DNA from: Dicyema japonicum
Lineage: Eukaryota > Animalia > Dicyemida
Length of the DNA stretch: 64,000 bases
Assembly: GCA_011109175.1 (NCBI GenBank)
Contig: RDEW01000015.1
Span: 514,310 to 578,309 of the forward strand
Direction of reading: 5' to 3'
Shown here: positions 1 through 64,000 of the stretch, piece after piece
How positions within the stretch are numbered: position 1 is the stretch's first letter
How the letters are laid out: each line of letters starts with the position of its first letter
The notes under the pieces: model-generated
The model's database searches: none
What the model was told of the DNA's origin: nothing
What the model saw: only the letters and a program-made list of their open reading frames with translations
Made by a program: the position numbers and the translations under genes

Positions 1-2400
1 CACGGAAAGGAGTCTCTCGCTACCTCCATGAGGACCAACATTCGTTCTTTTTTAGGAGGTATCCACATCCCCAGTTGTCCCATGGCTTCTAACCGTACGA
101 GGAGACACGTGGTCAGAACGAGAAAGTCGAAGTGCTCTGTTTCAAAAGAACTGTCCGGTCGAAGTTAATCGAAAGTGGTACCCGCGCAGCCATCAGGGCA
201 TTTTCCTCGAGTGGACCACAAAAACCGACTCCAGACGCCTATAATATTTTACTGAACAAGCATCACTGCCACCCCAAAACCTACGCCAAGTCGCTCCCCC
301 ATCCGGAGTGAGTCCCCTGATTGCATTAAACGATAAAGTTCTCATCGCAATGGAATTTTGCCCCTAGTAGCATTCAATTATTTCACTTATGAACCTGATC
401 ATGTCTGGAGTTGTTCCCAAAGTTATCTGCCAATTCGATAGCCTTTGATAAGAAGAGAGGCGGAGTACGACCAGTTGCGGTCGGGTTTGTCTTCAGAAGA
501 CTGCTAAAATTGCCTCCAGACAATCTATTCCACTCGTCACAAAATTCTTGAACTCCCCTCAAGTAGACGTCGGTATTCGCTTGGGATGGGAGGCCGCTGT
601 CCATTCAGTGAGAACATTCATAAACCGAAGTATAGAAGATTCCCGGGGACATGTCCTGGTAGAACTGGACATCAAGAACGCCTTCAGTGGTCTAAGGAGT
701 AACAATATCCTGGAGGCGTGTGTTGAGAGATGCCCTAATCTTTTCGAATTTGTGAATCAGTCATACAGCCTACCTTAATCCTTACTTTTCGGGGACTTTT
801 TAATTCATTCGTATTCTGGAGTGCAACAGATAGATCCCCTTGGACCTCTATTGTTTTGTCTTGTGATAGAGAAAATCACCAAAGTTCTGCGCTCGCCCTT
901 CAACCTATAGTATCTGGATGATGCGGTCCTCGGAGAACCCAGGATAATATTTTCCGGGATTTGGAAGTGATAATTCCAGCACTGTTGGAAGCTGGACTGA
1001 AATTAAATTACACTAAATGCGAAATCTACAATTGCGGACTTTCAGAAGAGAAGTATTCAAAAGCCTTGTCATGTTTCGGAAATTTACTGCCTGGAAGTAT
1101 TTCCACACCCGATGAAGAACTTATATTCCTCGGATCCCCAATCACCATAAATACAATGGGAAGAGCTATACGTGAAAAACGACTGTTACTCGGAGAAACT
1201 CTACCCGCTTGTGTCTACTTGACATGCACACAGCATTATTCCTCCTGAAAATCAGTCTCAACGTACAGAGGATTGCATATGTCCTGAGGACTGCTCCCTA
1301 TTTCACCCTGTATGACCAACTCGCACAGATTAACGAGATCTTCCGTACGACAGCGGAACGTATCTTCAACGTCCGGTTCGAGGACTATTCATGGAAGAAA
1401 GCCACGCTGCCAGTAAGACTCGGAGGACTTGGAATTCGAAACCCTGTGGACCTTTCTCTCCCTTCATACCTATCATCGCTAGTAGCCTGTAACTCCCATG
1501 TCAAAAAAATTATACACTCTCTACCTGAGTTCTCTATTGACAAGGACGCCGGCCATGCTCGTGAGGCCTGGAACCGCACTTATCAGCTTTCCCTGACTTC
1601 CTCGTTCTCTCAGCGGGGCTTGGACGATGCTATATGCTAGAATTCTTTCAAAGATTTGTTGGTGTCATCTAGCCAACATCGCCGTGCCTGTTTGTTGTCG
1701 AGGGCGTCTTCCGAGAGCGGTGCCTGGCTCAACGCCATTCCCAATGGAGTTCTGGGTACCTTCCTGGATGATGAATGCGTCTTCATATTGGGATCTCATT
1801 GCGACTGGGATTAAAACTCTGTGTTTCACATCCGTGCCGATGCGGAGACAAGATCGACTGTTTTGGCCTACAATCTCTCTCCTGCAGGAAGAGTGCAGGC
1901 AGATTTCCAAGACACCTAGCCTTGAACGAAGTCGTTAGGCGAGCCTTGGACGCCGCCGGACACCCCTCCATGCTCGAACCAGTCGGTCTTTGCAGGCGAA
2001 CGGGAAACGACCAGATGAAATGACAATCTTCGCTTTTGAAGCCGGGAAACCTCTTGTCTGGGACGTTACCTGCACCGACACATTTGCTTCTTGCAACCTA
2101 CTCAGAGTGCCTCTGAGCCTGTTTGCCACTGAGAAAGCCGTTAAGATGAAACGGATAAAGTACGCGGTCCTACCCAAGAATTTTTTGTTTGTTACACTCG
2201 CCGTTGAGACGTCTGGTTCCCTTGCGCCTGCGGAATTTTTGAGTCGTCTAGGGAATCGATCGCTACACGAACAGGAGACCCTCGTGAGCGCTGCTGGTTA
2301 TTTGAGCGAATCTCGGTCGCTATCCTGAAAGGGAATAGCCACGCAGTCAGCAGCCGATATTTAACCGTATACTCTCTTTTTTTAATTAACTAAAAATCTA
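1..2400 (+). mobile_element. CRE-like (RLE-type) non-LTR retrotransposon, decayed, cut by window start
   Basis: RT motifs in broken frames (LDIKNAF, GVQQxDPLGPLLF, YLDD), ATLPVRLGGLG, then the RLE domain HPCRCG...GRFPRH..LNEVV...GKRPD...LVWDVTCTDT...AVET and terminal ISVAILKGNS followed by a T/A tail. Many stops and frameshifts. Confidence 0.85.
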
Positions 2401-2764
2401 TTAAAAAGGAAATTCGTGAATTCTCAATTGTTCAGAAATCCAACAATTATAACCAAGTACCATCAAACAATAAAATTTATTGATTGGAATATAACTGTCA
2501 ACCTTCAATGTCAGCAACACTAACATAAAATTCAAATTCAAGGTTAACGAGGAACTTTAAAAATCACATTTTGGAGGCTTAATAAAAGCATGAGTAATTC
2601 AATTGAGCTTTAAAAGTGTTATAAATTAGTAAGTAGCTCTCGTGATTGCACTTCCCCCTTACGATTTGTATGGAAATGTGAAATGAAAATATTCCAAAGA
2701 CCACGGATAAAACCTAACTGACTAATCCCGTAATCCTACGCGTTTCATAGCACATTCAGGCACA

Positions 2765-2930
2765 ATAATCAAGAGGACATTGTTCGAGAAGATGAGGTCG
2801 TCGCTAGGGAGCGAAATTGTCTCCCAGTGGAATGAAGAGATGGATCTTTTTGAATGCGAGCCAGGTATTGGGCGTCTCCTGAGTAAGGTGGATTCGATGA
2901 CGCCACTAGAAATAAGAGAAATCTTCAATC
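2765..2930 (-). mobile_element. SINE family B core fragment
   Basis: Clear similarity to 54345-54655 and 60030-60330 (…ttttgaatgc..ccag..attgggcgtctcct..aaggtggat.c.atgacg…). Confidence 0.75.
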
Positions 2931-3949
2931 AATCAACTTTAAAGGGAATTTCTTGTTCAGAAAACAATTAATCGTTGCCTAACTGGAAATGTGAAAAGCT
3001 ATGATTGACTTTCATATTTGTTTAATGAAATAGTAATAAAGGTCATTCAAGATCAAAGTACCAGTTAAAGAGGACAGCTTATCGCTTATCTTTCAGTGAA
3101 ATTTCTTATATATGAATCTAGTAGATTAAATATAGTCCTTTGCTTCTTAAACCGGGTTACACCAATTCGGATCTTCAGACTGTCAGGTTTTCTTGTGAGT
3201 CTCCTGCTTTTGAATAAGATCGACTAATTTCATAGCGACAGACCCAACCACTTTCCCTTACAACCAAATACTTAGCTTGGGTGGCTACGGGACGACACCC
3301 AAAGTCAACCTCAGCCGATAATATTATAATTTCATATTTATTAATTGTCTATAATCTATAAAAACGTGGTAAAAACGTGGGGATTATGAATGATTCGCTT
3401 CATTGAATTTGTTTAATCTATTATGTGATAAGCTTGATTCAGTTTCTTTTATAAATCGAATGTGTTCAAACTTGGAACAATGAAACAATGAAATTGACAG
3501 GGCTTTTGTGATTAACAGCATGTCAATAAATCGTTAAGCTTAAGTACATATTAATAGTAACTTTAATGGGATTTCATAGTCTGAAGGCATTTAATCGTTG
3601 CTAAAATGATTTTCTTTTCCTTGCTGAGATATCAAATGTGCAGTAAAGCTTAATAAAATTGTTCTTGGGAATTTATCTCCAAGGGAGACCATGGATAGGG
3701 ATAATTAATCGGAAAATGGTTGAAATGCTAAGAGACAGTCGCTGATGGAAACCAGATAGAACGTGCTAGGCGACGACCACAATTGTGGATAAAGCTAAAA
3801 TGGCTGTTAGGATTAATAAAATTATGCACGTGGCAAGCTAAGTTGAAAGAATTAAGACTTAAAATCAGCATTAAATTAGAATTGATGACTAAAATTGAAT
3901 GGTTGTCATGGAGAAAACGCATGGAAACGCGATATTCTTTGTAACATAA

Positions 3950-5439
<1,490 letters not shown>

Positions 5440-5899
5440 TTCAATTTAGTTACTAACCCACTAGTTATTTCTTTGGTTTAATTGATGGTTTCGTTGCTTA
5501 GTATTATTTCTGTTACTTGGGGATGGAATGCCCTTTTAGTCGTGTTTCCGGGGCTACGACATTGAAATATTATTTTAGTCTTATTGTCACGTTTATGTTG
5601 AATAATCGATTTATCAGGATTAAGTAGCTTACTCCTTCTGGTTGATGGGCATTAAGTGGTTACTTGAGTAAATTATGCCAGGAAACTTTTATGGTCTATG
5701 TTCAGAGGCAGAAACACAGATATTGGCAACAAATCGTGCTCCAGGAGACAGTGAGTGTTGCCGCCTACGTAAACCTTCTCTAATTGTAAAAGGATCTCTA
5801 TGAGTCGTTCCGTAATTGTGTGACAACTTTTTATCCATAGGTTTCCAAGATGGTTCAAGCAGAAACGATCTCCGTGTGTTTTTTTAATTTCCTCCGCTT

Positions 5900-7950
5900 T
5901 GGAGAGTCGGCATCACTTTGGGAGAGTTTCACAATCGAATAATTGTGGTTTGATTGTCCCTGAATAACCAAATTACTGTCAACTTGGCTTTGACAGATTT
6001 TCCGATCTGACATCTTTGACATTACGGAACTGTAGTAAGTGGCAATTACAGAGTTAGTCAGCTCTGTTAGTACCTAAACTGGGGAAAAACAACATCAAGA
6101 GACTCTTTCGAAAGGAGGAGAGTTTCTGTCTGAGAATAGTGATTTTTGATTGTTGCATTCTGACCACAAGTACTGCTAACAGATCTTCACTGACAACCTT
6201 GGAAGTCATCAGCCAAGCGACTGGGCAAAGGGACATTGAGCTGAATTAGTCGGCAATACTGGTAGTTGACTTATCGAGACGTGAAGTTAAAGACAGATCC
6301 TCTTCTCGGAGATTTTCTAAGAATACGAGGATATGGATGTAATTCGTTTAAGGAATATATTAGTTATGAGTAAAGTATTCAGTCTTGTTCTGGGAGTGAT
6401 GACACGTAAAATAGAGGATTTTTGTATAAATTGACGAGGTATGTTGGTTTGGGGGTGGAATAGTTGTTATATGTTCCCGGTCCTGGAGTATTCTGGACGA
6501 TTCTGTAGTTATATATCACATACTTTTCTGCATTTGCCGAATCTAGCCGTCTTTGACAAAAATGGAGACGATATTACGTGTGATCTTTTCATCTTGGGGA
6601 GTTTGTAGTGTCCTGGGTCGGGGAATCCTTCTATTTGGTTGATTCATAAATTATCTCACCAAATCCATGATGCTTGGGTCGATCCTTGGTATTTTTGACA
6701 AGAACGAGGCACTACTGCTTAATAGGGGAGTAAAATCACCTTTTTTCTTTCTTCTCACATTTTATGGAGAAGTAATCCCCGGGATTGTACAGATTTGGTG
6801 CCACTGAAGTTTTCTAAGTTCAACGAAATCCGTTACTTTGTACTCCAAATCCATTTTCCTAGGAGCTTTTGGCAATATGAATGTTTTTGTGGAATAAAAC
6901 CAACTAAAATGTCGATTTGTGTATCACAACAACTTGGGGTTATATGTGGCTGGAGGAGGGGCACAGGATTCACTCAAATTGGAGAGACTTCTCGGAGTCG
7001 ACTTGTATCCGTACGTGTTGGGCCTCCTCGCTAGAATATCTATAAATGTCTCCAATTCGTAGGTCCCTGGTGGGACTTTTTCCTAGGATTAGTCTAACTA
7101 AAACGAGATGTTGTTTAGTGAATCCGTATGGGTTTCTCTCCATTGATTACGGAATCCAGAGTACTTTTTATATTACAACATGACGTTGGGTACATTCAGG
7201 GTATTAAACCAAATGACGTTGTATAACTGATTTTTTTGTTTCACATTGTACTCATTCAAATAATATGGATTTTTGTGGCTTATTCTGCTTTAATCGAAAC
7301 AAACCATCAAAAATCACTTTTCTAACGTATTTTTGTCGTTCAGTCACTTTGGTTGTTAAAGCAGTTAACGAACGGTTAATTGGGGGAAGGTTGTGTCTCG
7401 TTAGCTTTGTGGTGGATGAAAGTTTTTGTTTTCCTTCTTGCGGACGTGGACGAGGTGATGGACTTAGGAGATATGGGAAACCCTTAGTTCTGAACAAATG
7501 AGTTGTTGAAAGGTGGTTCGAATCTCTTCCGCACCAAAATTGAGGTAACTTGGGGGATCATCTGTTAGAAGTTGCACATATATGGTGATGGCTAACATGA
7601 TTCAATCTATGTTGCCACTATCAGCACTTCCATGTTTCCAATGAATACTTAGGGATTTGCGTGTGACGTACTCCCTACTATCCCTTTCTGTTAGTTTCTT
7701 CTATGGAGAATAGACAGACTGAGTGTTCTATCAAGACAAAGACATCACTGAAGAGGTTTCACTCTACCAATAATCACTTAAAGTCTAATATTTTTGCCGA
7801 GGAACGTAGCCTTACTGCATGGTCATTCCCTCTCTTGACCGAGAGGGAAATTCACTGGAATTGATAGCAAGCTTCACAGAGGTCACCAGAGCAAACTGTA
7901 ATTGTAGGTTACATAAGATGTGATGACAACTCCAAAAAGAGGATCACATG
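5900..7950 (-). mobile_element. Highly decayed LINE remnant
   Basis: Only faint RT-like traces on the minus strand (a GFR-like stretch near 7150-7200, LADD near 6215); no long ORF. Confidence 0.3.
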
Positions 7951-9054
7951 CTCTCACGCTAATTCAACTAAAAAAGAGAGGGACAGAGCATAGAAGGACC
8001 TTTAATCACGTAGTTTGCGGGGGTTCAAACTCAGTCATGATTATTTTCAGCGTTATTGAAATCCCCAAACTGGTTTCTAATAAACCCAGCTAATAAGGCT
8101 ACTTCAAAAAAAGCAGACCGTTGTCCCCCACGTGCAACTTTACCATCAGTGATTGACAATAATCTGAGGCCAGTTGAAAAACAGACAATCTCTGAACGTA
8201 TCATGCAACACAAGAAGTTAGAAGAGGCTAGTAGAAGGAATCGTCCCTGGTGTCCCACGTGTGGAAACATATGTTAATATGATTATACGGTAGTTATAAT
8301 AATTCATCCAACCGCAAACCTGTTTAGAGGGTGTTTTGTTGGTTTTAACCTCATTTTTATTACTTCACAAACTCAAATCCGATAAATGCATGAATATTAT
8401 TATTCCTTGGCCGCGAGCTCGAACATACAAGGGCTGATGATGAAGCATTTTAGAGAACTCTAACTACGGATCCCTTCGAGTAAAGAACTAAGGGATAAAG
8501 ATAAACAAAGTTTCGGGTTTGGGGGTTTTGAAGCTTTAAATCGATAAAAAGTACTAAAGTCCGACATCAGTCTTGTGACACTCCACTATTTGGGAAAATT
8601 TGGATATTTGATGCACCAGATAGGGGGTCGATTATAGAGAACTTACCCCCACATTGTTTCTTGTAGCTTTAATTACTTTTGGCTATACAAGAGTCCCGGA
8701 ATAGTTAATAAATCCTATGATTACTACACGCAGATATCTTTGCGTCAAATGGACATTCGGAAAACTCGTTTCTCAGGTTTTTTAGAAAAAAATCTTCAGC
8801 CACGTTTATGTAAACTATCAAAAGCACGTGTTAATTTTTACTCTAGTCGGAATTTTAAAATTCTTCAAATGAGAGATTATCATTATCCGGGGTCTTTAGT
8901 AGGGTCACAGGTTCTAGTGATCACCTTGAGGCCGCAAAGAGTCCACAGAAGAAACATAAAATTGTAGTTATTGCTGTCACACTACTTTCTTGTTTGGGTT
9001 AAGTTCCTTATAGGCAGTTAATTGAGATTTTGTATTTTGAGAGGTTTTAGGAGA

Positions 9055-9175
9055 ACTTCATTATTATTGCCCCTGGACCACATTGTTAAAAGAGAAAGAA
9101 TTCCTATATAATTAGGTGATCTACGAGGGATAGGTCGAACTGGCGAAGACGGGCATCTTAGTCCTATCATCATGG
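9055..9175 (-). repeat. LINE/SINE 3' tail fragment
   Basis: ggtcgaactggcgaagacgggcatctt matches the reverse-strand 3' ends at 41300-41350 and 35185-35230. Confidence 0.5.
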
Positions 9176-9283
9176 GTGATTTTTTGTTTGAAATTTATTG
9201 ATTTTTTTAATTTTAAAATAATTGTTGAATTAAATATTTATTATTAATTAAAAATAATTTTAAATAAAAATAAAATTACATTA

Positions 9284-9687
9284 ATGAATGATGATAATTC
9301 TAATTCTTCTATTGCTGATAAGGATCAGTTTATCGGATTGACCGCCCAAGATAAGCGACTAAATTTCAAAGTGAGAAATTTAATTTCCTCCTTTGATACC
9401 CAGTTGGAACTTCGAAGTAACGAGGATACTTCAGTCAAAAAATGTCCCGGATGCAATCATGCCGAAGTCAATTGCCGAGGTAACATTTCTATTATTTAGC
9501 AGAATTCGACAAACTTGAATTTCGTGAAAAACTGAGACTTCTTATCCACGTTAAAAAATACAAAAATTTGACTGTGTGTTCGCGTCCTAACTGCAAATTG
9601 ATCAGTGACTCCGGGAAGAAGTACTATTCCATTCTCTCGGACGAGAACATAGAATATTTGTCAAATATGGGATTTTATGACTCTTAA
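9284..9687 (+). CDS. Small Cys-containing hypothetical protein (about 127-128 aa, two exons)
   Basis: ATG at 9284 after an AT-rich promoter-like tract. Removing intron 9480-9499 (or 9480-9502, NAGNAG) joins an open second exon ending in TAA at 9685-9687. Motifs CPGCNH..VNC and CSRPNC. Confidence 0.55.
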
Positions 9688-9844
9688 ACTTTTACTTTAA
9701 TTGGAACATTTTTTAATATTAGGTCGATAAGACAATCCTGAGATTCCATCCTTTTTATTATTTAGTCTCACTATTGAAGGAGACCGGTGGCTAACAGGAA
9801 GGTAACTGGCAAAAGCAGACGCTTCCAGAGATCTGTGTTAAACA

Positions 9845-10110
9845 AAAAGGCTCTCTGGTGCGATGGGGTATTTATGAGCCATGAAGAAGTTGGCGCAATC
9901 TACAAATGGCGGGCCCATGGCCTCTGCTGTGCATTCCGGCTTAAGGTTCCACGCATCTATGATGCTTTGGGTATGACGAGTGACACCATAATCAGTGAAT
10001 GGGGAACCGGATCGTCTGAATAGGACTCACATGAAACAAAAAAAAGTTGAAAACATTTCTTGGACTCATCCATTTCTCTGAGGAAGCAGAAAGCTCACAG
10101 CGACGAATTT
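9845..10110 (+). mobile_element. SINE family A copy (decayed tRNA-like head)
   Basis: Core aaggttccacgcatctatgatgc…atgacgagtgacacc…atcagtgaa shared with 22906-22990, 42115-42185 and 42640-42720. Confidence 0.75.
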
Positions 10111-10429
10111 ACGCCCAAAGACTCAAAAAGATGATTAAAACAAATTCAAGATGAGTAAAGTAAACTCTGCTACAATTTTCGGGGATTCAAAGCTAAAGAG
10201 ACTCAATGTTTACCCCCAGTTTAGACATGAACAGTTAACTATTAGAAAATAGTAGTCTACGTGATACTTTGGTGTATTTACTCTAATCTGATCATGGTTA
10301 AGACACAACCACTTTTGCAAGTTTTTCCAAATTTGTGACTCGAGGATTGTGTATCCGACGCTTCTTTGTTTCAAAATCTCGTATGTCCAATGTCTCCTGA
10401 GTCCATCATTTCGCCCATTCACAAGAAGT

Positions 10430-12193
10430 AAAGCAAGGGATCACATCAATCTTGAACGAATAAAGACACTTTGCGCAAGGTGCATCATCTCAATCATCCG
10501 ACCAACCACGTGGTTAGCATGTCTATTTACTGGAATGACAGATATTATTTTGCTAGGAAAAAATTAATAGAATTTTCCAGCCTCATATCTGCTGAAATGT
10601 CTAATCAGGGATGGAGCATGCACAGACACCTTTCTCATTCAAAGTCATCGGATTCTCTTACCTTCACCAAATCCTATGATGCGTTATTTATAGGTTTCTC
10701 TGAGTACTCCGCGATTCATAACGTCCATCTCATCATACTCTTTGGGCTCAAACTCCACAAAATCTATGTAGTAGTTTAGCAGCGAAACAGCATACTCATT
10801 TAATGCTAGGAACAAATTCCTTGCATTTAGAGACGTCTTACACAATAACGATGCTCTTTTACGGATGCCTTCAGTAATTTGTCGCTTTGTCTCAGGCATT
10901 ATAAGGGACTTTGGAGTTTCGGTAACACCCAGATACTTATATTTTTCGTGTTCCTCTAGGAATCTTACTAACTCTTTACATACTTGCGTGTTATTCGCAG
11001 ACTTTGAATAATTCAAATCTAGCCCTATACTCTCAAAGAATTCCCTGGCACAGACCCCCATGGAGTAGAGCTCCTCGGCTGTTCGATCATACATCTTCAG
11101 GTCATCGATAAAAATAAGGTGATTTGTACTGAAACAAACCCCCTCACAATGAACTGGTATTTGCTCAAACCGGTCATTGAGGCGGCGACTCAATGGCTCC
11201 AAACAGAGAACAAAGAGCAGCGGAGACATGCTAGGTCCCCCTCTTGAGTTTTACCTCGCCTATCCGGTGCCTATTATAGTTCAGATGAATACTCTACCTA
11301 TTCATCACAGCCACTACAAAGCTGATGAACCACACAGGCATACACAGATTGTGTAGGCACTCGACAAGGTAAGAATGATCAACTGAATCGTACGCCCTCT
11401 TCACATCCACCCACATAGACAAAAGTGAGTTTCCGTGAAACATAGAAAAGCACTTGTTGATCAAAGCCTGCTCTTTTGCCCCCTGACAATTTCGCACAGT
11501 CCCAACTGATTCTCGGAGAGAATCCCATTTGTTCTACAAAGCTCCTGACCTCATTAGCCACCAATTTGGTCATCATTTATATAGGGTTGGCATGCAGGTT
11601 ATCGGTCGATAATCTGCAGCAGACTGAGGGTTGTCCAGCTTTGGGATCAAATAAGTTGTCCTTGTGCAGGGCCAATCAGGAATCGTTTCCAAATTAGTGA
11701 TGCTTTTCTGTAATACACGACACATAGACTAGTGCAATGAAGTGCATCTTTTGATAAAGAAATTATAAACTTTATCGATCTCGAGCGTTTCCAATCAGGA
11801 GATGTCTCACTTTCGCCTCAAATTTTTTGCGAAATCGAAAATTCCGCAAGATTCCGCCAAGTAAGGAGCGGCGCTGTACGGGACATTCCACGCATTTCCT
11901 CTGAGTGGTTTAGCCTCCCACATACTACCCCATGTGGAAAGCATTTCCGCGTTGCTGGGAACAACAGTATGGCCATTTTCGTGTAGGCGACGGTAAAACA
12001 ATCTGCGATTAAACTCAAACAGATTATTTTCTCTCCTTCTCTTACACCGACTTTCATGTGTATAGAGTTTCCTCTTATACACCATTATTGCCCCCTCTAA
12101 CTCCACCTTTGCCCTCCTCAACTCTTTGAGGTCCCATTTGGGAACACGGAGTTTACTAATTAGCCCCTTTACTATAGGCTTTTTAATTAACAC
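10430..12193 (-). mobile_element. R4/Dong-like RLE LINE, decayed RT region
   Basis: RRLFYRRL, CQGAKEQALIN, WVDVKRAYDSVDH, SPLLFVL, TNHLIFIDDLK, YKYLGV, LNARNLF; same family as 18985-22560. Confidence 0.85.
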
Positions 12194-12364
12194 TAATTTA
12201 ACAAATTTTATTATAACTGGTTTTTAAATTTTAATTTTTTTTATAAATAACTTACTTTATAATAAAAAAATAATTTATTGAATTAATATTTGATTTCTTC
12301 AATATATAAGCGTAACCATAGCTTGAAATTAATTTGCTCACTTCACAATTAAATATCGACAAGA

Positions 12365-14952
12365 ATGCCTTCTGCAGGGGGAATATCACCACCAACAATT
12401 ATTGCATTAAAGTCTTCAGGAGTCGTTCCTGGAAATAGAATCGATACTGATACCTATATAGAGATAACAACAGGTATTTCCGCTCATTTCATTTATAGAA
12501 AGCAGGGGGTGTAAATTATACTTTACCACCGACGGGACCAAGCCAACCCCCTTCAGTTTGATAGCTGGAATGAAGAACACGACCCACAAGTATTCCGCTC
12601 CTTTCACAATGAGAGCAGGAAATAGGATTTTGAAGGCAATTTCTATTAACAAGTAAAACTCCGTGTATAACGTAGATCTGACCACCGTGAAAGTGCTGTA
12701 GTTACTCGAAATTATAAAGTAGTCGAATCAAAGTCATCAGAAATTTCGTCGGACTCGGAATTCCTCGAATCCGATGATTACATGATGGACTACAGAAAGA
12801 AGCCTACAAGACCAGTATATGACGTCATATTAGTAATAGTGCACAAGTCAGAAAAAGGATAACAGAACGACTCACGACGACAGTTACTTCAAAAATTCCC
12901 GCCAAATCCAGGTCCCTGAGAGGGAAAAATGTGGAAAATATATAATTTAGCTAGATTTAGTGGTCAGACCTAGTACCAGCCACGAGATTCCCCATAACTC
13001 TATCAACTACAGCGGAACCCAAATCAACATTTGGGGACAAACCCCTCAAAGTACGATCGAGGACATTTCTCATTGTTTTGGAAACAAAATAAACAAAAAT
13101 CAGCAAATGTTTGGGGCGAACCAATCCGGGAATTTCAACGGCTATCTCACGGAGGAGATGCTAAAAGTTACTCGTCGCCTAAACATTAGAGAGCCGAAAA
13201 TAACCGACTTTTGACTGTCGGAGATCTCAAAAATGCCCTGAGAAGGCAGCCCCCTCAAATTGAGGAGATAAAAGAAAAGGTCCCAATTGAATACAAAGAA
13301 ATGAGTGACCCTCCCATTTCGAACAAAAGTCCAGGGAACGGTATATTCGACAAGTCACGGAATTAGGTGATTGGAGAGGCCAACTAACACACTTATATGC
13401 ACATTTGACTACTCACGCTAAATTATATCCTGAATTCCTTGGAGATCTGAGTTATGCTAAATTTGGGAGGGTATCTTGAGCAATAATTTTCACAGATAAA
13501 CGATGCTGAGTTGGTGAAGACAGACGAAGGCTATCAACTCTCAGTGCTCATCGAAAATGCGGGTTTGAATCTCTTAGAAAATTTAGCCAAACCATTTGTG
13601 CCCCCCAAAAAACCTGAGAAAAGGGTGGTTAAGATCGATCCATCTCCAAAAGTCGAGCCCTCCTCCAAGCCACCAAAGGAAATTGTAGAATCCACCAACA
13701 AAACCAAATCTTCAGGTTACACACGTGCGAATCAATTTCTTAGTGATTCAACCAAAAAAGCCCGTCCCTAAGAATGTCGAGCCGTACTACATGACTGAGA
13801 ACTACGAGGGAGCTTTAATATTTCATTCCTAGCAATCAGGGACAGTCGTGGGGGTGGACGATTTGAATCCTGAACAGGATGCCTCTGTTTTACGGAAGGC
13901 AATGAAGGGGATAGGTATTAGGGGATTTCAACCCATAGGGACCGACGAGAAAGCGTTAATCAACGTGTTGTGCAACAGGACGAATATTCAGAGGCAGAAA
14001 ATAGCGGCAGAGTACAAATCAAGCTACGGAAGGGTATTTCACTCAAAATCACATTGAAGGACCTGAAGGAAGATATTCGGGGGGAAACCAGCGGAAACTT
14101 TCGAAATGTGTTGCTCGGTCTTCTGGAAGAGGGGGTTGAATACGACGCGAGGCAACTTAATAAGGCCATTAAAGTCGGTTTCTGTTTCACTTTGTAGGGC
14201 CTGGGAACTGATGAGGATGTTTTGGTGGAGATTATCTGCACGAGAACCAGCCAGCAGCTTGAAGCCATAAAAATGAGTTACGAGAAAAGTATTTTGTCTG
14301 TGAATCCTCAGTGTACAAACGAACATTGGAAAAAGATATTGTCGACGATACCAGTGGAGATTTCAGAAGGATAATCGTATCCCTTCTACAAAATAAACGA
14401 GAAGTGGGGGACACCTATGATTTGTTTAGTCAATCCCTTAAGACTTAGAAACAAAGTTAAAGAAGATGTGACAACTCTTCAAAAATCAGGAACTGGAATA
14501 TGGGGGACCGATGAGTCAGTTTTCAACAAAATAATAGCGAACCGATCATTCGCATATCTCCGAGCACTTTTCGAGGAGTACCTCAAACAAACAGGACATC
14601 AATTTGAAGACGTGCTTAAACAAGAAATGAGTGGGGACCTTCTCAAAGCATATTTGGCCATAGGTATCGAATATATGTTCATCTTAAAGTTCAGTGCATT
14701 GATGATAAGCCCGGGTTCTTTGCTAAAAAGTTATCAGATGCGATGAAAGGGCTCGGAACTAAGGACGACACATTATTGAGAATTATTATCTCAAGATGTG
14801 AGGTGGACATGGTTCAAATCAAGGAGAAGTACCACATATTGACTAATAAGAGTCTCACTTTAAGTGTAAAGGTTGTATTTAGGGAATCAATCCATTAGGG
14901 GGAAACAAGTGGGGACTACCAAAATTCTCTACTCACCTTAATTGGAAAATGA
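12365..14952 (+). CDS. DZANK1-like N-terminal domains fused to a four-repeat annexin core (729 aa, 17 exons)
   Basis: Introns: 12474-12498, 12653-12675, 12815-12839, 12931-12954, 13167-13189, 13341-13366, 13471-13495, 13716-13743, 13809-13832 (GG-AG as assembled), 13915-13938, 14034-14059, 14174-14197, 14289-14311, 14424-14448, 14664-14689, 14872-14898. Removing them leaves 2190 nt = 730 codons in one frame. N-terminus MPSAGGISPPTII…LYFTTDGTKP…HKYSAPF…ILKAISI and SPGNGDWRGQLTHLYAHL…PEF resemble DZANK1; C-terminus has MKGIGTDE, IKGLGTDE, WGTDE and MKGLGTKD annexin repeats. Confidence 0.8.
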
Positions 14953-15069
14953 TATTATACTCCTAACATATTATTCTTAAACTAACATTAATAATATTAA
15001 ATATTATAACTTTTTACAAAATTGTAAGAATTTACACAAAATTATTGGTATAACTCGTTAGAATATCTG

Positions 15070-15270
15070 GAGCCAGATACCATGGTGGTTAGTGCTGTCG
15101 CTCAACTAGCGATTAGCTGTGAGTTCGATTCTCACACCGCTGCCTATGCCTTAACCAAATCCTATGAGGCGTAAGTGGATCCATCTATCTCAGGAGACGC
15201 TCAATGCTTGGTTGGCATCGAAAGAGAATGTCTCTCTTCCCTACTCCATTATGACGGATATGAATGGACG
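15070..15270 (+). mobile_element. tRNA-headed SINE carrying the family B core
   Basis: A-box-like tggtggttagtg and B-box gagttcgattctc, followed by tggatccatctatctcaggagacgctcaatgcttggttggcat (family B core). Confidence 0.7.
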
Positions 15271-15589
15271 TGATGCTTGGACTGGATATGTTTCATTCCC
15301 ACCGTGGGAACTGAATATACCAGAAAAGGTTAATCAACTCAACCTTTTTTGGTATATCCGCGGTTAAGTAAATTGGAAGTTTCTCACATCTGTTCTGAAG
15401 GAGTCCTGGATCATTAATTTGGTGGTTTACTTATTTTATTGTTACAAAATCACTGTGTTAAAAAGGAATTTCCTCAGCTAAGTGAACTCGGATCGAAAAT
15501 GGAGGCCAATAATGGCAAGGAAAAATATCCTGTACTACTCTTTTCATTGAATGACCTGTGGCTAATCACCTCCTTCCTCTCAATGGTGT

Positions 15590-16720
15590 GATCTCTAGTG
15601 TTGACAACTCAGACAAATGCGAGTGGGTGATTGAAGTTGTGGAGAAGACTCCCAGTGGATATATCCCCCGAACTTATTACAAATATCAATTATTTACCAA
15701 ATTGGAAATCCTGTGGGTGTGACGGCGTATATTGTTTCTTCCTTAAAAAGCTAGTCCCACCACGATTATCCTCAAGATCGTTAATGGAAATACTCACCAG
15801 AGATGTGGTTCTGGAGTTACTTATTTATACCCCAAGAAGTCTGCTTGTGGATCGCATGATGATTTTGTCTCATCACATGTGTAACCATATAAATTAATTA
15901 CAAAATGTGTCAACTCAAAATTTACCGATTATTTGGAAGTGTTCGACATAATTTCCGACAATTAATTGGGGACGAAGAGGAAGTGTCAGGGGGCGAAGGA
16001 GCAAGCTTTAATATACTAGTGAGTAAACAGTGATTATGAAAACAAACTATTAGCTTCTTGGATTGATGTAACGATTCTGTGGACCATGGCTTTCTCTGTC
16101 ATACTTTGGACTGTTCTGGTCTCCCAATATGGATTGGAAAGGTTTGTGAAGAGCCTGATAAGCCAATTGGAAGTTATTCTAAATTTCAACAGGATTGGAA
16201 TGGTTAAATTGAACGGCGGTATATTGCAAGGAGATTCGTTGTCTACGCGGATTTTTGTGTTAGTCATGGACCCTTTAAGCAGAATTCTAAGTCTATCTCC
16301 CAAAGTAATTCATCATTGATGACGTATACTACCAATAACTTACTTTTTATTGATCACCGAAAAATATTTGCTGGGAAGGAAGATACAATGGTGAGAATGA
16401 TGAATATTTTTAGTATGGTTGGTCTTACGGGGAATTTTGAGAAGTCCATCACTAATCTGGAGTGAAGGATGTAAAATCTCTGGATGGACATGAAGGCTAT
16501 CAATATCTTGGAGTTTTAGATGATCGTGCCATAATGAAGCATGATTTTTTTAAATGAAGGCGGAAAACGTAAAGAAGAGGATCTTGAGATTAGTGCATAG
16601 ATCTATGCTCAACGAGCATACCTTGTCCCTCCATAATTACTATACAAACGGCTCGACGAGACTTTAGATGAAGACTTGTTATTAGTAGAGCGGAAATAAT
16701 AAGACATTTTAAGACAAAAA
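15590..16720 (+). mobile_element. R4/Dong-like LINE RT fragment
   Basis: LPNWKSCGCDGVY, LNGGILQGDSLS, GYQYLGV; heavily broken. Confidence 0.8.
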
Positions 16721-17269
16721 TAGGACAATTTTATTATTTTTTAAATTATTTTGTATTTTTTTAGCGTTCAACTATTAACAAAATATCACAAATACTTAAT
16801 CTGGGCTTTAAATTATTTTCGAAAATAACAAATCTAAGAAATCATTTGAGGACAATTTATATGGAAATTAACAAAATCTATCCTTTGTTAGAGAAATTAA
16901 AATTTACATGAAATATTTTTCAATATTGTTTTTATTGAAATTTTTCTGCATTACAAATTGTCCCGACAATTACAATTAATATTACTTTCCCGGTCACTTT
17001 CATCAATAATTAAATAAAAGTGTTTGTTTAAAAATATTTTTTGTAGTTCAATAATATAAATTGTAGGAACATGGTAATTTAACAGCTTTTTATACAACAA
17101 TTCCCTAATTTGTGAAATATCGGCATTTAAAAATTCTTTAACCAGTTTTCTTCGTTATCTTAAGTAATAAAAAGTTGAGCGGTCTCTATACTTTTAGCAT
17201 TCAGTCTGATGTCTTTTCCACTAAGATGTAGATCGGTGTAGTATTGTAGATGATTTTACTATCTTATTA

Positions 17270-18560
17270 TTATTATTACCCCCAGGATCACTGGATCAAA
17301 GAGAAAGAAATAAAAGTTCTCATCTAACTAAGTGATCCCAGACCGACAAAGATGAGGACGAGTCCGGCGGGGTCGAGAATCCTGAACAGCTCTTCTCATT
17401 GGACATGGCAAAAATTTCTGTATGATTGTAGATAATTCGATAGTATTTGGAATAGAGGGCAGCTCGGTAGAATAGCCTCCTTTAATAGTTTCCGTTGTAG
17501 TTCGATTAAAAAGTTTTCAATGGGTTGGATATTGTGATCTGGTCCAATTAACTTTATTGCAGTCTCCTCGATTGCAGATAATTTCAATGAGGAACATTTG
17601 CATTTGTTCCCATGAAGGACTTGCATACGTCATCGTTGGTCGGATAAATTGTTTGTAGATCGTGGCACAAACACCAGTTTGATCTCTAAGTGATTTTGAG
17701 AGCACTTTTAAAATTCTCATTTTTTTCAGAGCAGAAGTTATTTTGTTTCCAACATGCTGGATAAAGGTGAGTCCCTGATCAAAGGTTACTCCCAGAATCT
17801 TCGGTGTTTTGTTAATAGAGATAGCTTCGTTCTTCATAAAGACTTTTGGTTCGATACAGAGCTGTCTCTTGTAGGTGGTAAACAGTGTGAAAAAGGACTT
17901 TGTTGCTGATGTGTCGAGTCTCCGCTTCGAGAGCCATAGTTCCAACTTGTCTAGCAGTTGTTGAGCGGATTGAGTCGCTGATTGAATGCTTCTGTCCTTG
18001 GAGGCAAGAATGATATCGTCGGCATAGGAGAGGATTAGACAGTTTTCATTACAGGTTTGTGGCATGTCGTTTATGTAGAGATTGAAGAGTTAGAGTGATA
18101 ATGGGGATCCTTGAGGGACTCCATTTGGGAAATAGCGAGATCTTGATTTGATGTTGTTGCAGAGAACTTGTACTCGTCTTCCATTTAGAAATTTCCAAGC
18201 CAAAGTTTCAGGTTCGGATGGATGTTGGTTTCAAATATTTTCTTTGTATGGAGTGTCCTAGGGACTGAGTCGAACACTTTTGTGATGTCCACGAATATAA
18301 GTACTGTCCTCTGATGGGGTTTGAGGGAGTTAAATTCTTCCGCAATGAATTGTTGAGGGTTGTGAGCTGCGTTGTGGTCGGATGGTTACCCCGGAATCCG
18401 TGCTGGGTCGGAAGTATTGAGATTGAGTCTTTTACTTTTTCCAAAACAAGCCTTTCAAGGATCCTTGAGACCGGACTTGAATAGATATTGGGCGATAGGA
18501 AGATGGTTCATCTATTGGTTTGTTGGGGTTTCGGATAGGTCTGATTAGAGACATTCCATA
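17270..18560 (-). mobile_element. I/Jockey-group LINE (family C), RT and 3' tail
   Basis: QHGFRGNH, GVPQGSPLS, SYADDIIL, TPKILGVTFD, YKQFIRPTMTYASPSW. Sister copy at 61950-63270 with the same 3' tail. Confidence 0.85.
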
Positions 18561-18867
18561 TTTCAGGGTTGTATTTGTGTTAATGGTTAATTGTCACTGA
18601 ACCAAAGGAATTTGAGTATATAAATGTTGAATTCTTAGTGTGTTTAAGTAAATATGATCATTTGTTCTACACCCAATACGTAACATGGGACCATGATTAG
18701 ATCCTTTGGGTTCACGTAATTAGTTACTTTGGTTTCACATTGGTCTTTGGAAATTTTCATTTTATTGAGATCACTATTAAATAACGGTTCTACGCCCCAC
18801 TGTAAATTTTATAGACGCCTCTATCACTCCATATGACAAAATACCCTTTCCTCCTCGGATCTTCTAA

Positions 18868-18900
18868 CAGTGTTTCTCAACCTTTTTTTCGTATCGCCCT
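18868..18900 (+). mobile_element. Isolated hAT-type terminal inverted repeat
   Basis: cagtgtttctcaacc resembles Charlie/Buster ends; no partner end found. Confidence 0.4.
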
Positions 18901-18984
18901 ATGGAAAAAAATTTTCGCCTTCATAATAACTATAGATAGTAATGCTAATAATAGAATCTTCAAAATAACGAATAAATTAACTAA

Positions 18985-21900
18985 TTAATTAATTAAGCGT
19001 ATTTTGATCCAGATTGTTGCGTAATCCTCTTCTTTCTCTAGAAGAAGAGTGTGCCATAACCTCCCTGTTACTCCGCATCTCCACATCATATTCAGTCAAA
19101 ATATCTCCGTTAGAGTCCAGTGGGTGTCTTCACGGCATGCCAGTTCACAGTTGGGAGGTAGCAGAGGCGTACTCTTCATCGTATACCTTCATCCATGCTT
19201 ATGTTCAATGAGCATACTTTCGAGCGTTCTCTCAGTACAACCGATTGGATGTAAGTCCTCGTTGATTCTTCAATAGATAATTTACCATATGATTCTTGAA
19301 CCATCTTGAGACAGCTCCATCCCATGTCAAAACCACTGGAATAATCATCACTTGGCATTTATAGAGCAGGGAAAGTTCGTTTGCAAGCAAGTCATATTTG
19401 TGAAGTTTCTCAACGTCAACTTGCTTGTCGTCTTGTGAGGTAATTCCCACTTCAATTAACGTTACTTCCTTCCTTATTTTGTCATATACACGAAAATATC
19501 AGGTTTATTGTATTGGAACTTTTGTTTCTGTCAAAATCGACGTGTCAACTCTAATTTCGACATTTTGATTCGTCAATATTGACTGAACCGAATGTCCTTT
19601 CAATTTCCTGCTTCTTTTGATTCCATAAATTCGACAAAGATGAAGATGGATGCACTTTACCACTTCATTATGTCTTCGGAGATAATCACTATTTAGCATT
19701 TTTCCACACTGAGTGGCCAAATGATCAACAGTTTTCTTGCTTTTTTTACAATGGTTGCATAATGACCCCGTGTGTGCAAAAAACAAATTCCTATCTTGCA
19801 AAAGACATACAATGCTTCGCTCCGTGGGCCGTTATTTCCTTTGGATAACCATTCTGAGGAAGTATATAGGTCGACATTTGTTTCATCAATACATTTGAAC
19901 ATAATTGAGTGTAGTGTTCTGCAATAAATTTTATTTATAAATATTTTTTCTGAGTGTCCTTGAGGGACTTAATATCCATGCTTTCCCTGTCGGCAATTGC
20001 ATATTTAGAGGCAAGAAATCCTGCGATTGTAGCCAAGTGCCATTTTTTTGTTTTTATTACTCGCAGAATCCCCGACCTTCGCAAACACACAGTCGATTGT
20101 TTTTCCAAACTTTTAAAAAACTGGAAAAGTATTAATTCGCTCTTTAATGAAATCGAGGAAAGTCCTCTTCCAAAAGTCTTCCTGTCCAAATACAGCCTCT
20201 CTTTATTTGCAGGTTTGAGGTGCAACTTGAGTGACGTAAGCAGTTGCCGTATTTGTTGGTCAATATCATCAAATTCGTATGGTTCAATATTAATTAATCC
20301 TATATAATAGTTATATAGGGACATTGCGTATTCATTTATTGCGCGAAATAAGTTCACAGAATTTAACTTTGTTTTTGAAAGCATGGTTATTCTCTTCTTA
20401 ACATTTTCAAGTATGGACTCCATAACTTTGCTTTTAAGAACATTACTTCCCTCATCTTCAAAAACACCCAAATATCGATATCCACTGACTCCTTCCAGAT
20501 TCTCACAACATGATAACGATTTAACATTAGACAGTGACTTTTCCGAATTCATCTCCAAGCCGGCAACATGAAAGAAATCGCGAACAACTTCCATCATTTT
20601 AATAACAGTATCTTCTTTTAGCCCAAATATCTTTAGGTCATCAATGAATAACAAATGATTTGTAGAATAAGTCAGTGTATTAGGATCCTCCTGATTAATT
20701 TGGAGTCTTGGGAACATAAAGTTAAGGGTCCTGCTCAAGGGTTCCATTACCATAACAAATAGTTGAGGGGATAATGAATCTCCTTGCAAAATTCCCCGTC
20801 CCAGTTTTACAGAACCAATTCTTCTTCCATCTAAGTGGAGATTTACAGTCCACTTCTTGACTATGGTCTTTACAAAGTTTACAATCCAACGGGGTATTCC
20901 TGAGCAGTCCAATACATGAAATAAAAATTCATGGTCAACAGAATCAAAGGCCTTCTTCACATCCACCCAAGCAGAATAAAGGGCGTTTCCATACTCCTTA
21001 TTTAAGCATTGATTAATAAGGGCCTGTTCCTTAGCGCCCTGACAATGTTTCCTCGTTCCCAGCTGATTGTCAGATAATAGCCCAAACGAATCCACAAAAT
21101 CTGAGAGTTTGGAATTAACACATTTGGTAATAAGTTTATATAAAGTTGGCATACACGTGATAGGACGTAAGTCATTAGGAGTCTCACAATCATCCTTTTT
21201 AGGAATTAAATAGGTTATTCCAGTATAAAACCAACTTTCAGGCATATATTCCCCATTAATAATTCGGTTAATCTCAGTACATAAAAAGCCATGTAAAGAT
21301 TCCATTTTCTTAATAAAGAAGTTATATGAGCCATCGCATCCACACGCCTTCCAATCAGGGAGCCATTTAATAACATCCAGGATAAACTCATTTGTGAACT
21401 CTGGCAACATGCCTTCAATACCAGTATTTACTTTACCCACACTGTCATATGGCACGTTCATCTTTTTTCTTTTAGACCACACTTTTTCCCAAAACGACAT
21501 ACAATCCTCATCATCGAAACCATATAACGTTACTTCATTGCTTGCTGATAGGTTCCGATAAAATCTTCTTCGATTTAATTCAAAACAACAGTTGTCCTTG
21601 CGAAAGTCCTTCCTCGCATGATGTACAGCTATTTGCTTTTTCTTAATTCTGACAAGGTCACATAGTAGAGCCTCAATCCTGGCAACCTCCCCCTTTTTGG
21701 CCCTTTTGTATCCATAGGCACAAAGAACATCCATAACCTTTTGTTTTTCATACACAGGGAGAGCTTGTCTGGAAAAGCTATTGACAAGTTCTAGTTCTGC
21801 CATCAGCTTTGAGATTTTCTTTTCAGTGTTCTCCAACCACGTACTTTGCGGTTTAACCTTCGCAGTTAAAGTCATATAAGCACACTGTGCAGCATATAGA

Positions 21901-22560
21901 ATATCAGTAATTTGATTGATATCTTGAGGCGGATTATCTTTCGTAATATAATATATTGCAGAATTTAGTCCCGACAAAACATTAACTCTGACATACTTTC
22001 TCTGAATTTTGGGTGTTGGTTTTCGAGTATCCCTCGGAATTGACTTAATTTTCTCAATTTGTACTTTTAGTTCCTCAAGGCAATTTCTGAAGGTGGAAAT
22101 TTCCACATTAGTATTATTTTGCACTTTGAAACATTCGCCTCCTTTTACATTGTTATTCCGATTTTCAGGTTTCAGCATCTTTTTTAGTTGACATAGACTG
22201 GAACTCTTGGAGTACTTTTCATTGAACTTTTTGAGTACGAGGTTCCAGCCACCTCTAGGTATCCTTCCAAATCTTTGTTTCGTGGCAAGAAAAATCTGAG
22301 ATACCCACTCAGCTTCAGAGACACAGTCGACCTCTTCAATAATGGCAGATAATGAATGCAAGTTGGTTTTGGCACCAATATTCCCAGCGATGTTGATATT
22401 AGTTCTTGTGACATTATCCAGCCCCACAGACGACGGTCCTGCTTCTACTAAACTATCTTCTTTATTTGATTTTGCAGGAAGGCCCATAGGATTCGATTTC
22501 TCGGTATGATTAGAAACGGACATGTCAACACCACAACAACTACACGTTTTTTATAGTAAT
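18985..22560 (-). mobile_element. Near full-length R4/Dong-like RLE LINE
   Basis: 862-aa ORF 22523-19935 with a complete RT (RPITCMPTLYK, VDVKKAFDSVDH, GRGILQGDSLSP, LFIDDLK, YRYLGV), followed through small indels by a CCHC motif (CNHC…TVDHLATQC…RRHNEVV) and the RLE domain (KPDI…IEVGITS…KYDLL). The 3' end abuts ttaattaattaattag. Confidence 0.93.
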
Positions 22561-22594
22561 GCTATAATTAATTAGTATTTTTATTAAAAAATAG

Positions 22595-22650
22595 TGTGAC
22601 CCTTGACCTTGTGACCCTGAAAATAATGTGACCCTTGAATAATGTGACCC
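22595..22650 (+). repeat. Short tandem tgtgaccc(ttga) repeats
   Basis: Four imperfect copies of tgtgaccc. Confidence 0.7.
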
Positions 22651-22825
22651 GTGAAGGTTTACCAGATGCTCTATATTTGGGGTTCTTTTAGTAAGAGCTA
22701 CTCTGATATAAATAAGTCAATAAATTTATCCAAACAATTTCCTTGTGATAGCCATCTGATTTCTGTTTGTAGAAGCAAACAAAGAAATCTTCTTGATAAA
22801 TGCAATATTCATGGAACATACGACC

Positions 22826-23104
22826 GCTGGCTGACGTAGTGGTTAGGTGTCGGGCTAAAGTGACTTATGTTACGGGTTCGATTCTCGCTGCTGTTCACCT
22901 GGTGGAAGGTTCCACGCATCTACGATGCCAAAAGGGTTTGATGAGTGACGCCGTCATCAGTGAATACTCACTGCGGAACTGGATTGTATAGAAAGGACCC
23001 ACACACAGAAAAAGAAGTGAAGATCATTCCTTGGTTCTACGATTAGTTAAAATTAACTGTTCTTTACTTAAATAAAGTGTGTGTCCTGCCTATGCGGAGC
23101 TATA
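22826..23104 (+). mobile_element. tRNA-derived SINE family A (best copy)
   Basis: A box tgacgtagtgg, B box ggttcgattct, conserved core, and tail …ttaactgttcttt…aaataaagtgtgtgtcctgcct…gcggag.tata shared with 42040-42312. Confidence 0.85.
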
Positions 23105-23829
23105 AATATTATGGCTCTCGTGAAAAGGCTGTTATTGTACGACCGCATTTGCTATTTTGTTTAATTTTGTTAATTATTCGTATAAAAGATATTCATAGAT
23201 TCATGCAGTTCAAAAAATAAATTTTTCTCGACCAAATTGTGCCTGTGCAAAATGAACTAATACCGAACAGGGCCATTGTACCTCACATATGCCATTAAAA
23301 CAGATTGATATCAAATACAACTGATTCATCAAGTTGTACTGAAAATTTTGTTTTTAGAGATTAATAATTAAAGAATTTTCAAGATCTTCTTCGCATTGTT
23401 TAATGGAATATTTTTAGTAATTCGGAAGATTCCCTCTGCAGAATATGTTTGATGAACAATTCTACACAGGGAAGTACAACTCTCTCAATGGAATGAGGAT
23501 TACCTATATAAATTAAAATAAGAAAATTTCTGCAACTTTATATGGATGCAGAAACCCTGAACAGTTTGAGGACTTGTAGATATTTATTAATGAAGCTAGC
23601 TATAGTTTATAGTTCTAAAGGATTCAATATTTTTTCTTAGTGAGTGAGGATGCTTTCGTTTTGCGTGTTCTTATAATAAGCGAGATGGCTTCATCACCTC
23701 GTTAGAAGAATCCGTACAACATTGCAAATACAAGGGTTTAAGTGGATCCTTTGGATTTTGAATAAAACCATGAGATAAATAGTTCTCAAATATTCTCTTA
23801 TTTTTTTAAAAGGTCCATCAAAAGTTTAT

Positions 23830-24145
23830 TTATTTATTAACCACGGATACACCGAGAAAGAAGTTAAAGTAACAACTAATTAAGTGTGTCCAGTTTCCAC
23901 TTCTACAGAAACAGAGTCCATCCGGAATCAACATAATGGGTAAGACATCCATACTTGCAGTTGTGGAAACCCCTCCAGTGGAGTGTGGGAGAGCAAATGA
24001 ACCTTTTTCGGGCCGGGCTGGCACTGGGCTCCACCTAGATCACATGGCGCCACTCTAATAGGAAGAGAGAGGAGAAACAGACAAACAAACAGAAACTTCT
24101 ACCAATTAGCCAGGAAGCACCACATGACATCACGCGGCTAACATC
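23830..24145 (-). mobile_element. SINE-like element with a family B-type head and a different body
   Basis: Reverse strand starts agccgcgtgatgtcatgtggtgc…ggctaatt (same head as 34556, 54650, 60320) and ends cacttaattagtt…ctttctcgg…aataaataaa. Confidence 0.5.
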
Positions 24146-24339
24146 ATAATTTTTAATCGTTGCACGCCTGTTATTTAAATTATTTAAAAATTGCATTTAA
24201 AATAAATTTATTTGAAAATATATCATAATTAAAATCCATAATTAAAAATCGCCCTTCTTTGAGAAACACAGTTCCAACAAATTAAATGAGTCATCGGATA
24301 AACGTTATGGGATTGTTCATTTTGAGACAGCGTAGGAGG

Positions 24340-24640
24340 ATTACTGTAAGCTTATTTAGGAAGAAAACAATAATCAATAAACTAAAGCTAAATATTCATT
24401 TATCCACAAGTCACCTATAGGAATAATTATTTCCCAGTGATTTTATCTGCCTCACATACAAACATCCCGCCTTCGACTTACTCTCCATTGTATTTGTTTC
24501 TGCAGGAACGCTCTGGGAAACGCTTCTTTCTATGCAAAAAAGCATGCACAACAATGTTTAGTGTTTGTCTACGCGTGGGATAAGTGAATATTTAGCCTTA
24601 GTTTACTTTTATCGTGGGTTCTCCAGTTTCTTAATTTACA
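24340..24640. repeat. Inverted-repeat element (MITE-like)
   Basis: 24377-24407 ataaactaaagctaaatattcatttatccac is the near-perfect reverse complement of 24575-24606. Confidence 0.6.
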
Positions 24641-26044
24641 AGTAGCATTTCGAGTCTTATGGAATAACTTCTATCTGATTTCACATATCCAAGACCCTAC
24701 AATCTTAGGGGTTCCTTTAGTACATCTGTTTGTATGCGAGTATGACTATTTCTATCCTCACTAATTATTCCAATCCAGTTTGATTCTTTTTGTGAGACTG
24801 AAGAGTGAGATAATTCGTCGATAAGAACGAACAATTAAGATGGAATGAACTCATGATAATTTGTTCTCCCATTTCAAATGCTAATGAAAACTAGAAATTT
24901 CACAATTTTCATTTTAGCAACGTGGAATCATATTGACTTCACCCATACGCGTAGCCTCTGGTCAGTGATCCTCCAACTGCTTCTACGAGATTCTAACCCG
25001 TCCTTTTGTCAGAATTTTCCAAAGTCTTCCGAGTCCGTCAGCTCGTTCATGCAGAAGAGTAAAGGCAAATGATGTCATCAATCGTGAGCAAAGTAGACAA
25101 TTTTAATACAGACCACCTCAACCTTTCTACCAATTAATTACTCATCCAAATGGTCACATTGGAATGACTATTGTAATTAAATTGATTTCCCAACAATTAA
25201 TGTCAGTCAAATCATCAATTTACTAAAATCAATACCTATTTTTAGAATGAGGCAATTAAATGAGCACCTGTCGTGTTCCACATTCAGAAAAGGCTTTAAT
25301 TTGGTGACAGTTCGAATAGAAAACAGTCTATAAGAAATTTTTGTAAGGCAAATCAATTTGAATTGAAATATATGAATTTTAGGTAAAAAACTAAATTTGA
25401 ATTAAATTATACTAAAATCACGTAATTATTGTCGAATAATAATTTTAATCATAATTTCATAAAAATAAGCAAAAAATAATTAGAAATAATCATAATTACA
25501 ACAAATGGACCATAAATCATAACAAATTCGGCAATAAACCCTAAAATCGAATAATGACAGAAACCACTGAAAGCTCACAACTTGACAATCGAGAGATGAT
25601 GCTTAAAGGATAATGGGACTCTTAATTTAGAATTCAAGTCCCCCTATCGGATATTTTTAATTATCGTCAGCAATTAAATTTAATTTCAGTAAACTTGTAA
25701 GAGAAATAAGATACAAATATTCCTCTTGGTGAATCTCAAAGTACTCCAATCGAATGGAAACACCCTTTACTATTGATTCCTTAGCAACGGTAAGGTAATC
25801 AACATAAGCAAAAGTACCTTTACTATTGATTCTCTTAACAAGGTAAAGACTAATTCCTAAAGCACATATAAAATCACTATTAATAAGGCAAGAGTATAAT
25901 GTTAAGGTTCGACTGGCCAATGCCGCATAACCTAAAATAGTCAAAGATAATCAAATAGGAAAACAAATACAAGTTATTTAAAACAAAAATAGTCAAATAT
26001 AACTATTCTGAATATAAACATTTATTTAACAAACAATAATGTAA

Positions 26045-27059
26045 CTATTCAACGAAGCATGACCTTTTCTACAAATAATCACACAGACTAACCGGTTTAC
26101 TTGCTAAGGCTGGATCCCAATGCACCAAATTGTGCCCATCAGAGGAATCCTTCTCCTTATAAATCTCATGGCCCATTGCTGATAGTCCGGGCAATTCGGG
26201 CTTAACAACATTCATAACAAAGCTGATGGCCTTCAACAGCTGGGACTGTTCATACATCACACTGTTATGGTCAATCTCATATTCCGGGGTCACTTTCCTC
26301 ATGAGGACAACAAAAACAGCACACGTCAGAACGGAACGGCGGAATTTGACTGAACCCCCATCCAGTAGCACATGGACCAACATCTTTGATCCTTGGACGA
26401 ATTTATACTCCGAAAAATCAGGGATATTCAAATCATTTGAAAAATAAGACTGCAGCAACAGTTTTAACCAAAGAATGGGGGTGGGAATCGAGATGTACCA
26501 GTTTAGGGAGACCAAAATCCTGATCTCCATTCTCACTATATCCCCAGGACCGAACGTGTTAGCTGTCATCTCAGCGTACTCATCGATCGAACAAAACTCC
26601 ACAGACTCGAATTTTGCGGACACAAACAAAGCTGATATTCCAACGAGTTGTAGTTGGTCGCTCTTCAAGCCAGCTGCATCATCGTTGGAAAGAAAACGGT
26701 CTACAATGTCGATAGAGAGAAAAAAGACCTCCCGATCCAGTTTCATCATATCACATACCTAAATAAGTTTATAAAGTAACTTCAACGAGCCATTTTAAAA
26801 GCTTGATGCGCATTGAATCAGTTATACTGGTGGCCTTTCTCACAAGTTTTGAAGGGGTAAAATAATCCTTTTCTGATTCGAGCCAGGAAGGGGAAAATTT
26901 CGTAAAGTTTGACTTTAACTGTCGCTTTGTAGCTTTGATGCCTCTTTTTTGAGGATAAATGTTTTCTTTATCCTCATAAATGCTTGGAAGATGATCATTC
27001 GGCTTCAAACGAGAAACATAAGACTCTGAATTTGAATCTCGAAGTCGTAGAGGTGACAT
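26045..27059 (-). CDS. A/B-type cyclin (about 322 aa)
   Basis: Cyclin box MRIKLLKWLVEV…FLSIDIVDRFL…LQLVGISALFVSAKFE; KEN box (DKENI). Introns 26759-26780 (22 nt) and 26069-26092 (24 nt). Confidence 0.9.
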
Positions 27060-27305
27060 TTTATGCCTTAGAATAATATTTACGATGACTTACATCTTAT
27101 AGTTTACTACTGGAATTCTCAAAATAAAAAATGTACCACAAGGATACTCATTGATTTACGTAATTTAACGCGCTTAAATTAAATTGGTTTACCAGCTGAT
27201 ATTATTAATTTTTTAATTATTATATATAATAATTTAATTATGCTCATAAGAATGTATTTGGCGAAAGTCTATAGCTTAAATTTATATGTGTTAAATTAAT
27301 TCGGG

Positions 27306-27420
27306 TATAGGGTAGAGCGACATTCTCCTGTCGGAGTAGTCGACAAAATGGCGGTGAATTTCTGTCAAAACCACCTAGTCCACTTTGTCAAACATCTATC
27401 CCTATCGATTTCCTGACACC
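27306..27420. repeat. Nested inverted repeat / hairpin element
   Basis: atagggtaga…tctatccctat, gacaaaatgg…ccactttgtc and ggtg…cacc pair concentrically. Confidence 0.45.
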
Positions 27421-29149
27421 CTATTTTCTGACTATTTAATTTCAATTGCTATTCAATAATGATGTCTATACTTTTTGTTTTCTATGCTATCTTTGTTTAA
27501 AATTCATAAATGTCGGATTTTTGGGGATTTACTGTTTCACCTTTGTGTAGCACTCGTTTAATTTTAAAATAATAAGAACTAAGTTTTCATGTGGGGCAAT
27601 CATTTTCTCTATTAAACTAAAAGGATCTCATGAAAAACAATTGTTCTCGAGAACGTTTAAGAATTAAAAATATTCATCTTTTACCCTCTAAAGGGTTGAT
27701 CAATGCACAGTTCTACAAGTCATGCCAGACGGATTCGAACTCGGAACATTCGTTTATCAGAAATTTCGTCTATCCGATGTCCCCCAAGTCCATGCGTATT
27801 GGAAGAGGAGAAACGAGTAATTTCATATATCATGAGAAGATGTGGACATTTTGTGCAAAGGTACAGCAACTCGACATTCCGACCAATTGAGGCTAACTAA
27901 TAGATAATGTTAATCTTAAAGACTTTCCGGTGACCCCAATATCGAATTCCATTTTAGTCATCAAATCCTCCATAATGGTTGCATCATCCATGAGTAATTG
28001 GAATCAATAATTTCTTAAGTCATTTCTTACTAAAACGTGGGAAAAAGCCTTCAAAGGTTAATAATAGCTCCAACTGGCTGTAACTTGAGCGGATTGAAGG
28101 TTACCACCATGATCGGGTCGAATGTACTGAAAGAGCCATCCTTCCTCACTTAAATGTTTTAAAGTGGAAAAATTTGGAATGCGACATCAAGCAACTCAAA
28201 TCACTCAAATTTAAGAACCTTCCTTTGAACTTTAGTTCGTGCTGGGACAGGCTAGCTAAGTAGTTAATTAGTCTGAAAGCTGAGGTTGTGGCGTACCTAT
28301 TCGCGCAAAATGTCCTCATCCGGATGTAACCTCCCGCTCCCCCACTCCTGATTACATGAACAAATTGATGGAATGAAGATACATTGGACACTTGAATTTC
28401 CTTTATTAAGAAAGAGCCAAAAATGATCATGATATAAAGGGCGAGTTAGAGACCACAAAGGACCGATCCTCAAGTTAGACAAAGTCGAAATTTTGATTTT
28501 TTACATTAACGTTGAAATGAGATTTTGGGGTCAAGTTAGGGACTAAAATGCATGCTCTGTTGCTGAAAAGGCTGAGAGATCGAACGAGCAAAATACGTGG
28601 TTTTACCAGAAGATGTTTTGTTTGTTCCGCTCCCAGTTGAAGCGTCCGGTTCCCTTGCGCCTTCGACACGGGATTTCCTGGGTTGTCAGCTACGCAGTCA
28701 GGACGTCAACTGTATGACACATGTTGGGTGTTTCTTTTAAATAAAATATTTATTCGATAGAAACAAATCAAGCTCCAGCTACCAAGAGACTGCTGCAGAA
28801 GATGGCGATTTCAAAGCGCTGAGAACCATCTCCGTACACGAGGGATTTCTGATTTGATCATTTTATTTGGCTAGGCCACTTCAATAAATTGATAACCTTG
28901 AATTGTCTAATTTGCATTTGCTTGAATTTACTAACTTTGAAGTGATCAACCTATAAGGACGCTAAAAGTAGATTTTTCTCTGCTTCGAAGGATGATCGAT
29001 CGATGTAGAGTTGCAATAGTAATACATCAAAGTTACAAATCCTCGCCCCAGTTTAAACGATGTCCTACTAAGTGCTTTACGTTGTGTTACCTGTGTTTTA
29101 CACTAAAAATGCGGGAAAAAATATCAATTTTAATAGATTAAAAATAAAC

Positions 29150-29390
29150 TATTATACTGGAGGAAAGGGTGAAAGCATACATCCAAACGTTAGTATTGAG
29201 AAAGACGTTGGAGAGCATGCAAGCTGAAGATAGACATGGAGTATCGATACCTGATGAGGAGGAAAGCTGATAAGGAATGTCGACCTAGGGGAGTCTCGGA
29301 ATGTGGGTTGTGCGACAACGAAAACACACCTATACTGACAATTGACGTTGGCCCCAAGAAGAGGAGATTAGCTAATTAATTAATTACTTG
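29150..29390 (+). mobile_element. 3' end fragment of an R4/Dong-like LINE
   Basis: VKAYIQTLVLRKTLES matches the element C-terminus (TYIQSVVL); ends at gctaattaattaatta. Confidence 0.65.
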
Positions 29391-29419
29391 TGACTCGTTG
29401 TTTCGTTAAAATATTTATT

Positions 29420-30460
29420 TATTTGTATCAAATTGTCTGAGTTGTCAATATAGAAGAATGGCCACGGATTCCTCCGGTTCCACCAAGAACGAGAGAATCC
29501 ACTATGTTTGTCCGTGACACGATCAGAAAATAAACAATCTTTCCACAGACATCTGTCCTCCATCTACTTTCAGCGTAGACACAAGTGAAAACAATTGCGG
29601 GAAAAGGTGTCTTCCCTCGATGACCACGGGATAAAAATTGCGAGGGTGACAAAGGGAACCAAGATCACCTAATTAGTTTGGTTACCTTATTTCTCGGTGT
29701 TTCCTGGGTTTGAAATAAAAAATTTCCAGACTACGGTAACAACAAGCTAACTAATCAAATGATCCAAACAGGCTCGAACAGTAGCTCAAATTGCCCCGAT
29801 GCTCCTCCCCCGAGACCATACAAGCACGTATCGGCCGTATAATCGGATCCTCGTAGTCGCAACTGCAGGTTCCTCAGTTCCTACGTATTAAGGATTCCAG
29901 AGGGATTGGAGACTGGAACTTTCGAGAGGTCCATCGTTTTCTAAGTTTAGAAGCCCTTCTTTGGCTCACTTCGATCTAGGAATTTGTCCAGGAAGTGAAT
30001 GGACCCCATATGGCGCATGCATATTATTTATAAGTCACAGGCTTACAATCTTTGGTAAGCCCAGCACATACAGTTTAACTAATTAATCCAAGGAAGGAAC
30101 CCAAGGGAGAGCATCTGCTTGTGTTGACCAAATCTATCCTCCAATAGTGAATTACAGGCATCCGCTTCAAAGAGAGGTGGAGAAGTAGGTCAGCACTATT
30201 AAATTTTCATCACACGTCCTACCGTCACATAATTCTTCGGCGGAAGAGTTTTCATAATTTAATTTATTTAACCCCAAGACCACCAGGAAAGATAGGTCAA
30301 AACTAACTAATTAGGTGATCCCAGCCTCCAACAACATCCGAACTCTCTTCATTTGGTCTTCTGATGATCAAACCGCATTCCGGAAGCGCCTTCTCTTCCT
30401 TCTGCAGAGTTTTCACAATGTAATCTTCACCAAAGGTTTTGGTCAGGGAGAAGGTAGGGT
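29420..30460. repeat. Cluster of retroelement 3' tail fragments in both orientations
   Basis: gatcacctaattagtt (+, ~29662) and ctaactaa…gatc (-, ~29748 and ~30302) tail motifs. Confidence 0.5.
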
Positions 30461-30569
30461 GATTCGTACAACTAAATATATAAAATTGTAAAAATCTAAT
30501 ATTTAATCAAATATAGACTGTTTTAATTGCAAGTTTATTTTTTAAACTATCCGTTGCTAGGCTGCATAT

Positions 30570-33067
30570 ATGGTGGTTATATGCAAAGTGGAAAAAAGTC
30601 AAAAGGGGAAAATTTGGGCCTGTAAACCTCAGCCTGAAAATAAATATGGGTTTCGGTAAACTTAAATGAATAAAGGTGTCTCTTTGAGATTATTTCTCGT
30701 GGGAAAATCGACAGAGACATAAATAGTTTTCGCAAAATTTCAATAAATCGGTCTTCGAATATTTTAGCGGCTTTTGACTCAGCAAATAACCTTTTTATAT
30801 TCGACCTTGTCTCAAACAGGTCTTTGCTTATATAATTCAAGATATTATCACGCTTTAACGTCCACCTCTAAGTTTACAGCATTACACGTGGACCAGGACA
30901 AAATAATCACTGGTTGCGATGATGCGAGCCTCAAAATAATCGGAATCCATACTGGAAAGGAAATTGTCACTTTTCGGGGGCACAAAGCAGCAATTCACTC
31001 AATCAGAGCTCACAAAACTGGCTTATTTGCTGTGAGCGTGTCTTCAGACTGTGCGTGCTTCTTGGATTTGAATTCTTTCTCAAATTCTCGGAGAATCAAC
31101 ATAGAGGGGGATGAAGAGTTAATCGATGTAAGGAGTCTTATGCATGGTAGGTCATGTTCTCAAACAACTGGTGGACTATTTTGGCTATATTCAGGGACAA
31201 CTCAATTCAAGGAATCTCCGTGGAGGACGGAAAGGTGAACTTCCGACTCCCAACCGAGCACGTGAAAGATTCGGTATTCAAACATTATGTAGTTTCAAAG
31301 TAAATTGGAGTTTGTCAGAGTTTAGAGATGGAAAATTACTTGCTGTTTGTGGAAAATCCCAGACTGCATATTTGTTCTCTCTTGAGACTCACGAACAGAT
31401 ATACACCACTAAAGGAAGGTCGGGGACAATTATTGGCTTGCACTTTGCGGAGTGGAAGATCAACGATGTAAACTCACAGGTTGAGTGTTGATAATATGCA
31501 GTTTTTGCTTCTATTTAAAACGGGGGATGAAATAACTCTCCTGAATACGTCTTTGTGGGAAGAAAAAACATTAGAAAACGTGTTCGGGCACAAATCAGTC
31601 ATGCAATCTATTTCTCTTTCTCCTCATCTTCTCTGTTCTCTCACATACAGCGGCTCAATATTAATCTTTGACTTCAAGAAAACTGTCCTCAAACTCAAAA
31701 AAGTATTTGTTTAGTTCACTAAGTTATTAAAATTCGAACAAACTCCCAAAATCGTGTCAAAGGCCCGGATCTCCCCGAAACGGAATCCAAAAGGAGCACC
31801 CAAAAGGCAAAAAGAATCCTTAAGCAGAGACAAACTACGCCTTCTTCTGAAGCCCTACAATGCCTATCCGAGCAAATATAGACTGTTTATATGGAAGAAA
31901 CTTCTGAGACTCCCAGAAAACTACGAAGCTTATTCGAAGTTGGCGGAAAAGGGTGTCCATGACAGTTTTAAAGAAATCGAAAAACATTTTCCGATCAAAA
32001 ATGGAAAATTACTGCGCATTTTCAAGAAGTTGTGATTGATTTGATTCTCAGAGTTATGTCGGCCATAGCTCACTGGTCCCCAGTTTTGGCATCTTCTGAA
32101 TTCGTCCCTCATATAGCCTTTCCATTCGTGATATTATTTCAAAACAATCATATGACATGCTTTGAAGCCGTGGTCACTGTCCTCGGTAAGCCTATATGAT
32201 CTGATTAGTCCCTCAGTAAACTGGTGTTCCTCTTGGTTCGATTTCCTCCCAGTTGCCCCAATAAATATTCTTGGAATCGTGGAGAACTTGTTGATGTTCC
32301 ACGACAAGGAGCTCATCCAACATTTTGTTTGGAATAACATCACAACAGAGGTCACATTGTCATAAATTTCAGATTTATGCCTGGACATTGATGAGATCGT
32401 TTTTCACGGAGGTGTTCACACGGGAGCAGTGGATTCAATTTTTTGACCACGTGGTTAGTCAAGAGCCAGAATTTTTGTTGTTTTGCGTTATTTCCTACTG
32501 CATCATCAGCCGACGACCACTCCTGAACATGTACCAGCGAGGGGATTTCATGGTAAAGCATTCATTACACATTTAGGCATATTTTCAGCAACAGAGGGAA
32601 ATCGACGTGACTCGTGTAATCAGCGAGGCACAAAAGGCTTCTGATATCACCCCTTCAGATATTCATCCACGTGGATTTTTCAAGCCATTTAGTCCCCTGT
32701 CAGTTGGAAATTATCAAAAACTAGACATAAACCCACAAGCGGTCATCGATTATAACGTATTTGTATAATTTTACTCTACAAGAATAAAGAGAAAAATCGT
32801 ATCCAAAATGAGGGATTCAAGTTAAAATGAAACAAATCCTTAATTTTTAGATGTAACGGAGAAGATCAAGTGACTACAGATGAGCAGTCGGAAGAAGAGG
32901 ACGTTTCAATAGGAAAGCTATTGAACAGCTGTTGGTATAATTCGTTGATTTGTGTAGTTGCCTTCCATAGAGAACGATTTGATGCCCAAAATGCGGGACT
33001 GATGGAGATTTCCCAGCTGAGACAGCGATTTATAGACGATAACAATCAGTATAATATAAATCAATAA
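30570..33067 (+). CDS. TBC1D31: TBC1 domain family member 31 (WD40 + TBC; WDR67)
   Basis: Spliced start GKIWACKP; WD40 FRGHKAAIHSIRAH; RLLLKPYNAYPSKYRLFIWKKLLRLPEN; FPVAPINILGIVENLLMFHDKELIQHF. Multiple ~22-30 nt introns; TAA at 33065-33067. Confidence 0.9.
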
Positions 33068-33080
33068 ACTGTGTTATATC

Positions 33081-33094
33081 GTTGCTATAACAAC
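33081..33094 (-). promoter_or_regulatory. Candidate RFX X-box
   Basis: gttgctataacaac (reverse complement GTTGTTATAGCAAC) fits the X-box consensus GTTNYYATRGCAAC; it ends 60 bp upstream of the Homer ATG. Confidence 0.5.
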
Positions 33095-33154
33095 AAGTTA
33101 GCTTTCACGTTTATATTCGATTTAAATATTCAAAATAGCGTATAATTTTGGCAA

Positions 33155-34106
33155 ATGGAGGATGTATGTGGTCGCTTGTTTCGAATTAATCCAGAGGAAC
33201 CCAAAACGTGGGTTCCAATGTTCGATAGATCCCTAGTTAAGGCAGAGATTACTAAAACCTCTGGCAAAGTGAGGATTTTGTTCTCAAATTCGATCGATGT
33301 TTTTTGTGTCATTTGAATATTATAGTCCTTCATCTCGGTTGTTTCTGATCCTATGCACCGGACTACAGATAAGTTCTTTCAGTGGTTTGATCATGAAAAT
33401 GGAACAAAATTCGGTTTCGGATTTAGCGAAAAAGAGATAGGTGATAAAGTGACCCATTTATCTATAAATCCTTTAGTTTGATGCGTTGATTCAAAGAACT
33501 CCTCAATCTCCCATCAAAAGAGAATTTGTCCAACATACCCTACCGTCTGTAAAGTAAATCTGTTTGAAATTTTGTTTAGATCCTATGTGACTTCCAGGAA
33601 GAACTTCTCTGGGAATCCTGCTCCCGAAGATTTGAACTATTGGAAGAGTGAATCTGCGAAATTGACGGAAGAGCTTGAGAAATTCAAGATGAAGGTTGTT
33701 TAGAAATTACTGACTTAAGGAACGTCTCGTTCTATCATCCGAGATTCAGGAACTGAATAATGAGATTTCTAAATATAAGAGATCACTGGAAACGGAAAAT
33801 GAGGTTGATATTAATAGGTATATGATAGCTAGAAGTACGTGGCAGATGTTAAGTCGCTAACTAGACAATTAGAGGATGTGCTTGCTCAGAATGAGGTTTT
33901 TTGTATAAAATAAAATTAAGGAGTTAAAGAATGAAATTACAAAATTAAGTATCGAAAACAGAAAGGTTTCAGAAGAACTAATGGAGACATCGGCAATGTT
34001 AAAAAAATTTCATAATTCCACCATGAAACTCAACCAAGAAGCCTCGATTCTCAATGATGAGTATCAGAGAGACGTGGCTTTCCAAGAAATGACTAACAAT
34101 CCTTAG
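33155..34106 (+). CDS. HOMER: Homer-like protein (EVH1 domain + coiled coil)
   Basis: Spliced sequence FRINPEEPKTWVP…HRTTDKFFQWFD…KFGFGFS resembles Homer EVH1 (FQIDP..KKNWVP…KTSQKFGQWAD…YGLGFS), followed by a heptad-rich C-terminus. About six tiny introns, the first at 33299-33325; TAG at 34104-34106. Absent from the ORF track because the exons are short. Confidence 0.75.
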
Positions 34107-34380
34107 TTTTTATTGGCAATTCTCTATTATTTGTTCGACTGACTTTATTTGCATTAATTTTGATTTGAGTAGACTACATTGAAGTCAGGTTTTTCATGTG
34201 GGTCACCTCCTCGTGGAGAAAACAGCCTAGATTTGGCGAACAGACCCAATTTCTTTCCTTTATTAAGCATAATCCACTTGAGAGTGGCTACGGGACGGGC
34301 ATCACCAATCCAAGACTTATTTTCTTTAGCAAAGATAGAGCGCTTGGCTATAACAATGAAACACCAGAGACCACGATTAC

Positions 34381-34500
34381 TAAGTTATATGGATCTTAAT
34401 GAACTAATTTCCAAATTATACGGATTATAATGAACTAATTTCTAAATTATATGGATTTTAATGAACTAGTTCTAAAATATATGGATCTTAATGAACTAGT
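34381..34500 (+). repeat. Minisatellite, about 30-bp unit x4
   Basis: ttatatggatcttaatgaacta(a/g)tt(t)c(c/t)aaa repeated four times. Confidence 0.9.
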
Positions 34501-34555
34501 TTTTTTAAATCAATTTTTTTAATTTAAGGAATTATACTGTTTATTTATCGCGAAA

Positions 34556-34805
34556 AGCCGCGTAGCGCTATGTGGTGCTATGTGGCTAATTTGTTAAAAT
34601 TTATCTTCATTCAATCTGATGGCGTCATTGGATCCACTAGAAACGCCCAATGCCTGCCAGGCATTCAAAAGGATCCAACTATTCTTTCACGGAGAGACAA
34701 TTTCCTTATCCGGAGACAAGTTCTGGAATCACTGGAACGCGTCAGGATAAAGGAGCTAGTTAGTTTGGCTTTAACCTTGGTCTTTGGAACAATTTTATTT
34801 ATTTG
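34556..34805 (+). mobile_element. SINE family B copy
   Basis: Head agccgcgtagcgctatgtggtgctatgtggctaatt, core tggatcc…cccaatgcctgccaggcattcaaaaggatcca, tail ctagttagtt…ccttggtctttggaa. Confidence 0.8.
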
Positions 34806-35134
34806 GAATAATTTTACCTAGTCGAGATTAGAATTCCGGCTCGTCCAATATTATTGTGTTTTATAGATTATCCATAACTGAGAGATCATTTGGTCGGGGA
34901 AGATCCTCTTATCAAAATTTTCAAGTGGCTAAAACAACCGCACGTTAAGTCAATGGAAAGTTAAAGATTTCTACTGAAATTAAGATTAATATTGCTGAGA
35001 AAAATTTCAGATCGATTTTTAAGTCAAACTAACTATGTGACCCCACAATTCTTTATCTGACTCAAGGAATTTTTAGTTTTCTTCTAATGCCATCATTCCA
35101 CGTTCTGTATCCATGCCATTCATCTTGGGATTAT

Positions 35135-35560
35135 TTGTTATTCTCCAAGGATCACTAGGTTAATAAAAAAATGTCTTAGCTAGTGATGCCTGTGGTCGAA
35201 CCCGGCGGGGAGTGACATCTTGAACCGTTCTCCACATAAATCCTCCATTTGCCAATATAGAAGGAGCTGATTTATAGGTTGGCCTCTGTCACGATTTTTT
35301 GTTGTCGTTCGAGTAGAAGTGCTTCAAGAATCATAGACTTGGAATTAAGAGTGATGACTTTGTCGTGACTTACTGGATTGTATTCAAATTGTGGATGAAA
35401 TAACGGGAAATGGTCATTACCACGATGCACTATGATAGGTCATAAAAACTGGTGGTTGATGATGATTAGGCATCCAGGGTTTCTTCCAAGAGTTTTTGAA
35501 CCGATCCTTAGGCTCATCATTCTCTTCACCGATGCTGACACTCAGTTTTTTACATTTTTG
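35135..35560 (-). mobile_element. 3' fragment of family C-like LINE
   Basis: End sequence similar to 17279-17500 and 41280-41480. Confidence 0.55.
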
Positions 35561-35799
35561 AAGAAAAAAGTCTCTGGTTAACCATGACTGTTGACTAGGA
35601 TAATCGTATTAAGGTGGATTATCGGTTTGATGTAGACGACAGGTAAACGTGATCGAGTCTTTTGATCGTTTGCTTTAATCCTCTTAAGAGTTGGTGGTCC
35701 TTTGAAAAATTTTTGTGGATAGAGGCATAATACTTAATCATAGAATTAGTTGAGCAAAGCTTTACTTAATCATAGAATTAGTTGAGCAAAGCTTCCTTG

Positions 35800-36201
35800 C
35801 ATCAAAAAGTTAGCGTATTTGATGGTTCTTGAGTCCAAGAATAGAAACAAGAAAATACATCCATATTGAGAGGATATGTATGTTGTCCAATTAAGTCGTG
35901 TCCGACCCTTGGAGATCTCATGAACGAGTTCCCTCCACTCTCCCGATCCGTTGCGATTTGGAGTAGCCTTGATATAGGCATTCTCGTGACGTCTTCCACC
36001 GTGGATAGCCACCGAGTCCTCGGTCGGCCAGGTCTTCTCTTCCCAGTAATATTGCTCAGCATAATGGTTCTTTCCAGTGAATCAGAGCGGACAATATGCC
36101 CAAAGAACGCCAATCTGTGTTTTACGATTCTTCCTTCTAGCGAAATGTCAGTCTCTACCCGTTTGAGAATTGAGAGGATAAAGACATTAAATTTAGTAGA
36201 G
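35800..36201 (-). mobile_element. RTE-clade LINE 3' region (continues at 38309-38480 beyond the hAT insertion)
   Basis: RLAFFGHIVR…GKRRPGRPRTRW…DRES is the typical RTE C-terminus. Confidence 0.85.
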
Positions 36202-38300
36202 TAGGGCACTCCCAGGGGGTGCGAGATTTAGAAAATTTATAGTTAATTTTTTAAGAGGAAATATTTTTCAAATCATAAATCTATTATTTTTATAATTAAA
36301 GGCCCAAATGTTTATTATGTGAAGCTACACTAACGAGAATATGAAACCTTCCAAACTGGAGCAACACTTTCTAAATAAACATGGTGGATCTGATTATAGC
36401 CTCAATGATTTCGAATCTCTAAAGACCAAGAGAGCTCGACATGACTCGCAATTAACTCTTCCAAACTTAAGATTTATACATGGAATAAACCGATTTTGCT
36501 TGCCTATACTTGTAAAATGGCCTATAATATTGCAGTCTAAAAAGCCACATACAGTCGGAGTTGATTTGATAACACCATGTGGTTTGGATAATGGTCTCAA
36601 TACTCGGAACAGAGGCAAGACAAAAAATTGAATCATTGCCGCTATCAAATAATGTAATTCACAGTCGAATATATGAGTTAAGTCATGATATTTTGTCGTA
36701 AATTATTAGAGATCAAGTCCTTTCCATATATCTCTTCAGTTGGACGAATCAACTAATGTCTCTTATTGAGTCAACTAAATAATTCGAAGGAATGGATTTT
36801 GACTCCATTTTCGTATAATCTGAAAAGTATGTCAGAAGATCATGGAAGATCTGATTGATCTTCGAACAAACCTTGTACTACAAATAGAATTTCACAATTG
36901 TACAATGGAGGAGTTTTGGTGTTCAGTAGTGAAAATGTATCCACGATTATCTCAAACGGCTTTATTATTTTTGTCAGTTAGTTAAGTAACCCAGCCTCAC
37001 TAACTTGTAAAAGACCAGCAACTATTAGGTAAGACGCAGCAGATGTTGGTCGCTCCCATAGATCGGTCAGTTCCGGCATTGTGGAGAAACGTTGTGCCAA
37101 TTCATGACATTGAAATAGGTGATTTGTTGTCAGCACGTGGAGGTTGCAAAGGGGGCAGAATGTATCATATGTTGGTAGATATGGGTGGTGCCCACATCGT
37201 AGACGAGCTAGGTTTACTCGCACGTCACTTGAAAGAGAGAATTCTAATTGGTCTATTGGAGAGGGTGCCGCTGTAGTATTTTATTATCATCGAGTTTTCG
37301 GATGGTTCTCGTAGAAATAAAATCGTGTATCTGTTTCAGACGACTCCGATCATACGGGATGGAAGGGATGGATGATAGCATTCGAGACAGGTCACTGGTT
37401 GTCATAATAATTTTCCTTTTAGTGTGCCCCGAGAATTATTTTTTGAAAAGCTCTGTTCTAGACTGTTGGCTTGGGAGAGGAACTGCAGGGCTCTAATTTT
37501 CAGATGGTCTCCAATTGGAAGGATCTTTGACTCCCAATGTAGATGATCGACAGGAGTTGATCTGAGACATCAGTAAGTTTTGTACTTTTTGTAGTTTGTC
37601 AATAGAAGTAAGAGAGGCAGAGGTTGACCAGCAAGGGCTTGCATAGTTAATAGTTGTTCGAATGAATTGTTTATGATGGTTAGGGCTTCTTTGCTTTGGC
37701 CAAAGGAATGGCCTGACACAGCTTTAAGTATGTTGATTTTGTGAGAGGCCTTTGTAAATTGTTCCTCCACATGTTTAGAGAAAGTTAGTAGTTAGTCATA
37801 AATAATTCCAAGTATTTTGGGATGCTTCGTAACGGTGAGTGGTTGTCCATGAATTGTTGAAATTGGTTAAAAATTTAGTTGGCGGCGGTTGGACGTGAAT
37901 ACAGTGACGGTGGATTTCGATGGAGAGGGGGATAGGTGGTTTGCTCCAAGCCACTCTTTAAGAGTGTTCAAATGGATCTGATACATCCTTCGTTGACGTC
38001 TATGTCTTTAGAGGCAACAATCATGTCATCCGCATACAATAGGAGAAGTGTCTTGAATTGATTGGAATGTCTCTTAGGTGTAAGTTGAATAAGGTGGTAA
38101 TAAACGGAGCCTCGTGGAACTTCATTTGGAAGGAGGTTTAATTTAAAGTTTATTGTGTTTGATTGTTAAATTTTTTATTTTTTTATAGATTAGCAAACTT
38201 ATGGTTAAATAATAATAATATAATTAAAAATGTTCTTGGGGTGCGAGAGTTATGAAAAAATATTTAGGGGTGCGAGCTCTAAGAAGGTCAGGAAACCCTG
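36202..38300 (+). mobile_element. Buster/ZBED5-type hAT DNA transposon, internally deleted, with 8-bp TSD
   Basis: MKPSKLEQH, KKPHTVG, LSNNVIHSRI, SLQLDEST, LEEFW motifs; right end …aaggtcaggaaaccctg; identical TAGTAGAG at 36194-36201 and 38301-38308. Confidence 0.85.
36976..38130 (-). mobile_element. I/Jockey-group LINE inserted inside the hAT element
   Basis: LLYADD, PKILG, KINILKAVSGHSFGQSKE, LARLRCGHHPYL…CPLC…HLFQC. Confidence 0.8.
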
Positions 38301-38779
38301 TAGTAGAGATATGCCATAGTGAACAGAACAAGGTCGTCAGTTCAAGCATCTGGCTAATTGGCTACTAAAGATGCCCCAAATTCTCCTCCAACGAGTATAC
38401 AGTTTTTCAGAAGTGCCTTAGCTAACAAAAATCAGCAATCACGGCTAATAAATACATGAAAGTATTAGAATATTAATAAAATACAACTGATGGGTAGATC
38501 TCGAGCGATTTAATCGATATGTAAATTTGCTTATTAATCTCATTATCCGGTTTGGTATAAAAGGTCGAATTTTTACAGGAAAGAAAAACAAGTCAGCAGG
38601 GAACCAAACCTACGGTATCATCAGTATCATCCAAAAATATATTATTAATTGTACCCCGAGAACAAATAAATATATAATCAATTAGGGTTCCCTTGTGCCT
38701 CGAACTTGGTTAAGATTCCTCTTGTGCCATCCGACAGATCCGACAAACTACCTTCTTTTAGGCTCCCCTGTTCCGTGCT

Positions 38780-39050
38780 CTTTTTCGTAAGTTATCGAGA
38801 TTTTTTTGTGTGAGGAATTTACCATTGATTTTGTTAGGTCGTCATTGAAAACAACCGGAAGGGTTATTCTTGGCCTTATTCGGAATTTCTGGGATTCCTC
38901 TGTTGTCATCAATGACCACACGTATTCCTCCTGTGAAACGAGTCGACTCTACTAAGTTTATTATTTGATAATCTCCATGTGGCTGCATTATATATTTTCT
39001 ACCGTGTCGAGAACACGTGAGTAGGTGATTTAGTGTTACCATGAACTTTG
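38780..39050 (-). mobile_element. RLE-domain fragment
   Basis: TLNHLLTC…KY resembles the CCHC/RLE junction of RLE LINEs. Confidence 0.35.
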
Positions 39051-39216
39051 AAATTTTTCATTTCATCATATTAAAATTTTGACTACGAATGTTTTGTAGA
39101 CCAAATTAATGATATAGATAATTAAAAAAATAAAATATAAATTTCACAAAAATTAATTTAAATATTTAAATCCAATAACAACAGCGTGGTTAATTTAATA
39201 GACGTAGTTGCTAAGA

Positions 39217-41123
39217 ATGTCCCTACGAGTTCCAGTTCCTCCTGGTTTAGAAAGAATGCTTAAGCAAGGATCCCAGGTATTCCTTCCAATTCATCACTGT
39301 ATAGCGGTACACTGGCCTTGAAGAAGGAGTATACAGAAATATAGAGGCCTGCATTGAAATGGGAAAGTATATAACCTCCACCTACGGACCCAACGGTAAA
39401 TGCCACGTATCATGGTAGGTCGGAGTAAAATGGTGATAAATTACCTCGAGAAACTCTTTGTAACCTCAGACGCTTCAACAATAATCAAGGAACTGGATAT
39501 TCAGCATCCTGCCTGCAAACTGATTGTTATGGCTGTACAGCACCAAGAAAGAGAGTGTGGAGACGGAACAACTGCGGTATTTCTACTGACAATCGCCTTA
39601 CTTCAGAGGGGAATGTCCCTACTGCGCTCAGTTTTGTTCTGTTTTAACCAAATAAGGGACTACCACTCAAAATGCTCATATCAGGGTACCAAGAGGCCAT
39701 GGATTTCATGCTGAAGACCCTGCCTGAGTTGGTAGTGGACTCTGTCGTGGATTTGAAAGACAGGAACGCAGTTGTTAAAGCCATAACATCTCCTATCTGC
39801 GCAAAACAGTGTGGATTGGAGTCCTTTATCTCAGGATTAGTCTTCGAGGCTTGCTGTAATTTTAGTTGATATAAATTAGCCACTATTCTGCCATCCTCCG
39901 GTTCGTTCTCCGTCGACAACGTCAGAGTCTGCCAAATTTTGGTATTTTTTCGTGCTTAAAACCCGCAAAGGGGAATGGCTTGCATTCATCTCATGTGGTC
40001 AAAGGAATGGTCTTCAAAACAGTCCCTGAGAGTTCCGTGGTGGAGGTCAGCGGGGCTAAGGTGGCGATTTTCACTTGTGCCTTCGACATTGGTCACACAG
40101 AGACAAAAGTGAGCATTCTTATTATGTCTAGGGGACCGTTTTGATAAAAACAGCTGATGATTTGATGAATTTTAGTAAAAATGAGGAGAATTTGATAGAA
40201 AAGGTATTAGAATGTTCTAATTTTAGCAAATTCAAGAAATTGTCTCCTCTGGATGCAACGTAGTGGTTTCTGTGGGAAAAGTCGGTGACATGCACAGACA
40301 TTTTGCCAACAAGTATGGACTCATGCTGGTGAGGCTCACAAGCAAGTTCGACATCAAACGTCTCTGTTCGGTAACTGGAGCAGTCCCAAATCCACGGATA
40401 GTATTTTTTGTGGTGACCCAAGGTTCCATTTGATCGAAAATCGATGGGAGTCTGTGATTTGGTGTATTTCGACGAGATTGGAAGCACTCAGGTTGTCGTC
40501 TTTAAACAGGGTTGATTTGTGACTGTCTTACGGGTAGATGCTGAGGACAGTTTGGTGTCAACTATTGTTTTGCGAGGGTCTTCTGATCACATGATGGTGG
40601 ACTTGGCAAAGGCTTTCGATGATGGGATCAACGCTGTCAAAATGTTAACCAGAAACGGTGACTTGTTACCAGGAGGCGGGGCTGTGGAGTTGGAGCTCGC
40701 TCACAGACTACAGTTGCTATCTAAGAATTGTCCTGGAGCGTTGGAAGAGGCTTCATTAGCTCTTGTGAGCTTAGTGAGGCAGATTGGTGAGAACGTGGGA
40801 GTTAATGGAACTGAATATGTGAATAAAGTGTTTGGAGAACATGTGAGAGGGAATCAGAATTACGGAATTATTGTTGAGGTTGGTAATGTTATGAATGTGT
40901 AGGGAGATTCTCTAAGTGTTAGTGATGTTGTGCAGGCCAATTTGTTTGACTTGTATGCTACCAAATATTGGGTTATTAAGAATGCTCTGGCGACTGCTAT
41001 TAGTATTCTTAAGGTGGACGAGGTTGAATTGTTTTTTGAGTGTAGATTATTATGTCTAAACCTGCGGGTGGACCAAAGCCAAGGGAAACGGGGACCAATG
41101 CTGTTAGAGATGAAGACGATTAA
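39217..41123 (+). CDS. CCT8: T-complex protein 1 subunit theta
   Basis: MSLRVPVPPGLERMLKQGS|…GLEEGVYRNIEAC; YGPNG; VTSDASTIIKELDIQHPA; ECGDGT; IVLRGSS; LLPGGGAVE; IIMSKPAGGPKP. Tiny introns; the acidic C-terminus needs +1 nt near 41097. Confidence 0.95.
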
Positions 41124-41269
41124 TTTCATTGTTTTTTCTTTCCTTCAATAAAGAGTGGCTCTTTTTTTAGATTTTAGTCGTTTTTCATTTTTCTAAAAGT
41201 TTTTGTGATTAACTTTTGGTGTCAGTTTTAAGCTATACAGTTGATTTGTGGAGAAAAATAAAGTTTATT

Positions 41270-41480
41270 GTTCCTCATTATTACCATCTAACTAAATGAT
41301 CCCTGACCGACAATGGAAGGTCGAAACTGGTGAACGGGCATCTTGAACTGTTCTCCGTAGAGTGCTCGGAGTCTCGTATCTCTTGTGGCATTTGAGGTAT
41401 TTGATAAAGGTATGTAGTGGTCCCTGCTTGGTGGGCTGCTTAACATCACGAATTTTTGTTGTCGTTAATTAGAAGTGCCT
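41270..41480 (-). mobile_element. 3' fragment of family C-like LINE
   Basis: ctaactaaatgatccctgaccgacaa…ggtcgaaactgg…catcttgaactgttctc matches 17325-17400. Confidence 0.6.
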
Positions 41481-41519
41481 CATTATGTCACATAAAATTT
41501 TTTTGAATTGAAATTATTA

Positions 41520-41740
41520 TAAAGACAAGTAAAACCAAACTAACTAACATCGTGATCATACGCGTTCCAGTAGAGCACTCATCTAGGGACAGTTATTTAG
41601 AGGACATTGTCCAGGAAGCTGAGGTTGATCACAGAACTCGTCGCCAGGGAGCGAAATATTTTTTCGGTTGAATAAAGAGATTGATCCTTTTGAATCCCGC
41701 GGGCCGCGTGTTTGGCATCCATTTAGTCCAATATGTTGAG
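41520..41740 (-). mobile_element. SINE family B copy
   Basis: ctaactaac…gcgttccagtagag…gacattgtccaggaagctgaggt…gatccttttgaat shared with 54345-54655. Confidence 0.75.
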
Positions 41741-42039
41741 ACAAAACTTACTTTTTTGTGACCAAAAAAGTAAATCTTCTCGAATTTGCCACTTTTTCGA
41801 AACTCAAGAAATGGATAAAACAATGATAACATAGGCTGACTGATCAAATTGGTGTTTGGCCTACAAGAAATTGATGCTAGACTCCCTAATCTAAATTCTC
41901 ATCGCTGTCATGGCGGATAGTGTATGATCCTCGGATTGATTGTTTCTTAAGTTTTGAACGGAGGCCTTTAGATTGATTTCTTTATATGCAATATGAGTAT
42001 CTCTTCTGCCCTCAATTACGCAGTCCTACCCAAGGATGG

Positions 42040-42312
42040 CGCAGTGTAAGGAGTACCGGGCAAGAGGGCTGATGCTTATAGTTCGAATCCCACTTTTATA
42101 AATTTCGGTTGACTACGCATCTACGATGCTTTGGCATGACGAGTGACGCCGTCAGTTAACATTTCACTGCAGAACCAGACCGTCTAAAAGGGCATAGAAA
42201 CAAAAAAAAGAAGTGAAGAGTATTCCTTGGTTCTTTCCTTTATGATTAGTAATAATAACTGTTCTTTACTTTTAAATAAAATGTGTGTCCTGCCTGAGCG
42301 GAGTTATAGCTA
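42040..42312 (+). mobile_element. tRNA-derived SINE family A
   Basis: A box tggcgcagtg, B box agttcgaatcc, core and tail as at 22826-23104. Confidence 0.85.
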
Positions 42313-42359
42313 ATATGGCTCTGGGTAAAAGTGCAGTTTTTTACCCGAGGATGTTCTGT

Positions 42360-42490
42360 TTGTTCCACTCGCAGTTGAAACTTGCGCCTTCGACGCTCAA
42401 ATTCCTTGAGCGGATCTCGCTCGCTATCATGAGGGGAAATAGCCACGCAGTCAGGCTATCATATGACCTTCAGATTGATTGTTTCTTAAT
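42360..42490 (+). mobile_element. CRE-like LINE 3' end fragment
   Basis: ERISLAIMRGNSHAV, near-identical to the end of the element at 1-2400. Confidence 0.75.
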
Positions 42491-42554
42491 GTAATAAATT
42501 TTTTGAATATCAACAAACTTCACGTTGTTAAAATGCGACTTGAAAACTTCCTTG

Positions 42555-42790
42555 GTTGAGTCATATGGCTCAGTGTAATAAGTACGGACAAAAATTCAAG
42601 ATGTCTCATGTTCGAATTTCGCTGCTATCCATTCGGTTGAAGGTTCAACTCATCTACGATGCTTTGGGGTCGACAAGTGACACCGTCATCAGTGTTTCAT
42701 CACAGCGGAACTGGATTGTCTTCTGGGACTCACCAACAAAATGAACGAGAAGTCAATACTTTCAATGTCTTGGATATGCCTTTGATTAAT
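42555..42790 (+). mobile_element. tRNA-derived SINE family A
   Basis: A box tggctcagtg, B box tgttcgaatt, core aaggttcaactcatctacgatgc…gtgacaccgtcatcagtg…gcggaactggattgt. Confidence 0.8.
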
Positions 42791-42964
42791 TAACATTGGT
42801 AATTTCACAACTTTTTAAATCTGCTCTTCTTCCGTGGTGTTTTCATTACTTAAACTTCCACTTAGACAGAACATACATTTATTTAAGAAGGAAAGAACAG
42901 TTATGCTAATTAATCGACGAATAAACCCAATACATAGAGAGTTTCCTTAACTTATTTTCTTTTT

Positions 42965-43070
42965 AGTTAAATGAGAGTCCCTGACGACAACTTCTGCAGT
43001 CGAATCACTGATGACGTCATCACCCGTCAATCCAAGAAGCATCGTAGAGATTCGAATCATGAACCATTTG
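42965..43070 (-). mobile_element. SINE family A core, inverted
   Basis: Reverse complement reads tctacgatgc…tgacgggtgatgacgtcatcagtg…ctgcagaa. Confidence 0.6.
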
Positions 43071-43079
43071 AATTTGGTC

Positions 43080-43790
43080 CGACACTTATGATGCTGCCCC
43101 AATCCGAGTACATACTTGTTTGACAAAAAATTTAAAAAACATATTTGATTTTGATATTTGCTCACGCGGAACAAACAAAACACAACAAAGAACGTTGGAA
43201 GCCTTGCTCAGAAAAGCTACGAACAATACTTCCCCCACTGTATTATGGAAATCGATAAGGAGGCTCAAGTGCTCTCCACATTTAATTGGACATCGAGCGC
43301 CACATCCAAATCCCAATGCCATTATGAAGTACTCATTAGTCATAAACCATATTCAAAAGACCTGGATGTTCGTTCTGGCAATGGTCGAAGGAATAAATGT
43401 ACCAACATGACTTTCTTCGACTCTTCAATGGTGGACTCAGTAATCAGAAAAATGAATAACTCGTCGTCCCGCGGTTCAGATGACATCTCCATTCTCGAAC
43501 TGAAACACTTGGGTTCTTCCGCGACGACCGCAATAACACAAATTTTCAACCTCTCAATAAACGAGAACAAGATTCCGTCAATATGGAAGAATCCCCTCGG
43601 ACCGCACATCAGACTATATAGGGACGCCTGCCCACGATATGAGAAGAAACTTTCCCCGCTGTGGAGATTAATCCAGGACTCCAAAACTAACCGCAGGAAA
43701 AGGACTGATGTGGACACCGGGATCACTTAGTTAGACGATAACTTTTATCATCTTTCTCGTGATTTCGGGGTTAATAAATAAATTTTCTAC
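43080..43790 (+). mobile_element. Internally deleted I/Jockey-group LINE
   Basis: Pre-RT motif SRGSDDISILELKHLG…IFNLSI…IPSIWK joined directly to the gggatcacttagttag…taataataa tail. Confidence 0.7.
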
Positions 43791-44319
43791 TCTTGCTGAG
43801 GAAATTTCTTCTATGCTGGAATTTCTGGGTCGACTTGAGAATCTATGCTGGAATTTCTGGTATCATATGAAAACCTATATACTGACTGTAACGATTAAGA
43901 AAATAGCGGAGAGAATTCTAAATGGACTGAGATGAAGTGAGAATTGCGAACGACAATGAGAAGAAAGCTAAGTAACGCCTATTTCGAGGAACACTTCGAA
44001 GTTGGCCTGGACACCCAAAAATGTCTGATTAACAAACTATAACTTATTTTTTAAATCCATTTTAAAAATTTCTAAAAATCCTTCGTAAATTCAGTCTGAT
44101 TTCTTGATCTCAATATTTTCAGCCTTAATGAGAATAAAACTATCATTCAATATGGTTACTATTATAAAGCCGTTGATTCCATAAAGTCAATCCACGATAA
44201 AAAAAGCTATTTTCAATTTCTGAAAAAGGAATGAGAAATCGATTTTATTATGTCACGAACGAAAAGCGTGATTAGTAGGGAAATTTTTTATACAAGTTAA
44301 ATTTTGAAGTATAACACTT

Positions 44320-44530
44320 CAAAATAGCATTATAGCATTTTTAAACCACAAAATATAGCACTTAAAAATTTTTAATTTTTGAAAAAAGAAACATTAAACC
44401 ATGTAAAGATTTCTAGTTAAGAGGCCACGACTGCAAAGGCGTTCCCACTGATCACCATCATTTCGAGCTTCTGCCTCAACCAGGCTCGCAACTCTTCGAA
44501 GCGAACCTTTTAACATTAGTGTTTTTGAAA
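44320..44530 (-). mobile_element. 3' end of a second CRE-like family
   Basis: LEMMVISGNAFAVVAS* (analogue of ISxAIQRGNA); nucleotide match to 47560-47730. Confidence 0.6.
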
Positions 44531-44619
44531 TTTCTGTTTTTTCTCACTTTCGATTTTTTATTGCTCTCTCAACACTCAGGTATCCGTTTAAATCGTAAAT
44601 TGAGACTGATCTAATTTAT

Positions 44620-45665
44620 TATTTATCGATTATCTGAAGATACTCGCGGAGAAAGAAGATACGATGGTTAGAATGATGGAAGAGATTGATGATTATTTCG
44701 ATGTTTGGTAAACAAGAGAAGTTACTAAAAGTCGGCAACTAATCTTGAATCCATGAATAAAGTGAAATGTCTGGATGAACACGAAAGCTATCCTACCTCG
44801 GTGTTTTAGAGGACAAATAAAGTAATGTCATGAAGTCTTGAACACTACTGAAAATGTAAGATAGAGGATTATAAACTTAGTCGAACTAAATTGAGGAGGG
44901 GGTTACTTCGATAAGAGTGAGTGTATGTTGTATCAGTTTCTGACTGATATGGAAAGAAAATCGGATATTTCGCTAAGAAAAGATGGAATCTTGCGAGTCT
45001 TGAAAACAAAGAAAACGCATATGACCACGATCACTAGATTCCTATCTTTCAAGTACAAGATGGATCTAACTCAAGTTAATATAAAGACGTCTAAGACACA
45101 CCCAGTTCTATCAATTGTTACGACACAAGGAGTGGAAGTCCGAGTTGACACTTTCATCATGACTGACACCGAAGTGCAGCACAATAAACAAGATATTTTC
45201 GTGTATGACAAAATGAAAAATGAGATTGTGATTATACAAGTTGGAATCACCTCACAAGAAGCACTCATACATACAGAGGTGAAAAGCTACACAAGTATGA
45301 CATGCTCGCTAGAGAATGGAGCATGCTATACGAAGCTCCTGTGGTGTTGACATGGGACGGGTTTATCTCCACGTGCTATAGAAATCATTTGAAAACTCTG
45401 TCGATTGATGTGCCAATAAGAGATTATATTCAATCGGTCGTGTTAAGAAAACATTGGAAAGTATTATTGTGGAGCACAAACATGGAGTCAAGACACCAAT
45501 TGAGGAAATTCTTTACGCGTCGAGGTGACTGGAAGAGCGGGCAACTCATTGGAGAAGAGGTGGACCACAGTCAGAGGAGGGAGTGGAAGTCAGGTGGATG
45601 GTTGGTGAAGATCCTCGTAAAAGAAAAAAGATATGTCTAATTATAGTTAATATTATTTATTTAAA
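44620..45665 (+). mobile_element. R4/Dong-like LINE, RT end and RLE
   Basis: VEVRVDTFI…HNKQDIFVYDK…IQVGITSQ…VVLTWDG…YIQSVVL. Confidence 0.85.
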
Positions 45666-45713
45666 AAATAATTAACCGACGAATAATAAAGGTCAGAGAC
45701 AAGAGAAATATTA

Positions 45714-46867
<1,154 letters not shown>

Positions 46868-47399
46868 CCAATCGTTAGATTTTACATAAATTTATAGTAA
46901 TTTTAATGTGAAAGTCGTTATCAGTGGTCGATTATTAATAGCCTCGTCATCAAATTATTGTTTTGGGTGAAATGAAATTGAAATTACTTTTTAATTGAAT
47001 ATTTAATGTCTGCTCCCAAAGTGTTAGAAATTAGTACGCAGCGCATTCCTTCTTACGATTTGTATTGAACTGTGGTCAATCAGCCATCCCTCTTCTCGGC
47101 TGTCCTCATTTTTCCTACCAACAACCCGATAGCACGTAGGAATGAAAGCAATTTGGGACATTGAATATTCAACACCTATGCTTATGAGATTCATTAAAAT
47201 TGTCTTTTGCGACTTTATTACGGTCTTTCTTAAAACTCGTCGATTATACGTAACTGAAGAAACTGTGGTCGCAATTTTAATAATTTAATGTTCCCAATAA
47301 AATTTGTCTAAAAATAATTTAAATATGAAAAAGGCTCAGGTAATCTATTAAAATTTAAAGGCTATATTCTTAAGCTTATAGGAGACGAAAATGACAGAC

Positions 47400-50010
47400 A
47401 AAGAAATTGATATTTCAATAAAAATAGAGAAAGGAGCTGGCTCATTGAGCGCATTTCCTTGCAAATCATCAGAGAAATGCGTTCTAAATTATGAGAGCAG
47501 TCAGCAGTTTTTAACTGTTACTTTTTGACTAAATAAAGTTCCCTTTGTTAAAAAAATAAAAATAGCATTAAATCATTTATAAACCACAAAATATGACATT
47601 TAAAAAATATAGGAATTAAAAAATTTTAATTTAAAAAAAAAGAAAGCAACTCATTTAGTTAAGAAACCAGGATTACAAAGACATTCCCACTGATCACCGC
47701 CATTTCGAACCTCTGCCTTAACCAGAATCCTTCGAGTGTTTGAATCTGTACGAAACAAGCCTTCGTCCGATAATGGATCCTTCTAATATTTCTTTACTTA
47801 CAATGGATCCTTAACAAAATCTAAATATTTTATCTCTTTATATGGTTTATGTAATGTAATTTTTTTCTGCTGCGATCTGAGCAATCCAGAATAGTTAAAA
47901 ACTATTATCTTGATAAATGTAGATGTAGTGCTAAATGAATGTGTCTGTAGAATTCCCTCACATTCAAAAGAGCTAATTATATCACCTAAGAGGTCGTAAT
48001 TTTCGATTCTTTGTTGTAGAAATTTTAAGTTTCTTTGAAAGGAGCTGGCTCACTGAGCGCACTTTCTTGGAGATCTTCAAGGGAAATGCGTTTTTTTATT
48101 CTGAGAGCAGCCAGTAGTTGTTAACTGTTTGTTTTTACATTTATTTTGGTCTTTAAGAAAAGTTTCTTTAGTGAATCCTAGCATATTTCTTAGATTGTAC
48201 ATATTGATTGAATGTCCTTTGACTGACAGTTAATCAAACACGTTTCATGTCAATTAATTGATTGCAAACTACGTTTTGGTTGAGGTGGTGACGACGCTTC
48301 TATTGCACTATGTCTTATTCGTATTCCTTACCGACTTCTCCGTTCACTCTGGGATCTTTTAATTGCAGAAGACTTAAACAACCTTACAGAAACACCAACT
48401 GGCATGCGATCAAACAAAATATGACATCTCTGTCTACTGTTACAAGAGACAAAAACGACCGTACAATCAACAGAACTGTTTGGGAGATTCCACATTTTTA
48501 CCCTCCCACTGGTCTGCCGACATTAGGGTTCCGGATTTTCACTCCATCAGGATCTGATTCGCTGTGTTACAATAGTGTGGGCAGTATCTGACATTATAAT
48601 AGAAATGGCAGACACATGGACTACCTAGAGAACTAATGCGCAACGGAAGATCATGGTCGGAGCTGACGGAGAGGATGATTCGAAATACGGCACAAGGGAA
48701 ACTTAACTAATTTTATGTTTTCTCGGGAGCGCTTTTTAGTAATAATAATAAACTACCTCCTCGCTACGGAGGAATCGGAATACGCTCACCACTAGAACTT
48801 GCCCTCCCGGCCTTTCATCTTCGACATATGCTTTCAGTGGTCTTGCACGCCAGATCCTACGCTAACGAATCGGACGCTGAACCAGTGGTATTCGAGGCTC
48901 GGGAAGTCTGGACGCGATTGGGTGTTGGATTCCCGAAGAACACTATTATTATAAACAACGAGAATGGGACAAGAGATAAACCCTCTGCTTGATCAGCATC
49001 GCCTGGCTTCTGCATCTACGAACGAGAGCGGAGCCTGACTCAGAGCATTCCCATGCACCTCACTAGGGACACTATTGGATGACGACGCCACGAGGATTGG
49101 GGTTTCCGTCCGCATCGGAATGGATGTTTGCACGATCCATCGTGTAGATGTGGAGGAATGGTCGAAGTGAAAGGTCTTCACGCTCTCTCCTGCTAGAGGA
49201 GCGCTGGAAGGGGTCCAAGACATTGCGCTATCAACGGAGTTATTGCTTTAGGACTTGAGGCTGCTGTATTTCCTGTCCAACTGTAACCGCTTCCACTTAC
49301 TCAAGCGGCTGAAGACCGGACGAACCACTCTCTTCCCATGGGAAAGTGGTAAACACCTTGTCTGGGACGCCACCTGTGTCGATAGCCTCTCCCCTCCAAC
49401 CTTACAACGACACCAACAAACACAGGCTCTGCTTTAGAGAAGGCTGAGAGCCTAAAGTTAAATAAATACGCTGTCTTGGTGGACAGTTCATTTTTGAACC
49501 AATCGCAGTGGAAACGTCAGAAATTATAGGAAACAGGTCACTGATTCTGCTAAACAGGATCGGTCCGCTCATCGTCAAGAGGAAGAATAATCAGGGAGAA
49601 AGGAGCTGACTCATTGATCGAATTTCCTTGCAAATCGCCAGAGGAAATGCGTTCTCAATCATGAAAGCAGCCAGTAGTTGTTGACTGTTACTTTTTTGGC
49701 TAAATAAAGTTCCCTTTGTTAAAAAATAATGACCAAAAAATTAACTGATTGTGGTTAAAAAATTTATAGCATATATAAATTTTTTTTTTTTAAATTTTTT
49801 TTAACAATTAAACAAATGTCAGTTGAGAAAGCCTGCTGAATGGATTGCGAACGAGTTCCCTCGGAGTATGGCCAATCCAATCTTTTGTAACCCTTCTCGT
49901 TGATCCCTTTTCTTTCTGGAAAGCAATCCTCCGAGTTCTTGCAAGAATTCAGCCGTCATTGGACCAACGGCTCCCGATGATTCGGTCGCAACAGGAGTAA
50001 ATCGGTAGCG
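47400..50010. mobile_element. Cluster of CRE-like LINE 3' fragments plus an RTE-like endonuclease fragment
   Basis: + copies ending at ~47555, ~48135 and ~49715 (ERISLQI.RGNA; GKHLVWDATCVDSL); - copies at 47560-47730 and 49810-50010 (FTPVATESSG…AILRGNS); FNCRRL APE-like start at ~48355. Confidence 0.8.
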
Positions 50011-50329
50011 ATCCCGAGAATAAAAAAATAAATATAAAAAAAATAACTAAATGAATTAAAAATTACATTTTTGGATTATTCAGATTAAATTATGATCAAA
50101 TATGCATATATAATAAAAAAATAAATAAATAAATGATTAAAAATTACATTTTTTGGATTATTCAGATTAAATTATGATCAAATATGAATAAAATTTAAAT
50201 TTAAAAAAATCAAAAAAAATTGAACCCATTTTATAGTGCCTGGTATAATTATTTTGACACTTATTTTTGCAATTCACAGCATCACAGTAAATAGAAAACG
50301 TTTGATAATATTAATTGAATAATTAAATT

Positions 50330-50830
50330 ACAGTATAATGGAATCAAAAAAGCTAGAAAGTTAAAGGGAACATTCAGTTCAGTGATTCTATTCACACAGA
50401 ATGTTGAGATTAGAGTCGATACGTCGATTCTACTGAAACTAAAGTACAGTTCAACAAAAAAGATATTTTCGTGTATAACAAGATCAAGAATGAGCTCGAA
50501 AGTGGGAATTAGATTTTAGGATCGTTTAAAACAGGTGGAAGTAGAAAAATGTCGCGTACGACCTCCTCGAAAGTGAGCTTTCGCTTCTCTACGATTTTTA
50601 AGTAAAGATTATCCCATTTGTTATGACCTGGGATGGAGTTGTTTCGAAATGCTTCTAAATGGATAAGCTATCTATCGAAGGAGCGACAGAACTCACATCC
50701 AGTTAGTTGAGTTGAAAAGGTCTCTCGAAGCCATGATAATTGAACGCAAACAGGGGAAAATAGGAGGGAAACGAGCGAGCCGAAAAAAACCCCGCGAATT
50801 TTCCCAATTAAAAATTATCAAAAAGTGATG
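50330..50830 (+). mobile_element. R4/Dong-like RLE 3' fragment
   Basis: NVEIRVDTSIL…DIFVY…IIPFVMTWDG. Confidence 0.75.
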
Positions 50831-51039
50831 ATTAACTATTCTTTTCAGTCGTTGGATGAATATAATAACAAAAACCTTCAATTATAAATTTTATACGTTT
50901 AATCTGTAGCAAACTTGAAGAACTCAATAAAATCCAAACCAGTGTGTTCCATTGCTCAAATGGATTTGGAAACCGAGAAATGTGTCCAAAAATCGGAAAA
51001 ATCATACTACAAAGATGCTATAGATGAGCTATACTCCAA

Positions 51040-52560
51040 ATTCGAGGTTAATCCATCGCGATGGTCAGAAACCTACAAAGTACCGTCCTAACTTCTTACA
51101 AAGGAGGTTCCAATTTCTATTAACGCCGCAATCAATAATTATATAATGTCATCTCCACCAACAAATATAAGCAATATCACGGATATTGTCTATGCTGGAC
51201 AGCGAGCGCATCAAGTTCTGTCTCAGCGTGTTTGAAAGAAGAGCGATTGGATCCACCATATGGAAGCCAAGCTTACAAAACTGAAGAAGCAGCTTGAAAA
51301 ATAACAGAGCTTATTGGAAACCAAAGATATGACGATGAAAAGAAGGGATATGCTCCGCCAATATGGATTCTGAAAGTCAAAGCAAGATGAATTAGGGAGA
51401 TTAACATAACAACTTAACATTTTTTTATTCAAAACCAAGACATAGCGATAGTTTGGAAACTACGTTATTAAAAATCCTGCCGTGAGGTTTGGATTCTTTC
51501 GCAGTTTTACCCCCTAGTATCTGCTGAATGAACGTGTCATCCATTTTGGTTCCCAGGAGAACACCCTAAACCCGTTCCACTACCAAGCTCCTTACTGACT
51601 TGATTAGGGTTTCCTCCTCATCATCTAGTGGTTCCTAACCCCTTTAATGAAGGGCCAGCTTGATTGCCATCCTCCTTGTCTTGTCCAAAAGATCCTATTC
51701 TTCTCTTTTGGGCGAAAAATACCATCTTTCACATCCGTAGATGAGAGAAGGCAGAATAATTCTTTCAAAAGTAAAGATATACGTCTCCTTCTTCAAATCG
51801 AGTTTTTGCAGACATAGAAGTGCTTGCTAAGCATTTTTCTTTTTTATTGTGGCACCTTTAACATAATCTCCCCTACATCCAAAACAGACACCCAAATAAT
51901 GCAAATGATCAACATTGCTGATACCACTCAATGTGTACTCCTGTTGAAAAAAACTTTCTATAGTGTGAAATTCTCATGGCTTTTGACTTTTCCATTGAAA
52001 GACTTAAGCCACGTGATTTATACCACCAGAGAATTTCTTACAAAAATCCACGTAATCTTCCCTCCAATAATACCGGACTTTTCGACTTTCGTCCGCGTAA
52101 ATAATATCGTTAGTAGTAGAGAATCAGCGCTTGTATCCAGGATAACATAACGATTGTGGAGAAAAGACTTCGAATACATACATCTAGAAAGGAGTTCAGA
52201 AAACATAATTGGTGTTTTGAACTCAATCGAAGATATTTTTCGTGGGTTAGACGAGGAGGAAGAGAATTCTCAATTTTTGTTCAACAAAAGCCAGTGTCTT
52301 TTATTTTGGGAGAATATTTGGAAAGAACAAGTGAGCAATGAGAACACATTTCTGATGAGCAAACGAGTGACTGGAGCAGAAGACTTATTTGAAGACTTTA
52401 GCAAAGAAAGCATCCTGAAAGTAATTAAACAGCTCCCGAACTGGAGAGTTAGCGGATGTGATGGGGGTGTACAACTTTTTCCTCAAAAATTCACATCAAT
52501 TTATGACAACCTTTGTGAAGAGGTCTCAAAGTTATACGGTTTCCCGACCAATAGCGTAAC
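51040..52560 (+). mobile_element. R4/Dong-like LINE 5'/pre-RT fragments, interrupted
   Basis: TDIVYAGQ, FELNRRYF, LFWENIWK, ILKVIKQLPNWRVSGCDG. Confidence 0.7.
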
Positions 52561-52949
52561 TAAATTTTTTAAAAGTAAAAACAAACCTTTTTTGAATTTA
52601 CTCTTTTTTAACACTTCTTCTGGAAACATATAGTTTTTTCCATGTATTGAATAAATTCTCAATTAGATTGAGAAATGGCGAGTAATGGGTAATGGAACAT
52701 GGAGATTGTCCGTAAAATGCTGAATACAGGCATTATCAAAGAAACCGGGTCTTCAATTCCCTCTTCATTACAAAGATTTTTTAAGGAATAGTCATTGATA
52801 CAATTTCTGGTTCTGATGGCCTCCACAGGAATATAGGTAGAAGTTCTTGAAATAGCTCTTAGTCTTTAGGAAACTGAAAATCCGACCTCATAATAAGTTT
52901 TAAGATGATCTTTTATCGAAAAAATATATTTCCTTTTATCCTATGTCAA

Positions 52950-53530
52950 CGTTTCCCAATTTTTTTTCACTGGGAACCCCTAAATTCAAAAAAATTTTCT
53001 GCGGGCCCCTAATTTTTAATAATGACAATGAAGTTTATTTTTTAAACTACAAAATTAATGTGACTTCTGATCCTGCATATTTGTAATAAGATTTGAAATG
53101 CTTGGTCTTGTGTCACTCAAAGCAACGCGCATATCGTCTTCGACCCGAAGGGGATTCCTATACCGGGTTTTCAAATATGCGACATTCCACTTTCACATAA
53201 ATATGTTGTCTGGTATCATCTTTTCTAGTGGAAGGCAGCTTAGAGATGGAAAGCTGCTACTTAAATTGCACCAAAATTCCATCAATGGTTTTTAAATAAG
53301 ATTAGTGCCTCCTGTTAAGTTTTGAGTTCAATCAAAGATTTGTCAATTTTGAGAGCGTCAGTTTCAATGACCACAGTTAAAAATAGATTTATAATCCAGT
53401 CGTTAACGGGATTGGGAATTGGAAAATAATTTTCGAAAGTAGTACTTAAATTTTCCAAGTGTTGATCGATCATATTCAAAATTGAAAGATCTGGGAACTC
53501 ATTTCTCAAGTATAATTCAAGCAAAAGAAA
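52950..53530 (-). mobile_element. Buster-type hAT transposase 3' remnant
   Basis: HLENLSTTFENYFP…WIINLF; LKTRYRNPLRVEDDMRVALSDTRP…QKSH* is the ZBED5/Buster C-terminal signature. Confidence 0.8.
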
Positions 53531-53810
53531 CTGCGTGGATAGACGTTAATAAGGCTTTCGATTAAGTGTCAGATTTTTGTATGGGGTACTCGATAACTCC
53601 AGACTTCCTTACTGGATTGTGACCTTTGTAAAGAAATTTGTCACGAGGTGGAAAATTAAATTTAAATCGAAAACAAATTGGGGAATTCAGAGTGAAAAGA
53701 GGAATTCTGCAGGGTGACTCTGTCACCGCAGATATTTGTACTCATAATGGACCCACTGAGTAGGGTTTTAAATGCGAAATATGAGATAAAGAAGATTTCG
53801 ATGGCCATAT
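53530..53810 (+). mobile_element. R4/Dong-like RT fragment
   Basis: AWIDVNKAFD; KRGILQGDS. Confidence 0.75.
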
Positions 53811-54344
53811 GAGAGAAAGAGAACAAAATTTAACATACAACACCACTAAACCTTATCTAAAAAAGTATGTAAAAACCTTTGAATAATCGATAGTTGAGTT
53901 ATTTGTAATTTTTATCACATAAATAGTTCAGGAACAATTTTGAGCCAATTTAAGGGACTTTACTGTATCACTAAAATGCTGCTGAAAATCTTAAAAGCTG
54001 TAATTATTTGACGTCAAACTGATTTTCCTTATTTAATTTTAACTCCAAAAACCCAAAAAACGTGTTAAAACGAAACAATTAAGTTACTCTTGTTTTAAAT
54101 GCTAGGAATCACAATTCCCACCATCACCTGTTACCATCACGTATCTCTAATAGTAGAATTAGTAGACGGATGAACCTGTTGTAATTGGTAAATCAACTGA
54201 CCCCTTATGATTTGAAGAAAGCAAATAGAAGAACGGAATCTTTCGACCAGGTAGGTATCGATATAGAATTTAAACCCACATCTAATCACGACTCGAGAGA
54301 CCACCAATCACTACAAAAGGAGGATTGAATTATTTGAATTAGTA

Positions 54345-54655
54345 TGGTAATTAATTAAATTATTCCAAAGACCAAGGGAAAAAACAAACTAACTATTCCT
54401 CGATCCTGACGGGTTCCAGTAGAATACTCACCCAAGCACAGTGATCCAGAGGCATTGTTCAGGAAACTGAGGTCGATTCCAGAACTAGTCGTCAGGGATT
54501 ATATCCGGGTTGAATGAATAGATGGATTTTTTGAATGCCGACCAGGCATTGGATGTCTCCTGAGAAGGTGGATCCGATGACGCCACCTGAGGAAAGGAAG
54601 TAATATCTTCAATTAAATAGCCATATGACACCACATGCAACACGCGGCTACAGAG
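54345..54655 (-). mobile_element. SINE family B copy just upstream of PGM2
   Basis: Head, core and tail all match 34556-34805 and 60030-60330. Confidence 0.8.
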
Positions 54656-54759
54656 AAGATTTACAATTTTTAATATGTAAATTTTATACTTTAATATAGT
54701 TATTTGAAATTTTAAATAAATAATAGACAAATAAAGAATTATTATTTGATAATAGATCA

Positions 54760-56970
54760 ATGAGTCAGCATTCCACACAAGTACGTTATTATCTTTATTA
54801 AGAATTTTGAATCCACTGGAGATGAGGAACTTGATAAATCCATATCCAACTGGTTTCAGTGGAATAAAGTTTTCTGCACTTTAAATATAGGAATACAAAA
54901 ATAATGACGAAATCACAAATCTTCTGAAAAATAAAAATTTCGATGAATTAAAGAGTCGCATGCTGACAAGACTTTCATTCGGGACTGCAGGTTTCCGAGA
55001 CAAAATACATTTAAGGAATTCGTGGGAGGATGGAAGCCGGATTTGGACGTTTTAATCAGCTGACCCTCATTCAAATTTCTCAGGTTGATCCTTAACCTGA
55101 AACAGGCCTTAGCGGAGCACATTGTCAAGTCATATTCTGACCAAGACCGCAGAAGAGTGGTTGTGGGTTTCGATGGAAGACATAACAGCCAAAAGTTGGA
55201 CTTCTCTTTATTTGAGATTCGCTCAATTGGTCGTCGGGGCCCTTAGGAGGGTAAATATAAAAGTGTTCTTTTACAACAAATGTGCCCCGACTCCTTTGGT
55301 TGCATTCGGTGTCCGCTATTTCAAATGTTGCTGTGGTGTCATGATCACGGCCTCCCACAATCCAAAGTGGGACAATGGATTCAAGCTGTTTTGGGAGTGC
55401 ACAGCACAAGTTTTTTCTGAAGTTTAATTCCAGGCGGAAAATGAGCATGAGGACGCCGTTTTGGAGGAAATGCAGAAAAATCCTGTCCCCGTGTCATTTT
55501 TGTGGGATACGACCAATGTGGATGATGATTCCTCAGCGGTGGATGAGGCATTCAATGCTTATCTTTTGGAAATGGAAAAGCTGAACTTTTACAAGTTAGT
55601 ACATGAATTATTGTGGGCATGCATCCATCTTCTTACCAAACATCATGTACACGGCAATGCACGGTGTGGGAACTCCCTATGTCCGTGGTTTGTTTGACCA
55701 TATGGGATATTTGCTCCTCCCTTTTCTTGGTTGATGAACAAGTAATTGATTTTTCGATTTCTTAGTGTGAGATCGATCCCGAGTTCACAACAGTCAAATC
55801 CCCTAATCCGGAAGAGAAGGCTTCTCTGGTATGTGGTGTCTATATCTCAGGAAATGGCGACTTTAAGGGCTGATAAAATGGGGATTAGGCTTGTTTTAGC
55901 CACTGATCCAGACGCGGATAGATTAGCCGTCGCGGAAAAACAAAATGAGTAGCTTCTAGCATTATTTCAGTGGAAAGTGGATGATTTTCACGGGAGATCA
56001 GATCGGTACTATTCTGGCATGGTTCCTTCTGCATTGCCGTCGCCAGTTTACTTACTCTGATAGTATTTACCTCACTTAGTCGATTTTAGTTCAAAACACG
56101 TGCATGGTCTCTAGTGTGGTGTCTTCCAAATTCATAAAAACCATGTCTAATGCAGAGGGGTTCATTTTCCACGTGATTTTTTTAATTATTGTCTAGGAGA
56201 CTCTGACTGGCTTTAAGCATATAGGGAACAAGTGCAATGAGCTGTTGGAACAGAATCACTCAGTTCTGTTGGCCTACGAAGAAGCTATTGGTATGATTCA
56301 TGACCTAAATTGAGGATTCATGTGCAATTCCACTATTTTGGACAAGGACGGTATCAGTGCTGCCTTGGTTATCGCCCAAATTGCTGCCTTCCTCAAAGCC
56401 CATGAAACAAATTCTCTGTTGAATGACCAGCTCGAGCGATTATACAACAAATATGGGAGACACGTGACCTCAAACTCGTATTTTATGTCACCTTCTGGGG
56501 AAGTGACGTCCCAACTGTTCAATGATCTCCGAAATTATGGCGGGGAGAATAAGGTATATGATTGGCTTTATTTCAGTACCCAAAGTTCTGTGGTCCGTAC
56601 AGTATTAAGGCTGTTAGAGACCTCACTACAGGATTTGATAGCAACTATGAGGACAATCAGGCGGTTGGGGGAGTATTTTAGTTTTAAGGTTCTCCCGCTG
56701 AGTCTTGTCTCACAAATGATAACCTTTTATTTTGAGAATTCCATTACTGCCACTATAAGGGCGAGTGGGACGGAACCGAAGATCAAATTCTACGTTGAGT
56801 ACATTGGAGACCCTGTGATGAAGTTTTAAGGCAAATATTATTTTAGTGGATTGGAAGAATTTGACGGAAAAGCCGAAGATGCCAATATGAGGGCTAGTCT
56901 GGCTGGATTTCTGGAGATTTTTGTGGACCAATTCTTTAGGCCTGCATATTATGGATTGAAGCCACGTTGA
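54760..56970 (+). CDS. PGM2: Phosphoglucomutase-2 / phosphopentomutase
   Basis: Spliced RLSFGTAG|IRG; catalytic GVMITASHNPKWDNGFK; LATDPDADRLA; YEEAIG; ILDKDGISAA; IRASGTEPKIKFY; ends GLKPR* (TGA 56968-56970). Many 22-30 nt introns. Confidence 0.93.
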
Positions 56971-57559
56971 TTAGATTATTTTTTTCTGAGATTTCTATTA
57001 TTTGGCTTATTAGTGTTGATAATTAAATTTGTAGTGTGATCATTTTTGGAGGAAACGAGTGAGTGAGATAAAAATGAACAGGTGGACTATAGTTAACGGA
57101 GTTTCAGGGTCTGTAAAAATGTGCATAACTTTTTGTGATAAAATGGGCGTGTCTTAACTACTCCTATTGTGGATTTGTGATAAAATTATTTAAAACCACA
57201 ATTTGTTGTTGTTCAGCTAACCAAGTAGTAAATTGGTTCATGGTCGAGGTAGTGAGGTACCTCTATTGCACGAAATGTCTTCACCCCATGTGACCTCTTG
57301 TTTCACTTCGCCGATAAACGAAATGATAGACCTAAGAGACACGAAGTTTAGGAACAAGGAAACGTCAGATGCAGTATGCTCTGGGTTCGTATCACATCTG
57401 ACACAAAATTTGAGGAACAAAGGAATTATTAGATTATTAATTCTCGAAGAGGCTAAGTATATTTTGAGGAAAAAATAAAGCTTATATTGCAGAAAATGTC
57501 TAAAATTATGTTCACCACATTAGAAATCAAAATTACTACAATCATTATTATTATTTAAG

Positions 57560-59660
57560 CACTTCACGAGAGCCATACTAATTATAGCCCCCCATATGCA
57601 GCAAGGAAAAACAAGGTTAGATGTCATCCTTTTCTATGCTCCCCTGTTCCTAGCCAAGGCTCTCATGTTGTCCAGGTCGTCGGAATTTTTTAGATTTCTT
57701 TTGATATTGACCAGGTCTTTTTGTAAGACTATTGGCAGTGTTGTTCTAGGTCTTCCACGATAGCGCCGTCTTGACTAACATAGTATGTTTCCATAGATAT
57801 GTTCGGTGGGGATGTTAATTCCATCCTCAGCACGTGTCCGAAGAGCTTCCATCGGGATTCCAGTACTTCTAAGCTGATAGGTCTAGTGCTGCATCTCTTA
57901 TATAAAGCATTCCTCGATATTCTCGTAGGCCAAGTAGTTCCTGTTATTTTTCTCAGCTGCCCTCTGTGGAACGAGTCTAGTTTTTCCATATACGCTGATG
58001 AGGTCGCCCAAGTTCCAGCGTTATATAAAAGTACGGGTTCTATGAATGAGTCGTATAATAGGATTCTCATTTTTGTGTCGATGCCTCTTTGATTGTGCAA
58101 TAGATTCTTCAGTTTATATAACGCAGCATTGGCTAGAGTTATCCTACGTAAAATATCTTCGCTATCTCCCATAAGTGAACCGAGTTTCTTTACTAGTCGC
58201 CACTTCTCTTCTAGGACGTTACTCATCCTCTTATCTCTGTTCACAGTAAGAAACAATTTCCCTAGTACATCTGGTGCTTTTTATAATAGGTTTTCCAGGA
58301 CCTCTTTGTCTTCAGAAATTAGGTCTACATCGTCCAAGTAGATCACTTTTTCCGTTTTTCCTTGGTATAACGGTCTAAGTTCCCTCATAGTGGCTTCCAA
58401 ATAAATTGTGAATAGTAAAGGAGAAAGGGGGTCTCCTTATGGAGTGCCCGTGTTTGTTTTCAATTTTCTTAAATAGGTCTTTCCGACTCTTACAAGGAGC
58501 TCAGTGTTGGAAAGTAGAATTCGGATCATCCTTAGACTCGACTCATCAAGAAATCCGCTCAGTACCCCCATTAACTTGTTTTTAACCGTATCAAAAGCTC
58601 TTGATAGGTCAATTCCCAGAATATTGGTGGAGTTACGGTATCTTTGATATACTGCACACCCCATCTGTGATTCCATACCGCATCAGCTGTGGATCTCCCT
58701 TCTCGAAGACCACTTTGACTATCTGGTAGGTATTTGTAAGCAGATCCTTTTATTCGTTCAAGCACAATGCTTGCCAAGTTGCGTAATAAATTTAGTAGTA
58801 TGATGAGTCTCAAATTTTCGAGCGGTCCTCTCTTGTTGATTTTTTTGTACAAGGATTAGTAGTCCCATACCCAGAGGTAAATTTGAGTTAGTTGAAAAGA
58901 TTTCATTTAGTAGTGTAGCGATTTTTTCAAAAAGGGGGTCAGGTCCATATTTCAGTAATTCTGGGTTTATCGCATCTGGTCGGAGCTTCTGTTATATTTT
59001 AGTTTTCGGCAGGCCGTTTTGATTTCCTCGGCCGTGATTGGTATCTCCAGGGGTCTTGGCCTTCCATCAAATGGGTGGATTTCTATGGTTTTGATGTTGA
59101 AAAGCTTCTCAAAGTGAGCCGCGATGGCTTCAGTTTGTTCTTCAGTGTTCAGTATCAGCTTACCGTTCTCGTCTTTTATGGTTAGTCGACTTCGGTTTGT
59201 TCGCGCCGAGCAAACAGGCAGCGACGTACACCTGTGCGTTGTCTTTCACTTTGTATACTTTTCTATACAGGAAGCTATTTCTTCTAGAAAAGCTTCTTGT
59301 TCTGCCCTTTTATTTTTCTTCTGACACGTTGCCTTTTGCCCTGAAAGGCTTTATCGTATTAGCGTCAGTGGCATTTGATTTTCTTATGTTTATTTCTTTT
59401 AACTTTTCGCAAGCTCAGGAACATCTGGATGAATAGCCTTCAGGTGCATTTTAATATTCTCCCTTTTCCAAGACATGCCTTAGCAGCTTCGTTGATGATG
59501 TTCTTTGTGCGTTTCCAAACGTCTTCTAACGAGGTATCCATCAATACGCCCTGCATATGAGTCTGAATGTATTGTTGATATTTCTCAGTAGTCTCCGGTT
59601 GGGAAATCAGCCTTTCAGTCGCGTAGTCGCCTCTGATTTTCTCAATACTCACCATAAATT
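57560..59660 (-). mobile_element. RTE-like LINE, decayed, 5'-truncated
   Basis: QSGLREGRSTADAV, LGIDLSRAFDTV, GDPLSPLLFTIYLE, YLDDVD, LLYNAGTWA, LFGHVLR. Confidence 0.88.
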
Positions 59661-60029
59661 AAAAATAATGTTTTTTAGTTCTTGAAATGAGTATCTTTTT
59701 TGGTTGAGGGGTCGATGTGGATCTCTCGCAAATATCTCCGTCGTCTAGCCTCATGTCGGATGCAATATTCTTCAACCTCGGGTTTTTACAATGATTCTCC
59801 AAGTTCTACGATTTTAGGCGAGTCTAGATTCGAACCTGGATCCTACGTGCATCCGAAACTTATTTTGTTCAGATCTTCAGGTTTTCTATGTCGTCCGAGC
59901 CTATCAACTCCTCCAGTTCACGAGAAGAAGAAAGGCAGACTTTCATCAAACATGAAACTAGAAAAACTTTGTTTTCCACCACGCTAGCTTTCGATCAACA
60001 ACCACCCGGCTAACTGGTCTTGGAGTAAC

Positions 60030-60330
60030 AAATAAAATTAATCAAAAGACCAAGGGTAAATCCGAGCTAACTAATTCCATGACCCTGACTCGTTCCAGCA
60101 GGACCTTCACCCAAGAACAATGATTCAGAAGACGTTGTCTGGGGATATGAGGTCGATTCAGGTACTCTCAGCCAGGAAACGAAATTGTCTCACAATGGAA
60201 TGAATAGTTGGATCCTTTTGAATGCCGGCCAGACATTGGGCGTCTCCTTATTAAGGTGGATCCAATGACGTCATCAGAGGGAAGGAAATTTCAACAAATT
60301 AGCCACATAGCACCACGCGGCTCGCTAGTA
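60030..60330 (-). mobile_element. SINE family B copy
   Basis: Reverse complement agccgcgtggtgctatgtggctaatttg…ctgatgacgtcattggatccacc…ggcattcaaaaggatccaa…ttagttag…ccttggtc. Confidence 0.8.
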
Positions 60331-60536
60331 TGAGTAAATAAATTTCGATGTATCAAGGTTTAATTACATTACAAATCAACAACAACCGCCACGTTCACAG
60401 ATCTTTCGTTCTTCCTAAGGTGGGAGTCACGAATTGTTGCTAACACTGATAAAGACAAAAATTTTTAATAAATTTAATAACAAATGGGGAATAAAGCAAC
60501 TTTTAGGAAAAGAATTTAACGTCAGAAAAAAGTTTA

Positions 60537-61652
60537 TCAAAGTAGGAAAGGAATAATCGCTTTTCTCTTTCTCGGATAATCTGTGAATTCCTTTTTATAG
60601 GCCGAGTGCTTCTTAAGAGCCCAGTCAGCCATTTGAATAAACCCAACAACGGCGAAGATCAAAGCTTTAAAATCACAAACAAATTAACAACCAGGAAGAG
60701 ACTGAGCAGCTACACTGAAACTAACCCACGTGAAATATTCATAAAAATAGTTAGGGCATGAAACATAGTTGAAAAGCCACATGAATGGATTCCATGTAGC
60801 ATAGGGAACTTTTCGTACTTTTGAACCTACAAGCTCTCAGATACAAGACACCAGGAGGTCGAAGATCCCTAAAAGTCGTATGGATGAAGAAATTCCCAAC
60901 TTCTGAGAGCTGAGAATGATTAAATCAGAAAACCAGGAAGCACGTGAGGCCTCCATAAAGCTGAATCCTCCCAAAATCTAAAACAAAAAAACTCCAAACA
61001 TGGTGTAGTGTAATATACGTGCGTGTTGCAGTAAGCAATGTATGCTGCGAATCCCCAATAATAAGTACAGTTCTCAATTTAGGCACAAACAACCTTAAAC
61101 AAATTGAAGACCGGCATCGTTGCATGCGAGAATCTGTGGACGAACAATGTCTCGTAGAGCCTTTTAAGGTAATGAGCAATAAATGCCCACGTGCATAATC
61201 TTAGATTACAAACACGTGGGTTACAGTTTGGTTTCATGCGCAAATGAGCTGCTGTGATATATTCCAACCAAAACGTAGTAAATGAGGTAAATTGCAGGAG
61301 GCCCAGAATACTCCATGAGGAAAACCTAGGAGATTGACCCACGTGGTTACGGTTCTCCAGGAAATTTGGAGGCCGAGGTCTTGAAATAACAAAACCAACT
61401 CTTGATCCGAACTTAACGCAGCGAGCATAAAATCGTCTGAGAGTGCCTGAGCAGCTAAACTGATTCTGAAGTGAAACCTTTATCAATTTTGAACGACTGT
61501 TGTGAAGTCGAGATTTTGCTTTTCAAGAAAAAATAGTTCTTTGAGTTCTTTGATGGTACATTCCGAGTCAACCTAGGATATATCACAGTGGTTACCGTTA
61601 TTGATTCAATTTGCTTATTTGTTTTAATATTGTGTATATTTACTGTTATCAT
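60537..61652 (-). CDS. TECR: Very-long-chain enoyl-CoA reductase
   Basis: Ubiquitin-like N-terminus; FQDLGLQISWRTV; AHYLKRLYETLFVHRFSHATMP; C-terminus YKKEFTDYPRKRKAIIPFLL* (stop 60537-60539). Tiny introns. Confidence 0.92.
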
Positions 61653-61949
61653 CCGACGTAATAGCCAAATTAGAACGACCGATTAAATTTAAAAAATAAA
61701 TATAAATTTTTTAATGATTATTTATTTATATAACTTTTCTCTCTTCACTCATGTCGAATACGTGCTTGAAAGATTCTTATAAAACCGAAAGGATCATACA
61801 TGTGGACCATATTTACGGCGAAGGAAGTCTAGTGGGCAATATCAAAGGCCCGAAACTCCAAAGCCCGAGGTCCAGACATTATTTTTACAACGGAACTAAA
61901 GCATCTAGGACCTCTTGCTCTAGATTTAATTGCTTACATATTCACAATA

Positions 61950-63270
61950 TCAATAAATATGAACATTATTCTGGATGTCTGGAATAGATGATACATCAAA
62001 CCAATCTTGAAGCCAGGAAAATCCGATAATGACCCCTCTTCTTACAGACCAATCTCGATTCGAATACTCGAAAGATTAGTTCTTGAAAATATCAAAGACT
62101 ACATCCCGCTCTCTCCTTTCCAAGTGGATTCCGGGCTAAACGCTTCACAGCAACATACCTAACGTCCCTGTGCCAGTTCATTGCGGAGGGATTCAATTCC
62201 ACTAAACCACACCAACGAACAGTCTTGGTCTCTGTTGATATAACAAAGGCTTTCGACAAAGTCTCAAGAAAAATCCTTACTGAGAAAATTTACGATACAT
62301 GCATCCACCCAAACATAAAAATATGGATTGCCAACTTCTTAAGTGGGAGACGTGGACAAGTGATTTGCAATAACATAAAGTCAAAATCCCGTCTCACACC
62401 AAAATGGAGTCCGTCAAGGATCCCCTATCGCCAGCCTTTTTTAATCTTTACATAAACGACATGCAACAAACCTGTAATGAAAAATGCCTAATCCTCTCCT
62501 ATGCCGGCAATATCATTCTTGCCTCCAAGGACAAAAGCATTCAATCACCGACTCAGTCAACAAATGCTTGACATGCTCAAACAATTGCTCTAGAAGCCGA
62601 TACTCGACGCATCAGCAACAAAGCCCTCTGTCACGCTGTTTACCACTTACAAAAGAAAGCTCTGTGTCTAACCAAAAATCTTTATGAAGAACCCGGCTAT
62701 TTCTAATAACAAAACACCGAAGATTCTGGGAGTCACCTTTGATCAGGGACTCACCTTTATCCGACATGTTGAGAACATAGTAACTTCTGCTCTGAGGAAA
62801 ATGAGAATTTTAAAAGTGCTCTCAAAAGCACGTAGAGACCAAACTGGTGGCCTTGCCACGATTTATGAACAATTTATCCGACCCACGATGACGCATGCAA
62901 GTCCTTCGTGGGCAATGCAGATTTCACGATCCTCCTCATTGAAACTATCCGCAATCGAGGAGACCGCAATAAGGATAATTGGACCGGAATACAAAATCCA
63001 GCCTATTGAAAATCTCTGAATCGAATTACAACGGAAACTCTTTAAAGGAGGCTAGTTTACCGAGCTGCCCTCAATTCATACACTATCGAAATATCTACAA
63101 TCATACAGAAATTTTGAGCGATGCCATGTCAATGAGAAGAGCTGTTCAGGATTCTCGACTCCACCGGACTCGTGTTCTCCTTTGTCGGTCTGGGATCACT
63201 TAGTTAGTTGAGAACCTTTTATTTCTTTCTCTTTGACCCGTGATCCTGGAGGTATTAATAATAATGATTC
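61950..63270 (+). mobile_element. I/Jockey-group LINE (family C), RT and 3' tail
   Basis: ILKPGK…SYRPIS, VSVDITKAFDKV, KIWIANFLSGR, TPKILGVTFD; sister of 17270-18560. Confidence 0.88.
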
Positions 63271-63279
63271 TTTTGGTTT

Positions 63280-63480
63280 TCTACCCTCACTTTCAACGCC
63301 AGGGGCCTTAATGTTTGATCGAAGAGGCACCAACTATGTCTGGACCTTAAAAGTATCGATGTTGACTCTGATGTTTTGGGGAGATGGGGGAAAGACCAGT
63401 ATCTCGGATCATACAAACGTGGCACGAGTGGAATTATATCTAATAATAACACTTGAAACCGGGACATCATTTTGTTTAAA
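63280..63480 (+). mobile_element. APE endonuclease start of an RTE-like LINE (fragment)
   Basis: LTFNARGL…KR.QL..DL…IDV. Confidence 0.5.
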
Positions 63481-63499
63481 AACAAGCCAAGTTAGTACG

Positions 63500-63690
63500 A
63501 AGTTGTATAGCCCCCCGGTCACATGTGGTTGTATGTGGCCGTTCGATTTCTTTTCCATGGAGTCATCGATCTACTTAACTCAAGAGACGTCCAATGCCTG
63601 GTCAGCATTCAAAGGGATCCATCTCTTCATTCCACCAGGAGACCATTTCGCTCCCTGTCGGTTGCTTCAACCTAAGCTTGCATGACAGTG
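63500..63690 (+). mobile_element. SINE family B copy
   Basis: caggagac/caagagacgtccaatgcctggtcagcattcaaagggatccatctcttcattcc core. Confidence 0.75.
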
Positions 63691-63727
63691 TCATCTGGAT
63701 AACTGCATTTGGATAAAGACTCTACTG

Positions 63728-63876
63728 CAGTGGTTCTCAACCTTAGTTCCGCAGACCTGATTTTGGAGTTCCACGATTAAAAAGAAATAAAAATTTTAAT
63801 AAAAAATTCGCACGTTATATATTTAGGCTCTGTTACCTTGTGGCTTCTGCGAGCACTTTAAGGTTAGGAACCGACG
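63728..63876. mobile_element. Short non-autonomous hAT (MITE)
   Basis: Left TIR cagtggttctcaacctt, degenerate right TIR aaggttaggaacc; left flank ctcTActg has the central TA typical of Buster targets. Confidence 0.5.
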
Positions 63877-64000
63877 TGTCTTATGAGAAGGGTATACATC
63901 ACCCCTCTCCAATTCCTATTCCCGAAAGCACCCCGCCCACAGAGAAGTTGTGTTGGATCCCAGAAGGCGCACGAGGAGAAAATGAGAATTCTGATTGAGG

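Follow-up and report, generated by a model that had tools for sequence, protein, structure and literature searches.

Little is understood about DZANK1, a protein of the ciliary base for which a link to vesicle transport in photoreceptors has been described. In mammals it is found at the ciliary base or basal body, and the NINL interaction of human DZANK1 maps to the ZNF_RBZ zinc fingers at residues 244-317 (PMC4617706). Mammalian DZANK1 binds LC8 (DYNLL1/2) and the microtubules of the transition zone or basal body (PMC4617706; bioRxiv 10.64898/2026.06.11.731632). A 2026 preprint located it on the transition-zone doublet's surface, where a DZANK1 dimer with LC8 sits on the A-tubule (bioRxiv 10.64898/2026.06.11.731632).

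The classical annexins (A5, A3, A4 and each half of A6) contain four PF00191 repeats, which follow an N-terminal tail of 10-20 residues. In stand-alone annexins such as annexin A5, the ATG lies nine codons before a 'GTV' motif. Annexins A7 and A11 have a long Gly/Tyr/Pro low-complexity N-terminus rather than a folded domain taken from a different protein family.

Dicyema japonicum is a parasite of octopus. The window analyzed here is a 64,000-nucleotide stretch of its genome, for which an earlier note had described a DZANK1-annexin chimera. The identities assigned to the two halves stood, and tests intrinsic to the sequence favored one coding unit. The weaker part of the claim is the junction, where the second intron is either non-canonical or unusually long and where ATG 13791 occupies the start position of a stand-alone annexin. 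On balance, the locus is likely to be a single DZANK1-annexin fusion gene that encodes one protein of ~720-730 residues.

Gene model and domain content

An independent rebuild gave a coding unit on the + strand from ATG 12365 to TGA 14950-14952, with 17 exons, 16 micro-introns and 730 codons.

12365..14952, + strand: whole coding unit, 730 aa (718 aa with a 57-nt second junction intron)
12474-98, 12653-75, 12833-57, 12931-54, 13167-89, 13341-66, 13471-95, + strand: canonical GT-AG introns, 5' set
13716-43, 13915-38, 14034-59, 14174-97, 14289-311, 14424-48, 14664-89, 14872-98, + strand: canonical GT-AG introns, 3' set
12171..12320, no strand: AT-rich island (GC <=0.17) upstream of the start codon, a promoter-like 5' boundary
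14941..15055, no strand: AT-rich island with ATTAAA (14996) just past the stop codon, 3' boundary

The earlier note had claimed 16 introns of 23-28 nt and a 730-codon frame. The frame, the intron count and 15 of the introns were recovered, these 15 being canonical GT-AG introns of 23-28 nt. The remaining one, placed by that note at 13809-13832, begins with GG and has no GT donor. An iteratively refined splice-site matrix for the entire window was discarded after drifting into noise. In the window, an AT-rich island precedes each of the three start codons that were examined (the DZANK1-annexin unit, TCP-1 and cyclin), and at the TCP-1 and cyclin genes the island also lies within ~110 nt upstream of the ATG.

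The four sequencing runs at the locus are genomic DNA, as seen from Nextera adapter ends and from contigs that were collinear with introns and flanks and contained no joints. No sequence difference was detected across these four runs at TAA 13769, ATG 13791 or TAG 13830. Exon 8 with its read-through tail (91 aa) gave 0 matches among 1.84 billion protein representatives; therefore, neither a gene-model nor a transcript-derived protein of the locus is contained in this protein library. The exon 7 segment returned no candidates from protein libraries and no meaningful match in an atlas look-up. Nothing was found in a literature search on Dicyema and annexin or in the supplements of the Dicyema genome paper.

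The domains of the predicted protein were distributed as follows.

12365..12652, + strand: exons 1-2, Fn3_assoc / CHB_HEX_C_1 beta-sandwich module, corresponding to DZANK1 residues ~10-87
13367..13470, + strand: exon 7, residues 286-320, with the conserved helix motif of DZANK1, DWRGQLTHLYAHLTTHAKLYPEF
13600..13790, + strand: basic Pro/Lys-rich linker, split by intron 8, approximately residues 355-409
13833..14952, + strand: annexin core, exons 10-17, four PF00191 repeats, E 2e-5 to 1e-15

Exon 2 matched PF13290 (E 9.3e-8) and PF13287 (E 3.8e-7) in Pfam, in agreement with the N-terminal Fn3-associated/CHB_HEX_C-like module proposed before. In searches of PDB (177,635 sequences) the top match of exon 2 was DZANK1 (11xu_G1) residues 42-86 (E 0.0083). 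The sole match of exon 7 at E<=10 was DZANK1 11xu_G1 residues 480-511 in the human/bovine protein (E 0.47, 14.3 bits, 32 aligned residues), and the DZANK1 internal motif WRGQLTHLYAHL..PEF is present as had been noted. The exon 7 match is weak alone but convincing because exons 2 and 7 each independently retrieved the same protein, in an order matching that of DZANK1. Among the seven upstream exons searched (exons 1-3 and 5-8), similarity to DZANK1 was detected in these two short exons, and exons 1, 3, 5, 6 and 8 gave no DZANK1 match. The distance between the two anchors also differs, being ~245 residues in the Dicyema protein and ~438 in DZANK1.

Unlike DZANK1, the Dicyema protein has neither the double zinc ribbon (ZNF_RBZ 244-317 in DZANK1) nor the ankyrin repeats (595-681 in DZANK1), both of which the earlier note had reported as absent. 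CxxC was not found in any of the 730 residues, and only two Cys were present in residues 1-416. Pfam gave no zinc ribbon match on exons 1-3 and 5-8, and the unscanned exon 4 (24 aa) contains no Cys. No Ank match was obtained at E<=1 on exon 8 or exon 9. When the lost zinc ribbon and ankyrin parts were sought in the flanking DNA, only reverse-transcriptase remnants (retroelement debris) were detected. Judged by these matches, the N-terminal half is DZANK1-derived, without zinc ribbons and ankyrins, and the C-terminal third of DZANK1 is replaced by the Pro/Lys linker and the annexin. With regard to a binding site for LC8 or microtubules, only a weak TQT-like string, YSGTQINI, was noticed at residue 183.

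In the annexin half, PF00191 repeat 1 was encoded by exons 11-12 (E 3e-11 and 2e-5), repeat 2 by exons 13-14 (E 7e-9 and 1e-5), repeat 3 by exon 15 (E 1e-15) and repeat 4 by exon 16 (E 1e-13). Exon 15 matched annexin VI/III/V (E 1e-38 to 1e-22) and aligned to annexin V residues 170-237 with E ~1e-22. The exon 10-11 segment retrieved from protein libraries only annexin exon fragments of other animals, with 52-59% identity, and the intron after 'YGR/K' is shared with annexin exons of other animals. Type II Ca2+ motifs were identified in repeat 1 (KGIGTDE..GETSG), repeat 2 (KGLGTDE..DDTSG) and repeat 4 (KGLGTKD..GETSG), each with GxGT and an acidic residue ~38-40 residues downstream. Repeat 3 carries the usual variant IWGTDE..QEMSG instead of GxGT. 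Of the earlier claim of four repeats with intact GxGT sites, the four repeats and the sites in 1, 2 and 4 therefore hold, and repeat 3 does not fit. The K-G-x-G-T-D-E loops with an acidic residue ~40 on in repeats 1, 2 and 4, together with W-G-T-D-E in repeat 3, resemble the arrangement in classical annexins. By sequence, the 3' half encodes a canonical annexin core, complete with four repeats and predicted calcium-site motifs. Unlike in classical annexins, ~416 residues of DZANK1-like sequence and linker lie in frame ahead of the core. In this respect the Dicyema protein resembles annexin A7/A11, whose core likewise follows an extended, proline-rich and probably flexible N-terminal region that sets partner binding and localization.

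The junction between the two halves

Four features define the junction.

13716..13743, + strand: intron 8, GT-AG, 28 nt, the splice that moves the DZANK1-like frame into the annexin frame
13769..13771, + strand: TAA, reached only with intron 8 retained; it would end a 411-residue DZANK1-like protein if there were two genes
13791..13793, + strand: ATG in frame, nine codons ahead of the 'GTV' motif of the annexin, a possible start of a separate annexin
13812..13832, + strand: second junction intron, drawn as GC-AG of 21 nt; alternatively GT-AG 13776-13832, 57 nt

Scored by a matrix derived from the remaining 14 introns, the splice sites of intron 8 reached 12.6, the third highest value of 15. 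All exonic GT..AG pseudo-introns (n=55) scored <=8.8, below intron 8. It is flanked on both sides by A/C-rich DNA. If intron 8 is retained, a stop is reached 26 nt downstream. With 13716-13743 removed, the frame is open upstream of ATG 13791 through exon 9 into the DZANK1-like exons, and the predicted peptide across the junction reads ..KTKSSVIQPKKPVPK...

The composition of the sequence on both sides of intron 8 bore out the Pro/Lys-rich linker described earlier. Pro and Lys together accounted for 44% of the exon 8 tail and 47% of exon 9 before ATG 13791, compared with 14% of the whole protein. Of all 15-codon windows in the 64 kb, only 0.04% reached the Pro+Lys content of the 15 spliced-frame codons that precede the annexin ATG. 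The codon-usage score of 13746-13790 in the spliced frame was 1.71, the in-frame mean being 1.89, and only 5% of off-frame windows reached 1.71. The sequence between intron 8 and the annexin ATG is coding-like and linker-like. An apparent recurrence of the PKKP/VEP motif in exons 8 and 9 was by itself not significant, and only the argument from composition was retained. No AT-rich island was present at the junction, where GC was 0.38-0.48, in line with the earlier note, which saw no AT-rich intergenic gap there, and neither AATAAA nor ATTAAA was detected in 13772-14167.

The second junction intron is less regular. No GT dinucleotide occurs from 13794 to 13829, so the in-frame TAG 13830 can be skipped only by a non-GT donor or by the 57-nt intron 13776-13832. 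The candidate non-GT donors are GC 13812 (21 nt), GG 13809 (24 nt) and GA 13806 (27 nt). The 57-nt GT-AG intron would also remove ATG 13791 and is twice the length of every other intron in the gene. Its donor (GT at 13776) is weak, since 25% of exonic GTs score equally well. A stand-alone annexin from ATG 13791 has no usable GT donor, while the fusion can be fully canonical via 13776-13832. The acceptor lies approximately where annexin exons of other animals begin. In vivo splicing of the junction introns is an inference.

One gene or two

One coding unit is favored because intron 8 is strong, the Pro/Lys-rich sequence upstream of the annexin ATG is coding-like in the spliced frame and the junction has no promoter-like AT island. 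The irregular second junction intron speaks against a fusion, as do two further observations. ATG 13791 lies exactly at the normal annexin start (MTENYEG-QSGTV..), nine codons before 'GTV' as in stand-alone annexins, and the frame ends in a clean TAA 13769 when intron 8 is not spliced. These two further observations could be explained by two tandem genes on the same strand. One would be a truncated DZANK1-like gene of 8 exons (~411 aa), with 13716-13743 kept in the message and its end at TAA 13769-13771. The other would be an ordinary 4-repeat annexin of ~321 aa from ATG 13791, the first intron of which would have a GC (or GG/GA) donor. The annexin promoter would then lie inside the upstream gene, or the two would share a polycistronic precursor. 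The intron after MTENYEG, near the point where annexin exons of other animals begin, also fits such an arrangement. However, the gap would be just 19 nt and without an AT-rich island, unlike the three examined start codons, and no AATAAA/ATTAAA occurs between 13772 and 14167. Moreover, the best-scoring non-training GT..AG of the locus would have to be a chance look-alike, the 15 codons with 47% Pro+Lys exactly in the frame of this look-alike would have to be chance too, and a non-GT donor would be obligatory. Two separate genes are therefore possible but improbable.

A single transcription unit might also give two products, the fusion when intron 8 is spliced and, when it is retained, a short DZANK1-like product that stops at TAA 13769. 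In addition, the annexin may be made by itself through an internal start or re-initiation at ATG 13791, and the fusion could be the minor form. Both forms are readable, since retention of the 28-nt intron leads to a stop 26 nt on and the ATG stays in frame, and inefficient splicing of ultra-short introns has been reported in Microsporidia (PMC13644364). However, the strong sites of intron 8 argue for efficient splicing, and we regard two products as distinctly unlikely. Least credible, with a very small chance of being correct, is that the upstream half is a decaying remnant of a DZANK1 pseudogene, with only the annexin functional and the long frame an accident of permissive intron picking. 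The loss of the zinc ribbons and ankyrins would agree with decay, as would the five of the seven searched upstream exons without a detectable homologue. Against this, the frame stays open for ~390 codons through seven canonical introns (23-26 nt) whose sites are good, the DZANK1 motif that is most conserved has been kept intact, and the start codon lies behind an AT island like those of other genes.

If a single fusion gene is accepted, it probably originated through read-through of a DZANK1 gene without its 3' half into the first exon of a neighboring annexin gene. ATG 13791 is probably the ancestral annexin start and would persist as a relic.

Possible function of the proposed fusion protein

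The predicted protein could be divided into three parts. The N-terminal part (residues 1 to ~354) would keep the Fn3_assoc beta-sandwich and the helix WRxQLxHxxAHL..PEF, having lost the zinc ribbon and ankyrins. The middle part would be a basic, flexible Pro/Lys linker of ~55-60 residues, and the C-terminal part an annexin core with all four repeats and with calcium-site motifs. The DZANK1 module may place the protein on ciliary-base or transition-zone microtubules, and the annexin core may bind acidic phospholipids upon a calcium rise. The whole protein would thus act as a tether between microtubule and membrane, switched by calcium, at the base of the numerous cilia that dicyemid cells carry; these cells are densely ciliated (PMC6736024).

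The earlier note had suggested a Ca2+-gated membrane-binding adaptor for ciliary or motor transport, a proposal that calls for revision. A tether from the microtubule or ciliary base to the membrane appears the better reading compared with a NINL/dynein cargo adaptor, because the NINL-binding zinc fingers are absent and DZANK1 has been placed on the transition-zone A-tubule. More speculatively, the gene might be a natural 'Rosetta stone', in which the surviving DZANK1 part (beta-sandwich and conserved helix) would be the one that sits on transition-zone/basal-body microtubules and would be wired to a calcium-dependent lipid binder, giving a calcium-switchable link from microtubule to ciliary membrane in a single chain. 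We consider this rather doubtful; if true, it would point to a membrane-proximal role of DZANK1 across all ciliated animals.

A true fusion would provide independent evolutionary evidence that the N-terminal module of DZANK1 works beside membranes, and would identify the NINL-binding zinc ribbons and the ankyrins as its dispensable parts. It would also widen the range of annexin N-termini by a borrowed folded targeting domain and represent a clear case of gene fusion amid the genome reduction of dicyemids. If two genes are present instead, the locus would still be unusual, with a 19-nt gap between genes on the same strand and an obligatory non-GT micro-intron.

Gene model and genomic setting

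The window has a GC content of about 36-40% and contains numerous retroelement remnants as well as genes interrupted by introns of about 25 nt. The published Dicyema japonicum genome has 36.7% GC, 49% repeats and very short introns (PMC6736024), and among animals introns of about 25 nt have been reported only from dicyemids and myxobolid myxozoans (PMC13644364). Pfam searches on open segments identified the following genes.

Genes identified by Pfam on open segments of the window
4837-5436, + strand, tubulin gene
26072-26758, - strand, cyclin gene
30768-31235, + strand, WD40 protein gene
39400-40899, + strand, TCP-1/CCT chaperonin subunit gene
56314-56826, + strand, phosphoglucomutase-like gene

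LINE-like RVT_1 reverse-transcriptase remnants were located on either side of the putative fusion locus, at 10687-12223 (-) and 17520-18507 (-). Directly 3' of the locus, a tRNA-like string (15060-15135; ..GGTGGTTAGTGCTGTCGCTC..GGTTCGATTCTCACACCGCTGCC-like) is probably a tRNA-derived SINE; ARAGORN and Rfam made no call at this string.

The gene model was built by a shortest-path search and each junction was then curated by hand. It extends from ATG 12365 to TGA 14950-14952 and comprises 17 exons, 16 introns and 730 residues. The 16-intron, 730-codon frame described in the earlier note was thereby rebuilt, and 15 of the 16 introns were GT-AG (23-28 nt); the intron that the note draws at 13809-13832 begins with GG and is non-canonical. 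Since no GT dinucleotide exists throughout 13794-13829, removal of the in-frame TAG 13830 needs either a non-GT micro-intron, which could be GC-AG (13812, 21 nt), GG-AG or GA-AG, or the canonical GT-AG intron 13776-13832, which is long (57 nt) and also deletes ATG 13791. The donors at 13806, 13809 and 13812 are GA, GG and GC, and an annexin started at ATG 13791 requires such a micro-intron under either gene model.

The four sequencing runs covering the locus were genomic DNA and confirmed the assembly at TAA 13769, ATG 13791 and TAG 13830. Differences between these runs and the assembly were restricted to 13201, 13490, 14421 and 14472. The first is an assembly or strain difference, with C in 4/4 runs versus T in the assembly (AAT to AAC, synonymous). 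A small bubble of alternative contigs was present in all runs at 12449-12509, around intron 1 (about 12479), and is probably a heterozygous site rather than a splice form.

Origin of the two halves

Exon 2 matched the Pfam families CHB_HEX_C_1 (E 9e-8) and Fn3_assoc (E 4e-7). Among all PDB sequences (177,635), its best match was the DZANK1 chain 11xu_G1 (752 aa; residues 42-86, E 0.0083), which was also the sole match of exon 7 (E 0.47), where the stretch WRGQLTHLYAHLTTHAKLYPEF aligned to DZANK1 residues 480-511. PDB entry 11xu may be the structure of the bioRxiv transition-zone preprint. Each match is modest, but the same chain was found by two independent short exons in matching order, which makes descent of the N-terminal half from DZANK1, as previously proposed, convincing. 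DZANK1 similarity was not found in exons 1, 3, 5, 6 and 8. Exon 8 had zero matches among 1.84 billion proteins, and queries with segments from exons 7, 8 and 10-11 found no protein of this locus in protein libraries.

The predicted product has no CxxC pair, only two cysteines N-terminal to the annexin core and no ankyrin match in Pfam, and a search of the flanks for zinc ribbon or ankyrin parts found solely reverse-transcriptase debris. Therefore, the absence of zinc ribbons and ankyrins that had been noticed by inspection is genuine and not an oversight, and these parts are taken as lost from the locus. Compared with DZANK1, the dicyemid product keeps the beta-sandwich and the conserved helix without the zinc ribbons and ankyrins.

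The predicted annexin core is ordinary and intact. All four repeats matched PF00191, and exon 15 aligned with repeat 3 of annexins VI, III and V (E 1e-38 to 1e-22). Repeats 1, 2 and 4 carry the GxGT loop and, downstream of it, an acidic residue; repeat 3 has W-G-T-D-E, a normal annexin form.

One gene or two

Taken together, the sequence features of the junction make it fairly likely that one gene encodes a DZANK1-annexin fusion protein. It is unlikely that the locus consists of two separate genes, a DZANK1-like gene followed by an annexin gene, although TAA 13769 closes the unspliced upstream frame, ATG 13791 is placed precisely at the usual annexin start, and the second junction intron is odd whatever the model, which counts against the fusion. 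Intron 8 (13716-13743) argues against two genes: with a splice-site matrix trained on the other 14 canonical introns of the locus, it scored 12.6 (rank 3/15), whereas all 55 exon-internal GT..AG pairs (21-29 nt) scored at most 8.8. Furthermore, an annexin read from ATG 13791 has an obligatory non-GT donor, whereas the fusion can be spliced wholly canonically. Mixed products from the locus are a still more doubtful explanation.

The 15 codons between intron 8 and ATG 13791, which the two-gene reading leaves untranslated, also appear coding-like. In the spliced frame their codon-usage score was 1.71 versus an in-frame mean of 1.89, a value reached by only 5% of off-frame windows. They encode IQPKKPVPKNVEPYY, with 47% Pro+Lys, compared with 44% in the exon 8 tail and 14% in the entire protein; counting every frame of both strands, only 0.04% of all 15-codon windows across the 64 kb are equally rich. 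A/C-rich DNA flanks intron 8 on both sides and ends at ATG 13791. The linker is basic (13 K+R versus 6 D+E).

AT-rich islands (GC <=0.17) at 12171-12320 and 14941-15055 bracket the unit with none between, and junction GC was 0.38-0.48, in agreement with the lack of an AT-rich gap reported before. Thirty such short islands occur in the 64 kb, including 39086-39185 and 27171-27265, and they may be promoter or terminator marks of this genome: in the 3/3 cases checked (the putative fusion gene, TCP-1 and cyclin) the start codon was downstream within about 110 nt of an island, whereas ATG 13791 has none for 1.4 kb. A motif echo noticed between exons 8 and 9 was not significant.

Possible function

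Human DZANK1 localizes to basal bodies and microtubules and binds LC8 light chains, while its ZNF_RBZ zinc fingers (residues 244-317) mediate the binding of NINL (PMC4617706). Because these fingers are missing from the dicyemid protein, the NINL/dynein adaptor suggested by the earlier note loses its main support. A 2026 preprint assigns DZANK1 and LC8, each as a dimer, to the A-tubule outer surface of the bovine transition-zone doublet (bioRxiv 10.64898/2026.06.11.731632). Cross-linking has located annexins at the base of cilia in multiciliated mammalian cells (PMC13082021), and the peripheral cells of dicyemids bear dense cilia and are endocytic (PMC6736024). By analogy with the family functions, the most economical mechanism would be a tether between ciliary-base microtubules and membrane. 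The DZANK1-derived module would attach to microtubule structures at the ciliary base, the basic Pro/Lys linker would connect its beta-sandwich and helix to the calcium-dependent lipid binder, and a rise in calcium would cause the annexin to grip acidic membrane.

No link of DZANK1 or Dicyema to annexins in the sense of a fusion was found in the literature searched. Judged by the literature alone, the protein, if spliced as modeled, would be a new combination of two known kinds, in which DZANK1 is truncated and an annexin has borrowed a targeting domain.

At residue 183 of the model (12933-12953), YSGTQINI forms a weak TQT-like string. Since DZANK1 binds LC8, it could be a candidate LC8-binding motif by pattern matching alone.
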